A DNA stretch of 58,941 nt, taken from contig DASPGX010000015.1 in assembly GCA_035620375.1 (NCBI GenBank), forward strand, positions 1 through 58,941. The letters run 5' to 3'. The notes below the pieces were generated by a model that ran no database searches, was not told the DNA's origin, and was given only the letters and a program-made list of their open reading frames with translations. The position numbers were made by a program, and so were the translations under genes. Origin of the DNA: Minisyncoccota bacterium (lineage in GTDB: Bacteria; Patescibacteriota; Minisyncoccia; 2-02-FULL-40-12; GWA2-44-9). The number at the start of each line of letters is the position of its first letter. Position 1 is the stretch's first letter. Below, in pieces: positions 1 to 58,941 of the stretch.

Positions 1-144
1 CCGAGTCCAAGGCGCAGCCGAGGACCGAACCGATGCGTACTGATGTACGGTGAGGGAGGACCGGAGGACGCAACGCGGGAATCGGGCAAGCCTGCAGGGT
101 AGAAAAGGGAACGCCCCACTTGATTGCGGGGCGCCCTTTTCTAC
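1..144 (+). ncRNA. Copy A (5' end cut by window edge) of the six-member structured small-RNA family
   Basis: Shares GUCCAAGGCG, GAGGACCGAACCGA, hairpin CGUAC-UGAU-GUACG, GAGGGAGGACCGGAGG, CAACGCGGGAAUCGGGCAAGCC with copies B-F. Ends in an A-tract/GC hairpin/U-tract stem (99-144), tail-to-tail with rpsI. Confidence 0.45.
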
Positions 145-158
145 GAGAGGCGTTATGG

Positions 159-716
159 CTAACGCTTGGACCAGCGAGGAGCTTTTCGTGCTTTCTTCAG
201 CCCATACTTCCGCCGTTCTTTCTTCCTCGGATCCCGCGTCAAATACCCCACCTTCTTCAATTTCTTCCTGAAATTCCCGTCAAAGCTCTCCAGCGCACGC
301 GCGATGCCGTGCCGGATGGCGTCGGCCTGTCCGGACGAGCCGCCGCCGGACACCTTCACGGTGACCTTGAAGCGGTGCAGGCTCTTGAGCTTGCGGAGCG
401 CGGATTCCACGACGGCGACCAGGTTCGCGTCGGTGAAGTACTCCTGGTAGTCCTTGCCGTTCACGGTCATGAGCGCGGAGTCCTCCTTGAGCTCGTCCCC
501 GCTCTTTCGGGTCATGAGGCGCACGCGTGCCACGGACCGCTTGCGGCGGCCGACGGCCTCAAAATATTTCTCCTTTGCGCCCGGAGCGAGCTCTTCGGGC
601 TCGTCCACGATTTCGGGGGTATCGTCGTCGTCATCCGCGGACGTGTCCGCAGCGCCGAACAGCACGTCCTGCGCGGGGTTGGTTTCCAGCTCCTGGTTGT
701 CGGTTGCTTTGGGCAT
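159..716 (-). CDS. rpsI: 30S ribosomal protein S9 with acidic N-terminal extension
   Basis: C-terminal GGGSSGQADAIRHGIARAL...YLTRDPRKKERRKYGLKKARKAPRWSKR is the S9 signature. Sits downstream of rplM. Confidence 0.95.
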   Translation of the reverse strand: MPKATDNQELETNPAQDVLFGAADTSADDDDDTPEIVDEPEELAPGAKEKYFEAVGRRKRSVARVRLMTRKSGDELKEDSALMTVNGKDYQEYFTDANLVAVVESALRKLKSLHRFKVTVKVSGGGSSGQADAIRHGIARALESFDGNFRKKLKKVGYLTRDPRKKERRKYGLKKARKAPRWSKR

Positions 717-815
717 TATATCGATAATGGTAATCAGATATTGGTAATTAGTGCCTTGTGGGCGCCTCCGGCGCCTTCATTGCGCCAATTTCCAATTTCC
801 GATTACTGATATCCA
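717..815 (-). repeat. Ribosomal-operon intergenic structured element, copy 1
   Basis: Fills the rplM-rpsI spacer. GC hairpin GGCGCC-GGA-GGCGCC (761-775) flanked by AUUGGCGCAA / ACAAGGCAC and complementary AU-rich heptad-like arms. Near-identical core at 1155-1257. Confidence 0.6.
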
Positions 816-1154
816 TTACTTGAAATTCAGGTTCTTGATGATGACGCTGCGGGTGCGGTTGTCCGGAAGCATGCCCATGACGCTCTTGCGGAACACCTCG
901 CGCGGGGACTTGGCCCATGCCTCCTCCAGCGTGCGGCTGTGCAGCCCGCCGGGATAGCCGGAATAGCGGTGGAACTTGACCGTCTGCATCTTGTTGCCGG
1001 TGAAGCGGACCTTCTCCAGGTTCTCCACGGTCACCTTCACGTCCGGGGTCTTGTGGGGCTCCCAGGTCGGCAGATGCTTGCCGCGCAGCAAGGTCGCCGT
1101 CTTGGCGGCCAGGCGTCCGAGTGACTGATTGGTTGCGTCCAGGGTGTATTCCAT
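816..1154 (-). CDS. rplM: 50S ribosomal protein L13 (short form, 112 aa)
   Basis: LGRLAAKTATLLRGKH...TGNK...HRYSGYPGG...MLP matches the L13 pattern. Conserved rplM-rpsI pairing. Confidence 0.93.
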   Translation of the reverse strand: MEYTLDATNQSLGRLAAKTATLLRGKHLPTWEPHKTPDVKVTVENLEKVRFTGNKMQTVKFHRYSGYPGGLHSRTLEEAWAKSPREVFRKSVMGMLPDNRTRSVIIKNLNFK

Positions 1155-1257
1155 GATGCGGATGATATCAGTAATCAGAGACTAGATATCAGCGCGTTGT
1201 GGGCGCCTCCGGCGCCTTCATTGCGCCAATCTCCAATTACCAATTTCCAATATCTCT
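1155..1257 (-). repeat. Ribosomal-operon intergenic structured element, copy 2
   Basis: Fills the rplQ-rplM spacer. Same core as copy 1 (hairpin 1202-1216). The 5' arm on the mRNA strand reads AUAUUGG AAAUUGG UAAUUGG AGAUUGG. Confidence 0.6.
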
Positions 1258-1605
1258 TCATGCTACGAATTCTATGACCGCCATCGGTGCGCCGTCCGAC
1301 GTCCGCCGGCCGAGCTTCACCACGCGGGTGTACCCGCCCTTGCGGTCGGCGAAGCGGGGGGCGATGTCCCCCATCAGCTTCGTGACGGCGGCGGGACCGA
1401 GCTTGGCGGAAAGGATGCGGCGTGCGGCGAGGTCGCCCTGCTTCGCGCGGGTGACCAGCTTCTCGGCGACGGGGCGGAGCGACTTGGCGCGCGCCTCCGT
1501 AGTGCGGATGCGGCCGTGCTCAATCAGACCGGTCGCGAGCGCCTTGAAGAACGCATTGCGCTGCGCCGATTCCCTGCCGAATTTTCGCTTATTGCCCCTG
1601 CGCAT
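1258..1605 (-). CDS. rplQ: 50S ribosomal protein L17
   Basis: MRRGNKRKFGRESAQRNAFFKALATGLIEHGRIRTTEARAK is a typical L17 N-terminus. Follows rpoA. Confidence 0.93.
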   Translation of the reverse strand: MRRGNKRKFGRESAQRNAFFKALATGLIEHGRIRTTEARAKSLRPVAEKLVTRAKQGDLAARRILSAKLGPAAVTKLMGDIAPRFADRKGGYTRVVKLGRRTSDGAPMAVIEFVA

Positions 1606-1689
1606 GATATCGGATAATGGATATTAGATATTGGTGCCTTGTTGTCGCCTCCGGCGACTACCTTGCGCCAATTTCTGATTTCTAATCTC
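1606..1689 (-). repeat. Ribosomal-operon intergenic structured element, copy 3 (divergent)
   Basis: Fills the rpoA-rplQ spacer. The hairpin is GUCGCC-GGA-GGCGAC (1644-1658), a double compensatory change relative to copies 1 and 2. The conserved flanks AUUGGCGCAA and ACAAGGCAC are retained. Confidence 0.55.
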
Positions 1690-2439
1690 TTACTCTTTCT
1701 TCTTTTTCGTCTTTTTCGCCGCGGTCTTCTTGGCCGCCGGCTTCTCCTTGGGTTCGGGGACCGGAACGGTCTGCACCATGGTGAAGTGGTCCGTCAGGAT
1801 GCGCGCGGCCTCCTTCACGGCGGCCTCGGGCTCCATGGAACCGTCCGTCTCCACCTCCATCACGATTTTGTTGTAGTCGATTCGGTCGCCGACGCGGACG
1901 TCCTCAATGGAGAAGTTCACCTTGCGGACGGGCGAGTAGATGGCGTCGATGGCGATGACGCCGATGGGGAGCTTGTCCCGCTGGCGGGCCTCCACGGCGA
2001 CGTAGCCGCGGCCCTTCTGGACCGTGATGTCCATCTCCACGCTCGCTTTCTTGTCGGACATCGTGAACAGGACCTGTTCGGGGTTGATGAGCTCCACGTC
2101 GCTCGTGAGCTTGATGTCGCCCGCGGTGACGGTCTTCTCGCCCTTCACGGACAGCGACAGCTCGACCGGGTCGTCGGTGTAGCCGGTGAAGCGGACCTTC
2201 TTGAGGTTCAGGATGACCTGGATGACGTCCTCCATGACCCCCGGGATGCTGGAGAATTCGTGGTCCACGCCCTTGATTTTGATGGACGTGATTGCCGTGC
2301 CCTGCAGGGACGACAGAAGCACCCGGCGGAGCGGGTTGGCGATGGTCGCCCCGAAACCCGGCATCAGCGGGCCGATTTCCACGACGGCCTTGTTGCCGTC
2401 CTTACTTGCTACGTTCACTTGTTCCGGTATCTCCAACAT
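1690..2439 (-). CDS. rpoA: DNA-directed RNA polymerase alpha subunit, N-terminal domain only, with Lys-rich tail
   Basis: GPLMPGFGATIANPLRRVLLSSLQG and the dimerisation/assembly domain are present. The ORF stops at 249 aa with PEPKEKPAAKKTAAKKTKKKKE, and no alpha-CTD follows. Confidence 0.9.
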   Translation of the reverse strand: MLEIPEQVNVASKDGNKAVVEIGPLMPGFGATIANPLRRVLLSSLQGTAITSIKIKGVDHEFSSIPGVMEDVIQVILNLKKVRFTGYTDDPVELSLSVKGEKTVTAGDIKLTSDVELINPEQVLFTMSDKKASVEMDITVQKGRGYVAVEARQRDKLPIGVIAIDAIYSPVRKVNFSIEDVRVGDRIDYNKIVMEVETDGSMEPEAAVKEAARILTDHFTMVQTVPVPEPKEKPAAKKTAAKKTKKKKE

Positions 2440-2539
2440 ACTGTTTTTGGCCGTTGCGGGGTGTCGGTGCCAGGGGTAGGAGGTTACAGGTCTGTGGCTG
2501 GCTGCCGCGCCGCCCGTTCGGGCCGGTTAATTGCGATGG

Positions 2540-3178
2540 TTAACGGGAATACAACTCGATGATTGCCTGGATGTCCCCCGTCTGCAGTCCGCCGTCCGTG
2601 GCCGTGGGGACTCCCTTTACGGTGGCCGCGGTGCCGTCCTTGTCCAGCGCCATCCATGCCGGTCCTTCGTGCTTGGCGTACCAGGTCGGCATCAGCGTGG
2701 AGAAATACGGCAGGGCGCGGGACTGCGTCCGGATTCCGATGACGTCCCCGACGCGGACCTTCGCGGACGCCACGGACAGCCGCTTGCCGTTCACCGTGAT
2801 GTGGCCGTGGTTCACCAGCTGGCGGGCCTGGTCGCGTGTCTGCGCGAAGCCGGCGCGGAAGACGGCGTTGTCCAGCCGCAGCTCCAGCGCGCGCACGACG
2901 TCGTCGTACGGGGTGGTGCCGCGGGCCAGCGCGCCTTTGACCGTCTGCTTGAACTGCTTCTCCATCAGGCGGTAGGTGTTGCGCACCTTCTGCTTGCTCT
3001 GCAGCTGCTGGGCGTATTCCGAAGGCCGGCGGGGACGCCGCGTGGGACCGTGCACGCCCGGCGGGTACGGCCGGCGGGTCAGCGCATGCTTGGGCGACAT
3101 GTTGCGCTCGCCCTTAAGACCCAGGCGCTCGCCCAGTCTCCGTTCAATCTTCTCTTTTGGTCCACGATATCGTCCCAT
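2540..3178 (-). CDS. rpsD: 30S ribosomal protein S4
   Basis: MGRYRGPKEKIERRLGE...YRLMEKQF...S4 RNA-binding domain LDNAVFRAGFAQTRDQARQLVNHGHITVNG. Confidence 0.95.
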   Translation of the reverse strand: MGRYRGPKEKIERRLGERLGLKGERNMSPKHALTRRPYPPGVHGPTRRPRRPSEYAQQLQSKQKVRNTYRLMEKQFKQTVKGALARGTTPYDDVVRALELRLDNAVFRAGFAQTRDQARQLVNHGHITVNGKRLSVASAKVRVGDVIGIRTQSRALPYFSTLMPTWYAKHEGPAWMALDKDGTAATVKGVPTATDGGLQTGDIQAIIELYSR

Positions 3179-3270
3179 GTTCGGAAGTGTGTAGTGAATA
3201 GCGGGTAGCGAGTAGTGATTGAATCAGATGCTCATTCCATCACTATTGGCCGCCAACTATTCGCCGTTCG

Positions 3271-3705
3271 TTATACTCGTCTCGGTTTCTTTGACTTTAC
3301 GCCGTTGTGCGGCACGGGGGTCGCATCCATCAGCGAGGTGATGTTCAGGCCGGTTCCCGCGACGCCGCGCACCGCGCTCTCACGGGCGGGACCGACTCCT
3401 TTCACGATGATGCGGGCGTTGGTGAGGCCGAACCGGCGCGCCTTGTCCACGGCGTCCTTGGCGACCAGGTTGGCGGCGTAGGGGGTGGACTTCTTCGTGC
3501 CGCGGAATCCCAGCAGTCCGGACGAGGAGAACGCGATGATGTTCCCGCCAAGGTCCGAGACCGCGATGAGCGTGTTGTTGTACGAAATGTTGATGTGCAC
3601 GACGCCGTTGAGCACCTGCTTCTTGGACGAGCGCTTCGCGGGAGCCGAAGCCGCCGTTTCGGATACGGCGTCTCCTTCTTTCGTGATTATGCGCTTCTTA
3701 CCCAT
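3271..3705 (-). CDS. rpsK: 30S ribosomal protein S11
   Basis: VHINISYNNTLIAVSD..GN...SSG..GFRGTKKSTPYAA...IVKGVGPARESAVRG...TPVPHNG..KKPRRV. Confidence 0.95.
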   Translation of the reverse strand: MGKKRIITKEGDAVSETAASAPAKRSSKKQVLNGVVHINISYNNTLIAVSDLGGNIIAFSSSGLLGFRGTKKSTPYAANLVAKDAVDKARRFGLTNARIIVKGVGPARESAVRGVAGTGLNITSLMDATPVPHNGVKSKKPRRV

Positions 3706-3720
3706 GGTTCAAATGGTGCA

Positions 3721-4107
3721 TCATGTCTTCTCCGCTGCCTTGGCGCGGCCGGAACCCATCGTGCGGCGGACGTTGCCCCGCGTGGTACGGCTGTTCGTCT
3801 TCGTGCGTCCGCGGATAGGCAGGCGCCGCGCAAGACGGTTGCCGTGCCAGGTTCCGATTTCCTTGTACCGCTTCTGGTTCTGCGCGACTTCCTTGCGCAG
3901 GTCGCCCTCGATGCGGTGGGTCTTTTCGATGACCTTCTGGATTTTCCCGATTTCCTCCGCGGTCAGTTTCTCCGCACGCTTGGCAGGGTCGATGCCGGCC
4001 GTCTTCAGGATGAGTCCCGCGGACGCCGGACCGATGCCGTACAGATACGGCAACGAATACAGAATCTTCTTCTTGTCGGGGATGGTTACGCCGAAAATAC
4101 GGGGCAT
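3721..4107 (-). CDS. rpsM: 30S ribosomal protein S13
   Basis: Internal start MPRIFGVTIPDKKKILYSLPYLYGIGPASA is the S13 N-terminus. The longer tracked ORF (to 4191) would overlap rpmJ. Confidence 0.93.
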   Translation of the reverse strand: MPRIFGVTIPDKKKILYSLPYLYGIGPASAGLILKTAGIDPAKRAEKLTAEEIGKIQKVIEKTHRIEGDLRKEVAQNQKRYKEIGTWHGNRLARRLPIRGRTKTNSRTTRGNVRRTMGSGRAKAAEKT

Positions 4108-4123
4108 GGAAGTATGGTATGGA

Positions 4124-4237
4124 TTAGCCCTGCCGCTGCTTGTGCTTGGCAATCTTGCAGATGCAATACAGGCGCTTCTTGCGCCGTACAATCTTGCAGT
4201 TCTTGCACATGGGTTTTACCGAAGCACGGACTTTCAC
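4124..4237 (-). CDS. rpmJ: 50S ribosomal protein L36 (37 aa, GTG start; below ORF-track cutoff)
   Basis: Hand translation gives (M)[36 protein letters not shown] with the C-x2-C...C-x-C zinc ribbon. Lies in the canonical infA-rpmJ-rpsM position. Confidence 0.85.
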
Positions 4238-4240
4238 GGC

Positions 4241-4453
4241 TTAGTGCCGGTATACGATCCGTCCGCGGGTGCCGTCCGGAGAGAGCTCCAACGAGACCTT
4301 GTCCCCCATCATCACCTTCACATAGTGAAGGCGCATGCGACCCGCCAGATAAGCCAGAACGACGCGACCGTCGTCCAACTCAACCCGGAACGTCGTATCG
4401 GGGAGCGCTTCGATGACCGTACCGACTATTTTTTCCTTGGATTTCGGTTCCAA
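4241..4453 (-). CDS. infA: Translation initiation factor IF-1 (apparent TTG start)
   Basis: [59 protein letters not shown] is the S1-like OB fold of IF-1. Confidence 0.9.
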
Positions 4454-4498
4454 GATAATGCAATGCGCCTTGCGGAATGAGTCCGCAAAAGCCTGACA

Positions 4499-4528
4499 AT
4501 ACTAACAAAAAAGGACCCCCGCCGTCAA
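4499..4528 (-). promoter_or_regulatory. Sigma70-like promoter candidate for the infA operon
   Basis: On the minus strand TTGACG-N18-TAGTAT. It is followed by a 5' UTR hairpin UUGCGGA...UCCGCAA (4470-4488) before the start codon. Confidence 0.4.
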
Positions 4529-4571
4529 TACCCCCTTCTGGAGGGGCTTTGCCCCTTCCAGCGCTACGAAA

Positions 4572-4765
4572 CTGCAAACCGCCCCCCGTAGGGGGCGGTT
4601 CTGGTTTCTGGGCTGCCTCCCCACCTGTCACGGGTAAGGAAAGCGGCTCCCGCCCCAACGATTCCCGTGCCAGGGAACATGGGGTCGTTCGCTCCCGATT
4701 CCGCCGTTACCCCGCCGGCCACCCGAGGTCACGGGCCCCACGGCGGAATCGGGAGACTCCGACGA
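4572..4765 (-). ncRNA. Candidate structured RNA between palindrome H1 and an intrinsic terminator, upstream of infA
   Basis: Perfect 15-bp inverted repeat CTCCCGATTCCGCCG/CGGCGGAATCGGGAG (4692-4706 / 4741-4755). A second hairpin contains CACGGGAAUCG. Terminator CCGCCCCC-UAC-GGGGGGCGG plus UUUGCAGUUU lies at 4565-4598. No credible ORF. Confidence 0.35.
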
Positions 4766-4771
4766 AATATC

Positions 4772-4796
4772 TAACGGCTCACGATGTGAGCCGTTA
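4772..4796. repeat. Conserved palindrome H1 (AACGGCTCAC-GAT-GTGAGCCGTT)
   Basis: One of five copies with identical arms (also 11460, 38640, 48364, 54694). Confidence 0.75.
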
Positions 4797-4818
4797 GAGG
4801 AGAATCTGTGACGACAGA

Positions 4819-6966
4819 TTAAGGCGTAATAGGGTCCGTGAACTGGATGTCCACCGTAATCCGCGAAGCGTCCTTGGGGACCGAACGGACCCAGATGGGC
4901 GAGAGGACGACCGTGGAGGAACGGACGTTTTCCGCGGATTTGAAGTAGTCGCGTACCGCGGTCTTGGACAGGCCCTGAATGTCGGCGATGACCTCCTCGG
5001 TGCTTACGGGGACGAATCCCTTGCCCAGGACGGTGACGTCAAAGGCGAGGATGGCGCGGTCCTCAACGAACCGGACATTGTCGTACTGAACAGTCAGAAG
5101 GTCAGGCACGACGGAGAGCTGCCAGCTGCGGCGCGTGTAGTCGTCCAGCAGGGTGAAGAGGTCGGACTCGCGGAATCCCACGGTCGTCAGCTTGCCCGTC
5201 GCCGTGACGCGGAACGTGTCGCCCGCATCGTCCACGGCGTGCGTGGCCGCGAGGTCCTCAATGACGATTTCCGCGTCGTTGACGAGCTTGAGGCCCGAGG
5301 CCTGCGCCTCGAACGCCTGGCGCACCTGGGAGGTGAGCTCCTCCCGCACGGCGGCGGTCGCGTTGTCCAGATCCTCCTGCGTGACGACCTTCGCCAGGCC
5401 GAGCGCCCCGCCGACGAACGTCTGGACCGAGTCGCCGGTGATGCCCTCAAAGCGCTCCGTGTCGCCCTGCTCGCGGAAGGCGGCGACGACGAAGTCCGTG
5501 CCTTCAATGTTGTATTCGGCGCCCGGCTTGTCCGCGATGACGTCCACGGTCACCGTTCCCGGGGCGTCGCCGGAGGCGGCGGGCACGGTCACCGTCTGCA
5601 GAGTGCGGAAAATGAGACCGCCGGAACTCTCAAAGCGCGTGGTCGCGATGAGCGTCTGCGGGAAATTCAGGGTGCTGGAGATGGTGATTTTGCCCTTCGC
5701 TTTGGCGGCGACCTCCTCGGAACCGGTCGCGGGAAATTCGCGGTCCGCCTCCCGTTCAATTTCAAACAACTGCCCCGGAATCTTATTGAACAGCGAATCC
5801 ACGCTGCCGAACGCGTCCGAGGTCTGCACGCTAATCTGGAACTCCAGGTCGCGCGAGACGGGAACGATGGTCACCGCGGCTTTGCCGAGGTTGAGCACCA
5901 TGAACGCCCCGCCGATGAGCACCACCGCCGCCACGGCGCCGGATACGGCGTTGCGCATGCGGTGACTGCCGCCTCCCGGCTTACGCGCGGCGCCGCCCGG
6001 TTCCTTGGACTGCCCGCTGCCGAACCAAGTGCGCCAACCCTTGGGCTTTGCCGCGGGCGTCTGCCTGGAGCCGTTGACGCGGTCGCGCCAGACGGCGTCG
6101 ATGTAATCCAAATCGCCGTCCTCATCGGTCTGCGGGGCCTCCTTGCCCGCCTGCGCCGGCCGCGGCGCGGTCTTGGATGACACGGCCTCGTTCAGGATTT
6201 CCTCAAAGCTCGGCTCGGCGTCATCTTCGGATTCCGGGACGGGCGTCGCCTTGACGCCGACCTTCATCGGACGCTCCGTGCGGCCTTTTACGCTCACGCC
6301 GGTTCCCTTCTCGGGAGAACGCACGGCGTCCAGGGGGCGGATAACCTTCGCGGCGGCGAGCGTCGCGACGACCCCGGAACCCTTTTTGATGATGAGGTTG
6401 CCTTCGGCGTCGTACAGGTCCATGTCGTTCGGTCCGTACCGCTGCCGGGTTTGGGAATAGTCCTCGTCTTCAAGATCGGGCTCGTCTTCGTCCCCGTCCG
6501 CCGCCGGTTTACCGGCCTTGGGCGCTTCCTCGTCCTCCTCCACGTGGTAGCCTTCCATCTCCTCTTCTTCGCCGGTGTCCGTGATTTCGTCCTTTTCGCC
6601 GCCGGGAACCGCGACGTCGTCGTCAAAAGCGTCCGTGTTGGGGTCGCGGACTTCCTCGTCTTCGTCGTTATAGTCGTCGGTGAGCGCGGCGGCGGTCTTC
6701 GTCGAGGGCCTGGACTTGGTGATGACGGTGAAGCCGTACTTGCGCGCCCAGTCGTTCACGTCGGCGTTGGCGCAGAGGATGGAGACGTTCCGGTTGGCGC
6801 GCTTGGACTCGCTCGCGAACGCGGCGAAGTGGTCCTCCCGGCGGAAAACGGCGGAGCGCTTGGGCAGGACGAATACGACGTCCTCGGCGTCCGTCTTGCG
6901 GAAGAGGTCCAGGATATCCTTGAACGAGTCGTCCCTGAGGACGTTGATGATTTTAGTCCCTGCCAT
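4819..6966 (-). CDS. Hypothetical membrane-anchored protein: small N-terminal domain, long acidic disordered linker, one TM helix, large extracytoplasmic beta-rich domain
   Basis: 715-aa ORF. D/E-rich region, hydrophobic segment AVSGAVAAVVLIGGAFMVLNLG, then a domain I cannot assign to a family. Confidence 0.75.
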   Translation of the reverse strand: MAGTKIINVLRDDSFKDILDLFRKTDAEDVVFVLPKRSAVFRREDHFAAFASESKRANRNVSILCANADVNDWARKYGFTVITKSRPSTKTAAALTDDYNDEDEEVRDPNTDAFDDDVAVPGGEKDEITDTGEEEEMEGYHVEEDEEAPKAGKPAADGDEDEPDLEDEDYSQTRQRYGPNDMDLYDAEGNLIIKKGSGVVATLAAAKVIRPLDAVRSPEKGTGVSVKGRTERPMKVGVKATPVPESEDDAEPSFEEILNEAVSSKTAPRPAQAGKEAPQTDEDGDLDYIDAVWRDRVNGSRQTPAAKPKGWRTWFGSGQSKEPGGAARKPGGGSHRMRNAVSGAVAAVVLIGGAFMVLNLGKAAVTIVPVSRDLEFQISVQTSDAFGSVDSLFNKIPGQLFEIEREADREFPATGSEEVAAKAKGKITISSTLNFPQTLIATTRFESSGGLIFRTLQTVTVPAASGDAPGTVTVDVIADKPGAEYNIEGTDFVVAAFREQGDTERFEGITGDSVQTFVGGALGLAKVVTQEDLDNATAAVREELTSQVRQAFEAQASGLKLVNDAEIVIEDLAATHAVDDAGDTFRVTATGKLTTVGFRESDLFTLLDDYTRRSWQLSVVPDLLTVQYDNVRFVEDRAILAFDVTVLGKGFVPVSTEEVIADIQGLSKTAVRDYFKSAENVRSSTVVLSPIWVRSVPKDASRITVDIQFTDPITP

Positions 6967-7127
6967 TATGCGGATTCAGTATATCCCAAGGAGTGGTAGC
7001 CCTACAATGGAAAATGTGGACGTTCTGGGGATATTTGAGTGGTATTAAGGTTTATGGTATAATAGTATGGTTGGCCGCCTGACCTCTTTCAGGCGAGCCT
7101 CGCTCTTTCGGGAGCAGGAGGTTTCAC

Positions 7128-7331
7128 ATGTACGAGAACCCATGGTTCCTCGGAGTCCTGGCCTTCGTGCTGACGGCGGGGTTGGCCGCGGGGACGTACC
7201 GCGTGGTCCGGCCCCGCCTGGCGCGGTGGCGCGTACAGCGTCAGCTGCCGGCCCTCGCCGCACAGGCGCGCCTGAACGTCGCCCACCTGGGCACCTGGGA
7301 CCCCCGCTACCAGCGGCCCAAAGGTCTTTAG
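7128..7331 (+). CDS. Small single-pass membrane protein (67 aa), hypothetical
   Basis: Strong SD AGGAGG 7 nt upstream of the ATG. TM helix WFLGVLAFVLTAGLAAGTY. Followed by hairpins. Confidence 0.5.
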   Translation: MYENPWFLGVLAFVLTAGLAAGTYRVVRPRLARWRVQRQLPALAAQARLNVAHLGTWDPRYQRPKGL

Positions 7332-7361
7332 CCCGCCCGACGGGCTGACCCGCAGACGCAC

Positions 7362-7403
7362 CGGCCCCGGCACCGTCCTCTTCGGAGGATGGTGCCGGGG
7401 CCG
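7362..7403. terminator. Bidirectional GC-rich hairpin between convergent genes
   Basis: CGGCCCCGGCACCGUCCUC-UUCG-GAGGAUGGUGCCGGGGCCG, located between the stops at 7331 (+) and 7407 (-). Confidence 0.6.
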
Positions 7404-7406
7404 TAC

Positions 7407-10301
7407 CTATTCCATGCGGTCGCGGATGGCGCAGTACCGGCAGTCGCGTTCGTCGCACCGGTCGTTCCAGAACTCCAGCACGCGCACGCGCCCGTACATG
7501 TCACGGATGAGGGTCTTCAGGTCCCCGGTCATATCCGGAGTAACCGCGAAGGCCTCCTTTTTATATCTGCCGGACGCGTTGGGTTCCAGAAAATCAATCT
7601 GTCCGCCCGTCATGTTCCATTTTCCGTCCAGGTCCAGCAGAAGTTTGTAGAACAGCAGCTGGCGCCATTCGTTTCCGGTGTCGCTCTTCGTCAGGCCCCT
7701 GATGGCGTTCGCGCTCATGGGAGCTTTAGTCTTGTAGTCCACGACGCTGACCGTATTGCCATCCATGAGTTCCACCTTGTCCAGTTTCCCCGTCAGCGCG
7801 ATATCCGGATCAAGCTGGACGCGTTCCACGGCATACTCGGTCCTGACGTTGCGGTGCCACGAACCCTCGTATGCATCAAACCATCCGGAAAGCGACTCGG
7901 CGCCCTGCCGTTCCAGTTGCTCACGCATCTTTTCCGACAGGGCCGCCCGGGACAAGGCGGTGCGGAACGCCCCGATGAGGTCGGCCTTGGTGAAGGGCTT
8001 CTCCGGCCGCGCGAACACGCGCCGGAGCGCCTCGTGTGCGGCGGTGCCGTATTCCCCTTTCGGACCCGGTGCCTCCGGATACCGGACGAGGTTCAGGAAG
8101 TAATACCGCCAGGGACAGGCGAGGAAGTTGTTCAGCGCGGATACCGACAGCGGCTGCTTGGCCAACAGGTCCGCGATGAACGCCTTCTGCCGGAGGACCG
8201 GCTCGCTCCGTCGCCGGCCCGTGCGCGCCGCCATGTGTCCGGCATACTCGGATTCCAAAGACGAGGTGTCCATGTCGCGGCGCAGATGCTCCGGTATGGA
8301 AAGCACGAACCGGCTGGGCTGGAGGTCCTTGCCGTCCGCGGTCCGCTGGGGCCAGGCAAGCACCAGGCGCTTACGTGCGCGGGAGACCGCGACATAGAAC
8401 AGGCGGCGGATGTCGTCTTCGTCCGCTCCGGGGTCATCGTCGGCAAGATCGTCCGGCAGGGGCAGGCGCGGCGGTTTGCGCGCGTCGTCCCAATGTCCCC
8501 GCACGGCATGCGCCACGAACACCACGTCGAACTCCAGTCCTTTCGCCTTGTGGGCCGTCATCAGCTGCACCGCGTCCGGACGGGGCTGGGACAGGGCGGC
8601 CAAATCCACGTTGTGGGCGTCCAGCCGCTCAAGCGCGTCCAGAAAATCGGCGAGCGTGGCACGGTGCTCGGACGCCAGAAACGCGCGCACCGCGTCAAAC
8701 AGCGCGTGAAGCTTGGCGATGAGTTCATTGCCGTACGGGTGCGATGCGGCATGGGACACCCAGCCGGTCCGGTCCACCACCTCCTGCAGGGCGGACGTCG
8801 CATCCTTGTTGCGGATGCTGACCGCCAGGTCGCGGAGCATGGCGTAGGCGGCGGAGAGCGCGGCGGGGTCCTCGGCGTCCAGCCGCTTCAGCCGCGCCGG
8901 TGAGCGGAGCAGATCCCACGCGGAAACCCCCGTATCCCGTGCTGTTCTGCCGATGCGCGCAATGTCGAGAGGAGACACCTTCAGCAAATCCACATGCAGG
9001 GCATCCACCAGCGCGGCGTCGTCCCCGATGCTGCGGGCGGCCTTCGCCACGGCGAGCAGCTTGCCCACCTCGCGGTCGCCCAGCACCTGAAGGTCGGACT
9101 GCACCGCGAACGGCACGCCCAAGCGTTCCAGGGCGGACTGCAGGCCGTCGGCCTCGCGGTTCGTCCGGTACAGCACGGCGATACGGTCGGGCGGGGTTCC
9201 CTGCTGGATTGCGTCGGCGGCGAGTTTTGCGATGCCGAATTCCATTGCCCCGGGCGAGGAGAACGCGTACAGCTCCGCGGCGTCGTCCGCGTGGCCTGCC
9301 TTGGCCTTCAGCGCCCCCTGTCCCGGTGAAATGCCCATCGCCGCGTCCAGGATGGCCTGGCTGGAGCGGTAGTTCTCATCAAGACGGATGACCCTGCAGT
9401 CCGGATAGCGCTTGCCGAAATCGCGGAAGTTCTCCGGACTCGCGCCCTGAAACCGGTAAATGGCCTGCTCCAGGTCGCCCACGACGAAAAGATTGGGGGC
9501 GTCGCCGGAGGACTCGGTGATATGGCGCACGATGGCGTTCTGGACGCGGTTCGTGTCCTGATGTTCGTCCACGAGCACGTATTGATACTGCTCGGCCAGA
9601 TCCAGGCGGAGGTCGCGGTCCTTCTCCAGCGCCGAGGCCACGCGGACAAGCATGTCCGCGAAGTCGTAGCGGTTCGTCGCGGAAAGTTCCTTTTCGTACC
9701 GCGCGTATACCCTGGCGAGTTCGGTCATCCGCTTCGCCTGACGTGCCTGCGTGTCCTTGGTCTTCCCCTTCGGCGACGCCGATTTGACCGCTTTGGCGAA
9801 TTCAGCGGGAGCGTACCCCTTTCCTTTGACATCCCCGAGCGCGCCGATAATCGCGCGGACGTACGACTCGGGGCGCCCGGCCGGACGGAGCGACGGGACG
9901 TCTTCCGACTCAAGAATTGCCTCAACGACGCCGAGTTGCTCGGCGTCCGTGATGGCGGTGCCGCCGATGATGTCCGGAAAGCTGTCGGGATACCGCCCGA
10001 TGACTTCGTTGCAGAACGCATGGAACGTACCGATGCGCACGCCGTACGCCTCCTGGCCGATAAGGCCGGCGAGACGGTCACGCATGTTGAACGCCGCCTT
10101 TTCCGTGAACGTCAGCGCGAGGATGCTCCGCGGTTCGGCGTCCGTCTTCTTCAGGATGTTGGCGATGCGCAGGGTAAGCACCTGCGTCTTCCCCGTCCCC
10201 GGACCCGCGATGACCATGACCGGACCTTCAACGGCATCCACCGCCTCTTTCTGGCGGGGGTTCAGCGCCTTGTATTCCCTGGCGAACGGCGTCTGCGGCA
10301 T
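7407..10301 (-). CDS. UvrD/PcrA-family helicase fused to a C-terminal PD-(D/E)XK (Cas4/AddB-like, Cys-cluster) nuclease
   Basis: Walker A AGPGTGKTQ, DEHQDT, helicase motifs. C-terminus has CPWRYYF, VDYKTK and CDERDCRYC. Start set at MPQTPF (ATG 10301). Confidence 0.9.
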   Translation of the reverse strand: MPQTPFAREYKALNPRQKEAVDAVEGPVMVIAGPGTGKTQVLTLRIANILKKTDAEPRSILALTFTEKAAFNMRDRLAGLIGQEAYGVRIGTFHAFCNEVIGRYPDSFPDIIGGTAITDAEQLGVVEAILESEDVPSLRPAGRPESYVRAIIGALGDVKGKGYAPAEFAKAVKSASPKGKTKDTQARQAKRMTELARVYARYEKELSATNRYDFADMLVRVASALEKDRDLRLDLAEQYQYVLVDEHQDTNRVQNAIVRHITESSGDAPNLFVVGDLEQAIYRFQGASPENFRDFGKRYPDCRVIRLDENYRSSQAILDAAMGISPGQGALKAKAGHADDAAELYAFSSPGAMEFGIAKLAADAIQQGTPPDRIAVLYRTNREADGLQSALERLGVPFAVQSDLQVLGDREVGKLLAVAKAARSIGDDAALVDALHVDLLKVSPLDIARIGRTARDTGVSAWDLLRSPARLKRLDAEDPAALSAAYAMLRDLAVSIRNKDATSALQEVVDRTGWVSHAASHPYGNELIAKLHALFDAVRAFLASEHRATLADFLDALERLDAHNVDLAALSQPRPDAVQLMTAHKAKGLEFDVVFVAHAVRGHWDDARKPPRLPLPDDLADDDPGADEDDIRRLFYVAVSRARKRLVLAWPQRTADGKDLQPSRFVLSIPEHLRRDMDTSSLESEYAGHMAARTGRRRSEPVLRQKAFIADLLAKQPLSVSALNNFLACPWRYYFLNLVRYPEAPGPKGEYGTAAHEALRRVFARPEKPFTKADLIGAFRTALSRAALSEKMREQLERQGAESLSGWFDAYEGSWHRNVRTEYAVERVQLDPDIALTGKLDKVELMDGNTVSVVDYKTKAPMSANAIRGLTKSDTGNEWRQLLFYKLLLDLDGKWNMTGGQIDFLEPNASGRYKKEAFAVTPDMTGDLKTLIRDMYGRVRVLEFWNDRCDERDCRYCAIRDRME

Positions 10302-10385
10302 ACGGCAAGTATAGCAATGCCGCGGTGCCACGGATATGTACACAAACTGATTCTATGGTATGGTAGGCGCCGTCAAGGAGGTCAT

Positions 10386-11420
10386 ATGATTCGGTTATGC
10401 ATCGCTCTTTCCGTTATGAGCATGGCGGGCACCCCCGTGCACGCGCAGGCGGACAACGACAAGCCGCTGACGCGGAATGCCTACCGCACCGCGGCGGCGG
10501 CGGCGCTGCCGTCCGTGGTGACCGTCCGCGTCCGGCGGGTGCAGGAATATTCGGCCCTGGATTCCCGTCCGCGCGGCGGTGACAGCGGTTCCGGCAGCGG
10601 CATCATTGTCGGCGCCGACGGGACGGTGGTCACGAACGCGCATGTCGCTCCCGACGGGACCTACGATATCGTCGTGGTGCTGTCGGACAGCCGTGAGTTC
10701 CGGGCGACGCTGGTGAAGAAGGCGGGTGACACGGACATCGCGGTCATCCGGATGACCGAACCGCCCGCGGACCTCGTTCCCGCGCGGTTCCGCGACCCCG
10801 CCACGGTCCAGCCCGGCGAAATCGTCATCGCCATCGGCACACCGCTCGGACTGAACAACACCGTGACGCAGGGCATCGTCAGCGCGTTCCGGCCCGCGCG
10901 GCTGGGCGGCAACCCGTATCCGCACCGTGTCATCCAGACGGATGCGGCCATCAATCCGGGCAATTCCGGGGGCGCGCTCGCCGATTTGGACGGCGCGGTG
11001 CTGGGCATGAACTCGTACATCCGCAGCGGCGGAAGCGGGTCCATCGGCCTCGGCTTCGCCATTCCTGCGGACATCGTGCAGATTGTCGCCGGCCAGCTCG
11101 CAGGAGCGGGCGGCGGCCAGGGATGGATAGGCCTCGTCGGGCAGGACGCGGATACGGCGCTCCGGCGCGCATTCCGGCTGCCCGAGGATGCGCGGTGTGT
11201 AGCCACGACCACCGTGGAACCCGGAAGTCCCGCGGCGCAGGCCGGCCTGAAGCAGGGCGACTGCATCATGACACTGGACGGGCAGGACGTTCAGGATGCG
11301 GATTCGTTCCAGTGGACCATCCGCAACCTGGAGCCCGGAGCGCAGATTACGCTGTCGGTTATTGCGCCCGGCGGCGCTGCGCGCGAGGTGCAGGTGACGG
11401 TCGGAAAGCGCGGCGAATAA
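10386..11420 (+). CDS. HtrA/DegP-family serine protease with PDZ domain, secreted
   Basis: SD AAGGAGG. Signal peptide. Triad TNAHV / DIAVIR / GNSGGAL. C-terminal PDZ-like segment. Confidence 0.9.
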   Translation: MIRLCIALSVMSMAGTPVHAQADNDKPLTRNAYRTAAAAALPSVVTVRVRRVQEYSALDSRPRGGDSGSGSGIIVGADGTVVTNAHVAPDGTYDIVVVLSDSREFRATLVKKAGDTDIAVIRMTEPPADLVPARFRDPATVQPGEIVIAIGTPLGLNNTVTQGIVSAFRPARLGGNPYPHRVIQTDAAINPGNSGGALADLDGAVLGMNSYIRSGGSGSIGLGFAIPADIVQIVAGQLAGAGGGQGWIGLVGQDADTALRRAFRLPEDARCVATTTVEPGSPAAQAGLKQGDCIMTLDGQDVQDADSFQWTIRNLEPGAQITLSVIAPGGAAREVQVTVGKRGE

Positions 11421-11459
11421 CGAACGACGCCCCCGGGGAACCGGGGGCTTTGCATTTTT

Positions 11460-11482
11460 AACGGCTCACGGCATGAGCCGTT
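11460..11482. repeat. Conserved palindrome H2 (AACGGCTCA-CGGCA-TGAGCCGTT)
   Basis: Same arms as H1 and H3-H5. Lies between convergent htrA-like and VWA genes. The only copy with no adjacent structured RNA. Confidence 0.75.
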
Positions 11483-11560
11483 GACCCCCCCCGATAAACA
11501 AAAGCCCCGACCTTTTGGGTCGGGGCGTGCGACGCCGGAAGGGGCAAAGCCTCTTCCGGA

Positions 11561-12631
11561 CTACGGGCTCTTCACGATGACGAGCAGCAGCAGCGCCGCC
11601 ATCAGGGTAATGAGCAGTTCACGGCTCAGATCGCGGTCCGCATACTGGATTTCACGGCTCTCGGGGATGCGCGTGCGCTCCACGATGGCACGCATGGCGT
11701 TCTTCAGCTCGTCGCCGTCGTACGCGTTCCAGTATTCGCCGCCCAGTTCCTGCGTCATCATCCGCAGGAAAATGCGGTCCATGGACGTCAGGACAAGGCG
11801 TCCCGCCTCATCCCCTTCGGTCTGCACCATGTACTCCTCGGGGCAGCCCCTGGCATCCCGCTTTGACGGGATGGGGAACAGCTCGTACGGAATGCCGATG
11901 CCCAGGACGTAGACCCCCGTACCGCCGGAAGCGCTCAACGCGCTCAATGCCTGAGTCCGGCTCTCGGCGAGGATTTCCTCCGGTCCGTCCGGCTCGCCGT
12001 CGGTGAGGATGATGAGGATACGCTGCGCCCCGCTGTCGGGCTCGAAGAGCTGCACGCTCTTGAGGACCGCGTCCCAGTGGTTCGTCCCGCTCAACAGCAT
12101 GCCGGACGCGATTTCGGCGTGGCCGAATTCTCCCACCAGCCGTCCGACCAGCCGGTAATCGTCGGTCAGCAGGGGGACCATCTGGTACCCGAACCGCGTG
12201 AACACGACAAGCCCGATTTTGTCGGTGCCCTGCCTGCGCAGCAGGTCAAGGAAGTTATTGAGCTCCTGCTTGGCCATCTGCAGGCGGCTTGGGCCGCACG
12301 GGTCCATTCCCGTCTGCGCCAGCATGGAGAGGGATGCGTCCATGGCGATGACGATGTGCACGGGTTCGTACTTGGTGACGTACGAACGCGTCCGCAGGAA
12401 CGGCTGCAGCAGAAGCAGGGCCACGAGCCCGCCGACCGCGGTGGCCAGCAGGCCGTACGCCATGAACCGTGCCGTGCCGTACACCCGTCCGCGCATCGTC
12501 CGGCTCGCCCAGGCCAGCGCACCGCTGCGCCGCCAGGCATACCGGATGTACAGAAGGAATACGGCCGCCACGGAAATGGCGGCCGCGGTCAGGTACTGGG
12601 AATGTACGAAGTGCAGTTCGCCCATCGTCAT
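11561..12631 (-). CDS. VWA domain membrane protein (BatA/BatB-like)
   Basis: MIDAS-like IVIAMDASLSM and ILTDGEPDG, with N- and C-terminal TM helices. The ATG overlaps the upstream stop (ATGA). Confidence 0.8.
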   Translation of the reverse strand: MTMGELHFVHSQYLTAAAISVAAVFLLYIRYAWRRSGALAWASRTMRGRVYGTARFMAYGLLATAVGGLVALLLLQPFLRTRSYVTKYEPVHIVIAMDASLSMLAQTGMDPCGPSRLQMAKQELNNFLDLLRRQGTDKIGLVVFTRFGYQMVPLLTDDYRLVGRLVGEFGHAEIASGMLLSGTNHWDAVLKSVQLFEPDSGAQRILIILTDGEPDGPEEILAESRTQALSALSASGGTGVYVLGIGIPYELFPIPSKRDARGCPEEYMVQTEGDEAGRLVLTSMDRIFLRMMTQELGGEYWNAYDGDELKNAMRAIVERTRIPESREIQYADRDLSRELLITLMAALLLLVIVKSP

Positions 12632-13218
12632 CTCCAGATACGCTGGGACTGATTGGAAGCGCCGTCCTTCGAGTCCTTCAGGGACCACAGGTCCGTGAGG
12701 GCGCCGAGCTCCTCCATTTCCTGATCCCCCTTGTCCTTGCCGGAGGATTTCGCCTCCTGCTCGATTCGTTTGAGGAGCAGTTCCAGGTTGATTTTCGTCT
12801 GCAGGTCGCCCGGGTCCGCCTTCAGCGCGGTGATGTACTGGTCCTTCGCCGTCTCCAGCTGTCGCCGGGCGACGGCCAGGTTTCCGCGGTTGTACAGAGC
12901 GCGCGCCGCAATGGCGTCCGTATGGGCGCCGGCGGTGACCGAGAACGCGCGGTCTGCGGATTCGGTGTCGCCGGTCATCAGGGACAGCACGCCTCCGGCG
13001 TAGTCCAGACGCCGCTGGAGCTCCGGAATCTGCCGGAGAACCCAGGAGGCGCGCGACGCGGCAAGCGATTCCAGCGCCGCGGCATATGCCGCGGGGTCGG
13101 AACCCGCCTGCGCGGTCAGGACCGTCCGGAGCGTCCGGTCGTACTCACGGTACGACCAGCTCCAGTACGCAAGCGCTCCGGCGATGAGCATGAGCGCGGC
13201 GATGAGCGTTCTCTTCAT
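12628..13218 (-). CDS. TPR-repeat membrane-anchored protein (BatC-like)
   Basis: N-terminal TM, then TPR-like helical repeats (ALYNRGNLAVARRQLETAKDQYITALKADP). Confidence 0.65.
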   Translation of the reverse strand: MKRTLIAALMLIAGALAYWSWSYREYDRTLRTVLTAQAGSDPAAYAAALESLAASRASWVLRQIPELQRRLDYAGGVLSLMTGDTESADRAFSVTAGAHTDAIAARALYNRGNLAVARRQLETAKDQYITALKADPGDLQTKINLELLLKRIEQEAKSSGKDKGDQEMEELGALTDLWSLKDSKDGASNQSQRIWR

Positions 13219-13231
13219 GGTTTCCTCCGGG

Positions 13232-14302
13232 TTACGGAACTTTCAGCCACAGATGTTCCACCAGCAGCCACGCGATGAAGCACGCGGCCATGAACACGTA
13301 GACGGGATAGCGGCGGTCCACCGTGCGCCGGGCACGGTCGAGAATGAACGTCCGCTCCTCGGCGCGGTGCACCTCCTCAAAGAGGGCGGGCATCGCGTCC
13401 AGGTTGCTGCTCTCACGGTACAGCCCACCGGACTCCAGCACGCTTTTGATGATGGCGCGCTTGTTCTCTTCCTGCTCCTGCGGACTCAGGCCGGTCGCGC
13501 CCGAACTCTCGTACGCGATGAAGTGCACCCGCATGCCCAGCCGCCTCGCGAACCAGATGGCCTTGGGCGGGAACATGCCGGTGTTGAACTTGCCGTCCGT
13601 GAACAGGATGATGAACTTTCCGGTCTGCGTGCCGACGGCTTCCGCCACTTCCTGGGCGTAGCGCAGGTCTTCCCCGGGTGTCCCGAGGGAATCCACGCTC
13701 CGTTCCAGGCGCACGCGGCTGTAGTTCTCGCCCAAGGCATCGGCTGCCTGGTCCTCCATCAGCGCCATGATTGACACCCAGATGCCGTCGCCGATGGCGG
13801 TATAGGCACCGAGCAATCCCTGTTTGGTGACGCCGATGGCGGATTCCACCTGGGCGAGGTCGTCGGTCGGGGGAACGATGACGCGGGCGTACCCGTTTCC
13901 CCGCGACTTCGACGACGCGCCGCTGTAGGCGCTGATGCCGATGAAGTCGCCTTCCCGCTTGCGCACGAATTCCTTCGTCATCTCCTTGATGCGCTCCATC
14001 GTGCTGTCCGGGCCGTTGCCCATGCTCGTGGAGCAGTCGATGCTGATGACGTACACGCGGTCGCGGAGCTGGATTTTCGCCGTCTCCACGGTGCGTTTGG
14101 GATTCGTGAGCGCGTAGGCCGCTGCGCATGCGATGAGGAACCACATCAGGAGCGGTCCCCCCATCAGCAGCTGCGGAACGAACCCCGCGGGCTTCGCCTG
14201 ACGCCGGGACGGAATATTGAGCCACTGGCGCGGGCGGCTTGCGGCCACCCACGCCAGAAGCAATCCCGCCACGGTGAGACCGAAGAGGAGTTCTCCGCTC
14301 AC
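13232..14302 (-). CDS. VWA domain membrane protein (BatA-like)
   Basis: VISIDCSTSM...ILFTDGKFN, with TM helices at both ends. GTG start overlaps the upstream stop. Confidence 0.8.
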   Translation of the reverse strand: MSGELLFGLTVAGLLLAWVAASRPRQWLNIPSRRQAKPAGFVPQLLMGGPLLMWFLIACAAAYALTNPKRTVETAKIQLRDRVYVISIDCSTSMGNGPDSTMERIKEMTKEFVRKREGDFIGISAYSGASSKSRGNGYARVIVPPTDDLAQVESAIGVTKQGLLGAYTAIGDGIWVSIMALMEDQAADALGENYSRVRLERSVDSLGTPGEDLRYAQEVAEAVGTQTGKFIILFTDGKFNTGMFPPKAIWFARRLGMRVHFIAYESSGATGLSPQEQEENKRAIIKSVLESGGLYRESSNLDAMPALFEEVHRAEERTFILDRARRTVDRRYPVYVFMAACFIAWLLVEHLWLKVP

Positions 14303-15714
14303 GCCTTCACTTCCTGAATCAGGGCACGGAACGCGCCCGATTCCAGCTGCCCGTCCAGCTCACGCAGGTCGGCGAGCGATTGCTCGCTGGACTTCGTGAC
14401 CAGAAACTCCAGGCCGGATGCGGTAAGCGCCGCGGCGGCTTCGCGGCTCAGCCGCGTTTTGCGGTTGCATGCCGCGATGTACCGCGCCAGAAGCGGACGC
14501 AGCTGCGTCGCGTATTGCAGCGACGGCTCGGCCGTGTAGGCGGCCATCGCCGTTCTGCACCGGCTCCGCAGAAGCCAGCGCCGCCAGAACGCCTGCTCGA
14601 ACACGGGGTCCGGCAGATTCACGTCCGGTTCCACGGCCGCGGGACCGCGCTTCTTGGCGCGGGCGCGGGTACGCAGGAACACGACGACGCGGTGCATGCC
14701 ATAGCCGGTCAGCCCGGTGACGATGACGCCGCTGAGCGCCACGGGCAGCCACAGCAGGAGCCACCGCTCGTGCGGCGGGTCCGCGGTGATGCCTTTGGGC
14801 GGCTCGAACGTCGTGTCCCGTGAAATGACGGAACGGACGTACACCGTGGCGGCGCCGACGGTGATGGTACTGATGTCCGCAGGATGCCGGGCGGCCGGAA
14901 GGCGCGAGCCCTCCGCCCGTTCGGTATCGTCCGCGTACTTCCAGGTGACCGGCGGGAACGGGAACGGCACTCCCTTGGACGGCACATCCATCACCGCGAA
15001 CCTCCAGGTCCACGTGACGGTGCGCCGGTCGCGCACCGCATCTTCCGTCCGACCGGTGGAAAGCAGCACCAGCGGTTCCCGGAGCTTGAGGGCATCCAGG
15101 TACATGATGTCTTCCGACGGCTCCTCGGGAGCGAACTCGTTGAGGAACCGGACATCTGACGCCGCGTGAATGACAAGCGTCGCGGTGTTCGCGTCGCCGA
15201 TGCGCGCGACTTCGTGCAGGAGGTCGGACTCCGCGTAGACGGAGACCTTTTCGAGTTTCACCGCCGGCGCGTCCGCGGATGCGGTCCTGCGGACCTTCCG
15301 CGCTGAATCCCCTTCCGTGATGACGACGTCGTACCCGTACCGGATGGCGAACGACGGCACCTCATGGGTGCCGAGTTCCCAGCCCGGATCGGGAGCGACG
15401 ACGAGCGTCACGATGAGGAACTCCAGATCCCTGACCTCGGGTACGGCCATCCGGATGCCGGCATGCGCGGAAACCAGGGTGAAGGGCGCCACGACGGCGC
15501 TCTCCAGGTCTTCCGGCGCAAGCTCGACGCCCGTCTGGACGTACAGCACGTACGCGATGCGCGTCGGTTGTGCGCCGACGAACATGGAACGTTCCGGCCG
15601 GGCCTGGATTTTGACCGGTGCGGCTTCCGCGGGCGAGGCCGGGAACACCGCCATGGCCGCAAGCGCCCCGGCCAGGAGCGCCGACCGGGCCTTTCGCAGC
15701 AGAACAACGGACAT
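14299..15714 (-). CDS. Secreted/membrane protein in Bat-like operon (BatD-like topology)
   Basis: Signal peptide, large extracytoplasmic region, late TM helix WLLLWLPVALSGVIVTGLTGYG, cytoplasmic tail. Assigned by context and topology only. Confidence 0.55.
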   Translation of the reverse strand: MSVVLLRKARSALLAGALAAMAVFPASPAEAAPVKIQARPERSMFVGAQPTRIAYVLYVQTGVELAPEDLESAVVAPFTLVSAHAGIRMAVPEVRDLEFLIVTLVVAPDPGWELGTHEVPSFAIRYGYDVVITEGDSARKVRRTASADAPAVKLEKVSVYAESDLLHEVARIGDANTATLVIHAASDVRFLNEFAPEEPSEDIMYLDALKLREPLVLLSTGRTEDAVRDRRTVTWTWRFAVMDVPSKGVPFPFPPVTWKYADDTERAEGSRLPAARHPADISTITVGAATVYVRSVISRDTTFEPPKGITADPPHERWLLLWLPVALSGVIVTGLTGYGMHRVVVFLRTRARAKKRGPAAVEPDVNLPDPVFEQAFWRRWLLRSRCRTAMAAYTAEPSLQYATQLRPLLARYIAACNRKTRLSREAAAALTASGLEFLVTKSSEQSLADLRELDGQLESGAFRALIQEVKA

Positions 15715-15723
15715 GGTTCCTCC

Positions 15724-16566
15724 TTACCTCGATTCCGAACGCTCCGTGAAGAAATCGCGGAGCGAGTCATAGAGTCCGAATTCGTCCTGTGTCGTCGTCA
15801 GCCGGCAGCGGTCGATGCCCAGGTCGTCCAGGTACCCGGACGGATCCCCGGCATCCACGCCGGCCGCGAAGACGGTCGTTCCCGATTCCACGTCGCGGAG
15901 GACGAACGTTCCCGCGATGGGCGCCGCCTGTGCTTCCATAGGGTCGGATACGACGACCGCGATGACGTCGGCACGCCCGGCAAGGTCGGCCAGGCGCGAC
16001 CGTTCGTCTTCGGGAAACAGGAAGTCCGAAATGACGCAGACCAGGTCCACCCCTTGGGTACCCTGGGCACTGAGCTCCCAGGCGAATTCCAAGGCGGAGA
16101 CCGGATCGGTCAGCTGTCCCGCCGGTTCCAGCGCGCGAAGGCCTGCGACTTCATCGTCCCAGACCTGCGCCGAACCGATGACGGACGTCACGCGCTCGAT
16201 GCGGTCCGTGAAGGCGACGGCACGGAGGATGTGGCCCCGGGACAGACATGCCGTCCCGAGGCCCTCCAGTGCCTGCAGCGCGGTGACGCGCTTGGGTCCG
16301 GCGTTGCCAAGTCCGCCCGACGCGGAGATGTCCACGAGGAACAGCACCGACGCCCGGCGGTCCGGGAACTTTTCCGTCACCAGCCATTCGCCGTATTTGG
16401 CGAAATGGCGCCGGCTGACCGACCGCGGAGAATCGCCGACCTCCAGCGGCCGGTGGCCGGCGAGATCGTACCCGCTGGCCCACTTGGCCGTTCCGGACTG
16501 GGCGAACCCCTCGCGCTGACGGACCCGCCGCCTGATGACGACGGGGAGCTTCTTCCAGATGTTCAT
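15724..16566 (-). CDS. DUF58 family protein (MoxR partner)
   Basis: DUF58-like VLFLVDISASGG. ATGA overlap with the moxR-like stop. Canonical MoxR-DUF58 pairing. Confidence 0.8.
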   Translation of the reverse strand: MNIWKKLPVVIRRRVRQREGFAQSGTAKWASGYDLAGHRPLEVGDSPRSVSRRHFAKYGEWLVTEKFPDRRASVLFLVDISASGGLGNAGPKRVTALQALEGLGTACLSRGHILRAVAFTDRIERVTSVIGSAQVWDDEVAGLRALEPAGQLTDPVSALEFAWELSAQGTQGVDLVCVISDFLFPEDERSRLADLAGRADVIAVVVSDPMEAQAAPIAGTFVLRDVESGTTVFAAGVDAGDPSGYLDDLGIDRCRLTTTQDEFGLYDSLRDFFTERSESR

Positions 16567-17585
16567 GACGCCTGCGCGATGGGCACGGACGCGAGCACGT
16601 CGGCGATGAGCCGGTCGTTTCCGGTGACGCCGAGTTCCCGCGACTTGCGCAGGTTCCGGGCGAACTTGAACCGGAGCGCCGGACCGGCCATGGCGCGCAC
16701 GTCGTCGAACGTGATGCGGCTGCGCCCCTTCAGGAACGCGTGGACGGCCGCGGCGCGGGTGAGGTCCTGGCCGGCACGGATGCCGGGTCCCCAGGAATTC
16801 GCCGGATGCTCGTGGATGCCCGTGATGAGCCGCTGGACGTACCTGATAACGGGATCGTCATGATGCCGCGTCAGCACGTAATCCTCCAGAATCGCGTTCT
16901 GGATGGCGACGATGTCGTTCACCTTGAGCAAGGCGGGAATCTCCCGGTGCCGCGTATCGAAGACCGCGATGCGCCGGAGCAGTTCCGGCATCGGGTACGG
17001 CACGTGCGTCAGGAGCATGAAGCGCTCCCGCAAGGCCTCGGGCAGCTCGTTCGTTGACTCCGCGGACTCCACCGGATTCTGGGTGGCCGCGAAGAAGTAG
17101 AACGGGCCGACATCCAGGGTTTTGCCCTCGATGGTAACCCGCTTTTCCTCCAGGGGCTCCAGAAGCGGCGCATGAACCCGTGCGGGGGCGCGGTTGATTT
17201 CGTCCCCGATGAGAATCTGCGTGAAGATGGGTCCCGGGGCCAGGACGGTCTCGGTAATCTTCCTGCCGCGTTCGTCCGCGGTGTCGAAGCTGCCGATGGA
17301 GTAGTACAGGTCGCCCGGATAGGTCTCCGGCGTGAACTGCACGCGCTTGACCGCCGCGTCCACCGTGCGCGCGAAGGTCGAAACCAGGAGCGTCTTGCCG
17401 ACGCCCGGCTCGCCTTCCAGCAGGACGTGCCCGTCGCCGAGCATGGCGATGAACACCTGCTCGATGATGTCGTCCAGGCCGAGCACGCCCATGTGGACGG
17501 CGGCCGTGGCCTCGTTGTACTTGGCCAGGAACGAGCGGCCGAGCTCGCTGTGCGGCAGACGGGCGGAATCCGTTTCGTTCGTCAT
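16563..17585 (-). CDS. MoxR-family AAA+ ATPase
   Basis: Walker A GEPGVGKT, Walker B ILIGDEINRA, ATQNP. Start set at MTNETDS (ATG 17585). The tracked 5' extension has no homology signal. Confidence 0.9.
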   Translation of the reverse strand: MTNETDSARLPHSELGRSFLAKYNEATAAVHMGVLGLDDIIEQVFIAMLGDGHVLLEGEPGVGKTLLVSTFARTVDAAVKRVQFTPETYPGDLYYSIGSFDTADERGRKITETVLAPGPIFTQILIGDEINRAPARVHAPLLEPLEEKRVTIEGKTLDVGPFYFFAATQNPVESAESTNELPEALRERFMLLTHVPYPMPELLRRIAVFDTRHREIPALLKVNDIVAIQNAILEDYVLTRHHDDPVIRYVQRLITGIHEHPANSWGPGIRAGQDLTRAAAVHAFLKGRSRITFDDVRAMAGPALRFKFARNLRKSRELGVTGNDRLIADVLASVPIAQAS

Positions 17586-17735
17586 TGACCTACCTCTATT
17601 GGAAAGGGTCCGGAATGCAGCATTTTGCAATATAAGAACGGAGGGGTCAAGACGCGGAGCGTGCGCCCGGCGAACCCTTGCCATATGACAAAGGTGTGGC
17701 ATATTGCCCCATCCTTTCCCAACCAAGGAGGGAAT

Positions 17736-18515
17736 GTGCGGTTTGTCCACGACGACCTCTGCTCCGGCGTCCACTCGCACGGCAGGTCCAACAATCTGGG
17801 CTTTACGGCCACGTTCAGCGACGGCGGAGAAAGGCGATGGGAATTCTCCACGCCAGGGTTCGCGGAGGGCGCATCGCTCAAGGAGACCATCCCGGCAGGT
17901 CCGTTCGCCGGAGCGGCGTTGTTCGCCTTCCTTGCCGGCGCGATATTTCTGGACTGGCAGTCGCACTGCATATTCTGCCTGCTGCTTACACTGGCGGGGT
18001 GGTACCTCTTCTCCACTGCCGTCGTCGCGCTATTCGTCGTGGTCTGGTACGGCATGCTCCGCGGGCCGCATGACTGGAAATACTGGCACTCGTGCGAGCA
18101 CCGCGTCATCCTGCTGATGCGCAAGGGCATCCTTCCGGATATCCGGTCACTCGCCTCCATGCGCGACTACACCATCGCCTGCGGGTCGGTGCACGCGCTT
18201 GTCGTCTTTACAGGATTTCTGGCGTTGGGTCTGTTCATCATGAGTTCCTCGCCGGTACTTTCCGCACTGAACCTGTACATCTGGCCGGTCGCCATCGCGA
18301 CGTTCCTGGGACTCCCGTTCACGGCTCGTCCGTGGTGGCAGGCTCTCGCGACGCCGCTGTTCGCGGTTCCCATGCTCTTGCAGAAGTACGGCGTACTGCG
18401 ACGGCCGACGCCATTTCACCTGCGACATACGGTCCGCAACTTCAACAAGTTCCTCGACGAGAACCCGGAGCTTGTCGCACTGACGCGCGCGGCAGCCGGA
18501 AAGGAGCACTGGTAG
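17736..18515 (+). CDS. Polytopic membrane protein, distant DUF1385-like
   Basis: SD AAGGAGGG before the GTG at 17736. WHSCEHRVI and ACGSVH resemble the YHGAEHKVI / RCGSSF motifs of DUF1385. The N-terminal GGQAVIEGV motif is absent. Confidence 0.45.
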   Translation: MRFVHDDLCSGVHSHGRSNNLGFTATFSDGGERRWEFSTPGFAEGASLKETIPAGPFAGAALFAFLAGAIFLDWQSHCIFCLLLTLAGWYLFSTAVVALFVVVWYGMLRGPHDWKYWHSCEHRVILLMRKGILPDIRSLASMRDYTIACGSVHALVVFTGFLALGLFIMSSSPVLSALNLYIWPVAIATFLGLPFTARPWWQALATPLFAVPMLLQKYGVLRRPTPFHLRHTVRNFNKFLDENPELVALTRAAAGKEHW

Positions 18516-18517
18516 CA

Positions 18518-18850
18518 ATGAGGCGGCTCATTGAGAAAATCACCGGCATCCGCTTCAGGAACGACAAACACTTCGGCCATGCGGTCGCTTCGCTGGTGCT
18601 GTTCGCAGTCGTCACTACGGTTGCTGTCATCGCTGAACGTATGGATGGGATTGCCGCTGTTCTCCTTCCCGCGGAGCTCTGGTTTATCCTTGGCTGCTTC
18701 TTTCTCGGGGTTTCGCGCGCCGCAGTCAGGCATGTAAGGGAAGGCACCCGCACAGACGTCTATAGTTCGGACTGCATCTGGTTCAACGCGGTGATGTGCG
18801 GGGCATGCTTCGTCCTGTGCGCGTTCGCCGTCTGGATTCTGCTACCATGA
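18518..18850 (+). CDS. Small membrane protein (110 aa), paralog of next gene
   Basis: Three hydrophobic segments. Shares the ...CIWFN... motif with 18847-19161. Confidence 0.5.
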   Translation: MRRLIEKITGIRFRNDKHFGHAVASLVLFAVVTTVAVIAERMDGIAAVLLPAELWFILGCFFLGVSRAAVRHVREGTRTDVYSSDCIWFNAVMCGACFVLCAFAVWILLP

Positions 18851-19161
18851 CCGTCGACTGGTGGGCGCTCATCACCGAGTTCAGCGGCCCCCAGCACCTG
18901 CTGTGGGCGGGCATGGCCGCATTCGTCATGATGACCTTCCTGGTGACGGCGGCGAAGAACATTGCGGTCGGCGTCGCGGAAGGATTCATGTATGCCGCCA
19001 TATTCGGCTTTGTGTCCCATGCGGCGTGGCATCAGGTGTTCGTGCTCGGCGAGGAAACGTACAGTTTCACGGTGCACTGCATCTGGTTCAACGGCCTGCT
19101 GTCGCTCGCGTACGTTCTGCTGTCCCTCATGCTTGTGCGCAGGGCGCTGTTCGGACGCTAA
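18847..19161 (+). CDS. Small membrane protein (104 aa), paralog of previous gene
   Basis: ATGA overlap with the upstream stop. HCIWFNGLLSLAYVLL parallels DCIWFNAVMCGACFVL. Confidence 0.5.
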   Translation: MTVDWWALITEFSGPQHLLWAGMAAFVMMTFLVTAAKNIAVGVAEGFMYAAIFGFVSHAAWHQVFVLGEETYSFTVHCIWFNGLLSLAYVLLSLMLVRRALFGR

Positions 19162-19187
19162 AACCCCTCCGGTTTCCCGGAGGGGTT
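19162..19187. terminator. Bidirectional hairpin terminator
   Basis: AACCCCUCCGG-UUUC-CCGGAGGGGUU between convergent genes. Confidence 0.6.
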
Positions 19188-19202
19188 CTTCGTCTGGCGG
19201 AC

Positions 19203-20039
19203 TCAGGACGCGGATTCCCCGAATGCCCCGAGAATCCGCTGAGCGGCGTCCCGGTCCATGAAGTGCACCCTGACGAGGTCGTCCAGGACGTCGCCGACGA
19301 TTTCGGAGTCCGTGCGGCGGTTATTCACGACGATGGAGGTCTTCAGGCTCGCTTTCTCCTGATAGCCGGTCTTCCGGATGTTCCCGGCGAACTGCCATGC
19401 GGCGGCGCGGGAGCTTTTCACGTCGTAGATGAGCCAGCGGTTTCCCCGCGGGCCCGGTGAACGGAGCCGCAGGCTGACGTCGTCGCCCATGTGGTCGCGC
19501 ACGCTCGGCATACCGCTGAGCGGATCGTGCCGCCGTGAGCGGCTGACCCGCACAGAGCGCACCACGTCCGGAAAGGACGCACGGAGAATGTCCGCCAGCC
19601 GCTTCATCAGCTGATGGAAGCGGTCTTCGTTGTGTTCGCCGCGGCGTTCCGCCTTCCTGGCGTGCCAGGCCGGACCGCGGTATTTCTTCCGCTTCACCGG
19701 CGCCGGCACTGCCGGAACGGGCCGGTGTACCGCACGCGGCTTTGCGGCCGCAGACGGCTCCGGCTGCTTGCGCGTCACGGTCGCCTTCGCCCCCGTGAAC
19801 TCGCAGGTCAGCGCGCCGTCCTTCTCCAGAAGCTGGAGCGCACGCAGCGCAACGGTGCGTCCCTGGTAGAGGCCGTACCCGAAGCGGTCCAGAAGCACGT
19901 CGCGGGCGATGTCGCCCACGACGTCCTCGGATTCCGCGCTCTTGCGTGCATCCAGATACTCCAGAATGCGCCGCTGCACCTTCGGGTCAACGGCCCCCGA
20001 CTTCACGGGACGGGGCGCCGGTATCTTGATAATGAGCAT
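19203..20039 (-). CDS. Hypothetical protein: N-terminal winged-helix-like region, basic/Pro-rich linker, C-terminal putative PD-(D/E)XK nuclease fold
   Basis: C-terminal half has E (NEDRF)...GDDVSL...IYDVKSS spacing typical of E-D-(D/E)xK nucleases. The N-terminal region looks HTH-like. Motif-level inference only. Confidence 0.55.
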   Translation of the reverse strand: MLIIKIPAPRPVKSGAVDPKVQRRILEYLDARKSAESEDVVGDIARDVLLDRFGYGLYQGRTVALRALQLLEKDGALTCEFTGAKATVTRKQPEPSAAAKPRAVHRPVPAVPAPVKRKKYRGPAWHARKAERRGEHNEDRFHQLMKRLADILRASFPDVVRSVRVSRSRRHDPLSGMPSVRDHMGDDVSLRLRSPGPRGNRWLIYDVKSSRAAAWQFAGNIRKTGYQEKASLKTSIVVNNRRTDSEIVGDVLDDLVRVHFMDRDAAQRILGAFGESAS

Positions 20040-20080
20040 TCATCTCCCCCGGGAATACGGACAAAACATTTATTATAATA

Positions 20081-21034
20081 TCACAAATCGGCGCGTGCGT
20101 CCAGAATGACGGCCCTGACCGAATCCAGGTCGCGGCAGGCCATCATTTTCCCACGGAGTTCGGCCGCGCCCGGCCATTCGGACACGTAGGCCTTGAAGAA
20201 CTTCTTCATCAGGTCAAAGGACTTGGTGCCGCCCCAGTGCGACATCCACCGCTCCGCGTGGTTCAGGGCGAGTTCCAGCCGTTCCACAGGCGAATGCTCC
20301 CGCTGTTGAGAGGCAAACAGCCACGGATTCCTGAAGATGCCCCGACCGACCATGATGCCGTCAACTTCCCATGCCTTTGCAAGCTCCTCGCCCTGCGTCC
20401 GGGAGAACACGTCGCCGTTTCCGACGACGGGAATTCCCGTTCCGCGGGCCATCTGTACGACCCGGCCGATGAGGTCCCAGTGAGCAGGAACCTTGGACAT
20501 CTCCTTCATCGTGCGGCCGTGCACGATGAGCGCGTCCGGCTTGGTTTCCAGGAGCGCCGGTATCCACGTTTCCATCTCGTCCGTCCGGTACAGCCCAAGG
20601 CGCGTCTTCACCGATGTCGGTCCGCCAAAGCCCTCGCGGAGCGCATGGATGATGGCCTGCGCACGGGCGGGGTCCTTCGCCAGCGCGATGCCCGCCCCCT
20701 GTTTGAGGACGGAGCGGTCCGGGCATCCCATGTTCACGTCCACGCCGTCGTATCCGAGTTCGCGGGCAAGTTTGCCCGCAGCGAGAAAATGCTCCGGCTC
20801 CGTGCCGAAGAACTGCGCCACGATGGGGTGGTCGGCATCCGTAAGCGCCAAATCAAGCATGAGCTTCGGACGCCCGGGCGAATTCAGGCCATGCGCGGAA
20901 ACGAACTCGGTATAGAACACATCAGGCCTGCCGCACTCCGCGACGACGCTCCGGAACGGAACGTCCGTGACGTCAGCCATGGGCGCAAGCACGAAGAACG
21001 GCCGGGGAAGTTTGGTCCAGAAACTGTCGGGCAT
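20081..21034 (-). CDS. tRNA-dihydrouridine synthase (Dus family)
   Basis: FVLAPMADVTDVPFR, TIM-barrel FMN motifs, HGR. Start set at MPDSFW. Confidence 0.9.
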   Translation of the reverse strand: MPDSFWTKLPRPFFVLAPMADVTDVPFRSVVAECGRPDVFYTEFVSAHGLNSPGRPKLMLDLALTDADHPIVAQFFGTEPEHFLAAGKLARELGYDGVDVNMGCPDRSVLKQGAGIALAKDPARAQAIIHALREGFGGPTSVKTRLGLYRTDEMETWIPALLETKPDALIVHGRTMKEMSKVPAHWDLIGRVVQMARGTGIPVVGNGDVFSRTQGEELAKAWEVDGIMVGRGIFRNPWLFASQQREHSPVERLELALNHAERWMSHWGGTKSFDLMKKFFKAYVSEWPGAAELRGKMMACRDLDSVRAVILDARADL

Positions 21035-21111
21035 GCGTTGATGGTATACGAACCGCCCTGATGAAACAAAAAGGAGGGGGAGTCTCCTCCCCCTCCTGAA
21101 CACGATGCCGA

Positions 21112-22932
21112 CTACTGCTTCTTCTTGAGCAGCTCCGCCAGCTCCTCGTCCGTCATCTCGTTGATGCGCTTGCGCGCGTCGGCGCCGTCGTCGGCGCTCC
21201 GCTCTTCGCGCCGCAGGTTCTGCGTCGCGGAGCGGACCTCGTTCTGGACGTCGGACGCCTGCAGGACGACGTTCCGGTTGTTGAACGCGAGCATCGGCTC
21301 CACGTCCTGACCGGAGGCGATGAACGCGATGTCCACCTCGTCGCCTTCCCGCGTGAGCGGGAGCTTGGGCGACAGCTCGCTGGAGCCCGTGAACAGGTGC
21401 GGAATGTCCGCGAGCTGGACGAAGTACATCGTGCTGCCATCGCGGACCTCCGCGGCGATGCGGACCACGGCGCCGGTCAGGTAGTTCCGGTCGTGCGCCG
21501 TGTCAAAGCCTTCCTTTGAGCCGCCCTGCGCGAGCATCGACTGGTACTTGCGGTACGCCTCGTTGATGCTCTCGCCGATGGCGGTCTGCAGGTTGTCCAC
21601 GCGGACAAGGGCGACGCCCTGGAACGTGGACGCCTCACCGAGAATCGGCACGACGTCCGTCATCACGCCGCTGATGTTGTACAGGACGGGGTCGGTGCCG
21701 TGCCAACGCTTGAAGTGCACCTCGTTGTTGACCGCGGCGAGCACCGCATCCGACGTGTTGCCCGCGACGTTGTAGCGGACGGACTTGCCCGTGCGGGTGT
21801 GCGTGTAGATGAACGCGACCAGCGACGAGTCGCCCGACGTGGACGTCACTCCGGTGACCCAGTACGGCTCGCTGTCCGAACCGTAGATGATGCTGGGATA
21901 GTCCGCTTCGGTCAGTCCGGCCTGGGCTCCGACGATGGGCAGGATGTTCCAGAATCCGTTCGCGAGCACGCCGTTCATGTCGATGTACGACTCCGTGACC
22001 CAGCCCGGCATGACGCGGTCCACCCAGTCGGGAATCTCACCCAGCTTGTGGAACGTCATGTCCCCGGTTTCGGGGTCCACGATGACCGCGCCCTCCACGA
22101 CCTCGCCCCACCAGCGGACGGTGGGATGAAAGACCGTAACGACCCACCAGGGCTTGCCGGTATCGTCCAGCTCCAGCGACCAGTCGGTCAGTCCCTTGTT
22201 CGGGTACTTCCGCCAGACGTGCCGCTCCAGATTCTTTCCGAACCAGGCCTCGGGCGTGTACTGGAATTCGTGGTCCGTCTTCACGACGACCTGCGCGAGC
22301 GGGTCCTCGGCGTTGACCATGACGTAGCCGGGCGTATGCCCGACGTTGCTCCAGACCCCGTACCCGTTGAAGTCCAGGTGGGTGACGTACCAGAGGTCCC
22401 CGCGGACCTTCTGGAGCGTCATGAAGCCGTCGGCGACGTGGAACTGGCTGCCGATGGCGCCGATTTCCCCCAGGCGCTTGTCGGCGCGGAAGATGGCGTT
22501 CTCCAGCGGAACCAGCCGTACGTGCGCGGGATCCTTGGGCTGGACGTCCTGCGTCCACTCACGGACCGGCACGTCGCCGATGAGCCCGCTGTAGTGGCTC
22601 GTATGGAGCGCATCGCATCCGGAGATGCCGAGGATCAAATAGAGCGCGAAGCCTCCGATTGCGAAGACCCAACTGACGGAGGCCTTGCTGTCGCCGTAGT
22701 TCCGGTCAACGCTTGAGACGAACGCACCGATTACCCACACGAACACGGTCAGAAAACCGGCGGCCCCGAACAGCGGCCACACCAGCGACGGCGCCGCGCC
22801 GTAATAGATCCACCAGCTGAGCAGGAAGGTCACGACGCCGGCGACCGCAGCTCCCGCGAACCGTGCCGTCAGAACCAGGGGTATGACGCCGGCAACCGCC
22901 GTGGCGAGCGCCAGAATGACCGACATGTCCAT
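21112..22932 (-). CDS. Hypothetical membrane protein (about 4 N-terminal TM helices plus ~450-aa extracytoplasmic domain)
   Basis: 606-aa ORF preceded by a near-consensus promoter. Family not recognised. Confidence 0.75.
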   Translation of the reverse strand: MDMSVILALATAVAGVIPLVLTARFAGAAVAGVVTFLLSWWIYYGAAPSLVWPLFGAAGFLTVFVWVIGAFVSSVDRNYGDSKASVSWVFAIGGFALYLILGISGCDALHTSHYSGLIGDVPVREWTQDVQPKDPAHVRLVPLENAIFRADKRLGEIGAIGSQFHVADGFMTLQKVRGDLWYVTHLDFNGYGVWSNVGHTPGYVMVNAEDPLAQVVVKTDHEFQYTPEAWFGKNLERHVWRKYPNKGLTDWSLELDDTGKPWWVVTVFHPTVRWWGEVVEGAVIVDPETGDMTFHKLGEIPDWVDRVMPGWVTESYIDMNGVLANGFWNILPIVGAQAGLTEADYPSIIYGSDSEPYWVTGVTSTSGDSSLVAFIYTHTRTGKSVRYNVAGNTSDAVLAAVNNEVHFKRWHGTDPVLYNISGVMTDVVPILGEASTFQGVALVRVDNLQTAIGESINEAYRKYQSMLAQGGSKEGFDTAHDRNYLTGAVVRIAAEVRDGSTMYFVQLADIPHLFTGSSELSPKLPLTREGDEVDIAFIASGQDVEPMLAFNNRNVVLQASDVQNEVRSATQNLRREERSADDGADARKRINEMTDEELAELLKKKQ

Positions 22933-22991
22933 CGGATTACCCTCTCTTTCAGAGTTGGGAACGAACGGAAAAGCCGCCCGTAACGGTGTAT

Positions 22992-23020
22992 ATTATACCT
23001 TATATTTATAGACAGGTCAA
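22992..23020 (-). promoter_or_regulatory. Near-consensus sigma70 promoter for 21112-22932
   Basis: Minus strand TTGACC-N17-TATAAT inside an AT-rich patch. The -35 lies in one arm of the palindrome ACAGGTCAA-N-TTGACCTGT (23012-23039). Confidence 0.55.
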
Positions 23021-23428
23021 TCAGGCCACGTTGACCTGTTTTCCCTTGGGGGAGGAGACGAGGTTCACCTGGATGGTGCGGCTTCCGACGGGAGTTCCGT
23101 CCAGGTCCACCTTCAGTTCGTACGCGCCCGGCGCGGCAAACTGCATATTCTCAAAGTTGGCGATGACCTGGAAATTCGCGCTTTTCACCGTCACGGAGAG
23201 CGACGTCCGGGCCAGTTCCTTGCCGTCGGGACCGGCAACCGCCGTGTTCAGGGCGTACGTGCCGGTTTCCGGCACGTCCAGATTCACCACCAGGGCGAAA
23301 TGCGGATATGCGAACGGAAACTTGTCCGCATTGATAGTGCTGAAAATATTGATGAGGTTCAGGTTATTGGTGCCCGCGGACAAAAAGGCCTCGCGGCACG
23401 TGATTATAAAGTTGGTTTTGATTTCCAT
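23021..23428 (-). CDS. Hypothetical small beta-rich protein (135 aa)
   Basis: Start set at MEIKTNF. The 5' part is AT-richer than its surroundings. No motif recognised. Confidence 0.5.
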   Translation of the reverse strand: MEIKTNFIITCREAFLSAGTNNLNLINIFSTINADKFPFAYPHFALVVNLDVPETGTYALNTAVAGPDGKELARTSLSVTVKSANFQVIANFENMQFAAPGAYELKVDLDGTPVGSRTIQVNLVSSPKGKQVNVA

Positions 23429-23539
23429 TCCGGTCGTGGCGATTCCGTCCTCGCCATTCTTTAATAATAATATTTGAACCCGTTGCCTACCCGGACGGTC
23501 GGTATCGCCGCAACCGTCATGGACGGGGTGGAGTAGGCC

Positions 23540-23565
23540 GCATGACGGACTGACGTCCGTCATGC
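23540..23565 (-). terminator. Hairpin downstream of alaS
   Basis: GCAUGACGGAC-loop-GUCCGUCAUGC (11 bp), 7 nt after the alaS stop. Confidence 0.5.
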
Positions 23566-23571
23566 GAGGGA

Positions 23572-25302
23572 TCAGGGCTGCACCGTAGCGCGGATGCGGC
23601 GCGTGCCCGCTCCCACCGCCTCCTCCTTGATGATGCGGACTGTACCGATTTCTCCGGTGTGTGTCACGTGCGGACCGCCACAGAACTCCTTGGAGAACGC
23701 CGAGCCAAGGTCCTTGCCGACGTAATAAACGTTCACGGGGTCGGGATATTTCTCCTTGAAGAAGAACAGCGCGCCGGTTTTCTCCGCCTCGGCCTTGGGC
23801 ATGACCTCCTTGTTCACCGGTAAATCCTTGCCGATGATGTCATTTACGATGTCCTGAACTCCTGTGATTTCCTCATCGGTCAGCTTGCGCGGGAACGAGA
23901 AGTCAAAACGTGTGCGCTCCACGGTGATGTCGCTGCCGGCCTGCTGAACCTCGTCTCCCAACACCTTGCGCAGCGCCGCATGCAGAAGATGCGTCGCCGT
24001 GTGCAGACGTGTAACCACTTTCAGTTCACTTTCGTCCGCGGCCTTAAGCTCGCCGGTATCCAGAAGCAGACCGTGTCCCCCAAACTTTTTCTCGGCTCCC
24101 GCGCGCGATTTCTCCTGATGCTCGCGGAACCGTTCGTCAAAGTCCCCGCGCGTCAGGTCTTTGGCCGAATCTCCGCCGAGTTCTTTTATGATTTCATAGG
24201 GAAGACCGAACGACTCGTAGAGCCGGAAGGCGGCGGCTGAATCAATAACCGGCAGTTTGGCCATTTCCTTGAGACCATGCTTGAGCGTCCGAGAAAACTT
24301 TTCCTTCTCGTGAACGAACACTTCGCGGACGACCGTCGCATCAAGTTCCGGATAGTCGCCCTGATAAGCAATAACGACCGCATCCAGTATCTGCGACGCA
24401 TCAAATGACCCGCTGCTGAGGTGCTCATGTACGATGACGCGGCGCATCAGGCGGCGCAGGACGTATCCCTGTTCCTTGTTGGACGGACGGACGCCGTCGG
24501 CAATCATGAACGCGACGGCCCGCGCATGGTCGGCGACGATACGGCGGGTGCGCGCACCGATTGATTCCGGCAGCAGCGCCATCATCGGCGCGAACAGGTC
24601 CGTCTCAAAAACGGTTTCCGCCTTCTGCACGACCTTCGCCAGACGCTCCAGTCCCATGCCCGTATCTATCCCCTGCGTCTTCAGGGGCCCCAGGGAGCCG
24701 TCCTTGGACTGGTAGTACTGATTGAACACGACATTCCAGATTTCAATGCCGTCAACGTAGATTTCCGTCGTCGGCCCGCAAGGACCCTCGTCCCCCGTCG
24801 GTCCCCAGAAGTTGTCGGCGCGTCCTGCTTTTCGCACCTGGACGTCCGGCGCGATTTCCCTCCAGATAGCCGCGGATTCCGTGTCCTCCGGCACCCCTTG
24901 GCCTGAGCCAGTCGAAGGCTCTCCGCCGAACACAGTCACGTACTCGATTTCCAGCCCCAACTCCTTTGTGATGAATTCGTGCGCCCAGGCGATGGCATCT
25001 TTTTTGAAATAGTCGCCGAACGAAAAATTCCCGAGCATCTCAAAAAAAGTCAGATGGGACTCGTCGCCGACCTCGTCAATGTCGGACGTCCGGACGCATT
25101 TCTGGACGCTGGCAGTGTTCAGCGAACCGAAGTCCTTGGCCGCGTCGGCGTCGCCCGTGTAGTACGGCTTGAACTGCTGCATGCCCGCCGTCGTGAAGAG
25201 CACGGACGGATCGTCCGGCAGAAGCGGCGACGATTTCACCACGGCATGGCCGCGCGCGGCGAAGAAGTCCAGGAAGCGGCGACGGAGTTCGGCATGCTGC
25301 AT
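23572..25302 (-). CDS. alaS: Alanine--tRNA ligase, short form (catalytic, tRNA-recognition and editing domains; no C-Ala domain)
   Basis: FFAARGH...FTTAGMQQFKP, editing-domain HTATHLLHAAL and CGGPHV. Ends at ~576 aa. Confidence 0.9.
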   Translation of the reverse strand: MQHAELRRRFLDFFAARGHAVVKSSPLLPDDPSVLFTTAGMQQFKPYYTGDADAAKDFGSLNTASVQKCVRTSDIDEVGDESHLTFFEMLGNFSFGDYFKKDAIAWAHEFITKELGLEIEYVTVFGGEPSTGSGQGVPEDTESAAIWREIAPDVQVRKAGRADNFWGPTGDEGPCGPTTEIYVDGIEIWNVVFNQYYQSKDGSLGPLKTQGIDTGMGLERLAKVVQKAETVFETDLFAPMMALLPESIGARTRRIVADHARAVAFMIADGVRPSNKEQGYVLRRLMRRVIVHEHLSSGSFDASQILDAVVIAYQGDYPELDATVVREVFVHEKEKFSRTLKHGLKEMAKLPVIDSAAAFRLYESFGLPYEIIKELGGDSAKDLTRGDFDERFREHQEKSRAGAEKKFGGHGLLLDTGELKAADESELKVVTRLHTATHLLHAALRKVLGDEVQQAGSDITVERTRFDFSFPRKLTDEEITGVQDIVNDIIGKDLPVNKEVMPKAEAEKTGALFFFKEKYPDPVNVYYVGKDLGSAFSKEFCGGPHVTHTGEIGTVRIIKEEAVGAGTRRIRATVQP

Positions 25303-25366
25303 AACGACCCACGATACCACGGAAAACAGCCTCTATCAATGAAACGGCTCCGGTAGTACCGGAGCC

Positions 25367-25885
25367 TCATTCCCGCGGGGATCTGCGTCCGCTTCGCCAG
25401 ATGCCGACCGCGAGCATCCATGAGCCGATACAGAGGAGGATGTCCCCCGCGCTGCACCAGCCATAGTGCGAGAGGTCGAAATTATGGATGGGTATGACGT
25501 CGCCGAGCCACGCCAGCCGCGTATCGTCGGTGATGCGGACATAGCCAGGATTGTCAGACTCCGTGAGAATCGGCATGCGCCCGCCGTTCGCTGACGTGAC
25601 GAGGACGTTGCAGACGATGCCCGCGATGACGACGCAGACCGGCGCCCGCGCACGCACGAAGGTGAATCCGTAGACGAGGGTCAGGACGCCGAATACCGGC
25701 AGAAACCACGGCTCAAGGCCGGAAACAAGGCGCGTGCTCCACGCAAGCCCGGCGAGAATCACGGCCACGGCGAAGTCCAGCCGTCCCAGCTCCCTGCGCA
25801 TGTAGCCGGACGGATAGCCGGGATGCCGGACAATGGCGATGAACACCGCCACAAAACCGATACCCATAAGGGTTATGAAAGTCAC
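25367..25885 (-). CDS. Polytopic membrane protein (DUF5317-like)
   Basis: Five hydrophobic segments, ANGGRMP and SAGDILL motifs. Family assignment is from memory. Confidence 0.5.
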   Translation of the reverse strand: MTFITLMGIGFVAVFIAIVRHPGYPSGYMRRELGRLDFAVAVILAGLAWSTRLVSGLEPWFLPVFGVLTLVYGFTFVRARAPVCVVIAGIVCNVLVTSANGGRMPILTESDNPGYVRITDDTRLAWLGDVIPIHNFDLSHYGWCSAGDILLCIGSWMLAVGIWRSGRRSPRE

Positions 25886-25980
25886 CCGTCACCTCGTTTG
25901 TGAACGTGATTACCCATGATGTCCCCGCAGCGGCGTCGGGTCAAGAACGGAAAGGTCCCGGCATTGCCGGGACCCGGTCT

Positions 25981-26685
25981 TCACGGGACGTCGATGCGGA
26001 ACGTCACAGTGACGGAAACGCGGAGCTCGTCCTCGCCCGCCGGGAGCTCGGGAGCGGCTCCTGCGTCTTCGGACATCGCCGCCATCACGCGGGACGGACG
26101 CGCTTCCGGCCTGCCGAGCGCGGACTCCTGGTACGCGAGCACCGGGCCGAGGGTGATGCCCAGATCCGCGGCGCGGCTCTGCGCCCGCGTCAGCGCGTCC
26201 GCAATCGCCGAGCGTATTGCCTCGTCACGGAGCGCACGCGCATTACTGACCTCGAACTGCACGCCGTTGACGTTGGCGAAGTCGGGCACCGCATCCAGGA
26301 CGGCGGACGCGCGGTCGCGCGGAAGCCTGACCCGGAACTGCTGAACGGCGTAATACCCCTTGCGCTCCGGCCGGCCGTCGGACTTCTGCTCGTAATAGTC
26401 CTGCAGCTGGTAGTACTGCGACTTGATGTCGCGTTCGGGAACGCCGGCATCACGGAGCGCCGTCACCAGGCCCTGGGCGAGAACCGACTGGTTCTCCTCC
26501 GCCTCACGGCGCTTCTTGGCGGGCTTTCCCTGAACCGTCAGACTGACGACCGCACGGTCCGGAACGGCGGTAACCACCGCCTCGCCCGTGAACGCGACCG
26601 TGTACTCGCGCTCGGGAGCCTCATGCGCAAGCACGGGACCCGCGAACACGGCGACTGCGGCGCACAAAAGAACAAACGTACGCAT
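25981..26685 (-). CDS. SIMPL (DUF541) domain secreted protein
   Basis: SD AAGGAGG, signal peptide MRTFVLLCAAVAVFAGPVLA, SIMPL-like layout. Confidence 0.75.
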   Translation of the reverse strand: MRTFVLLCAAVAVFAGPVLAHEAPEREYTVAFTGEAVVTAVPDRAVVSLTVQGKPAKKRREAEENQSVLAQGLVTALRDAGVPERDIKSQYYQLQDYYEQKSDGRPERKGYYAVQQFRVRLPRDRASAVLDAVPDFANVNGVQFEVSNARALRDEAIRSAIADALTRAQSRAADLGITLGPVLAYQESALGRPEARPSRVMAAMSEDAGAAPELPAGEDELRVSVTVTFRIDVP

Positions 26686-26773
26686 TATCAGACCTCCTTG
26701 ATTCGTGAAACGACGCCCGACCATGGTAGCAGGTCAGCCCACAAGGGAAAGCCCCGCGTTCGCGGGGCGGTGT

Positions 26774-27562
26774 CTACTCGGGTACGAAGGGACCCGCAGG
26801 GCAGGAGTCCTGTCCGCGGCGCGGCCACTGCACGACGCCGCGCAGATGGTCGTAGACGAACCAGCTTTCCCACTCGTAGCAGGCAAGCGGTTGGGCGGTG
26901 ATGTCGGCAGGAACGGACGCGGTCTGCGGGACATCGGATGCGCGGTACATGCACATGCGGAACCGCTGAGACGAGTTCTGCGCGCCGGCCTCGGTGGAGA
27001 ATCCCCCGCTCGGGTAGTCCGTGACGTATGCAACGGGAACCTGCGGCAGACCTTCCGGCAGAGAGCGTTCGGTGTCGCGGTCGTACGAGCCAGGAACCGT
27101 GTTCACTTTCACGCCCGCGAAGTTCCCGCCGCCCGGGCGCGAGCCGTACACGGGATTGTCGTCATACGAATCAACGGCCCATTCGGGAAAGTTGTGAACC
27201 TTCTCTCCGCCGTACGAATGATTGTAGACCGGAACGACCAGGCCGTCGGCCACGAAACTGGAATACACGCACCCGCGGATGAACTGCACAAAAACGTAAT
27301 CCGTCAGGGCACCTGGCGTGGTTGTTTCGTACTCGGCGACCAGCCGCTTGCCGTAGTACGGCAGATCACCGTCAGTATGGACGACGTAGTCTTCGGCGAG
27401 GAAGCTGACACGGACGAGCGAACACGAATCCGTCCCCGCGCAGTCCGTGTTCAGGAATTCGTACCGCGCGCGGCTCATCGCGCGGTCGCGGGGATTTTCG
27501 GCTCCCCGGACGTTTTCCCAAACCCCCAGAAGCATGCCAAGCATCAGCAGTACGCGCTTCAT
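26774..27562 (-). CDS. Hypothetical secreted Cys-containing protein (262 aa)
   Basis: Signal peptide MKRVLLMLGMLLGV. Terminator hairpin downstream. No family recognised. Confidence 0.6.
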   Translation of the reverse strand: MKRVLLMLGMLLGVWENVRGAENPRDRAMSRARYEFLNTDCAGTDSCSLVRVSFLAEDYVVHTDGDLPYYGKRLVAEYETTTPGALTDYVFVQFIRGCVYSSFVADGLVVPVYNHSYGGEKVHNFPEWAVDSYDDNPVYGSRPGGGNFAGVKVNTVPGSYDRDTERSLPEGLPQVPVAYVTDYPSGGFSTEAGAQNSSQRFRMCMYRASDVPQTASVPADITAQPLACYEWESWFVYDHLRGVVQWPRRGQDSCPAGPFVPE

Positions 27563-27665
27563 ATCCCCTCCTTGGGAATGAGCTCAATGAGTGAATGGTA
27601 CACGGCGCGTCACAAATGAAAAGAACGGTCCGCCGCAACGGACCGTTCTGTACCGAAATGACTGA

Positions 27666-28058
27666 TCAGGAAGCGCCGAACCGGAACCTGCGGAACCTGC
27701 CGAGGATGGTCAGCAGGGACTGCCGCTCACGGAGGGTCACGATCACCGAGAACGCGATGAGCACGATTCCGGCGCCCAGGAATACTCTGGCGAGCGTCAG
27801 CAGGACAGGAGGCCCGCCGAGGTCGGCGACCATCCAGCAGCAGTTCATCGCCAGCCACGAATTCATCGCGGCCGTGATGGCCAGTGCGGCCGGACTGCGC
27901 TCCGTATAGCGGAAGGCCCAGAGATTCGGGACCACCGTCGGTGCGATGAGCAGACGCGCCGCACCGGACCACTCCAGCATCCAGCAGGCGTCCATCAGGA
28001 ACCACAGTACGGAACCGACGGTCTCCCAGAACGCCAGCTTACGGGACTGCTCGTCCAC
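27666..28058 (-). CDS. Hypothetical 4-TM membrane protein (130 aa)
   Basis: Trp-rich hydrophobic segments. Terminator hairpin AGAACGGUCCG...CGGACCGUUCU downstream. Confidence 0.55.
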   Translation of the reverse strand: MDEQSRKLAFWETVGSVLWFLMDACWMLEWSGAARLLIAPTVVPNLWAFRYTERSPAALAITAAMNSWLAMNCCWMVADLGGPPVLLTLARVFLGAGIVLIAFSVIVTLRERQSLLTILGRFRRFRFGAS

Positions 28059-28061
28059 GGG

Positions 28062-28343
28062 CTACCGCACCGGCTCGTGCACGATACAGTAGCCGTCGAA
28101 GTACATGTCGGTCAGGAACATCCGCAGCTGCGGAGTGACCGCGACGACGCGACGGTCGGGGTGCGTCGCAAGGAAGTGCTCCAGGAACCGCTCCGCGCGG
28201 CCCTCGTCAGCGCAATACACCTCCTGTCCGCCGTTGCGGCTGGACGCCGATGCGAAGGCGCGGTCCGCGGCGATGGTTCCGCCGACGAGGGCGACACAGA
28301 CCAGCAGCGGATAGACGACACGACACAAGAACTCTTTCCACAT
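28062..28343 (-). CDS. Hypothetical small secreted/anchored protein (93 aa)
   Basis: N-terminal hydrophobic segment. 3-nt gap to the downstream gene. Confidence 0.5.
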   Translation of the reverse strand: MWKEFLCRVVYPLLVCVALVGGTIAADRAFASASSRNGGQEVYCADEGRAERFLEHFLATHPDRRVVAVTPQLRMFLTDMYFDGYCIVHEPVR

Positions 28344-28352
28344 ATCGGCCTC

Positions 28353-28715
28353 CTACGCCGGAACGAAGTGATGCTCGATGTTCCATTTGAAATGCGTCTC
28401 GCGCCGGGTTTCACGCTCGTGGTTTGCGGGAAGATCCCCGGTCCTCATCCAGCGGAAGAAGTCGGCCCCGACCACGTGCTCCATGTCCATGACGTATCGG
28501 TCGTCGCCGTTTCCTGCCTTGAGGAATCCGACGATGACTCCGCGGGCATCCACCCCGAAGCCGGCGATGTTGCGAGCGCGGATGCGGACGCGCTGGCCGG
28601 CGCGGTATTTGTATACGCCGCTGGACTTGTACCAGCGGTCCAGGCGGGTATCTCCGGGACCGAACCAGTTGGACGGGTTCGCGCGCGCGAGCCATCCGAG
28701 AAGCTGTCTGAGCAT
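28353..28715 (-). CDS. Hypothetical protein (120 aa)
   Basis: First gene of a tight four-gene minus-strand cluster. No motif recognised. Confidence 0.5.
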   Translation of the reverse strand: MLRQLLGWLARANPSNWFGPGDTRLDRWYKSSGVYKYRAGQRVRIRARNIAGFGVDARGVIVGFLKAGNGDDRYVMDMEHVVGADFFRWMRTGDLPANHERETRRETHFKWNIEHHFVPA

Positions 28716-28776
28716 GCGACCTCCTAAGGTGTCAGTTTGCCGGCACTATTATACCCACAACTACCGATGACGTCAA

Positions 28777-28887
28777 TCAGAGCCGGTGCGCAGCCCACCG
28801 GACGACGATGAACCAGAAACCGAACGCGGACCCGAAAATGAAGGTCCAGAAACCGATGAATTTCTTTTCGTCCGGAGTGAAGGACAT
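28777..28887 (-). CDS. Possible 36-aa hydrophobic micro-protein (below ORF-track cutoff)
   Basis: Hand translation MSFTPDEKKFIGFWTFIFGSAFGFWFIVVRWAAHRL. Mostly G/C-ending codons, as in neighbouring genes. No SD. Confidence 0.25.
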   Translation of the reverse strand: MSFTPDEKKFIGFWTFIFGSAFGFWFIVVRWAAHRL

Positions 28888-28900
28888 AGAAATATATTTG

Positions 28901-29040
28901 GGGGGCCTAACGGGTTTCCTGCTCCCCCGGACCTCTCACGGCGCCTCCTGCGCATGTTCCGGTCCTCCTCCGCAGCCCGGGTTCCTGCGGACATGACGAA
29001 GGTCATGTCCTCGGATACCCATCGAAACCCTACGGCCCAA
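28901..29040 (-). other. tRNA-like structured insert ending in a duplicate of the tRNA-His 3' end
   Basis: The 3' end GAAACCCGUUAGGCCCCC duplicates 29084-29101. The 5' end GGGCCGUAGGGUUUC pairs back onto it (GGGUUUC/GAAACCC, GGGCC/GGCCC). Internal 9-bp hairpin GGACAUGAC-CUUC-GUCAUGUCC. Confidence 0.35.
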
Positions 29041-29084
29041 ACAGCAGACATCTGCCCACCATTTCGGCGGGCACATGTCTGCTG

Positions 29085-29156
29085 GGGGCCTAACGGGTTT
29101 CGATCCCGTGACCGCACTTCCACAGAGTGCTGTGATCCCATTTCACCATAGGCCCC
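29085..29156 (-). tRNA. tRNA-His (anticodon GTG) with encoded G-1
   Basis: Hand fold: G-1 pairs with C73, acceptor GGGCCUA/UAGGCCC, U8, A14, G18G19, A21, anticodon loop CU-GUG-GA, T stem ACGGG/CCCGU. Confidence 0.85.
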
Positions 29157-29292
29157 ATATGCCAAGGGATGCCGGATGATTATACCACCGCGAATGACGG
29201 GGAGCAAGCGCCCGAAATTGACAAGCGCCGTTCCGGACGTATAGTTATCCGGCACCGTTCACAACGTTGGCGCAATCGAGAAAGGACCCGAC

Positions 29293-29739
29293 ATGGATTG
29301 GATTGCCAAGTTCCTCCGGGAAGTTCCGGACGACTTCACCCTGGAACTCACCGACCCCGACCCCGACGACCGCATCCTCGGCGAGGCGACTCCTGCGCTG
29401 AAAGCGGCATTCTCGGCCGGCGCATGGCACGGTCTGGAGCTGGACCGCCTGCTTCAGGAACACCGGCAACTGCATCAGGACCCGTCGTATGACGGCAGCA
29501 GGTGCGACCAGGTCCATCAGGACCTCCAGAGAAGGAGGATGCTCCTGGAGACGTTCCGCGACGCGACTGTCCTGGAGGTCTTCAACACGTTCGGCGTTTC
29601 CAACGATTACGGCGGAGTCGGCATCACGACCGCGGGCATCGCGATGTCTCCTCCCGAACCGGAGGGCATCGTGGTGATGGTGGGCGGACCCTCCGCCGGC
29701 GGGGACGATGGCGGAATTCCCCAGGTCGGCGGCGACTGA
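29293..29739 (+). CDS. Hypothetical acidic protein (148 aa)
   Basis: ORF followed by terminator GCCGGAAGC-AACC-GCUUCCGGC plus U-rich tail. No motif recognised. Confidence 0.5.
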   Translation: MDWIAKFLREVPDDFTLELTDPDPDDRILGEATPALKAAFSAGAWHGLELDRLLQEHRQLHQDPSYDGSRCDQVHQDLQRRRMLLETFRDATVLEVFNTFGVSNDYGGVGITTAGIAMSPPEPEGIVVMVGGPSAGGDDGGIPQVGGD

Positions 29740-29822
29740 CATCATGCGCCGGAAGCAACCGCTTCCGGCGTTTCACTCTATATAACGCGAAACCCGCAGG
29801 GCGGTGCCCTGCGGGCCGTAGT

Positions 29823-30371
29823 TCATCGGAGGGTGTACATCACGCCGACAACGGCCGTGTGCATGTTCAGTCCGCGGTTGGGCGGAGACGTGCCGTTGTT
29901 ACTCAAGTGCGTCAGGCGGTAACCCAGAAGAAGGTCCACGTTTCCCCGCGTCCACCGCGCGCCGCCGCCCAGGAGCAGGTAATACTGCATCCAGCCGTTC
30001 AGCTCGCGGACCTTGAGTCCCGAGGACGTCACACCCGCGCCGATTTCGGTGTAGTAGCCGAAGGGACGCGTCGGCGCCAGATGCAGGCGGAAGGTCGCCA
30101 GACCGCCGTGCACGTACCGGCTGCTCGGCGTGAACGACTGGCCGCCCATGATGCTCATGACCACCTGGAATCTCGGGCGGTTATCCGCCATCGCCAGACC
30201 GGCGCCGAACGCGGCTTCCGCGGTGCCAAGCACGACGCCCGACGGATCGCCGGAGCCGAACATCTCCTGCTGGACCCCTACGCCGAGCATGCCGCCGACC
30301 TGCAGCCGGTCATTCGCCGAAGCGGGAACGGCTGCCGCCGTGCCCAGAAGCACGGCCACCAGAAACCGCAT
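29823..30371 (-). CDS. Acyloxyacyl hydrolase / PagL-like outer-membrane beta-barrel protein
   Basis: Signal peptide, alternating beta-strand pattern, C-terminal RLTHLSNNG...PNRGLN...VGVMYTLR. This resembles the H-x-S-N-G catalytic motif and terminal aromatic strand of the PagL family. Confidence 0.6.
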   Translation of the reverse strand: MRFLVAVLLGTAAAVPASANDRLQVGGMLGVGVQQEMFGSGDPSGVVLGTAEAAFGAGLAMADNRPRFQVVMSIMGGQSFTPSSRYVHGGLATFRLHLAPTRPFGYYTEIGAGVTSSGLKVRELNGWMQYYLLLGGGARWTRGNVDLLLGYRLTHLSNNGTSPPNRGLNMHTAVVGVMYTLR

Positions 30372-30429
30372 GCATCCTCCTTATGCCCATTGTGATGCGA
30401 ACTGGGGTTCATTATACAATGAACCCCAG

Positions 30430-31557
30430 TCAACGTCCAGTTCCGATGTCCGCGCCTACCGCCTCGGCAACCGACGAAAAGCCGTCCCTGCGGAGCAGGC
30501 GGGCGAGACCGTAGTTCAGCTCCCCGACGAGCTGGGGACCGCGGTACACCATTCCGGTAATGAGCTGAACGAGCGACGCCCCCATACGGATGCGCCGGTA
30601 CACGTCCTCAGCAGAAAAGATGCCGCCGACCGATACGAGCACATACCGCCCGCGGGATTTGGACGCACAGTATTCGAGCTGCCGCTCCGCAAGTCCGCGG
30701 ACGGCATTGCCGCTGATGCCGCCCCTGCCCGGCAATCCGTCCGGCAGTCCCATGCGGACATGGTCCTTGGTCAGGTTTGAGCACACGATGCCGCTCACGC
30801 GGTGGCCGTCCAGCACGCCCAGCACGTCGTCCAGCTGGGCCTCCGTGAGGTCCGGAGACAGCTTGACGAACACCGGCTGGCGGAGGCTCCGCCGGTCCAC
30901 GGCCGCAAGCAGGGTGTCCAGGAGCGCAGGCTCGGTGAACGGTTGTCCGCCGAACGCGTTCGGACAACTGATGTTGATGGTGAAATAGTCCGCAATATCC
31001 CTGAACTCATCCAGCACGATGCCGTAATCATGGACGGCCGCCGTCGTGTCGCAGGTCTCCCGGCAATTGGTCTTCGCCGCGCTGACGCCCATGACGCAGC
31101 CGAACGTCCTGCCGCGGAGACGGACGGCGACGGCACGCGCACCCTCGTTTTTCAGGCCGTAATGCACGCGCAGAGCCCGCAGATGGGGAATGCGCCAGAG
31201 GCGAGGACGCGGATTGCCTGCGCACGGCTGGCCCGTGATACTGCCGAGTTCCGCGTGCCCGAACCCCACGTGCGGGAGAATCTCCGTAAGCCGGGCGTTC
31301 TTATCGAAGCCCGCGGCAAGCCCGACCGGGTTGTCGAACGTCAGGCCGCACAGTTCCTGCCGGAGAATGGGGTCTCCGTAATGAAACAGTGCCCGCACCA
31401 CGGCACGGCCCGTGCCGTGTCGGCCGAGCGCGGCACCCGCCGCCGTGGTGCGGTCATGGACGAACTCGGGGTCCAGCCGAAAAAAGACCGGCTTTGCGGC
31501 CAGTCGGTATGCGACGCCCAGGAGCATTGATTTCAGCGGATGGATTGTCATGCGCAC
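30430..31557 (-). CDS. pyrD: Dihydroorotate dehydrogenase (quinone), class 2
   Basis: GLAAGFDKNA, INISCPN, GGISG, VGGI motifs. N-terminal membrane-association helix. Confidence 0.9.
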   Translation of the reverse strand: MRMTIHPLKSMLLGVAYRLAAKPVFFRLDPEFVHDRTTAAGAALGRHGTGRAVVRALFHYGDPILRQELCGLTFDNPVGLAAGFDKNARLTEILPHVGFGHAELGSITGQPCAGNPRPRLWRIPHLRALRVHYGLKNEGARAVAVRLRGRTFGCVMGVSAAKTNCRETCDTTAAVHDYGIVLDEFRDIADYFTINISCPNAFGGQPFTEPALLDTLLAAVDRRSLRQPVFVKLSPDLTEAQLDDVLGVLDGHRVSGIVCSNLTKDHVRMGLPDGLPGRGGISGNAVRGLAERQLEYCASKSRGRYVLVSVGGIFSAEDVYRRIRMGASLVQLITGMVYRGPQLVGELNYGLARLLRRDGFSSVAEAVGADIGTGR

Positions 31558-31566
31558 GCAAGCATA

Positions 31567-32484
31567 TCACAACCACCGGTTCCGAAAGAAGAAGATAACG
31601 ATGACCAGCGTGAACAGGGTCGTTCCGCCCGCGATGATTTCCCAAGCGTAGGCATGCATGTCGATGGGGAGCGCGACGTTCATGCCGTAAAAACTGAAGA
31701 CCGTCATCGGAAACGTCAGTACGACCGTCGCCGCGGTAAGCAGTTTTACGACGCGGTTCAGGTTATTATTGACGATTGCCGAATACGCCTGCCGGTAATT
31801 CACCGTCGTCTTGAGCAGCGAACCGGCCGATTTGTTCACCTGTACGCCCTGCAGACGGACGTCCTCGTACAGATCCTTGTCCGCCGGATACGTCTGTATC
31901 ACCTTGCCGGAGGTCAGCTCGCTGAACTCGGTCTGCAGCGGCACCAGGGCAGCCATGAAATCGTTCAGGATACCCTCGAAGGTCAACAGGCGGAGGATGT
32001 CCTTGTTCTCCACGCGGCCCGATTCGGTGAGCGTACCGCGGACAAGCCGGCCGATTTCGGTCAGCGAAAGGCCGAACGCCCCATACACCTCGCCGATGAA
32101 CCGCAGGAGCATCTGCGACCGGAACTGCGTCGTAAACTTGTTCTGGCCCGAAAGATATTTTTCCATGAACGCGGGGCGCTGCTGCCACAGCGTCAGAATA
32201 AATGTCGGACCGAGCGCGATGAGCGCGGGAACCGTTACCGTCTTGTCGCCCTGTCCCTGGGGCACACGTACAAACACGTACACGATCCCGTGCTCTTCTT
32301 GAACGCGGGGAACCTCGTTGGGGTCAACCGCGTCCTGAAGCAGGTCACGCTCAATGCCGAGTTCACGGGACAGGCGGTCCAGTTCATCGCTCTCGGGACT
32401 TTCGCTGAGCACCCACACGTCCGGACCGAGCTCCGGCACGGACTGCAGCGGCTGCCCTTCCGCCTTCCGGAAAATCGCAATCAT
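31567..32484 (-). CDS. corA: CorA-family magnesium transporter
   Basis: FYGMNV (GMN motif) followed by two C-terminal TM helices. Start set at MIAIFRK to avoid overlap with the tRNA. Confidence 0.85.
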   Translation of the reverse strand: MIAIFRKAEGQPLQSVPELGPDVWVLSESPESDELDRLSRELGIERDLLQDAVDPNEVPRVQEEHGIVYVFVRVPQGQGDKTVTVPALIALGPTFILTLWQQRPAFMEKYLSGQNKFTTQFRSQMLLRFIGEVYGAFGLSLTEIGRLVRGTLTESGRVENKDILRLLTFEGILNDFMAALVPLQTEFSELTSGKVIQTYPADKDLYEDVRLQGVQVNKSAGSLLKTTVNYRQAYSAIVNNNLNRVVKLLTAATVVLTFPMTVFSFYGMNVALPIDMHAYAWEIIAGGTTLFTLVIVIFFFRNRWL

Positions 32485-32524
32485 ACCGCCATCATACCAC
32501 CCGCGCCCCCGCATTCGGCTGTGC

Positions 32525-32571
32525 ACAAACACCGCAAAGCCGCCGTACGGTCGGCGGCTTTGCGGTGTTTG
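32525..32571 (-). terminator. Long perfect hairpin immediately 3' of tRNA-Arg
   Basis: ACAAACACCGCAAAGCCGCCG-loop-CGGCGGCUUUGCGGUGUUUGU (21-bp arms). Confidence 0.5.
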
Positions 32572-32643
32572 TGGCCCCACCAGGAATCGAACCTGGATAA
32601 CCGGCTTAGAAGTCCGGTGTTCTATCCGTTGAACTATGGGGCC
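32572..32643 (-). tRNA. tRNA-Arg (anticodon TCT)
   Basis: Acceptor GGCCCCA/UGGGGCC, anticodon loop CU-UCU-AA, T arm CCAGG-UUCGAUU-CCUGG. Confidence 0.85.
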
Positions 32644-32740
32644 GGACGCATTTTACCACCATTTCGGGCCCTTGCCAACTATACTATACTATTGTATAAT
32701 ATACGCGGAGTTCCCTGTCATCATATAAGGAGGAACAGAC

Positions 32741-33535
32741 GTGAACAAAACCGAGATCTTCGCCCACCGGGGCCAGGGTCACGGCTCCACGAACGGCCTG
32801 GACCCCACCGGCGGCGCGTACGTAGGGTACGCCGAGAATTCCATCCCGGCGCTTCTGACCGCCGCGCTTCAGGGGTTCCATTTGGAGTGGGACGTTCTTG
32901 CGAGCGGCGACAGACCCGACCCGGCGGCCATCGTGGCGCACGGCGACGCGAACGACGAGGGAATCCTGGACAATGAGGACCTCGCCCTCGTCGCCGGAGA
33001 TACGCCGCTCCGGGACCTTCAGCGTTTCGGCCTGGTCGCCCATTCCCCGGGTCAGACACATCTGCCGCCGCTTCTGGACTGGGTCCTGGACGCGTTGGTG
33101 GGCAAGGATGTCCGCCTTAACATCGAGCTCAAGGGCGCCGGCTCCGCGTTCGCGGTCACCCGGTGTCTGCAGAGACGCGGCACCGCCGGCGCCGGATGGG
33201 ACCCGCGCATCATCTTCTCCTCGTTCAAGCCGAACGAGTTGGAGGCGGCGCGCAAGGCGTTCCCCGAGGCCGACCTGGCGCTGTTGCTGTGGTCCGGCGC
33301 CCCGCTCGTCACCGGCGCCCGCATGGAGCAGTTCATCGCGCGCAACCGCGTGACCGCGCTCCACGTGGACATCCCCCTCGCCCACGAAGGCATGCTGGAG
33401 TGGGCGGCGACGCTGGGCTGTGCGGTAAGGGTCTACACGGTGAACGACCCCATCATGGCCATCGGTCTTGTGCACCGCGGCGTCACCGGTCTGTTCACCG
33501 ACTTTCCCCAGGTCATCGCTTCCGCATTGCAGTGA
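32741..33535 (+). CDS. Glycerophosphodiester phosphodiesterase family protein
   Basis: SD AAGGAGGA, GTG start, FAHRG...ENS...LEWDV GDPD motifs. Confidence 0.85.
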   Translation: MNKTEIFAHRGQGHGSTNGLDPTGGAYVGYAENSIPALLTAALQGFHLEWDVLASGDRPDPAAIVAHGDANDEGILDNEDLALVAGDTPLRDLQRFGLVAHSPGQTHLPPLLDWVLDALVGKDVRLNIELKGAGSAFAVTRCLQRRGTAGAGWDPRIIFSSFKPNELEAARKAFPEADLALLLWSGAPLVTGARMEQFIARNRVTALHVDIPLAHEGMLEWAATLGCAVRVYTVNDPIMAIGLVHRGVTGLFTDFPQVIASALQ

Positions 33536-33625
33536 CCGAAGCGGGTCCGTCCTCTGCCCACCGGGCGGACGGCGGACCCGCTTCTTGTTTTCCATGCACC
33601 TGTAATTTCGTATCATGTACGCACG

Positions 33626-33696
33626 CGGGCCGTCGTATACCGGTAGTACGCCTGCTTTGGGAGCAGGTAGAACTGGTTCGATTCCAGTCGGCCCGA
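33626..33696 (+). tRNA. tRNA-Pro (anticodon TGG)
   Basis: Acceptor CGGGCCG/CGGCCCG, anticodon stem-loop CCUGC-UU-UGG-GA-GCAGG, T arm ACUGG-UUCGAUU-CCAGU. Confidence 0.85.
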
Positions 33697-33704
33697 CAAC
33701 CGCC

Positions 33705-33742
33705 AAAACGGCCCCTGAGCGCATCCGCTCCGGGGCCGTTTT
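33705..33742 (+). terminator. Intrinsic terminator after tRNA-Pro
   Basis: AAAACGGCCCC-loop-GGGGCCGUUUU. Confidence 0.6.
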
Positions 33743-33816
33743 GGACATTGCCGGAAAGCCTGTTTTATTGTATAGTAGTCCCTATCGCTCGTTAACCGAA
33801 CCAAGGAGACGACTCT

Positions 33817-36078
33817 GTGAATGAGTGGGTTCTGGCACTGTGCGCCGCCGTATCTGCGGCAGCGGTCGTGGCATTGCTCCCCTATACCGTCGGCAAGGCC
33901 CTTGCGGCAGCCGTCCGGTTCCGGGACGCGTTCGTCGCCGCGGTGCGGTGGTCCTTCACCGGCATCCGCCGTACTTGCGTGACGGTCGCGTCACTGACGG
34001 CCGTCCTGTCGGCGCTTGCGCTGAACATCTTCCTGTTCGGCAGCCGCGCGGACCTGCCGGACATCGGTTCCATCATCAACTTCCGGCCGCCGCAAATCGG
34101 CTATTTCTACGACGGCAAGGGCATCGTCGCCATGCGGATGGCGACCTCGTACCGCGAACCGGTTCCCTTCGAACGGGTGCCGGACGTCGTGCGTCAGGCC
34201 ATCATCGCTGCCGAGGATCGGAGATTCTACGACCACTACGGCGTGGACTTCAGGGCGTGGCCGCGCGTCATCTGGCGCAACGCCACCGGGCAGTCGCGCC
34301 AGGGTGGCTCCACGGTCACGCAGCAGCTGGAGCGGAACATGTTCCAGGAGGAAGCGCTCCGCGCCGAGCGGGGCGACGAGCTGGTGACCGACAACGTCCT
34401 GACCCGCCTCCTGGCGCGCCATAAGGGCATCCCGTGGACGAACCGCCACGTGCGCAAGGTGTTTGAGGTGCGCTATGCGCTTCATCTGGAGCGCGGGCTG
34501 ACCGAGCACTTCCTGCAGGACGAGGCGGCGGACGGCTGGTGGGATTACCTTACCGACGGACCGAGACGCCGGGCGCGCAAGCGGGCAAAGGACCACATCT
34601 TCGCCTGCTACGCGAATCTCGTGTACCTCGGCCACGGCGTGTACGGCGTCTCGTACGCATCACGGTTCTATTTCGGCAAGCCGCTGGAGGAACTGCAGGC
34701 GCATGAGGCGGCACTGCTGGCAAGCTTCATTCCGTATCCCGGACCGTACGCGAGCCTGGACCGTTCCGCGGAGAACATGGTGTACAAGAAGCTCCGGCGG
34801 GACGAGGTTCTGCGCCGCATGGCCAACAACGGGTACCTGACCGAGGACGAACGGTGGTACCAGAGCATCCAGCCGCTCGTGTTGCCCTCTCCGGAAGGCG
34901 GGGGCAAGACACCTGCGCCGGCGGCCATCAATATGGCCCTGAACGAGGTGAAAGGCCTGGGCATCCCCCACGACCTCATCGTCAACGGGTTCGCCCATCC
35001 GCACATGACGGTGGACCTGGCGGTTCAGTCGGCGGTGAACCGCGCCGCCGAGGCCGGACGGGAGAATTTCGCCAAGCGCTGGCCCAAACACGAGGTTCCC
35101 CAGATGGCGGTCGTCGTCCTGCGCAACAGCGACGCCGCGGTGCTGGGCATCTACGGCGGACACTACGACGACACGGTGAACAACTATTCGCTGTACAACC
35201 GTGCACTGACCGCGCTCCGCCAGCCCGGCTCCACGTTCAAGGCCGTGGACGCGCTGGCATTCGCGGCCGAAGGCGTCGGCCCGGACGACCTGCTGCTGGA
35301 CGCACCGTTCCCCGTGTCGCGGGGACGCGGACGCGGCACGCACTGGATATCCAACTACGACAATGAGTTCCGCGGTCTGATGCCCCTGCGCGAGGTCATC
35401 GCGCAGTCACGGAATGCGCCGACCATACGCATGGCGCGGCAAATCGGCATCCCGAAGGTCGTCGCGGCCGCCCGTCTTCTGGGCATCACGTCCCCCATGG
35501 ATGCGTATCCGACAACCGCACTGGGCTCCAATTCCCTGACGCCGCTGGAACTGACGAACGCATACCGCGCCATCGCCTCGGGCGTGTCGGCGACGCCGTA
35601 CATCGTCACGAGAGTGACGGATGAGACCGGCGCGGTGCTCGTGGAGCATACGCCGGAAACGGCGGCGCTCCCGGTCAGCCCGGAGGCGCTGTTCCGGACG
35701 CGGGTGCTCCTGCGGGGAACGGTCAGGCTGCCGCGCGGCACGAGCCGTTCGCTGGACTCCAGTTCGTTCGGGATTCCGCTGGCGTGCAAAACCGGGACGA
35801 CCAACGACCACCGCGATGCGTGGCACATCTGCTTCAACGATGACATCACGGTGGGCACCTGGGTCGGCTATGACAGCAATATCCCGTTGCCGAGCAACGA
35901 GCCGGGGGGAAGCGCCACCGGCGCGACCGCGGCCCTGCCCGTGAACCGCGAAGTGTTCCTGGGCGTGTACGGGGAGAATTCCCCGCTCGGATTCCCGCCG
36001 CGGTTCCCCCGCGCGGTGGAACAGGATATCGACGATTACCTCATCGCGGCCTACCCCGAGAGGTATGGCGTGAAATAG
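33817..36078 (+). CDS. Penicillin-binding protein 1A family (glycosyltransferase 51 + transpeptidase)
   Basis: AAEDRRFYDHYG, GGSTVTQQL (GT51). STFK, SRN, KTGTT (transpeptidase). N-terminal TM anchor. Confidence 0.9.
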   Translation: MNEWVLALCAAVSAAAVVALLPYTVGKALAAAVRFRDAFVAAVRWSFTGIRRTCVTVASLTAVLSALALNIFLFGSRADLPDIGSIINFRPPQIGYFYDGKGIVAMRMATSYREPVPFERVPDVVRQAIIAAEDRRFYDHYGVDFRAWPRVIWRNATGQSRQGGSTVTQQLERNMFQEEALRAERGDELVTDNVLTRLLARHKGIPWTNRHVRKVFEVRYALHLERGLTEHFLQDEAADGWWDYLTDGPRRRARKRAKDHIFACYANLVYLGHGVYGVSYASRFYFGKPLEELQAHEAALLASFIPYPGPYASLDRSAENMVYKKLRRDEVLRRMANNGYLTEDERWYQSIQPLVLPSPEGGGKTPAPAAINMALNEVKGLGIPHDLIVNGFAHPHMTVDLAVQSAVNRAAEAGRENFAKRWPKHEVPQMAVVVLRNSDAAVLGIYGGHYDDTVNNYSLYNRALTALRQPGSTFKAVDALAFAAEGVGPDDLLLDAPFPVSRGRGRGTHWISNYDNEFRGLMPLREVIAQSRNAPTIRMARQIGIPKVVAAARLLGITSPMDAYPTTALGSNSLTPLELTNAYRAIASGVSATPYIVTRVTDETGAVLVEHTPETAALPVSPEALFRTRVLLRGTVRLPRGTSRSLDSSSFGIPLACKTGTTNDHRDAWHICFNDDITVGTWVGYDSNIPLPSNEPGGSATGATAALPVNREVFLGVYGENSPLGFPPRFPRAVEQDIDDYLIAAYPERYGVK

Positions 36079-36098
36079 TTTTCCGCGGCCCCGACCAA

Positions 36099-36121
36099 GT
36101 GTCGGGGCCGTTTTCCTTGTA
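36099..36121 (+). terminator. Intrinsic terminator after PBP1A gene
   Basis: GGCCCCGAC-CAAGU-GUCGGGGCC followed by GUUUUCC. Confidence 0.65.
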
Positions 36122-36124
36122 CTG

Positions 36125-36290
36125 GAACAGGCCCCCGCAGTGGGGGCTGTTCTCTTTGAGCGGGATGCGGGAATCCCTACGCATCATGCCTCGCCGCCGC
36201 TCGGCATGTGCTTCGGCCGGGGCTCGCGGTTCCCGCCTGCCGGCGAGAACATCGCTCCGCCCTTCGATTCCCGCGAGTATCGGTGTAAGA
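36125..36290 (-). repeat. Duplicate of tRNA-Gly 3' end plus downstream hairpin (36125-36175), and the 115-nt structured insert separating it from the tRNA-proximal copy
   Basis: The 51-nt direct repeat 36125-36175 vs 36291-36341 is 49/51 identical by hand alignment. The insert is closed by the 9-bp inverted repeat GCGGGAATC (36167-36175) / GATTCCCGC (36266-36274). Confidence 0.6.
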
Positions 36291-36324
36291 GAACAGGCCC
36301 CAGCAGTGGGGCCTGTTCTCTTTG

Positions 36325-36395
36325 AGCGGGATGCGGGAATCGAACCCGCGCTTCGACCTTGGAAGGGTCGCGTCATACCATTAGACCAATCCCGC
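36325..36395 (-). tRNA. tRNA-Gly (anticodon TCC)
   Basis: Acceptor GCGGGAU/AUCCCGC, anticodon stem-loop CGACC-CU-UCC-AA-GGUCG, T arm GCGGG-UUCGAUU-CCCGC. Confidence 0.9.
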
Positions 36396-36466
36396 AAAGC
36401 GCGCCTACTATACCACGTATTTACCGTTGATCCAAAATTAAAGACCCCGCACCCGAAGGTGGGGGG

Positions 36467-36895
36467 TCAGGACAGGTCGCCCGGCTGAAGTTCCACGGTG
36501 ACCGCTATCCTCGGGTCTCCCGGCTCGACCAGGAACTGCACGCGCAGGATACCCGCGTCAACGTCGTCCCATGTGCCGGTGAGCGAACCGGGCCGGGCAT
36601 CCGCCAGCATCCGCAGGCGCCGGAAACGCACTCCCAGCAGCATGGCGCGGCCGAAACCGGTCATCAACACGGCGGCGATGACGACCTGCGTGTACCCGTT
36701 GTCCGGGCCGAGAACCATGGCGATGAACGGCGTCAGCACCATGCTCACGATGACCGACATCATCGCTCCGTCCACCACCTGCTGTATCCGGCTCATCAGC
36801 CAGACGCGGCGCCAGATAGCATTCTGCAGGCCGGCCTCATAGGTGAAGAGGACATGCGCGTAGACGCGGCGCGCAACCGTGACGGTCTGCGTCAC
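36467..36895 (-). CDS. Hypothetical membrane protein (142 aa)
   Basis: GTG start overlapping the upstream stop (GTGA). Two hydrophobic helices. Confidence 0.5.
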   Translation of the reverse strand: MTQTVTVARRVYAHVLFTYEAGLQNAIWRRVWLMSRIQQVVDGAMMSVIVSMVLTPFIAMVLGPDNGYTQVVIAAVLMTGFGRAMLLGVRFRRLRMLADARPGSLTGTWDDVDAGILRVQFLVEPGDPRIAVTVELQPGDLS

Positions 36896-37941
36896 TCACG
36901 AGCCTTTACGCGCTCGGCAGCACGTCCCAACGCCCCGCCGATGACCTCCAGGTTCTCCTGGATGACCTCGCTGCCGAGACGGATTGACCGCTCCATGTCG
37001 CGGCGGTTGAAGTTCTCGAACTGCAGCGGCGGAATGGCGCGGTCCGTGTTCAGGAACACGACCTCGGGGAGGTTCGGTTCCTCCCTGCGGCGCCGCTCGA
37101 ATGCCGCGCGGTCCTTCCGCGCATTCTCGGTCTTGATGATGTTCCACATCCCGTTGAAGTGGTCTCCCCACGTCTTCGGGACGGGATACGAGCCGAGCGC
37201 CTCGGCATAACTGAAGACGAACACGACATCCGCGTCTTCCAGTTCCCCGATGGGAAAGTTCGTCCTTACCTCCGCGTCCGTGAAAACGCGGCTGCCGACC
37301 CGCCGGAGCGGGAAATGGACGGGAACGGTCGCCGAGGCGAGCAGGATGTTCACCAGCTCCCGGAGCGTGAGCCCGGGCGCATGCGTGCTGAACACCACAT
37401 GCTCGCCCGTCTCGATGTCGGTCGCCGTGATGCGGACCTCGATGTCCGACTTCACAATCGCCTCGAAGTCCATCGTATTCAGGAGCAGGCGCTCCAGGGG
37501 CGAGTTGTCGAAGATGGACTGCGACGTGAAGATGCTCCGCACGACGTAGTAGCCGAGCGCGATGCCGAACAGCGTCTGTCCCGCATGAAGCAGGAAACGC
37601 GCCGGCGGCTTGAGCTCGGGCTCCAGGTGCGACAGCAGCGGAAACGAGAGCGCGCCGGCGGCCAGCAGGCCCGCGACTTTCTTCTCCATCGGCACGGAGA
37701 ATATCTGGCTCGGTTTGAGGTCACGGATGACCTCGTGGACCATCGCGCTGTTGATGGGATTTCCCGGCGCGTGCGCCGTCGCCATGATGGCTCCGGCGGA
37801 ACCGCCGACGATGCGGTACGGCCGCGGAAGGCCGATACCGGGGTCGAACCAGGTTTCCAGGGCGCCCTGATGAGGTGCCAGACGCCTGAACTCACCGGGC
37901 AGAAGAAGCGCTACCTTGGGCTCCTTGATTCCGGAAGACAT
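36892..37941 (-). CDS. Patatin-like phospholipase family protein (divergent)
   Basis: GGSAGA (G-x-S-x-G) nucleophile elbow and a later TDA (D-G/A-like) motif. The Gly-rich oxyanion motif is degenerate. Confidence 0.55.
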   Translation of the reverse strand: MSSGIKEPKVALLLPGEFRRLAPHQGALETWFDPGIGLPRPYRIVGGSAGAIMATAHAPGNPINSAMVHEVIRDLKPSQIFSVPMEKKVAGLLAAGALSFPLLSHLEPELKPPARFLLHAGQTLFGIALGYYVVRSIFTSQSIFDNSPLERLLLNTMDFEAIVKSDIEVRITATDIETGEHVVFSTHAPGLTLRELVNILLASATVPVHFPLRRVGSRVFTDAEVRTNFPIGELEDADVVFVFSYAEALGSYPVPKTWGDHFNGMWNIIKTENARKDRAAFERRRREEPNLPEVVFLNTDRAIPPLQFENFNRRDMERSIRLGSEVIQENLEVIGGALGRAAERVKARE

Positions 37942-38056
37942 GCGTGCCTCCTATTGTTCGGGAACCAATGCACTATTATTACATCAATATTTGGCTATGT
38001 CAAAGCGAAAAACCCGCGTGACGCGGGCTTTTCGGCTTGGATCCGGAACCAAGAAC

Positions 38057-38335
38057 CTACTTAACTGCCTCTTTGAGCACCTTCGACGGCGTGAAGCGGA
38101 GCTTCTTGGACGCCGGAATCTGGATAACCTCACCGGTCCGCGGGTTGCGTCCCTCACGGGCCTTACGGTCAGCCACTTTGAAGATACCGAGGCCGGTGAT
38201 GTTGATTTTCTCCCCCTTGCGCAAGAGGTTGGTCAACAGCTCCACGAAGGATTCCAGGTATTCTCCTGCATCCTTCTTGGACAGGCCGGTCTTCTCGGCA
38301 ACCATCTGGATGAGCTGGGTTTTCTTTACAGTCAC
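38057..38335 (-). CDS. hup: HU-family DNA-binding protein
   Basis: KTQLIQMVAEKTGLSKKDA...GFGIFKV-like GLGIFKVADRKAREGRNPRTGEVIQIPASKKLRFTPSK. GTG start. Confidence 0.92.
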   Translation of the reverse strand: MTVKKTQLIQMVAEKTGLSKKDAGEYLESFVELLTNLLRKGEKINITGLGIFKVADRKAREGRNPRTGEVIQIPASKKLRFTPSKVLKEAVK

Positions 38336-38372
38336 GACATAACACCCCCTTCCTTACTTTCAAAACCTCCGT

Positions 38373-38515
38373 GTTTGGCCCGGGACGAGTCATTTGTCCC
38401 GTCGGCCAAACCGTACCGGCTTGCCCGATTTCGGCGTTACCGCCTCCGGTCCTCCTTCGCCGTACGTCAGTACGACTCAGTTCGGTCCTCGGCGTTGCCT
38501 TGAACTCGGCCAAGC
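38373..38515 (-). ncRNA. Copy F of the structured small-RNA family, directly upstream of hup on the same strand
   Basis: P1 GCUUGGCCGA/UCGGGCAAGC (one mismatch), GUUCAAGGC, GAGGACCGAACUGAG, CGUAC-UGAC-GUACG, GAAGGAGGACCGGAGG, GUAACGCCGAAAUCGGG, then a long hairpin at 38373-38411. Confidence 0.5.
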
Positions 38516-38639
38516 ACGAAGGTTTTGCTTTATGAATTATCCGCAGAATTACTAGCGTTTTCTACGGACAAAATAAAGTATTGGCGTTTTATGCGGGTAT
38601 TTCAAGGCCGATGTGGAAAACCCCTTTGTTTACGCCATA

Positions 38640-38670
38640 TTTTAACGGCTCACCCCATGAGCCGTTAAAA
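38640..38670. repeat. Conserved palindrome H3 (TTTTAACGGCTCA-CCCCA-TGAGCCGTTAAAA)
   Basis: Lies in the AT-rich divergent spacer between copies F and B. Arms identical to H1, H2, H4 and H5. Confidence 0.75.
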
Positions 38671-38692
38671 TCCCCCTTGGTGCTCCTATATT
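38664..38692 (+). promoter_or_regulatory. Promoter candidate for RNA copy B, with -35 inside the palindrome arm
   Basis: GTTAAA-N17-TATATT. The predicted start, ~7 nt downstream, coincides with the first base of the copy-B closing helix (38699). Confidence 0.4.
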
Positions 38693-38698
38693 TCCGTG

Positions 38699-38814
38699 GA
38701 CCGCCGTATTCGGATGGGATTCAAGGCATCGGCGAGGACCGAACCGAGCCGTACTGACGTACGGTAAGGGAGGACCGGAGCCGATAACGCAGAAGACCGC
38801 CGGATACGGCGGTC
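38699..38814 (+). ncRNA. Copy B of the structured small-RNA family, tail-to-tail with rny
   Basis: P1 GACCGCCGUAUUCGG/CCGGAUACGGCGGUC (15 bp, one G-U). AUUCAAGGC, GAGGACCGAACCGAG, CCGUAC-UGAC-GUACGG, AAGGGAGGACCGGAG, AUAACGCAGAA. The 3' arm can alternatively form the local hairpin GACCGCCG-GAUA-CGGCGGUC. Confidence 0.5.
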
Positions 38815-38868
38815 CCTGAGCGGAGCGCGAGCCGCGCACGCGCTCTCGCGCGTGCGAGCGCTCCGCGG

Positions 38869-40386
38869 CTACCGAGCAAACTCTATAGCACGGGTTTCGC
38901 GAATGACGTTGACCTTAATCTCCCCCGGATACTGCATCTCCGCCTCCACCTTGCCCGCGATATCACGGGCAAGCTGCAGCGCGGCGAGGTCGTCAATCTT
39001 GGCAGGCGTGACAAACACGCGCAATTCACGGCCGGCCTGGATGGCGTAGGACTTCTCCACGCCCTCAAAGGAGCCGGCGATGCGTTCCAGGTCCTCCAGT
39101 CGCTTGAGGTAAATCTCCACGGTGTCGCGCCGGGCTCCCGGACGGGCCGCGGAGATGGCGTCGGCCGCCTGCACGATGCGGCTCTCCAGCGTGGAATACG
39201 GGAATTCTTCGTGATGGCTTTCCATCGCCCGGATGACCCGCTCGTCCATGCCGAATTTCGCCAGAATCTTGCGGCCGATTTCCACGTGCGTACCCTGCAC
39301 CTCGTGGTCCACCGCCTTGCCGATGTCGTGGAACAGTGCGCCCTTCTTGGCGATTGCGACATCGGCTCCCAGTTCGCCCGCGAGCATGCCCGCGACATGG
39401 GCCATCTCGATGGAGTGCAGGAGCACGTTCTGCCCGAAACTCGTCCGGTACGCGAGACGGCCGAGGAGGTAGACGAGTTTGGGGTCCACCATGCCCACGC
39501 CGCACTCAAGGAGCGCCGCCTCTCCGGCCTCCTTAATCTTTCCGTTGATGTCCTCGCGCGCCTTTTCCACCGCCTCCTCGATTTTCGCCGGATGGATGCG
39601 TCCGTCAGCCACCAGCTGATCGATGGCGAGCTTTGCAATCTGCCTGCGTACGGGGTCAAAACCGCTGACCACGAGCGTTCCGGGCGTGTCGTCGATGATG
39701 ATATCCACGCCGGTCAGCCGTTCGATGGTTTTGATGTTCCGCCCTTCCTTGCCGATAATCTTCCCTTTCAGGTCGTCCGACGGGATGTTCACGATGGTCG
39801 TCGTCGCATCGGCGATATGCGAACCCGCGTAGCGCTGGACCGCCATGGTGAAAATCTCGCGCGCCTTGCGGTCGATTTCCTCCCGGTTTCCGGTCTCCAG
39901 CTTCTTCAGGTGCCGGTAGAGATCCTCGCGGTATTCCTCCTGCACCTTCGCGAAAATCTGCTCCTTGGCCTCATCCCGCGACAGGCCGCCAATTTTCTCC
40001 AGGGCATCCAGCTGGCGGTGCCGGATGTCGCCCAATTCGGTGCGGACGGTCTCGGCCTCCTGCATTTTGGACGACAACGACTCCTTTTCCTTTCCAAGCT
40101 CCTTCTCCTTTTCGCCGAGGTCAGACTCCTTCTTCCCCAGAAGGTTTTCTATGCGGTCCAGCTGCTTGCGTCGCTCATTCTCCTCCTTCTTCGCCTCATC
40201 AAGCACTTTCAGCGCCTTGTTGTTCGCCTCCAGGACGATTTCCTGGGCTTTAGCCTTGGAATCGCTCAACAGGCCCTGTGCGCGGGCCTCCGCTTCAGCG
40301 ACCTTCTTGCCGGCCGCGAACTTACGTACGAAGAATCCTACGAGAAACCCGACGACGACTGCGGGAACGATGAACGTAATGGGCAT
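38869..40386 (-). CDS. rny: Ribonuclease Y
   Basis: N-terminal TM, coiled coil, KH domain (GKIIGKEGRNIKTIERLTGVDIIIDD), HD domain (HDIGKAVDHE). Confidence 0.92.
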   Translation of the reverse strand: MPITFIVPAVVVGFLVGFFVRKFAAGKKVAEAEARAQGLLSDSKAKAQEIVLEANNKALKVLDEAKKEENERRKQLDRIENLLGKKESDLGEKEKELGKEKESLSSKMQEAETVRTELGDIRHRQLDALEKIGGLSRDEAKEQIFAKVQEEYREDLYRHLKKLETGNREEIDRKAREIFTMAVQRYAGSHIADATTTIVNIPSDDLKGKIIGKEGRNIKTIERLTGVDIIIDDTPGTLVVSGFDPVRRQIAKLAIDQLVADGRIHPAKIEEAVEKAREDINGKIKEAGEAALLECGVGMVDPKLVYLLGRLAYRTSFGQNVLLHSIEMAHVAGMLAGELGADVAIAKKGALFHDIGKAVDHEVQGTHVEIGRKILAKFGMDERVIRAMESHHEEFPYSTLESRIVQAADAISAARPGARRDTVEIYLKRLEDLERIAGSFEGVEKSYAIQAGRELRVFVTPAKIDDLAALQLARDIAGKVEAEMQYPGEIKVNVIRETRAIEFAR

Positions 40387-40566
40387 ATGATGCCGAAAGC
40401 GCCCGAGCCAGAACGCCGTGACTCACGGTTCCGTTTGTGTTCAAGAGTTTCATGCCTGAGAGCGGCTCTACGCGGGCGCAGGTTAATACAAAATTCAATG
40501 CCCCATCATACCACCTACATTTGCGTCTGTCTATACGTACGCATGGAGCCACGCATAACGCCTCCC

Positions 40567-40718
40567 GCTTGCCCGAGTTCAAGGCGCAAGCGAGCACCGG
40601 AGCGAGCCGTACTCAATGTACGGTAAGCGAGGAGCACAGCGGCAACGCAGAAATCGGGCAAGCCCATGCGGCAGAAAAACGGAAACCCCGCCCTTTTTCT
40701 GGCGGGGCCGTTTTTCTG
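40567..40718 (+). ncRNA. Copy C of the structured small-RNA family, tail-to-tail with mnmA
   Basis: Perfect P1 GCUUGCCCGA/UCGGGCAAGC. GUUCAAGGC, GAGCACCGGAGCGAG, CCGUAC-UCAAU-GUACGG, GCGAGGAGCACAGCGG, CAACGCAGAAAUCGGG. Bidirectional terminator 40672-40718 (CAGAAAAACGG..CCCCGCC-loop-GGCGGGG..CCGUUUUUCUG). Confidence 0.55.
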
Positions 40719-40726
40719 CGGGAGCG

Positions 40727-41782
40727 TTATACCAGGATGCCGCCGCCGATGACACACCCGTTCCGGTACACGACGGCCGACTGCCCCGCCGCGACGGCAC
40801 GCACGGGCCTGAGGAACCGGATTATGCCGCGCGAGGAGATAACCGCGGGACGCGCGGGAGAACGGTAGCGGACGGCCACGGAAACCCGCTCGCGGGGTCC
40901 GGGCTTACCCGCGAACCAGCGTGTTCCCGTAATCCGCGCCCGGCTGCACGCAAGATCCTCCGCCGGACCGACAATGAGCTCATTGCGCCGGATATCCTTA
41001 CCGGTCACGTACCACGGCCCGGTACCCCCGGGAAGTCCGAGGCCATGACGCTGGCCGACGGTGTAGTATGAAACGCCGTCATGGCCGCCGAGGACGGTAC
41101 CCTCGCGGTCCCTGATGAGGCCGCGCCGCGAACGGATGCGCCGCGCAAGAAACGACTTGAAGTCCATTTCACCCACGAAACATACTCCCTGGCTGTCCTT
41201 TTTGCCGGCAACGGGGAGGTTGCGCTTTTTCGCATACCCGCGGACCTCGGATTTGAGCATTCCCCCGACGGGAAACAGCACTCGCTCAAGCGCAGCCTGC
41301 GGTACACCCCACAGAAAATACGTCTGGTCCTTGTTCCGGTCCTTCGCCCTGGCAAGCACGGCCTTCCGGCTCCCACCCGCGGACCGGATGCGCCGGATGC
41401 GCGCATAGTGCCCCGTGGCGATGGCATCCGCGCCGCCGGCGAGCGCACGCCGGAGAAACAGGCCGAACTTGATGTGCCGGTTGCACTCCACGTCCGGATT
41501 CGGCGTGATTCCGGCACGGTAGCCCGCAACCATGGGACGGGCCACCTTCGCCCCGTACGCCGAAGAAAAATCCCAGGTCAGCAGCGGGATGCCGAGCGCG
41601 GTTGCGACCCTGAGCGCGTCCGTCCGGTCCTGATGCCACTGACAGGCGACGCCCGCGGGCTGCCACGGCTTCATGAAAACGCCGACGACGCGAAAACCCC
41701 GCTCCGTGAGCAGGGCGGCCGCGGCGGACGAATCAACGCCGCCGGACATCGCGACATAGACGGTTTTCCGGCGCGCATTCAT
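40727..41782 (-). CDS. mnmA: tRNA 2-thiouridine(34) synthase MnmA
   Basis: PP-loop VAMSGGVDSS, catalytic Cys context. Typical length. Confidence 0.92.
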   Translation of the reverse strand: MNARRKTVYVAMSGGVDSSAAAALLTERGFRVVGVFMKPWQPAGVACQWHQDRTDALRVATALGIPLLTWDFSSAYGAKVARPMVAGYRAGITPNPDVECNRHIKFGLFLRRALAGGADAIATGHYARIRRIRSAGGSRKAVLARAKDRNKDQTYFLWGVPQAALERVLFPVGGMLKSEVRGYAKKRNLPVAGKKDSQGVCFVGEMDFKSFLARRIRSRRGLIRDREGTVLGGHDGVSYYTVGQRHGLGLPGGTGPWYVTGKDIRRNELIVGPAEDLACSRARITGTRWFAGKPGPRERVSVAVRYRSPARPAVISSRGIIRFLRPVRAVAAGQSAVVYRNGCVIGGGILV

Positions 41783-41857
41783 GGTACGATTATGCCAGAA
41801 AATCCGCCTCTACGCAATTGCTTGCAACGCGGCGAAGTTCCGATACGATGCCGGTAT

Positions 41858-42685
41858 ATGCAGCCTCCGAAGTCGGTAACCTTCTTTCGGAGACCGGGAC
41901 ACGGCCCATCAGAGCGATGGGAGTCCAAGCTCCGGAAACTCGCCGCGCAACGGCATCCGGACATCGCCGTCGTCCGGAACAACGCTGACGTCGCCTTCGT
42001 GCTGGGCGGCGACGGGACCATCATGGAGGCGGCCCGCGCCGGAGTCGCGCGCGTCATCGTCGGGCTGAACCTCGGCACGGTCGGTTTTCTGGCGACGGTG
42101 CGCACCGAACGGCGGTTTCTCGCCGGCGTGCGCGCAGTTCTCCGCGGCGACTACCATGCCCAGGACCGGCTTATGCTCCGCGTCGCGGTGCAGCGAGGAG
42201 GAGCGACCGTACTTCAGGAAACCGCGCTCAACGAAGTGTATATCCAAAGTCCGCTCGGCATGGTCATCCTGGACGTCCGGATAGGACGGACCCATGTCCA
42301 GCACATCCGCGGAAGCGGCGCGCTCATCGCGTCCCCGACGGGCTCCACCGGGTATAACCTCTCCGCGCACGGCCCCATCGTTGACCCGTCGTTGAACGTG
42401 TTCATCGTCAGCGAAATACTGGACCATAATACGCCGACGCCGAGCATCATCATCCCCACGGACCGCACCGTCACCGTTTCCGTCGCTTCGTTCCGGCGCC
42501 GCGGCCTGTTGAAACTGGAAAAGGACGACGCCGACGTCATCTGCTCCGCCGACGGCGCGTTCGCATTCGCGCTCCGCGAGAAGGATCTGGTCCGGGTGAG
42601 CCGTTCGCCGCGCTCGGTCGCCATCGCGCAGCTGGAATCCGATTATTTCTATCAGTCGTTGCATGAGAAATTCTCCATCACCTGA
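41858..42685 (+). CDS. nadK: NAD kinase
   Basis: VLGGDGTIMEAAR (GGDGT), NEV, TGSTGYNLSAHGPIV. Start set at MQPPKSV. Confidence 0.85.
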   Translation: MQPPKSVTFFRRPGHGPSERWESKLRKLAAQRHPDIAVVRNNADVAFVLGGDGTIMEAARAGVARVIVGLNLGTVGFLATVRTERRFLAGVRAVLRGDYHAQDRLMLRVAVQRGGATVLQETALNEVYIQSPLGMVILDVRIGRTHVQHIRGSGALIASPTGSTGYNLSAHGPIVDPSLNVFIVSEILDHNTPTPSIIIPTDRTVTVSVASFRRRGLLKLEKDDADVICSADGAFAFALREKDLVRVSRSPRSVAIAQLESDYFYQSLHEKFSIT

Positions 42686-42686
42686 C

Positions 42687-43466
42687 ATGCCCCCCAAGCG
42701 CAGGGTAAAACTCGCGATTTTCGACATCGACGGCACGATATTCCGTTCGTCCCTTATCATCGAACTGTTCAACGACCTCGTCCGCAGGGGCATCTTCCCG
42801 CGCTATGCAAGCGCGGAGGTGGAACGCAACTACGTCGCCTGGCTGAACCGGAAGGGTCACTACAACGATTACCTGATGAAGCTCGTCGAGGTGTTTTACC
42901 GGCACCTCGCCGGATGCAGCACGAAAGCGGTAAACGCCTCCACGCGCGCCGTCATCGCATGGCAGAAGGACCGTGTGCACCGGTTCCCCCGCCAGCTTAT
43001 CGGGGATCTGCGCCGGCAGAACTACTACATCCTCGTGCTTTCCAATTCTCCTGAACCCATCGTCCGCCAGTTCGCGCGCTCCATGAAATTCGACGCGGCA
43101 ATCGGCCATGAGCTGGAAACGCTTCACGGAATCTATACGGGCCGGAGCATCGTTGACGGCGTACTGAAGCCCGGGTACGCCCTCATCGACAAGGTATCCA
43201 AACTGGAAAAGTTCATCGCGGACCGCAATCTTTCCGCGGACCTGGCGCGTTCGGTGATGATCGGGGATTCCGAGGGCGACCTTGCGCTGTTGTCCTACGT
43301 GGGCAGACCCATCGCGTTCAATCCATCCCTGCCGCTCGCGCGCATCGCGCGCCAGCGCGGATGGCGCGTCGTGGTTGAGCGCAAGGACGTCGTGTACGAC
43401 ATCAAGGATTCCGAACTTCTGAAGGTCCGCGGGGCAAAGCCCCGCGTCGGATACGGCAAAAAGTGA
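42687..43466 (+). CDS. HAD-IB family hydrolase (SerB-like)
   Basis: AIFDIDGTIF (DxDxT), SNSPEP, GDSEGDLALL. ATG 1 nt after the nadK stop. Confidence 0.8.
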   Translation: MPPKRRVKLAIFDIDGTIFRSSLIIELFNDLVRRGIFPRYASAEVERNYVAWLNRKGHYNDYLMKLVEVFYRHLAGCSTKAVNASTRAVIAWQKDRVHRFPRQLIGDLRRQNYYILVLSNSPEPIVRQFARSMKFDAAIGHELETLHGIYTGRSIVDGVLKPGYALIDKVSKLEKFIADRNLSADLARSVMIGDSEGDLALLSYVGRPIAFNPSLPLARIARQRGWRVVVERKDVVYDIKDSELLKVRGAKPRVGYGKK

Positions 43467-43509
43467 CGCCGCGTTACCCACAGGTTATCGCGGCCCGCTG
43501 TGATACGAT

Positions 43510-43869
43510 GTGAGCCCGATGACGCTCGACGAATATCAGCAATTCACGGCGACGACGGCAAAACATGCCTCCCTTGCGGCGGCATCCGCCACGCATGCCA
43601 GGGACCTCGTGTATCCGGTCCTGGGACTGAACGGCGAGGCGGGAGAGGTCGCCGAGAAGGTCAAGAAACTCATCCGCGACGACGACGGACAGATTACGGA
43701 TGACGCGCGTACGGCCATCGCGCTGGAACTCGGCGACGTGCTCTGGTATCTGGCGACGACAGCCCGCAAGCTCGGCGTGCCGCTGAGCGAGGTCGCGCGC
43801 ATGAACATGGAAAAACTGCTCAGCCGCCGGGCGCGCGGGACGACGGGCGGTTCGGGCGACAACCGCTGA
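43510..43869 (+). CDS. MazG-like nucleotide pyrophosphohydrolase
   Basis: GLNGEAGEVAEKVKK...ELGDVLWYL...NMEKL. Confidence 0.8.
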   Translation: MSPMTLDEYQQFTATTAKHASLAAASATHARDLVYPVLGLNGEAGEVAEKVKKLIRDDDGQITDDARTAIALELGDVLWYLATTARKLGVPLSEVARMNMEKLLSRRARGTTGGSGDNR

Positions 43870-43870
43870 C

Positions 43871-44095
43871 ATGGAACGGCGCATCACGGTACGGGTGACC
43901 CCGCGCGCACGCCATGCGCGCGTTTTCAGACGCTCGGAAGATGAGTACGACATCGCGGTCACGGCGCCTCCCGAGCATGGCCGCGCGACCGATGCGTCGC
44001 GCCGTGCGCTCGCCGCGGAGCTCGGGGTCGCGCCTTCGCGCATTTCGCTCATCATGGGCGAGCGCTCGCGGACGAAGGTGTTCCGCGTGACATGA
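43871..44095 (+). CDS. DUF167 (YggU-like) protein
   Basis: ITVRVTPRAR...IAVTAPPEHGRATDA...GERSRTKVFRV pattern. Confidence 0.75.
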   Translation: MERRITVRVTPRARHARVFRRSEDEYDIAVTAPPEHGRATDASRRALAAELGVAPSRISLIMGERSRTKVFRVT

Positions 44096-44246
44096 GCGCT
44101 ACTTATCCACTTTTTTTATATACATGAAAGTAGTGCGTTCCTATAATGAACGCAGGTCGGATATTTATACGGTATCAACAGGAGGGATGCGATGCAGCAG
44201 GTGAGCGCCGCGGCGCTCTCCGGACTGAATCGCCTTCCATCCAGAA

Positions 44247-44324
44247 ATGGCCAAGAAGAGGAAGGCGGCCAAGAAGAAGATGGCGCCCAAGAAGCGCAAA
44301 GCCGCGAAGAAGAAAAAGAGGTAA
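44247..44324 (+). CDS. Possible 25-aa Lys/Ala-rich micro-protein
   Basis: MAKKRKAAKKKMAPKKRKAAKKKKR. 23 of 25 codons end in G/C (hand count), as in real genes here. The stop lies 10 nt before a strong terminator. No SD. Confidence 0.3.
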   Translation: MAKKRKAAKKKMAPKKRKAAKKKKR

Positions 44325-44333
44325 CCTCTTTTC

Positions 44334-44367
44334 CGAAAAGCCCCGAAGGGGGCTTTTCGCTTTTTTT
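44334..44367 (+). terminator. Strong intrinsic terminator
   Basis: CGAAAAGCCCC-GAAG-GGGGCUUUUCG followed by CUUUUUUU. Confidence 0.8.
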
Positions 44368-44400
44368 CCGGAAATGAAACCCGCCCCTCGTGAGGGCGGG

Positions 44401-45780
44401 CTATTGCTCCGCATCCCGTTCCTGCAGGTACCGGAGTTTCACGATGTACCCGCCGGTTTCCTGCTTGATGCGGCTCGGCAGATGCACCGACCAGTCCGCG
44501 CTCTTTTTTGCGAGTGCGGTCCGTATCGCGGGTATGACCCGTGCAGGAGAAGCGTTGTACAGGGCGGCAAGGTACTCCTCAAGCCGCGGGTCCTTGAGGA
44601 TGGATTCGCCGAACGTGTCCACCAGCAGCTTGAGATTGTTGTCGTGAAGAAGCACGGCGGCCATCGCGACGTTCAGGTGGTCGCGCGCCCCGCCGGTGAA
44701 GTCGCGGTTCAGGCGCGCCGCGGGATATCGCTCGCGGATGGTCGTGTACGTGCCCTTCCGGCCGTTATCCGTGAACTGGTACGGGCCGCAGGCTCCCGCG
44801 CTGCTGCAGGTGAGCGCGAACGCATCCTGCAGGTTCGTCGCGAACAGGACGTGCACGCGTTCCACAACCCGCTCGTTCTCAAACAGGAATTCCGCAAGAT
44901 CCATCTGCTCGATGAGCGGCAGGCGCTCGAACATGACCGGCGTGAGATACGGCAGATCCGCCACATCGGTACCGGGCACGGCACGCGACGGCACCTTGCG
45001 CTCGCGGAGCAATGCATACGCGCGGGCGACGAGGTCCTGAAGGTATTCCTCGCCGATTTCCACGAGCAGATCGCTGTGCAGGTCGCGGCTGTACGGCACG
45101 TACTGTCGGTATTCCACCGACCTCGTGGTTGAGCGGACCAGCTTGGTCGCGCCCGTTGCCGTGCGGACGCGCCGCGACGACGTTACGTTGCGCGCAAAAG
45201 GCTCCACGTTGCCGATGACGACGGCGTTCGCGGGCTCGACGATGCGGAACTCCGTGTTCCAGAGGTTCCAACGGATACCGTTACTGCGCTCCACGACCTC
45301 GATATCCCAGCCCTCAGGCGGAACAAGGTCGGCGCCGCGTTTGAACGCCGAGATAATCTCAATCTCGCATGAATCCCGGTGCAGAACCGCGAGGGCGTAT
45401 TCCTTTTCAGGCTCACGGTACGTACGCCGGACGCCGTTCCGCGTTTCGGTGTACCGGATGGGGTCGGTTCCCACGTGAAGCGTGACCCCCGAAAGCATGC
45501 TCTTCGCCTCGGCAATCTTATCCGGCATCCAGCACAGGCGCGGCTGTGCGCGGACCTCGGGCGCAACCGCGATGAGGTCGCTGAAATCCCGCGAAGAAAG
45601 CGGAATCTCCACGATTTCCGGTTCTGCGGGCTCCGGCTCGGCGACAGGCTCCTCCTGCACGGCCTCGGTCTCCGGAGGCGACTCCGGAATGGGTATGACG
45701 GTAGAGGTACGGCTTGCACACGCCATGCCCACCACCGCCACTATCGCGATTATCGCGAGGCGGAACTGGGTCATGACCAC
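44401..45780 (-). CDS. Secreted protein with SLT-like lytic transglycosylase motif
   Basis: Signal/lipoprotein-like N-terminus. CSSAGACGPYQFT resembles the S-x-AGA-x-G-x-MQ(F/L) motif of the SLT domain. Confidence 0.6.
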   Translation of the reverse strand: MVMTQFRLAIIAIVAVVGMACASRTSTVIPIPESPPETEAVQEEPVAEPEPAEPEIVEIPLSSRDFSDLIAVAPEVRAQPRLCWMPDKIAEAKSMLSGVTLHVGTDPIRYTETRNGVRRTYREPEKEYALAVLHRDSCEIEIISAFKRGADLVPPEGWDIEVVERSNGIRWNLWNTEFRIVEPANAVVIGNVEPFARNVTSSRRVRTATGATKLVRSTTRSVEYRQYVPYSRDLHSDLLVEIGEEYLQDLVARAYALLRERKVPSRAVPGTDVADLPYLTPVMFERLPLIEQMDLAEFLFENERVVERVHVLFATNLQDAFALTCSSAGACGPYQFTDNGRKGTYTTIRERYPAARLNRDFTGGARDHLNVAMAAVLLHDNNLKLLVDTFGESILKDPRLEEYLAALYNASPARVIPAIRTALAKKSADWSVHLPSRIKQETGGYIVKLRYLQERDAEQ

Positions 45781-45843
45781 GTACCCCCGTTGGGAATGTG
45801 CACGTGGGGTTTGTTATACCACAGGAAACTCATCGTGAAAACC

Positions 45844-47193
45844 TCAGAGGTTCTGTTCAATCTGCGCGGCCTTCTGCAGTACGGTCCGGGAGTAGGTCGT
45901 GCAGATATGCGACGGATTGCCGATGCCGCAGGTCGTGCTCCCACCCACGTAGGCCCGGGCGGCACCCTCCTCCCCCGCCCGCGTCGTCGCGCCGCCCCGC
46001 GCAAGCTTCACCGCGGCGGCGGTGAACGCGTCGTGGAAATTCCACGGGTTCGGCGGATTGTGCCCCGTAATGCGGATGACGTCATTCTCGTACGAAAGCC
46101 AGGTTGACGGGATGAACTGCGCGGGTCCCATGGCGCCGCCGCACCCGTATGTCGGCTCACGGGAGACCTTCACCGTGTTCGGGTCCAGCCCCAGCTTGCC
46201 CGTGATGGCGAGAAACGCGTTCTTCTCCGTTTCCATGCGCTTCAGATAATAATCCTTACGGTGGGGATAGTAGATGGTCGCCAGACGGTAATAGCACTGC
46301 ACCATGTCGTCCTGCCAGTTGCCCGTACCGACGTTCTGTCCAAGCCGCGACTCCACTTCCAGTAGTGCCAGGAGGAACGCCGGCCGGATGCCCGCGCCGA
46401 TGGCCGCGAGCTCGGCGTATTTGACCGCGTCTTCGGCGGAGATGCCCGAGCGCAACAGGTACTCAATCTGCTCGCGAAGCCGGTTGATGTCGCGTTGTGC
46501 CGTCTGCACAAGCTGCTGATAGCGCGCCTCCTGTCCCTGGGTTTCGTTCAGAATCCGCGACACCCTGCCCCGGTCGGTCGCCAGCGAACGCTGCTCCAGT
46601 TCCTGCAGGCCCCGCATATGCTCAAGGTCCTGCTGCTTCACCTGCAGGGTCTCCCGGTGCTCGCCCAGTTCCAGCTGCAGCCCGCGGATGGTCCCGATGG
46701 TCGCCTGCAGCTGCTCCTGCGTCCGCTCCAGGTTATTGAGATGGTCGAACAGGTCCGAAATCTGCCGGCTTTGCAGGACGATGGCGGCGAGGCTCAATTC
46801 GTCGTATTCCTGGTACTCGCGCAAATAGCGGCTCAACGCATCACGGTGCACGCCGACTTGCCGCTCCGCTTCCGTAATCTGGGCCTCGGTGTCCGTGATT
46901 TCCAGGTCGGTGCGTTCGATGCTGGCCTCCAAGGTGCGGATCTGGACCGTGACGGAATTGATTCTCGCGTTCAGCTTCGCAATCTCGTTCTTTAGCGTCT
47001 GTGACTCGTGCCCGAGCGCGTCGGCCTGCCGCTGGTATTCGTCCCGCTGGCGTTCAAGCTCCTCAATAAGGCGGTTTTTGTCCGCAATGTCGTCCGCAAT
47101 GGACGCATGCGCCGTGCCGGGCGCGCCCAACGCAAAAACCACGGCAACCGCCATGGCATATGCGGCAACAGTCCCGCGGATACGCGTGCTCAC
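45844..47193 (-). CDS. Secreted coiled-coil protein with C-terminal MltB/SLT_2-like lytic transglycosylase domain
   Basis: ~230-aa heptad-rich region, then EVESRLGQN...CGGAMGPAQFIPSTW. GTG start overlapping the upstream stop. Confidence 0.7.
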   Translation of the reverse strand: MSTRIRGTVAAYAMAVAVVFALGAPGTAHASIADDIADKNRLIEELERQRDEYQRQADALGHESQTLKNEIAKLNARINSVTVQIRTLEASIERTDLEITDTEAQITEAERQVGVHRDALSRYLREYQEYDELSLAAIVLQSRQISDLFDHLNNLERTQEQLQATIGTIRGLQLELGEHRETLQVKQQDLEHMRGLQELEQRSLATDRGRVSRILNETQGQEARYQQLVQTAQRDINRLREQIEYLLRSGISAEDAVKYAELAAIGAGIRPAFLLALLEVESRLGQNVGTGNWQDDMVQCYYRLATIYYPHRKDYYLKRMETEKNAFLAITGKLGLDPNTVKVSREPTYGCGGAMGPAQFIPSTWLSYENDVIRITGHNPPNPWNFHDAFTAAAVKLARGGATTRAGEEGAARAYVGGSTTCGIGNPSHICTTYSRTVLQKAAQIEQNL

Positions 47194-47627
47194 CGGATAT
47201 GGATGACGCCCCGGAACCGTTCATCGCCGGGACTCAGATGATCATGATACGTGCAGGTTCGCACTTCGGTGAATGGTATCACATACTCCTGTCCCGGCGG
47301 GATACCCCCGGAATCGAATCCCGGGCAGAGCGTATGGACCGGGTGCGGGTCCGAGGCCGGCCAACGGCGCGAATCGGTTTCGTTCACGAATACGACCGTG
47401 TCGCCGGATGAAACGGACAGCTCGCCGGGCGACATGCCGTTTGCCGTAATACGCACCGTGAACCGCGCGGGCTCCTGCGCCGGCTCCGGAGCGGGCGTTC
47501 CGGTCGTGCCGGCTCCATCCGCCGCCGTAGGCTCCGGTACCGCGTCATTTTGCCCCGGAGTGCGTGAAAACAGGAGAAATGCTCCGATAGACACCGCAAC
47601 GAGTATGAATATTGCGGCAATCTTCAT
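47190..47627 (-). CDS. Membrane-anchored cupredoxin-like protein
   Basis: SD GGAGG. N-terminal TM. Single beta-sandwich with ...HPVHTLCPGFD...CTYHDHL (His/Cys ligand-like residues). Confidence 0.6.
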   Translation of the reverse strand: MKIAAIFILVAVSIGAFLLFSRTPGQNDAVPEPTAADGAGTTGTPAPEPAQEPARFTVRITANGMSPGELSVSSGDTVVFVNETDSRRWPASDPHPVHTLCPGFDSGGIPPGQEYVIPFTEVRTCTYHDHLSPGDERFRGVIHIR

Positions 47628-47711
47628 GCCTCCAGTATACCAACCCGCGGACGCCCCGGAAACCGCCCGTGGATATGTGGCCGAATAATGCACATGGTAT
47701 ACTGGTGTTGC

Positions 47712-48101
47712 ATGAGAATCCCGGTGCTTATTCTTGTATTCTTGGTCGTTTTCCTTGCCGCACCGGCGGCGCATGGGCAGTTGCGTAACCCTGCGCAGGC
47801 ACCGACTGCCGGTGAACTGATCGGGGGAGGCCAGCCGGTCACGCTTGAGGCGCTCATCAGCAGTTTGTATTCCGCTTCCGTCAGGGTCGTCGGGCTGTGC
47901 GCCTTTCTGATGCTGCTGTACGCCGGCGTCCGGCGTCTCATGGGCGACGCACAGGGCTCAAATCAAATCATCATTGATACGCTCATCGGTACGGTCCTGC
48001 TGCTCTCGTCCGTCCTCATCCTGAACTCCATCAATCCCGACACGACGACTCAGCAAGAGCCGGTATTTCCTCTTCCGCAGGAGGGCGGTCAGAGTCAGTA
48101 A
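47712..48101 (+). CDS. Small secreted two-helix membrane protein with TrbC/VirB2-pilin-like topology
   Basis: Signal peptide ending AAHG-Q, followed by two long hydrophobic helices and a polar tail. Topology-level similarity only. Confidence 0.4.
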   Translation: MRIPVLILVFLVVFLAAPAAHGQLRNPAQAPTAGELIGGGQPVTLEALISSLYSASVRVVGLCAFLMLLYAGVRRLMGDAQGSNQIIIDTLIGTVLLLSSVLILNSINPDTTTQQEPVFPLPQEGGQSQ

Positions 48102-48107
48102 CCCATC

Positions 48108-48347
48108 ATGGCATACGCACTCATTCTCCTTGCGCTTCTTGCGCTTCTGTTCGGCTCCTCGCTTTCCGGGGCGAGTATTCCCGATATGGACACGGCCGGC
48201 ATGAGCCGTCCGTTCATCAACGCATACGAGGCAGTCCGTGACCGCGCACGTGCGGCCATACGCAACGCCGTGCGCGAGAAACTGCACGACGCCGTGGATG
48301 AGGCCTTCACCGAAGAGGCAACTCCCACCCCCTCTTCCTCTGACTGA
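48108..48347 (+). CDS. Hypothetical small secreted/anchored protein (79 aa)
   Basis: N-terminal hydrophobic helix. 6 nt after the upstream stop. Confidence 0.4.
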   Translation: MAYALILLALLALLFGSSLSGASIPDMDTAGMSRPFINAYEAVRDRARAAIRNAVREKLHDAVDEAFTEEATPTPSSSD

Positions 48348-48363
48348 CACCTCGCCACCGCGT

Positions 48364-48386
48364 TAACGGCTCACCCAATGAGCCGT
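48364..48386. repeat. Conserved palindrome H4 (AACGGCTCA-CCCAA-TGAGCCGTT)
   Basis: Identical arms. Lies 30 nt upstream of RNA copy D. Confidence 0.75.
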
Positions 48387-48415
48387 TGATTTTAGGCAAC
48401 TACAACCACGGATTG

Positions 48416-48616
48416 CGTGATTTCGTCCGAGACCGAGGCGCAGAGCGAGCACCGGAGTGAGCCGTACTCATGCTACGGCGAACGAGGAGCGGAGCGGTAA
48501 CGACGGGTATCGGGCGAAATCACCAATCCCGAGCGGTCCAGGCGAAGGTTCACGCCGAGGAACTTCGGCGGGAATCGCCTCCGAAAGCCCGCCCAACAGA
48601 GGGCGGGCGGAGCTTT
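48416..48616 (+). ncRNA. Copy D of the structured small-RNA family (with extra 45-nt hairpin module), tail-to-tail with the dsbA-like gene
   Basis: P1 GUGAUUUCGUCCGA/UCGGGCGAAAUCAC (14 bp, one G-U). GAGCACCGGAGUGAG, CCGUA-loop-UACGG, GAGGAGCGGAGCGG, GUAACGACGGGUAUCGGG. Module at 48537-48581. Terminator hairpin GCCCGCCC-AACAGA-GGGCGGGC. Confidence 0.5.
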
Positions 48617-48633
48617 CGTGGAGCGGTGCGCGC

Positions 48634-49365
48634 CTATAACTCAGCATCGATCGCTTGCTGGAATGCCGAGAACGGCTGCGCCCCCACCAGCAACTTCCCG
48701 TTCACGAAGAATGACGGCGTTCCGCTGACGCCCGCCGCCTGGCCGGCCTCAAAGTCCGCGTCGACCTCGTCACCGTACTTCTCGGAATCAAGGCATTGGT
48801 TGAACTGTCCCGTGTTCAGGCCGATTTCCGCCGCCCAGCGCTTGAGCTCGGCATTGCCGTACGTAACGGTACCGTTCCCCTGCTTGGCCTGTTCCAGGAA
48901 CATTTTGTCGTGGTACTCCCAGAAGCGGCCCTGCTCGTTCGCGCACTCGGCGGCAAGGGCCGACGGACGTGCGGCGTCGTGGAACTGCAGCGGGAAGTCG
49001 CGGTACACAAGCTTCGCCTTGCCCGTATCGATGTATTCGGACTTGATAAGGGAATACGTGTCGTTGAAGAAGCTCCGGCAGAACGGACATTGGAAGTCGC
49101 TGAATTCCACGATGGTCACCGGAGCGTCGGGATTGCCGATGACCGGGTCGTTGTCGGTGAGGTCGCCGTCGAACACCACCTGCTCCTCCTGCGGGAGGTC
49201 GCCCAGCGCCGCGGTGCCGGTCCCGGGGCCGCCGACGGAGCCGCCCGTGTACAGAATCGAGCCCGCCACCATCAGGCCGGCGGCGATGATTGAAACCGGT
49301 ACCGAGAACGACATGTCGTTCCAGAGAGACTTCCCTACGCTTCCGGCGGATGAATTCAGTTCCAT
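48634..49365 (-). CDS. DsbA-family thiol:disulfide oxidoreductase, membrane-anchored
   Basis: FSDFQCPFC (CxxC) thioredoxin fold. N-terminal TM. Confidence 0.85.
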   Translation of the reverse strand: MELNSSAGSVGKSLWNDMSFSVPVSIIAAGLMVAGSILYTGGSVGGPGTGTAALGDLPQEEQVVFDGDLTDNDPVIGNPDAPVTIVEFSDFQCPFCRSFFNDTYSLIKSEYIDTGKAKLVYRDFPLQFHDAARPSALAAECANEQGRFWEYHDKMFLEQAKQGNGTVTYGNAELKRWAAEIGLNTGQFNQCLDSEKYGDEVDADFEAGQAAGVSGTPSFFVNGKLLVGAQPFSAFQQAIDAEL

Positions 49366-49423
49366 GGATGATTCGGATTACGCTACCGGCCCATTATAAC
49401 GGTGCGGGCGGACAGCGCAACCG

Positions 49424-51205
49424 TCACTTTGTCTTTTTGCCCGTCGTGCGTTTCTTCGTTCCGGCAATCTTCTTCAGGGCCGTGCGGTAGCGGGATAGTT
49501 TCGTCACCAGATGGCGTTCTTCGGGATACAACGGCCGGCTCCTGCTCAACCGTGCGACCGCGGCCAATTCCTCCTCAATATCGCTGATGATGGCCTCCAG
49601 GCGGGAAGAATCGCGCTCGTCGGACTTCGCGGCCACGAATATGTGCCGCCGGTGATGCTTCAGGAGCCACCAGAGGAGCCAGAATAGCCCCGCAATAGCC
49701 AGGAGGAGGAGAATGCGCGCCAACAGCGGCAGAGCGGCGAACCAGTGCGGCAGGGACTTAATCTGGCGCGCGAGCCATGAGCCGACGCGGACCGTCACGG
49801 TTTCGCTCGGATACGACACCGCGCCGCGCACGTCCTCGCTCACCGCCCCGAGACGGTACTTGCCCGTGGCGAGTCCGGGCACCACGGCCTGCCAGTTCCC
49901 GTGCTCATCGGCGTAGGCAGTCACCCGGGCGACGACGTCGTCATCCAGGTCGGCAGCGGGAATGATGCCTGCGCGGTACGCGTACAGGGTCACGGTGCTC
50001 TCGGGCTCGGCCGTTCCCGTGACGCGGAACGATTCTCCGGGCGACACCTGCACCGGATACGTCTCGATGACCGGCACGGTGATGGATTTGACCGTCACCA
50101 GGAGCGTCGCGCGGGCAGTCAGCCCCGCGGCGTCAATTGCTTCCACGACAACCTCGTGGATGCCCGGCGCCTGGACCGGCATGCGGAACGGGCGTTCGGC
50201 CGGCGACTCGGGGACGTCAAACCAGTCCCCGTCGCCGATGCGCATGCGGTACGACTGCACGCCCGACGTAGCGTCGGTCGTCGTGAACATCAGCTGGGGA
50301 CGCGGATCGGTTTCGTCGCCGCTACCCACGCGGCTGACCGTGAACGGCAGCGGAGGCTCCGTGTCCACGTTGAACGGGAAATGCGCGATGGGACCGAAGG
50401 CGCCGTTGCGCTGGAACTTGATATGGAAATACGTCGCACCGTCGGGCTGGTCGGTGAACGACACCTCGGAAACCAGCCCGTCAAGCTGGTTGCCCGGGTT
50501 GCCGTCGGAGTTCGGTGCGATGAGCCAGCTCACGCCATCCACGCCCGTCGGCAGTATCCAGGTAAACCGCGGGTCGTTGGACGCGTACCAGCGGTTCGGG
50601 TCGGGGTGCGTCGGCGACGTCACATCCGGCAAGAGACTGTCCCTGACGGGCGACGGCGTGGCGGCGGGACTTGCCGCAGGAGTCGGCGCGGCCTCGCCGA
50701 GCACCGTATACGTTCCGCCGTTCATTGAGGTCAGAACGTTCGTCCCCTGGCCGTCGTTGGCAAGCACCGCTCCCGACTGGAAATTGAGCGTCGCGGTTCC
50801 CGGAGTGCGCGCGCGGAGCGTTACGGTCAACAGCGTACCCGACGCCCCCGAATAGCCCGGGTTCAGGATGACGCCGGCAAAACTGATGGTTCCGTCCGTA
50901 TTGGAGTAATCCGGCTCCTGGACGTTAAGGTTGAAAATGGAACCGTTCGTCGTGACCGAAGTGACAAAGACCCGCGAGGGGTCAAAGCGCAGGACGCCCT
51001 CGGCAGCATTCACGGCGGCACCCTGCGTGTTGGTACGCACGGTGACGGTAAACGTATCGTTGGGGCGGAACGTGCCGGTCGCCGGCGAAACGAACAGCGT
51101 CGCGGCGCGTACCGCGGACGGAAGGCAAAACGCGAACGCCGCGGCCGCCATGACCGCATACATCCGGATATTCGGTTTACGCAGAAGTCCCTCCTTGATA
51201 CTCAT
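49424..51205 (-). CDS. Secreted cohesin-like domain protein with Ig-like repeats, C-terminal TM anchor and basic cytoplasmic tail
   Basis: N-terminal LFVSPATGTF..FTVTVRTNT..VNAAEGVLRFDPS...GTLLTVTLRA pattern typical of cohesin domains. TM near residue 500. Confidence 0.65.
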   Translation of the reverse strand: MSIKEGLLRKPNIRMYAVMAAAAFAFCLPSAVRAATLFVSPATGTFRPNDTFTVTVRTNTQGAAVNAAEGVLRFDPSRVFVTSVTTNGSIFNLNVQEPDYSNTDGTISFAGVILNPGYSGASGTLLTVTLRARTPGTATLNFQSGAVLANDGQGTNVLTSMNGGTYTVLGEAAPTPAASPAATPSPVRDSLLPDVTSPTHPDPNRWYASNDPRFTWILPTGVDGVSWLIAPNSDGNPGNQLDGLVSEVSFTDQPDGATYFHIKFQRNGAFGPIAHFPFNVDTEPPLPFTVSRVGSGDETDPRPQLMFTTTDATSGVQSYRMRIGDGDWFDVPESPAERPFRMPVQAPGIHEVVVEAIDAAGLTARATLLVTVKSITVPVIETYPVQVSPGESFRVTGTAEPESTVTLYAYRAGIIPAADLDDDVVARVTAYADEHGNWQAVVPGLATGKYRLGAVSEDVRGAVSYPSETVTVRVGSWLARQIKSLPHWFAALPLLARILLLLAIAGLFWLLWWLLKHHRRHIFVAAKSDERDSSRLEAIISDIEEELAAVARLSRSRPLYPEERHLVTKLSRYRTALKKIAGTKKRTTGKKTK

Positions 51206-51211
51206 CCGGGT

Positions 51212-52078
51212 TCACCGGCGCCAACGTGCCGATGACCTGATAATCAGCGCGGCGAATGCGGCAGCGACGCCGTATACGATAACCAGCATCGCGGGTACGT
51301 GCCTTGCCGTGCGGACATTGCCCGCATGGTCGGCCGCGCGTACGTCAATTATACTCCAGCGCCATGCTGCGGACAACTCATACGGACTGACCGCGGGAGC
51401 GTAGCCGCCGAACAACCCGAGAAACCGCTCGCGGACTTCATATCGCGCCACGCCGCTCTGCAGGTCCCGCGCGTTGAACACCGCCAGGGCGGCCGGCTCC
51501 GTGACGATGTTCACGGTGAACGGCTCGGGTGCAATACGGTCTTCGGGAGGATCCGGAATGCCGAGGTCGCCTTCGCCGAGCACCGCGGTAACCGGCACGG
51601 TTATCACCTCATCGTCCGCTGGTTCTGCGGTGTGCAGGAGGACCCGCACGTCATTGAACGAAAGCCGCGCGGAACCCGTGCGTTCGGCCGCGTACGCTAC
51701 CCTGAACAGCACGATGCGGTCGGTCAGGCGCGGCTCAATGCCGCCCGGGAATATGCCGGCGAACGGGATGCGGCCGCGCTCCGCGAGAGCCGGAGTCTCG
51801 ATCCAAAGGGGTACGCCGGACGGACTCGGGTCAATGCGGTGCAGCTCCAATATGTCGTCATCGAATTCCAGGACGCCCTGCACGGCGTTCACGGGCCGCG
51901 CAAGCTTTAGCACGACGTTCACCGTGAATCCTGCGCCCTCGTGGGTAAGGTCCGGCTCAAAATGGAGTTCCGCCGCCGAAGCGCCTGAAATATCAAAGAG
52001 CAAATAGCAAATCGCGAGCAGGAGCGCCGCCCGCAACCTCCGTACCGTCACCGTTTGATATTTGATAATTCCGGCCAT
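51212..52078 (-). CDS. Secreted cohesin-like domain protein with C-terminal TM anchor
   Basis: ELHFEPD..GFTVNVVL..VNAVQGVLEFDDDILEL...VLFRVAYAA. Start set at MAGIIKY to avoid overlap with the upstream gene. Confidence 0.6.
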   Translation of the reverse strand: MAGIIKYQTVTVRRLRAALLLAICYLLFDISGASAAELHFEPDLTHEGAGFTVNVVLKLARPVNAVQGVLEFDDDILELHRIDPSPSGVPLWIETPALAERGRIPFAGIFPGGIEPRLTDRIVLFRVAYAAERTGSARLSFNDVRVLLHTAEPADDEVITVPVTAVLGEGDLGIPDPPEDRIAPEPFTVNIVTEPAALAVFNARDLQSGVARYEVRERFLGLFGGYAPAVSPYELSAAWRWSIIDVRAADHAGNVRTARHVPAMLVIVYGVAAAFAALIIRSSARWRR

Positions 52079-52085
52079 TTCGGCG

Positions 52086-53453
52086 CTATCCCGTCCAGTG
52101 ATACGCGAGGATGGAAAAGTCATCAAGCCGGACCTGCGCGTCGCAGTTCAGGTCGAACGGCCGGACCTGCGGCAGGGGCGTACGGCGCCACCAGTACGCC
52201 AGGATGGAGAAGTCGATAAGATTCACGCGGGTGTCGTTATTGATGTCGGCGTCGTTGCCGCACGCCGCAGGAGCCTCGGGAGCGGGAACGCCGACGCCGA
52301 ACGGCAGGAGTTGGGAATACTGCGACGTTCCGCTTATGGACGTCAATTCCGTGCGCGCACTGATGTCGTAGGCGCCAACCGGAAACCCGGTCGTCGGAAC
52401 CGAGAACGCATAGGTTCCGATGCCGTTTCCCGTCGCGGTGACCGTATATTCACGGTTACCCGGATTGATGCGGATACGCACCCGGCTGTTCGGCGTCGCG
52501 GCCCCCCGTATGCCGATGGTCCCGCCCGGCTGGACCGAATCGGCAGTCGTGAACTCAATCGTCGGGGCGATGACTACATTGTCCACGTTGCGGACGGTGT
52601 ACCCCGAAAAGGTCAGCGGAATGGAAAGGACGACGGAGCGCCGTCCGTTCTCGTCTTCGGCCCAGAAGCCGTAGGTATACGTTCCGGACGTGATGTTCTG
52701 CTGGGCATAGGTGAACGTCCCGTCGTTGTCCGCGGTTTCAACGTCCTGCAGGACGCCGTCGCGCAGAATCGTCACCCGCGCGTCAGGATAGGCGTATCCC
52801 TCAAGCTCCAGCCGGTTACCGATGAGCGTGCCTCCTCCCCCTCCTCCCCCGCCGCCGCCCGGAGTCGGCGTCGGCGTCGCTCCCGACGTGGGAGTCGCGG
52901 AGAGCGCGTTGGATTCGGCGACCACATTGCCGAATATCTCCTTGGCCTGAACCGTGAAAGTATAGGACGTGCCGTTGGTCAGGCCCGTGACCGAATATGA
53001 CGTGACGTTTCCGACGTCCACGCAGGTTCCCGGGGTCCGGCAAACGTTATAGCCCGAAAGCGTCCAGCCGGCGTCCAGAACCGCGGCTTCCCAAACCAAG
53101 GAAACGGACGCGTTCCCTGCAGTAGCCGACGTCAGGGTCGGCGCGATGACCAACGGGTAATACAGGAAACCGCTCCGGAGACCGAAATTCGTCCCGGAGG
53201 AGGAGCCGATGGCGACGTCGCCGACGGTGCTCAGAAGGCGGAAATTATCGGAGCTTGCCGACGACTTAAATCCGGCGTGCTGGGAATCCAGAATCCGGAA
53301 CTCCGAAGAGGACAGGCTTGCGCCCTGCACGAAGGTCACGGCATGAGAAACCGGGGGAAATAGCAAGTAACAAACCGCGGAAATCAAACCGAGCACGACC
53401 GTCTTCGCCATTCGCCATTCTGACTTCGCCATTATTTCCTCAGTATATACCAA
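52086..53453 (-). CDS. Secreted protein with FN3-like domain, Ig-like region, Gly run and C-terminal dockerin-like duplicated Ca-binding repeats
   Basis: DINNDTRVNLIDFSILAYWW and DLNCDAQVRLDDFSILAYHW form a dockerin-type tandem D-x-N-x-D...D pair. Start ambiguous (three in-frame Met). Confidence 0.65.
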   Translation of the reverse strand: MVYTEEIMAKSEWRMAKTVVLGLISAVCYLLFPPVSHAVTFVQGASLSSSEFRILDSQHAGFKSSASSDNFRLLSTVGDVAIGSSSGTNFGLRSGFLYYPLVIAPTLTSATAGNASVSLVWEAAVLDAGWTLSGYNVCRTPGTCVDVGNVTSYSVTGLTNGTSYTFTVQAKEIFGNVVAESNALSATPTSGATPTPTPGGGGGGGGGGTLIGNRLELEGYAYPDARVTILRDGVLQDVETADNDGTFTYAQQNITSGTYTYGFWAEDENGRRSVVLSIPLTFSGYTVRNVDNVVIAPTIEFTTADSVQPGGTIGIRGAATPNSRVRIRINPGNREYTVTATGNGIGTYAFSVPTTGFPVGAYDISARTELTSISGTSQYSQLLPFGVGVPAPEAPAACGNDADINNDTRVNLIDFSILAYWWRRTPLPQVRPFDLNCDAQVRLDDFSILAYHWTG

Positions 53454-53489
53454 ACCGCCCCCTGCGGGGCGGAGGGTGTGTACGGACGA

Positions 53490-53894
53490 TTACTGCGCAT
53501 CGCCGATATTCAGCGGCGCGACTTCCACAATGCGGTGCTCGGTCGGATTGTACAGGACCGCCTTGCGTGCGTTGTTGTAGATGAGGACTTTGTCCCCGAC
53601 CTTGGCCTTGGCGAAGAACGGCTGGTCCGCGAGCTGGCTGGGGTCGGCAACGGTCGCGATGACCGGCTCCTCGTCGTCGGGAAGCACGATAAGCTTGGAC
53701 ACCTGGGCGACAAGCTCCTGCACCTCCTGCCGTGCGGCGCGGTCGGGGTCGCCCTTGAGCGAACGGGCTTCGTACCAGAAATACCCCGCTACTCCGGCAA
53801 CGACAATGATACCCGCGGCCAGACCGAGCACCAGGCGCTTTCCCCCGGGCAGTGCGATGCCCCCGTTTTGCGGTGTTTCTTCCATGATAGGCAC
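53490..53894 (-). CDS. Hypothetical single-pass membrane protein (134 aa)
   Basis: TM LVLGLAAGIIVVAGVAGYFWY followed by a small soluble domain. Confidence 0.55.
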   Translation of the reverse strand: MPIMEETPQNGGIALPGGKRLVLGLAAGIIVVAGVAGYFWYEARSLKGDPDRAARQEVQELVAQVSKLIVLPDDEEPVIATVADPSQLADQPFFAKAKVGDKVLIYNNARKAVLYNPTEHRIVEVAPLNIGDAQ

Positions 53895-53985
53895 AGCATA
53901 TCGGCCGTGCGGACGACTTCAAGCCCTGCCCTGTGTATTACTCCCGTGTACGCACCCCGCATCCTTCTATATAATATACTCTGTT

Positions 53986-54450
53986 ATGGAAACCGGTCCG
54001 AATACCCGTCTTACGGGGTTCACACTTTTGGAAATCCTTCTGGTTGTTGCCGCTATCTCCATTCTCGCGGGCATTGTCATCGTCGCCATCAACCCCGGAG
54101 AACAGCTCGGACAGACCCGAAATGCGCAGCGGAGAGCCGACGTACGCACTATCAGTGACGCCATCGCGCAGTATTACCTCAAGGAGGGCACGTATCCAAC
54201 CACGTTTGAAACGGGTACAACGTGCGGAAACGCCGACGAGCAGGAAATCTGCAAAACCGGCGCGTCCCCCTGCTATACGGATTTGTCGGAACTGACAACG
54301 AACGCCACGTATCTTGTGTCCATCCCGGTGGACCCTCTGGCCGAGAGCACGGGCAGCGGGTACTACGTGGTGCGGAACACGACAACGAACCGGGTGATTG
54401 TGTGTGCGCCGCTTGCAGAACTCTCTGAGACCATCAGCGTAACCCGCTAG
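53986..54450 (+). CDS. Type IV pilin-like protein (prepilin N-terminal cleavage/methylation domain)
   Basis: LTG-FTLLEILLVVAAISILAGIVIVAI class III signal with Glu5. Cys pairs in the C-terminal domain. Confidence 0.8.
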   Translation: METGPNTRLTGFTLLEILLVVAAISILAGIVIVAINPGEQLGQTRNAQRRADVRTISDAIAQYYLKEGTYPTTFETGTTCGNADEQEICKTGASPCYTDLSELTTNATYLVSIPVDPLAESTGSGYYVVRNTTTNRVIVCAPLAELSETISVTR

Positions 54451-54461
54451 GAACCTTCACG

Positions 54462-54657
54462 CAGAAAAACGGCCCCGCCTGAATAGGGCGGGGTTTCCGT
54501 TTTTCTGCCGCGGGGGCTTGCCCGATTTCTGCGTTGCTCCTTCCGGTCCTCCCTCGCCGTACATTAGTACGCCTCGGTTCGGTCCTCAGTCGGAGGCGAT
54601 TCCCGTGGAAGTTCCTCCACGTGAACCTTCGCCTGGCCGCCTTGAACTCAGGCAAGC
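54462..54657 (-). ncRNA. Copy E of the structured small-RNA family (45-nt module inserted inside the P1 domain), tail-to-tail with the pilin gene
   Basis: P1 GCUUGCCUGA/UCGGGCAAGC (one G-U). The ends and terminator (54462-54507) are nearly identical to copy C. The core is of the GAGGACCG type. Module at 54592-54636. Confidence 0.55.
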
Positions 54658-54693
54658 GTGAAGGCTCTAAATCGCGGAGGACACCCCATTTTT

Positions 54694-54716
54694 AACGGCT
54701 CATGAGATGAGCCGTT
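54694..54716. repeat. Conserved palindrome H5 (AACGGCTCAT-GAG-ATGAGCCGTT, with A/T extensions)
   Basis: Identical arms. Lies 37 nt upstream of RNA copy E on the minus strand. Confidence 0.75.
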
Positions 54717-54728
54717 AAAAATAGAGCG

Positions 54729-57700
54729 CTATTCGGAGGGTTCCTGAGGAGGAGGTTCCGGCGCGGGTTCGGGGGCGGGTTCAGGAGCCGGCTCCGGTTC
54801 GGGTTCCGGCTCGGGTTCGGGCTGCGACTCCGGTTCAGATACAGGTTCGGACTCAGGCTCGGGTCCCGGCTCGGAGGCGGGCGGGGGTTCTGTCGATTCT
54901 TCGGGAGCCGGCTCAACTGACTCCTCCGGCGCCGGGGAGGGTTCGCCTTGCGGCTCCGGTGCGGGCGGGGGCTCAGGCGTCGCGACAGGAGGCATGAAGA
55001 GCTTGGGCTCGCGGATCGCAAGAGCGGTCCAGCTGAACGGGACGTCCACGTCCTGTTCAGCGTTGATGCGGATAGTGAAGCCGTACTCGTCCACGCGCGT
55101 CACGATATACGCCAGCCCACCGTCCAGGAGCGCGTCTTCAAGCTCATCGCTCGCGCTCGCCGTGGAGAGGGTTACCGTCGCATTCACGACCGGCCGGTAC
55201 AGGTATTCCCGTTCAAATTCCACCGTAACTTCGGTCTGACCGGCGGGAATGAGCGCGAACCCTCCCGTGTCGCTGGTGAAGTACGGCCGGCCGAAGAATT
55301 CCACATCATCTAATAGACGGATGAACTCGCCCGTCGTGGAAATCTCGCCCACCGCAAGTCCGCCGTTCGCCGTGACCAGCGAGTGGTAAACCAGCGACCC
55401 GCTCGCCGGCGCGGATACGGAGGCCATGGATGACTCAATCACCGTTATCCGGTCAGTGAGGGTGGACAGCGCCGATTCAGAGGCGCTGGCGCGTGAGCGC
55501 AAGCTCTCAAACGCGGCCGCAAGCGAGACGTCGCTCTCCTGCAGTTGCGCCACATTGACCTCCAGCGCGGCCATGCGCTCGGTATATTGCGCTCCCGCAT
55601 CGGCGTAGCTGACGTTCACCGCGACCGCCACTGAACCTTCACCGATACCCGAATAATCCTCAAGCGCACGCCCGATGACCAGGCCGTCAGACGTCGCCGC
55701 CTGCGCGACGCCGGGCTCGTCGGATACCGACAGGTAATCGCCGGCGCGGACCGTGCCGCTCACGCGCACCGCCGTACGCCCGCCGATGGCAACCGGCAGG
55801 CCCGCTTCGCCGTTCTCCAACGACACGGCCCCGTATCCCGCGATGATGCCGACGACGCCAAACGGGTCGCCCGGACGGGACGGCCTGACGACTCCCGCTT
55901 CGGGGTCATAACTGACCAGCGTTCCCTTTGCCATCTCATAATCCTCAACCGGATACACCTGCGTGATGGCGCTGTTGACCGCGAGCCCCTCCGGCGCCTG
56001 CCGGACGACAGCCTGCGCGAGGTTCGGATCGTCCGTGTTATCGTCCTGCCACCACCGGTAGAAGTCCACATCCAAGCTGTTCGCCACGGACCCGGCCTGT
56101 CCCTGCCACATCATCTGCGTCGCGAGTTGCGAGGACGGAATGTTCGTCGTGCTGGAACCGCAGAATACCGGCACGACGCCGTCGGACGCGTTGTTGTCCA
56201 CGTAGAAGTCCACCCGGCTCGGACTGCGGACCTCAATGATGAACACCGCGAAGTTCGTCGTGCTGATGGTGTTCGCCGTTGCCGGACAGGTGACGGTCGT
56301 CTGGGTGCCGCCGCTGCGCGTGATACCGGTCCACTCCGTCCCCAGCGTCCCCGCGTTGTTGTTGGAGAATCCGATGAAGTTCGTCGGCGCAACCAGCGCG
56401 CCGTCGGTCGCGTCGCCCGCGCCGACATAGATGCCGTACAGGTTTGAAATCACGGTCGGACGTACCTTCGCCGTGATGAGCGGCAAGCGGGAGGCCGCAA
56501 GAATGAGGCGGGGGTCGTTCGTCGCCTCGTCCATCATCGTCATACAGCCGTTGCTCGCACCGCCGTTGTTGGTAATGCGGAGGAAACCGTTAATCTGGTC
56601 GTTCACCGATTCAAAGATACAGCTGTTTCCGCTACCGCTCTCATACGTACCCCACGCGCTCCAGTCGCCGATACCCGTGTTGGATGCGCCGGCTTTGTCC
56701 GACGTGGAGGTCGTGAACGCCTTGTTGAATTCCTCGGCCATCATGGAGTTGCGGGACACGTACGCGCCGCCGACGACGATGGAGCCGAACTGCGACGAAC
56801 CGGCGCTGAAGCTCAGCAACGGATTGTTGTTTACATCAATGAAGGTCAAGCTTCCGCTCGCCGGAATCTGGATATAGTTGGTCTTCCCCGTGAACTGAAT
56901 GCCGTAATCCCAGCCATTCCCGATACGGATTGCGGATTCCCCGACATTGGATTTACTGGCGATGCCGGAGATATCCAGCCCGAAGAACGACTTGCTGGCG
57001 CCTCCGCCCGTGTTGCCCGACGTCGCGACCAGCCGGAGAATGGAATTCGTGATGGCCGTGGTACCGCTGTCACCCTGTCCGAAGCTGATTTCCAGCCCAT
57101 CCACGCCGCTCGTCGTCGCTGCGAGCGTCCGGCTGGAGATGCGGGCGAAGTCAAGTGCCGCGCTCGTGGCGTTCACGAGCAGGCGCGAGAGGGACGCCGT
57201 GCCGGCGACCTCGAACGAGCCGGCGACCGACGCGCCCGCGGAGAAGAAGTTCAGGCCGGTCCAGGTGTTTGATGTGGAACGCGAGGCGGGTCCGTTCGTC
57301 CAATCCAGACGGACGAACGACTGTGAAGCCGTGAAGCCGATATTGAAGTGTCCGGGCTCAAACGAGAGCGAACCGATGTGGATGAACGCCCCCGAGTCGA
57401 TGCCTTCCCTCACGGAGAGCCCCTTGCCCAGGCCGTCCGCGCCGCTGCCTCCCGCTGCCGTTCCGCAGGAGAACTGCCCCGTGGACGCGTTGTACTGCAG
57501 GAACTGGCTCGCACCGTTGCAGGTCGTCAGGCCCGCGCCGTATATCGCCGATGCGGACGCGTAGCCGGAGGCCTCAAAACCGCCCGACAGCGAGGCGTTC
57601 GTGATGACGAACAGCGTGGGAATGGAGAGCGTCGGGTCGCCGGCCGAACCGGTGCCGTTGGTCACCGTAATCTGGTTCGTCGTCCCCGTGAGCGTCCGCT

Positions 57701-58941
57701 GGGAGAACGTGTTGGAGCCTGTCACCGCAAGTAAGCCGGCCGTGGAGGTGATTCCCGACAGGGCCGAAAGGGTCTGGTCCACGACGAACACGGGGTCCCC
57801 GGCGATGCCCGCGGGGTTGGTGACCTGCAGTCCCGCTCCCGACGTCGTCAGAGAGCGCTGCGCCCACGTGTCAGTGCCCGTCCGCGCGGCGAATCCCGTG
57901 GAACCGAGGCCCTCCAGAGCGGCCAGGTCGTTTGCCAGGGCGAGCGTCGGGTCGCCGGACACGCCGTCGCCGTTCGTGACCGTGATGCCCGCCGCAGGGC
58001 CGGTGATGGTGCGCGTTGCGAACGTCTGGGCGCCCGTCCGCGCGATGATGCCCGTCGTGGACACCACGGCGACGTCGCCCGACGCGTCCGGAAGCGTGAA
58101 CGTGCGGTCAGCGGTGGGATCCGCAAGCGTCAGCAGCGCCTCATTCGCATCCGCCGAGGAGCCCTCAAAGAGCACGCCCGTTGAGCCGAAGACGCTCTGA
58201 CCCGAGGTCAGCGCCGGGTCGCCCGCAAGCGTCGCGGTGTACGGGAACGCCAGCGTTACCGCGCCGTTGGCGCCGCCGTCGGTCACGGAAATCTGATGTG
58301 CCGTACCGGTCAACGCGCGCTCCAGCGAGAGCGAAGCCGTGTTTCCGATGGTAACGAACGGAATATTGGAGTTGGTCGTATCAGTCGCATTCAGCGTATT
58401 GCCGCTCCATGCAAGGTTCGTTCCCGCGGTGATTCTTGTGGACGGGGTGTCGTAGAACGACTCCCAATTAGATATAGAAGCGGTGAGGGGAATACTGAAT
58501 CCGGCGGCGACGGCGAGATTGTATGCGCCGTTTGCTCCTCCGTCGGTGAATTCCAGCGGGGCGGTCGCCGTAAGGGAGCGCTCAAAGGCGAGCGACGCGG
58601 TGTTGCCGACCGAGAGGAAGGCGATGTTGGAATTCGTGGTATCGGGGTCGGCGACGCACGAGAATGTGCCGTTCACGTTCCACTGCAGTTTCTGGACCGA
58701 CGTACATGTCGCCAGTCCGCTCCCGAACGTCGCCGAAGCGGAAGCATTGCCCGCCACCTCCAGGCTTCCTGATAACGAGGCGTTCGAGCTCAACAGGGTC
58801 AGGCCGCCGAAGGTGAGCGTGTTGCCGTTCAGATCCGTGGTGGTGTTCGCGTCCAGGGTCAGGGCGTTCGCGATTTCATCCCAGTCCAGGGAGTTGGATG
58901 CGGGGCGGAAGTTGGCGGGGTTGATGGTGGTGCCGTTGATG
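54729..58941 (-). CDS. Giant repetitive surface protein, 5'-partial (reading frame open to the window edge), with Pro/Glu-rich C-terminal tail
   Basis: The frame stays open upstream of the tracked start (…[46 protein letters not shown]…). Repeated ~45-aa T/G/N-rich modules (TNSNI.F..GNTASL..ER.LT; ...TVTNG.G..GDPTL). Tail is [17 protein letters not shown]. Confidence 0.8.

Follow-up and report, generated by a model that had tools for sequence, protein, structure and literature searches.

A family of rod-shaped structured RNAs with a near-invariant purine-rich apical domain in Patescibacteria

Introduction

Bacterial SRP (4.5S) RNA is a rod-like hairpin of ∼100 to 115 nt that combines a variable, covarying basal helix with an apical domain that is conserved, consists of purine-rich internal loops, and docks a protein. 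It is single-copy, and its domain IV carries a GNRA tetraloop with defined symmetric and asymmetric loops. T-box leaders, like other multicopy RNAs that share one trans factor, have a short invariant core and variable, covarying helices; they form the 5' leaders of aminoacyl-tRNA-related genes and contain a terminator/antiterminator switch. The Ro-associated Y RNAs, which like other small RNP scaffold RNAs are protein-binding scaffolds, have ∼100 nt, ends that form a long stem, and several paralogues per genome; in these RNAs, proteins bind a conserved site of the basal stem, and rsr is the neighboring gene. Repeats of the Correia/NEMIS, ERIC, RUP, and REP types (∼100 to 150 bp, hairpin-forming, multicopy, located at gene ends and sometimes containing promoters or terminators) carry terminal inverted repeats that are conserved, are flanked by target duplications, and do not range beyond a genus or family. 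GadY-type cis-antisense RNAs are encoded opposite the intercistronic or 3' region of an operon, as single, locus-specific genes without a family-wide conserved structured core. Box C/D-type RNAs, including the tigRNAs of CPR and phages, form hairpins with twice-repeated short motifs on tandem G-A pairs, and TIGR systems are frequent in CPR (PMC12045711).

Here, we describe a family of rod-shaped RNAs that has six copies in a 58,941-nt stretch of DNA from a Minisyncoccota bacterium (the window, in what follows). In contrast to SRP RNA, these rods have a variable apical loop, occur in a few to tens of copies per genome, and gave no match to the Rfam SRP models at an E value of ≤10. Unlike T-boxes, with which they share no Rfam match, 76 of 122 copies are oriented toward a convergent gene, and in 41 cases the copy is antisense to its neighbors on either side. 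Their conserved site is apical, their basal helix is variable, and no protein gene was found to recur beside them apart from housekeeping operon genes, whereas Y RNAs show the opposite arrangement. Correia-type repeats have conserved ends, but here the termini vary and covary around a conserved center, and the spread covers several CPR classes. Compared with tigRNAs, the rods contain no RUGAUGA/CUGA box and no unpaired guide, the position of the "spacer" being a paired 2-bp step; they form no tandem array, and an unsystematic look noticed no adjacent Nop-domain (Tas) gene. Full-text literature searches returned no description of such an RNA, and the family is previously undescribed. An invariant core kept in many copies, as in T-boxes, implies a common ligand. 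We lean, by a little, toward reading each of the six elements as a gene for a Patescibacteria (CPR)-specific small structured RNA, which would be transcribed either independently or together with stable RNAs and would dock a shared partner through its apical domain.

Results

Six copies of one rod in the window. The sequence-only reading of the window had proposed six structured RNAs, named A to F, at given places and strands. We built a covariance model, R1, from 64 foreign sequences and window copies B, C, D, and F (that is, mostly from homologues in other genomes) and searched both strands of the window with filters off. R1 returned exactly these six copies, with E values of 1e-12 to 1e-25, the next best match having an E value of 0.16. 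Copy A (1 to 92, + strand; R1 match at 2 to 85, 49.9 bits, E = 1.5e-12) has lost the 5' strand of its closing helix, P1, to the window edge. Copy B (38697 to 38816, + strand) is a full-length rod with the best R1 score (91.3 bits, E = 1.4e-25) and a folding energy of -68.7 kcal/mol (z = -9.9). Copy C (40567 to 40663, + strand) is a 97-nt rod (60.6 bits, E = 6.6e-16, fold z = -5.7), and copy D occupies 48410 to 48529 on the + strand (R1 match at 48417 to 48523, 64.7 bits, E = 3.5e-17, fold z = -4.7). On the - strand, copy F spans 38408 to 38526 in the R1 match, where P1 is extended, with a core rod at 38420 to 38515 (67.9 bits, E = 3.4e-18, fold z = -4.4), and copy E spans 54513 to 54657 (R1 match at 54513 to 54615, 51.8 bits, E = 4e-13). 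R1 passed over a 45-nt insert in copy E, the whole 145 nt of which fold at -63 kcal/mol (z = -4.0). The z scores of the complete copies against shuffles thus run from -4.0 to -9.9, and none of 200 shuffles equaled any copy.

The extents first given for A, C, D, E, and F took in separate 3' hairpins. These are terminators in three copies (A, C, and E), a downstream hairpin in F, and, in D, a 45-nt module together with a hairpin. The family unit proper has about 97 to 121 nt. P1 of copy D is longer than had been noted, as GGAUU at 48410 to 48414 pairs with AAUCC at 48525 to 48529.

The 45-nt hairpin module (CCAGGCGAAGGUUCAC-stem-GAGGAACUUC-stem-GGGAAUCGCCUCCGA) lies directly 3' of copy D (48538 to 48585, + strand). 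In copy E (54589 to 54636), the alignment shows it as an insert that makes an extra arm between P2 and P3. It is a member of a separate, widespread family with more than 120 metagenome occurrences, and an Rfam search for its host RNA gave chance miRNA matches only. We rejected the idea that rod and module make one composite element, as only 3 rod matches were found in the 670 kb around the first 100 module sites. Five copies of a palindrome, TTAACGGCTCA-N5-TGAGCCGTTAA, also occur in the window: at 4771 to 4797, at 11458 to 11484, at 38642 to 38668, at 48363 to 48389 (5' of copy D), and at 54692 to 54718 (5' of copy E). The palindrome is found 5' of the element in another locus (L025) as well.

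Covarying stems and a near-invariant apical domain. All copies form a single long, irregular hairpin (∼100 to 125 nt), with variable, strongly covarying stems P1 to P3 and a near-invariant purine-rich apical domain (consensus GAGnACC-GRA-NN-GA-nCCGUAC-loop-GUACGGn-GA-N'N'-GAGGA). The basal two-thirds consist of P1, a 2-bp step, P2, and P3, whose sequences drift freely with compensatory changes. In the apical third, a CCGUAC/GUACGG helix lies under a loop that varies in sequence and in length (4 to 6 nt or more), and two G/A-rich internal loops surround the 2-bp NN/N'N' step, which covaries (GC/GC, AU/AU, GU/AC, CC/GG, and others); CC/GG pairs and an A-A mismatch follow below these loops. P1 pairs as originally described, namely, GCUUGCCCGA/UCGGGCAAGC in copy C, GUGAUUUCGUCCGA/UCGGGCGAAAUCAC in D, and GACCGCCGUAUUCGG/CCGGAUACGGCGGUC in B, with one U-G pair in E and one mismatch in F; one P1 sequence is common to copies A, C, E, and F. 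The segments initially taken for free strands, "GUUCAAGGC" and the "purine-rich single strands," are in fact short helices between G/A-rich internal loops (UUC/GAA, P2, P3, and the covarying 2-bp step).

RNAalifold run on a MAFFT alignment recovered the inner helices only, because outer stems of unequal length were misaligned. For this reason, we projected the minimum-free-energy structure of one sequence on the alignment and counted pairs. In the structure-blind MAFFT alignment, 83% of the cells pair, compared with 28 to 48% in slid controls, and 461 cells carry double changes, compared with 112 to 249. In the R1-fitted alignment, 91% of the cells pair (35 to 45% in slid controls) and double changes occur at 36 of the 39 pairs. 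The compensatory changes first seen in the closing helix are therefore borne out on both alignments, and the covariation was upheld once more homologues had been added. All of the outermost 15 pairs vary with double changes, and no outer column is conserved at 90% or above. One copy (L030, 2375 to 2496) has compensatory changes even at near-invariant pairs. The fold accommodates additional hairpins at fixed positions, much as functional RNAs do in their expansion segments.

No membership in known RNA classes. The absence of a recognizable class, noted from the letters of the window, agrees with searches against Rfam 15 (4227 models), with ARAGORN, and with the literature. At the gathering threshold, Rfam reported only 4 tRNAs in the window; no known family matched a rod even below threshold, as region 38300 to 40800 gave at E ≤ 10 a single chance miRNA match located elsewhere and none of the matches in 25 related loci (18 + 7) overlapped an element. 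ARAGORN found 4 ordinary tRNAs at other positions of the window and no tmRNA.

Individual candidates were also set aside. A small SRP RNA is contradicted by the lack of an RF00169 match, the variable apical loop, and the 6 copies in 59 kb. A T-loop or tRNA mimic in "GUUCAAGG" is not compatible with the pairing of its UUC with GAA, the same position being a covarying 7-bp helix in AT-rich versions. For a box C/D RNA or tigRNA, the boxes are missing from the consensus, NN/N'N' is paired, and the copies are dispersed. A riboswitch or other 5' leader does not fit the opposite-strand downstream neighbor of 76 of 122 copies, nor the neighbors themselves, which are unrelated housekeeping genes. The apical core bears a resemblance to the sarcin-ricin loop of 23S rRNA (GAGGACCGGAG), but its pairing context differs and the likeness is probably a coincidence.

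Distribution across the CPR. A scan of 185,579 species genomes with the core pattern gave 93 stretches from 41 assemblies, almost all labeled Patescibacteria/CPR and including Gracilibacteria, Saccharibacteria, Peribacteria, Paceibacterota, and other lineages. R1 matched 136 times in the 93 loci plus the window, 130 of these matches being outside the window and from the 41 other assemblies. The proposed paralogous family of structured RNAs thus holds in the window and much more strongly in the 130 further copies. Conservation of the core spans CPR classes, reaching from Gracilibacteria through Saccharibacteria to Paceibacteria, and genomes contain from a few to tens of copies. The nearest relatives of the window elements are in two loci labeled Candidatus Yanofskybacteria SJ643 (L048 and L089), the latter with a relative of copy B at 87% identity and a compensatory change in P1. 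At the DNA level, the window matched other loci in the elements alone, plus 46 nt after copy B.

Gene context and transcription signals. Pfam confirmed most of the neighboring genes named in the sequence-only reading, namely, rpsI (159 to 716, - strand), hup, encoding HU (38057 to 38335, - strand), rny, encoding RNase Y (38869 to 40386, - strand), mnmA (40727 to 41782, - strand), and a DsbA-like gene (48634 to 49365, - strand); the putative "pilin" gene (53581 to 54450, + strand) had no Pfam match. Copy F precedes hup by 73 nt and shares its strand, copy B is tail-to-tail with rny, copy C is divergent from rny and convergent with mnmA, and copies D and E are convergent with the DsbA-like gene and with the gene at 53581 to 54450, respectively.

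Copies B and F have candidate sigma-70-like promoters. That of B (38665 to 38692, + strand; TTAAAA-16-TATATT) has a predicted start at ∼38699, the 5' end of copy B, and its -35 region overlaps the palindrome at 38642 to 38668. That of F (38536 to 38564, - strand; TAGAAA-17-GATAAT), with a predicted start at ∼38529, just 5' of F, has 9 of 12 matches; the region contains 7 sites, compared with 1.1 expected. The scan found no such promoter for copies C, D, and E, and upstream of 124 copies neither the position-specific information content nor a TANNNT profile exceeded its reverse-complement control.

As for the bidirectional terminators previously suggested after copies A, C, and E, the scan found those of C and E on both strands and that of A in part. 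The terminator shared by C and mnmA (40671 to 40719) has sites at 40686 to 40707 (+) and 40709 to 40684 (-), and the one shared by E and the gene at 53581 to 54450 (54461 to 54508) has sites at 54493 to 54473 (-) and 54471 to 54495 (+). Between copy A and rpsI, an A-tract/hairpin/U-tract (GUAGAAAAGGG...CCCUUUUCUAC, 99 to 144) gave a scan site on the rpsI (-) strand only (136 to 109), the U-tract on the RNA strand being read by eye. The gap from copy B to the rny stop codon contains a second, GC-rich hairpin without a U-tract (38819 to 38868). This hairpin is conserved in L089 and L091, again behind B-type copies, and the blastn match of the copy B region to L089 extends to 38860.

Placement at gene ends and a possible role in cis. 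We evaluated the placement of the copies beyond the window with crude longest-ORF gene calls and a heuristic choice of genetic code. With these calls, 41 copies are antisense to both flanking genes, so that they cannot belong to either mRNA, 22 are sense in codirectional spacers, and 24 lie between divergent genes. In 35 of 84 clean cases, the 3' end is within 10 nt of a neighbor, which is on the opposite strand in 28 (convergent gene or tRNA 3' ends, mostly a convergent stop codon at 0 to 4 nt) and on the same strand in 7 (for example, tRNAs). The 5' side abuts a neighbor in only 12 of 84, and a spacer of 25 to 60 nt is found on the 5' side in 26 of 84, whereas the 3' side has one in 5. Three genes, secY (5 genomes), rpsI (3 genomes), and rny (2 genomes), repeatedly have a copy at their 3' end, and they do so in distant classes, with the copy convergent in every case. 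A promoter would have little room in the secY-adk spacers and in several Gracilibacteria, where the distance from the element to the following start codon is only ∼20 to 50 nt. Six copies lie 4 to 9 nt 5' of same-strand tRNAs. In L016, where the element is preceded by a tRNA at 24 nt and followed by another at 5 nt, no room is left for a promoter. Copies of L013 and L033 are located just 5' of 23S rRNA.

This placement could reflect a local role instead of one in trans. The element would then act where it lies as operon punctuation. It could be a cis-encoded antisense RNA whose pairing with the opposite-strand mRNA, in an intercistronic or 3' untranslated part, directs the processing or stability of that mRNA (compare GadY and gadX-gadW), or an insulator that halts antisense or read-through transcription where highly expressed operons end. 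The apical domain would recruit a shared helper, for example, an RNase or chaperone. The convergent 3' ends, the excess of antisense over sense copies (41 to 22), the recurrence at secY, rpsI, and rny, and the terminators that copies A, C, and E share with the convergent gene are in line with such a role. However, perfect complementarity would let an antisense RNA work without any conserved fold of its own, and here fold and core are under strong selection. Moreover, the copies in tRNA arrays and rRNA spacers are sense and face no opposite-strand mRNA, and the 24 copies between divergent genes have no gene end to act on. The placement itself may be passive, because compact genomes have intergenic space mainly at operon ends. 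We consider a role in cis rather unlikely and keep to genes for a trans-acting RNA as our reading of the elements.

Copy number, retention, and the case for a selfish repeat. The density of the elements is uneven, with 6 copies in the 59-kb window compared with 3 in 670 kb of other CPR-like contigs. They abut tRNA genes at 2 to 9 nt in either orientation, and one tRNA-Arg lies between an inverted pair of elements. Such features, together with the multicopy, intergenic occurrence in both orientations, the P1 sequence common to copies A, C, E, and F (as in recent duplicates), and the 45-nt module nested within E but outside D, would fit a nonautonomous repeat of the MITE, REP, or Correia type that has spread into "safe havens" between genes, for example, at gene ends and beside tRNAs, with the help of an enzyme recognizing the conserved hairpin core. 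Yet the ends, which are conserved where transposases recognize terminal repeats, are the least conserved part of the rods and covary; conserved terminal inverted repeats were not found, and we saw by eye no direct repeats or target duplications flanking the window copies; the initial description had named such duplications as the mark of inert MITE insertions. An REP/BIME with its RAYT, in which palindromes of 20 to 40 nt with a conserved 5' GTAG flank an IS200-like gene, is further contradicted by a unit of ∼120 nt without a GTAG head. Among 146 flanking proteins, examined by clustering and by eye, with ten scanned against Pfam, we recognized no transposase, integrase, or reverse transcriptase. 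The core pattern had 0 matches in 2.9 million viral contigs, which also speaks against a phage origin. Orthologous copies are kept while their stems drop to 58 to 68% identity between flanks that are 84% identical, and the structure is maintained as the sequence diverges; all 7 orthologous pairs retain the copy, in a sample of loci fetched through the element and hence occupied from the start. Finally, the core is conserved across CPR classes, and we know of no bacterial repeat family conserved nearly as deeply. We regard a selfish origin as quite improbable; should the rods nevertheless prove to be a selfish repeat, no other known from bacteria would come close to it in depth of conservation.

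Folding strand. The strand originally assigned from three G-U pairs in P1 is supported family-wide, with a G-U:A-C ratio of 248:105 overall and of 81:24 in the copies that are antisense to both neighboring genes; of 133 copies, 127 fold more stably on the modeled strand. In the core, purines face purines on both strands, which fits RNA G-A pairs and not a symmetric double-stranded DNA site. Covariation and G-T tolerance alone cannot tell RNA from single-stranded DNA, and the invariant helix CGTAC/GTACG is palindromic, so that a DNA structure folding on one strand during replication (an attC-like recombination site, a hairpin of the IS200/IS605 or RAYT type, or a priming site) has to be weighed. 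We judge it highly improbable. The folding strand is mostly antisense to the flanking genes (41:22), which for genes co-oriented with replication would make it, partly by inference, the leading-strand template, which is not exposed, and the orientations in the window are mixed (four + and two -). The promoters and terminators of the window fit transcription, the sense position directly 5' of tRNAs fits cotranscription, and by eye we recognized no tyrosine recombinase or Y1 transposase among the neighboring proteins.

Equally far-fetched, despite the location at gene ends and the 5'-strand A-run and 3'-strand U-run in P1 of AT-rich versions, is that the rod itself is an elaborate terminator: the scan puts a separate canonical terminator after, and not inside, each of the rods of A, C, and E, most copies have no U-tract after P1 and the helix beside the internal U-run is weak, a terminator 4 to 9 nt ahead of a same-strand tRNA, where some copies lie, would prevent that tRNA from being made, and the rods keep an invariant core across lineages, which terminators are not known to do across phyla.

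Discussion

If the rods are genes for small structured RNAs, as we are somewhat inclined to believe, the basal two-thirds (P1, the 2-bp step, P2, and P3) would serve only as a stable scaffold. The apical domain, with its tandem G-A type noncanonical pairs, would be where one shared partner docks. In our model, this partner is most likely a protein conserved in the CPR, and binding it would turn every copy into the same ribonucleoprotein. Clustering of the 146 flanking proteins revealed no candidate for this partner, and no family recurs beside the copies except housekeeping operon genes. The RNA would be transcribed from its own promoter, as predicted for copies B and F, with a 3' end at P1 or at the following bidirectional terminator (A, C, and E). 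In other lineages, it may be made within tRNA or rRNA precursors and freed by their end processing. The data show the family, its fold and folding strand, its phyletic spread, and its genomic placement; transcription, binding of the partner, and action in trans we infer.

CPR bacteria (Patescibacteria) represent a large share of bacterial diversity, with tiny genomes, unusual ribosomes, and almost no cultured members, and very little is known about their noncoding RNAs. Given its presence in many CPR lineages, the rod is probably an important RNA. Junk is unlikely in genomes under strong reduction, because the core is conserved across classes, is present in several to many copies, and is located in tRNA, rRNA, and ribosomal protein neighborhoods. 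The recurrent location next to these units hints at a link to translation or RNA processing. A bolder version, which we find unlikely but attractive, is a CPR-wide core RNA, the subunit of an abundant ribonucleoprotein tied to translation or RNA maturation and expressed from tRNA, rRNA, and ribosomal protein neighborhoods. If true, this RNA would have an evolutionary depth like that of SRP RNA or 6S RNA, but in Patescibacteria only, and in some lineages its genes would have multiplied into the tens. The rod would offer a simple sequence marker by which to recognize CPR genomes in metagenomic data, and its purine-rich apical domain is a candidate for a new RNA-protein recognition module. Identification of its partner could expose lineage-specific core cell biology.

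Six copies of one predicted rod-shaped RNA in the window

The six stretches picked out by the sequence-only reading (copies A to D on the + strand, E and F on the - strand) are all present in the window, which has 63% G+C over its 58,941 bases. Aligned to one another, they share 41 invariant columns. Each complete copy forms one long hairpin, and for no copy was any of 200 shuffled sequences as stable: the folding energies are -68.7 kcal/mol for B (z = -9.9 versus shuffled controls), -46.3 for C (z = -5.7), -49.3 for D (z = -4.7), -63 for E (z = -4.0), and -42.3 for F (z = -4.4). The three sequences of the closing helix (P1) pair as that reading had described, and R1, our covariance model of the family, recovers exactly the six copies on the strands assigned, with E values of 1e-12 to 1e-25 versus 0.16 for the best noncopy match in the window, all resting on a short calibration. 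Two points needed correction: what had been taken for single strands proved to be short helices (UUC/GAA, P2, P3, and a 2-bp step) lying between G/A-rich internal loops, and the intervals assigned to A, C, D, E, and F include, on their 3' side, separate hairpins that lie outside the family unit. Directly after copy B (38819 to 38868) lies a GC-rich hairpin of ~50 nt without a U-tract, which is kept after B-type copies in two other genomes (L089 and L091; L numbers denote stretches from elsewhere).

Covariation and folding strand

Homologues folded one by one gave the same rod, typically of 118 to 122 nt. We counted pairs on A2, an alignment by sequence only of 64 homologues and four window copies, onto which the minimum free energy structure of one sequence was projected; partners slid by 1 to 3 columns served as control. 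In A2, 83.1% of the cells were paired (28 to 48% when slid), both sides had changed in 461 cells (112 to 249), and the covariation score was 0.415 (at most 0.194). R1, with 121 positions and 39 pairs, was built from A2. In an alignment of 136 copies fitted to R1, and hence leaning towards the model, 91.4% of the cells were paired (35 to 45% when slid), double changes occurred at 36 of the 39 pairs, and the score reached 0.64 (at most 0.12). The double changes in both alignments bear out the compensatory change proposed earlier for the closing helix.

The consensus runs from a variable P1 (15 pairs) through the 2-bp step, P2, and P3 to a nearly invariant apical domain, gaG-n-ACC-G-g-A-NN-GA-n-cCGUAC-[loop of 4-6, variable]-GUACGg-n-GA-N'N'-GA-GG-A-a-n-C..A, in which NN and N'N' covary (GC/GC, AU/AU, GU/AC, CC/GG, CU/AG, and other combinations). 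Even 'invariant' pairs show compensatory change in a divergent copy (L030, 2375 to 2496), where CC/GG became UC/GA and CCGUAC/GUACGG became CUGUAC/GUACAG, with pairing kept. In the apical loops, G and A face G and A on both strands, the signature of putative tandem noncanonical G-A pairs in RNA; a symmetric double-stranded DNA site does not fit this arrangement.

The strand assigned earlier from G-U pairs was upheld by three counts. Paired columns held 248 G-U or U-G versus 105 A-C or C-A combinations, the latter at the level of other mismatches. The ratio was 81:24 in copies antisense to both neighboring genes, so the modeled strand folds even where the surrounding mRNAs lie opposite. Independently of any alignment, folding energy was lower on the modeled strand in 127 of 133 copies (mean, -44.2 versus -35.3 kcal/mol, a gap that comes partly from G-A mismatch bonuses). 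As we show here, the rod RNA is a real, deeply conserved family with one fold, on one strand.

Known families and distribution

In agreement with the claim that the elements belong to no known RNA class, Rfam 15 gave nothing for them in the window at gathering thresholds, in window positions 38300 to 40800 at E <= 10, or in 18 plus 7 related loci. ARAGORN detected only four ordinary tRNAs, which disposes of tRNA and tmRNA. The core strand GAGnACCGRA..G, which in the window lineage includes GUACG...GAGGACCGGAG (e.g., GAGGACCGGAG at 38772 to 38782), resembles the universal sarcin-ricin loop region of 23S rRNA (AGUACGAGAGGACCGGAGUG in E. coli); the pairing context is different, and the likeness is therefore probably a coincidence. 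Full-text literature searches on RNA motifs in CPR, Patescibacteria, Gracilibacteria, Saccharibacteria, or Parcubacteria turned up no description of the rod RNA. The family showed none of the defining features of TIGR-Tas, in which box C/D-like guide RNAs, encoded in tandem arrays, adjoin Nop-domain proteins (PMC12045711). In L052, positions 481 to 643 (+) score 32 bits, below the gathering threshold of 44, against the leader of ribosomal protein L10; a rod RNA copy directly adjoins this match on the other strand.

We scanned one genome per species (185,579 species) for the core pattern ACCGRANNGANNCGTAC-N3-7-TACGGNNANNGAGGA and obtained 93 stretches from 41 assemblies; gathering loci by an exact pattern underestimates diversity and distribution. 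R1 matched 136 copies over the window and these loci. The records are labeled Gracilibacteria, Saccharibacteria/Saccharimonadales, Peribacteria, Nomura-, Berkel-, Uhr-, and Yanofskybacteria, Paceibacterota, or 'Patescibacteria group'. Four records differ: two loci come from a single 'uncultured bacterium' bin, and two are MAGs labeled Gammaproteobacteria. The label of one such MAG (L009) is doubtful, because its tRNA-linked subtype is that of the Patescibacteria-labeled L016 and L020. No other phylum appeared among the core-pattern matches, and 2.9 million viral contigs held no copy; the family is apparently restricted to CPR. The closest relatives of the window copies are in Candidatus Yanofskybacteria SJ643, where L089 shares 87% identity with copy B plus the flank on its 3' side, and L048 matches copies A, E, and F. 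The window itself thus most probably derives from a Patescibacteria lineage of high G+C content.

In some Gracilibacteria subtypes, the rod has either an additional ~24-nt hairpin (GCCAUAGC.C.CCCUU.UGG.GUU) immediately 5' of the core or an enlarged P2 that contains an insert (L018, 4414 to 4534; L028, 4929 to 5051; L090, about 1900 to 2050; L030, 1301 to 1419; L072, 5849 to 5970). Found again in different genomes, these additions can be likened to expansion segments.

Promoters, terminators, and neighboring motifs

Pfam identified the genes with which copies A to D lie tail-to-tail, as proposed, namely rpsI (A), rny (B), mnmA (C), and a DsbA-like gene (D). Copy E faces a + strand ORF of 289 aa (53581 to 54450), read earlier as a pilin; neither this ORF nor the 1,354-aa ORF upstream of E (54729 to 58793, -) had a Pfam match at E <= 0.001. 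Copy F had been placed correctly upstream of hup; 73 nt separate the two. The common spacer of the divergent copies B and F contains sigma-70-like promoters with predicted starts at both RNA 5' ends (TTAAAA-16-TATATT, ending at 38692, +, for B; TAGAAA-17-GATAAT, ending at 38536, -, for F). Of the bidirectional terminators suggested for A, C, and E, those of C and E were scored on both strands; that of A was scored on the rpsI strand only, its RNA-strand U-tract being read by eye.

A 27-bp palindrome, TTAACGGCTCA-N5-TGAGCCGTTAA, whose arms keep their sequence instead of covarying, occurs five times in the window. Three copies lie 25 to 35 nt 5' of B (38642 to 38668, overlapping its predicted -35 box), D (48363 to 48389), and E (54692 to 54718), and two (4771 to 4797 and 11458 to 11484) between the terminators of convergent genes. 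It is also found 5' of the element in another genome (L025, about 1900 to 1930). The palindrome could serve as an operator for a protein or be a repeat in its own right.

The window also contains another structured motif, a hairpin of 45 nt with a covarying stem (CCAGGCGAAGGUUCAC-[3-4 bp]-GAGGAACUUC-[3-4 bp]-GGGAAUCGCCUCCGA), once 3' of copy D (48538 to 48585, +) and once as an insert inside copy E (54589 to 54636, -). Largely independent of the rod RNA and matching no Rfam family, this hairpin is present in more than 120 stretches of metagenome sequence among the matches listed (L095 to L214), mostly contigs of ~40% G+C. In many of these the hairpin forms an arm of a conserved noncoding unit that is larger (~140 nt) and closed by a 15-bp helix (GGAUAGCAAGCUUGU...ACAAGUUUGCUAUCC), as in L105 (13100 to 13240, -), with similar flanks in L095, L111, L113, L140, L151, L173, and others. 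Rfam gave only chance miRNA matches near this unit, which may be another unknown RNA.

Genomic placement and possible function

Placement across the family was counted from crude, heuristic ORF calls, for which the genetic code (11 or 25) was likewise chosen heuristically. Of 84 clean cases, 35 have a neighbor within 10 nt of the element's 3' end (28 on the opposite strand, at the 3' ends of convergent genes or tRNAs, and 7 on the same strand, e.g., tRNAs), while the 5' end abuts a neighbor in only 12 of 84; spacers of 25 to 60 nt number 26 on the 5' side versus 5 on the 3' side. Forty-one copies are antisense to both neighbors and 22 are sense. In one Patescibacteria group, ten copies lie 2 to 9 nt from tRNA genes, always touching with the 3' end, and six of them are followed directly by a tRNA on the same strand. 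In L016 (4386 to 5193), four copies occupy the spacers between arrayed tRNA genes, and the space is too small for promoters; a tRNA-Arg sits between two inverted copies, 4 nt from each (L009, 466 to 930); and in L013 and L033 the element is just 5' of the 23S rRNA on the same strand.

Across distant classes, copies recur at certain gene ends and are convergent in every case. A copy adjoins secY (before adk) in Nomurabacteria, two Paceibacterota, Yanofskybacteria, and Gracilibacteria; another gene with a copy at its end is rpsI, both in the window and in two Gracilibacteria; and rny has one in the window and in one Gracilibacterium. These recurrent positions would be accounted for by a local role at operon ends, in antisense-directed processing or insulation. 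We regard this main rival as rather unlikely, as it leaves unexplained both the selected fold and the sense copies in stable-RNA operons.

Seven of seven orthologous locus pairs, fetched via the element core, keep the copy, and all keep the fold, with copy identities from 96% (flanks, 79%) down to 58% (ribosomal protein flanks, 84%). Such retention, the variable ends, and the depth of conservation are at odds with an origin as a selfish repeat, which is improbable even though it would fit the copy-number swings, the placement at tRNA flanks, and the P1 common to A, C, E, and F. Clustering and reading of 146 flanking proteins, ten of them Pfam scanned, revealed no recognizable transposase, integrase, or reverse transcriptase. 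That the element acts as single-stranded DNA is very hard to credit, and so is a role as terminator.

On balance, we lean towards the copies being small RNA genes whose apical domain is read by a shared partner, most likely a protein. Small RNA genes are suggested because copies antisense to both neighbors cannot be parts of mRNAs, because the spacing on the 5' side and abutment on the 3' side fit a promoter-bearing gene without downstream signals of its own, because promoters and terminators are predicted in the window, and because other lineages embed the RNA in tRNA or rRNA transcription units, from which end-processing would release it. A shared partner is suggested by an invariant, sequence-specific apical helix with GA loops on a freely drifting scaffold that tolerates additional arms at fixed points, such as copy E's 45-nt module and the hairpins of 24 nt that L018, L028, and L090 contain.
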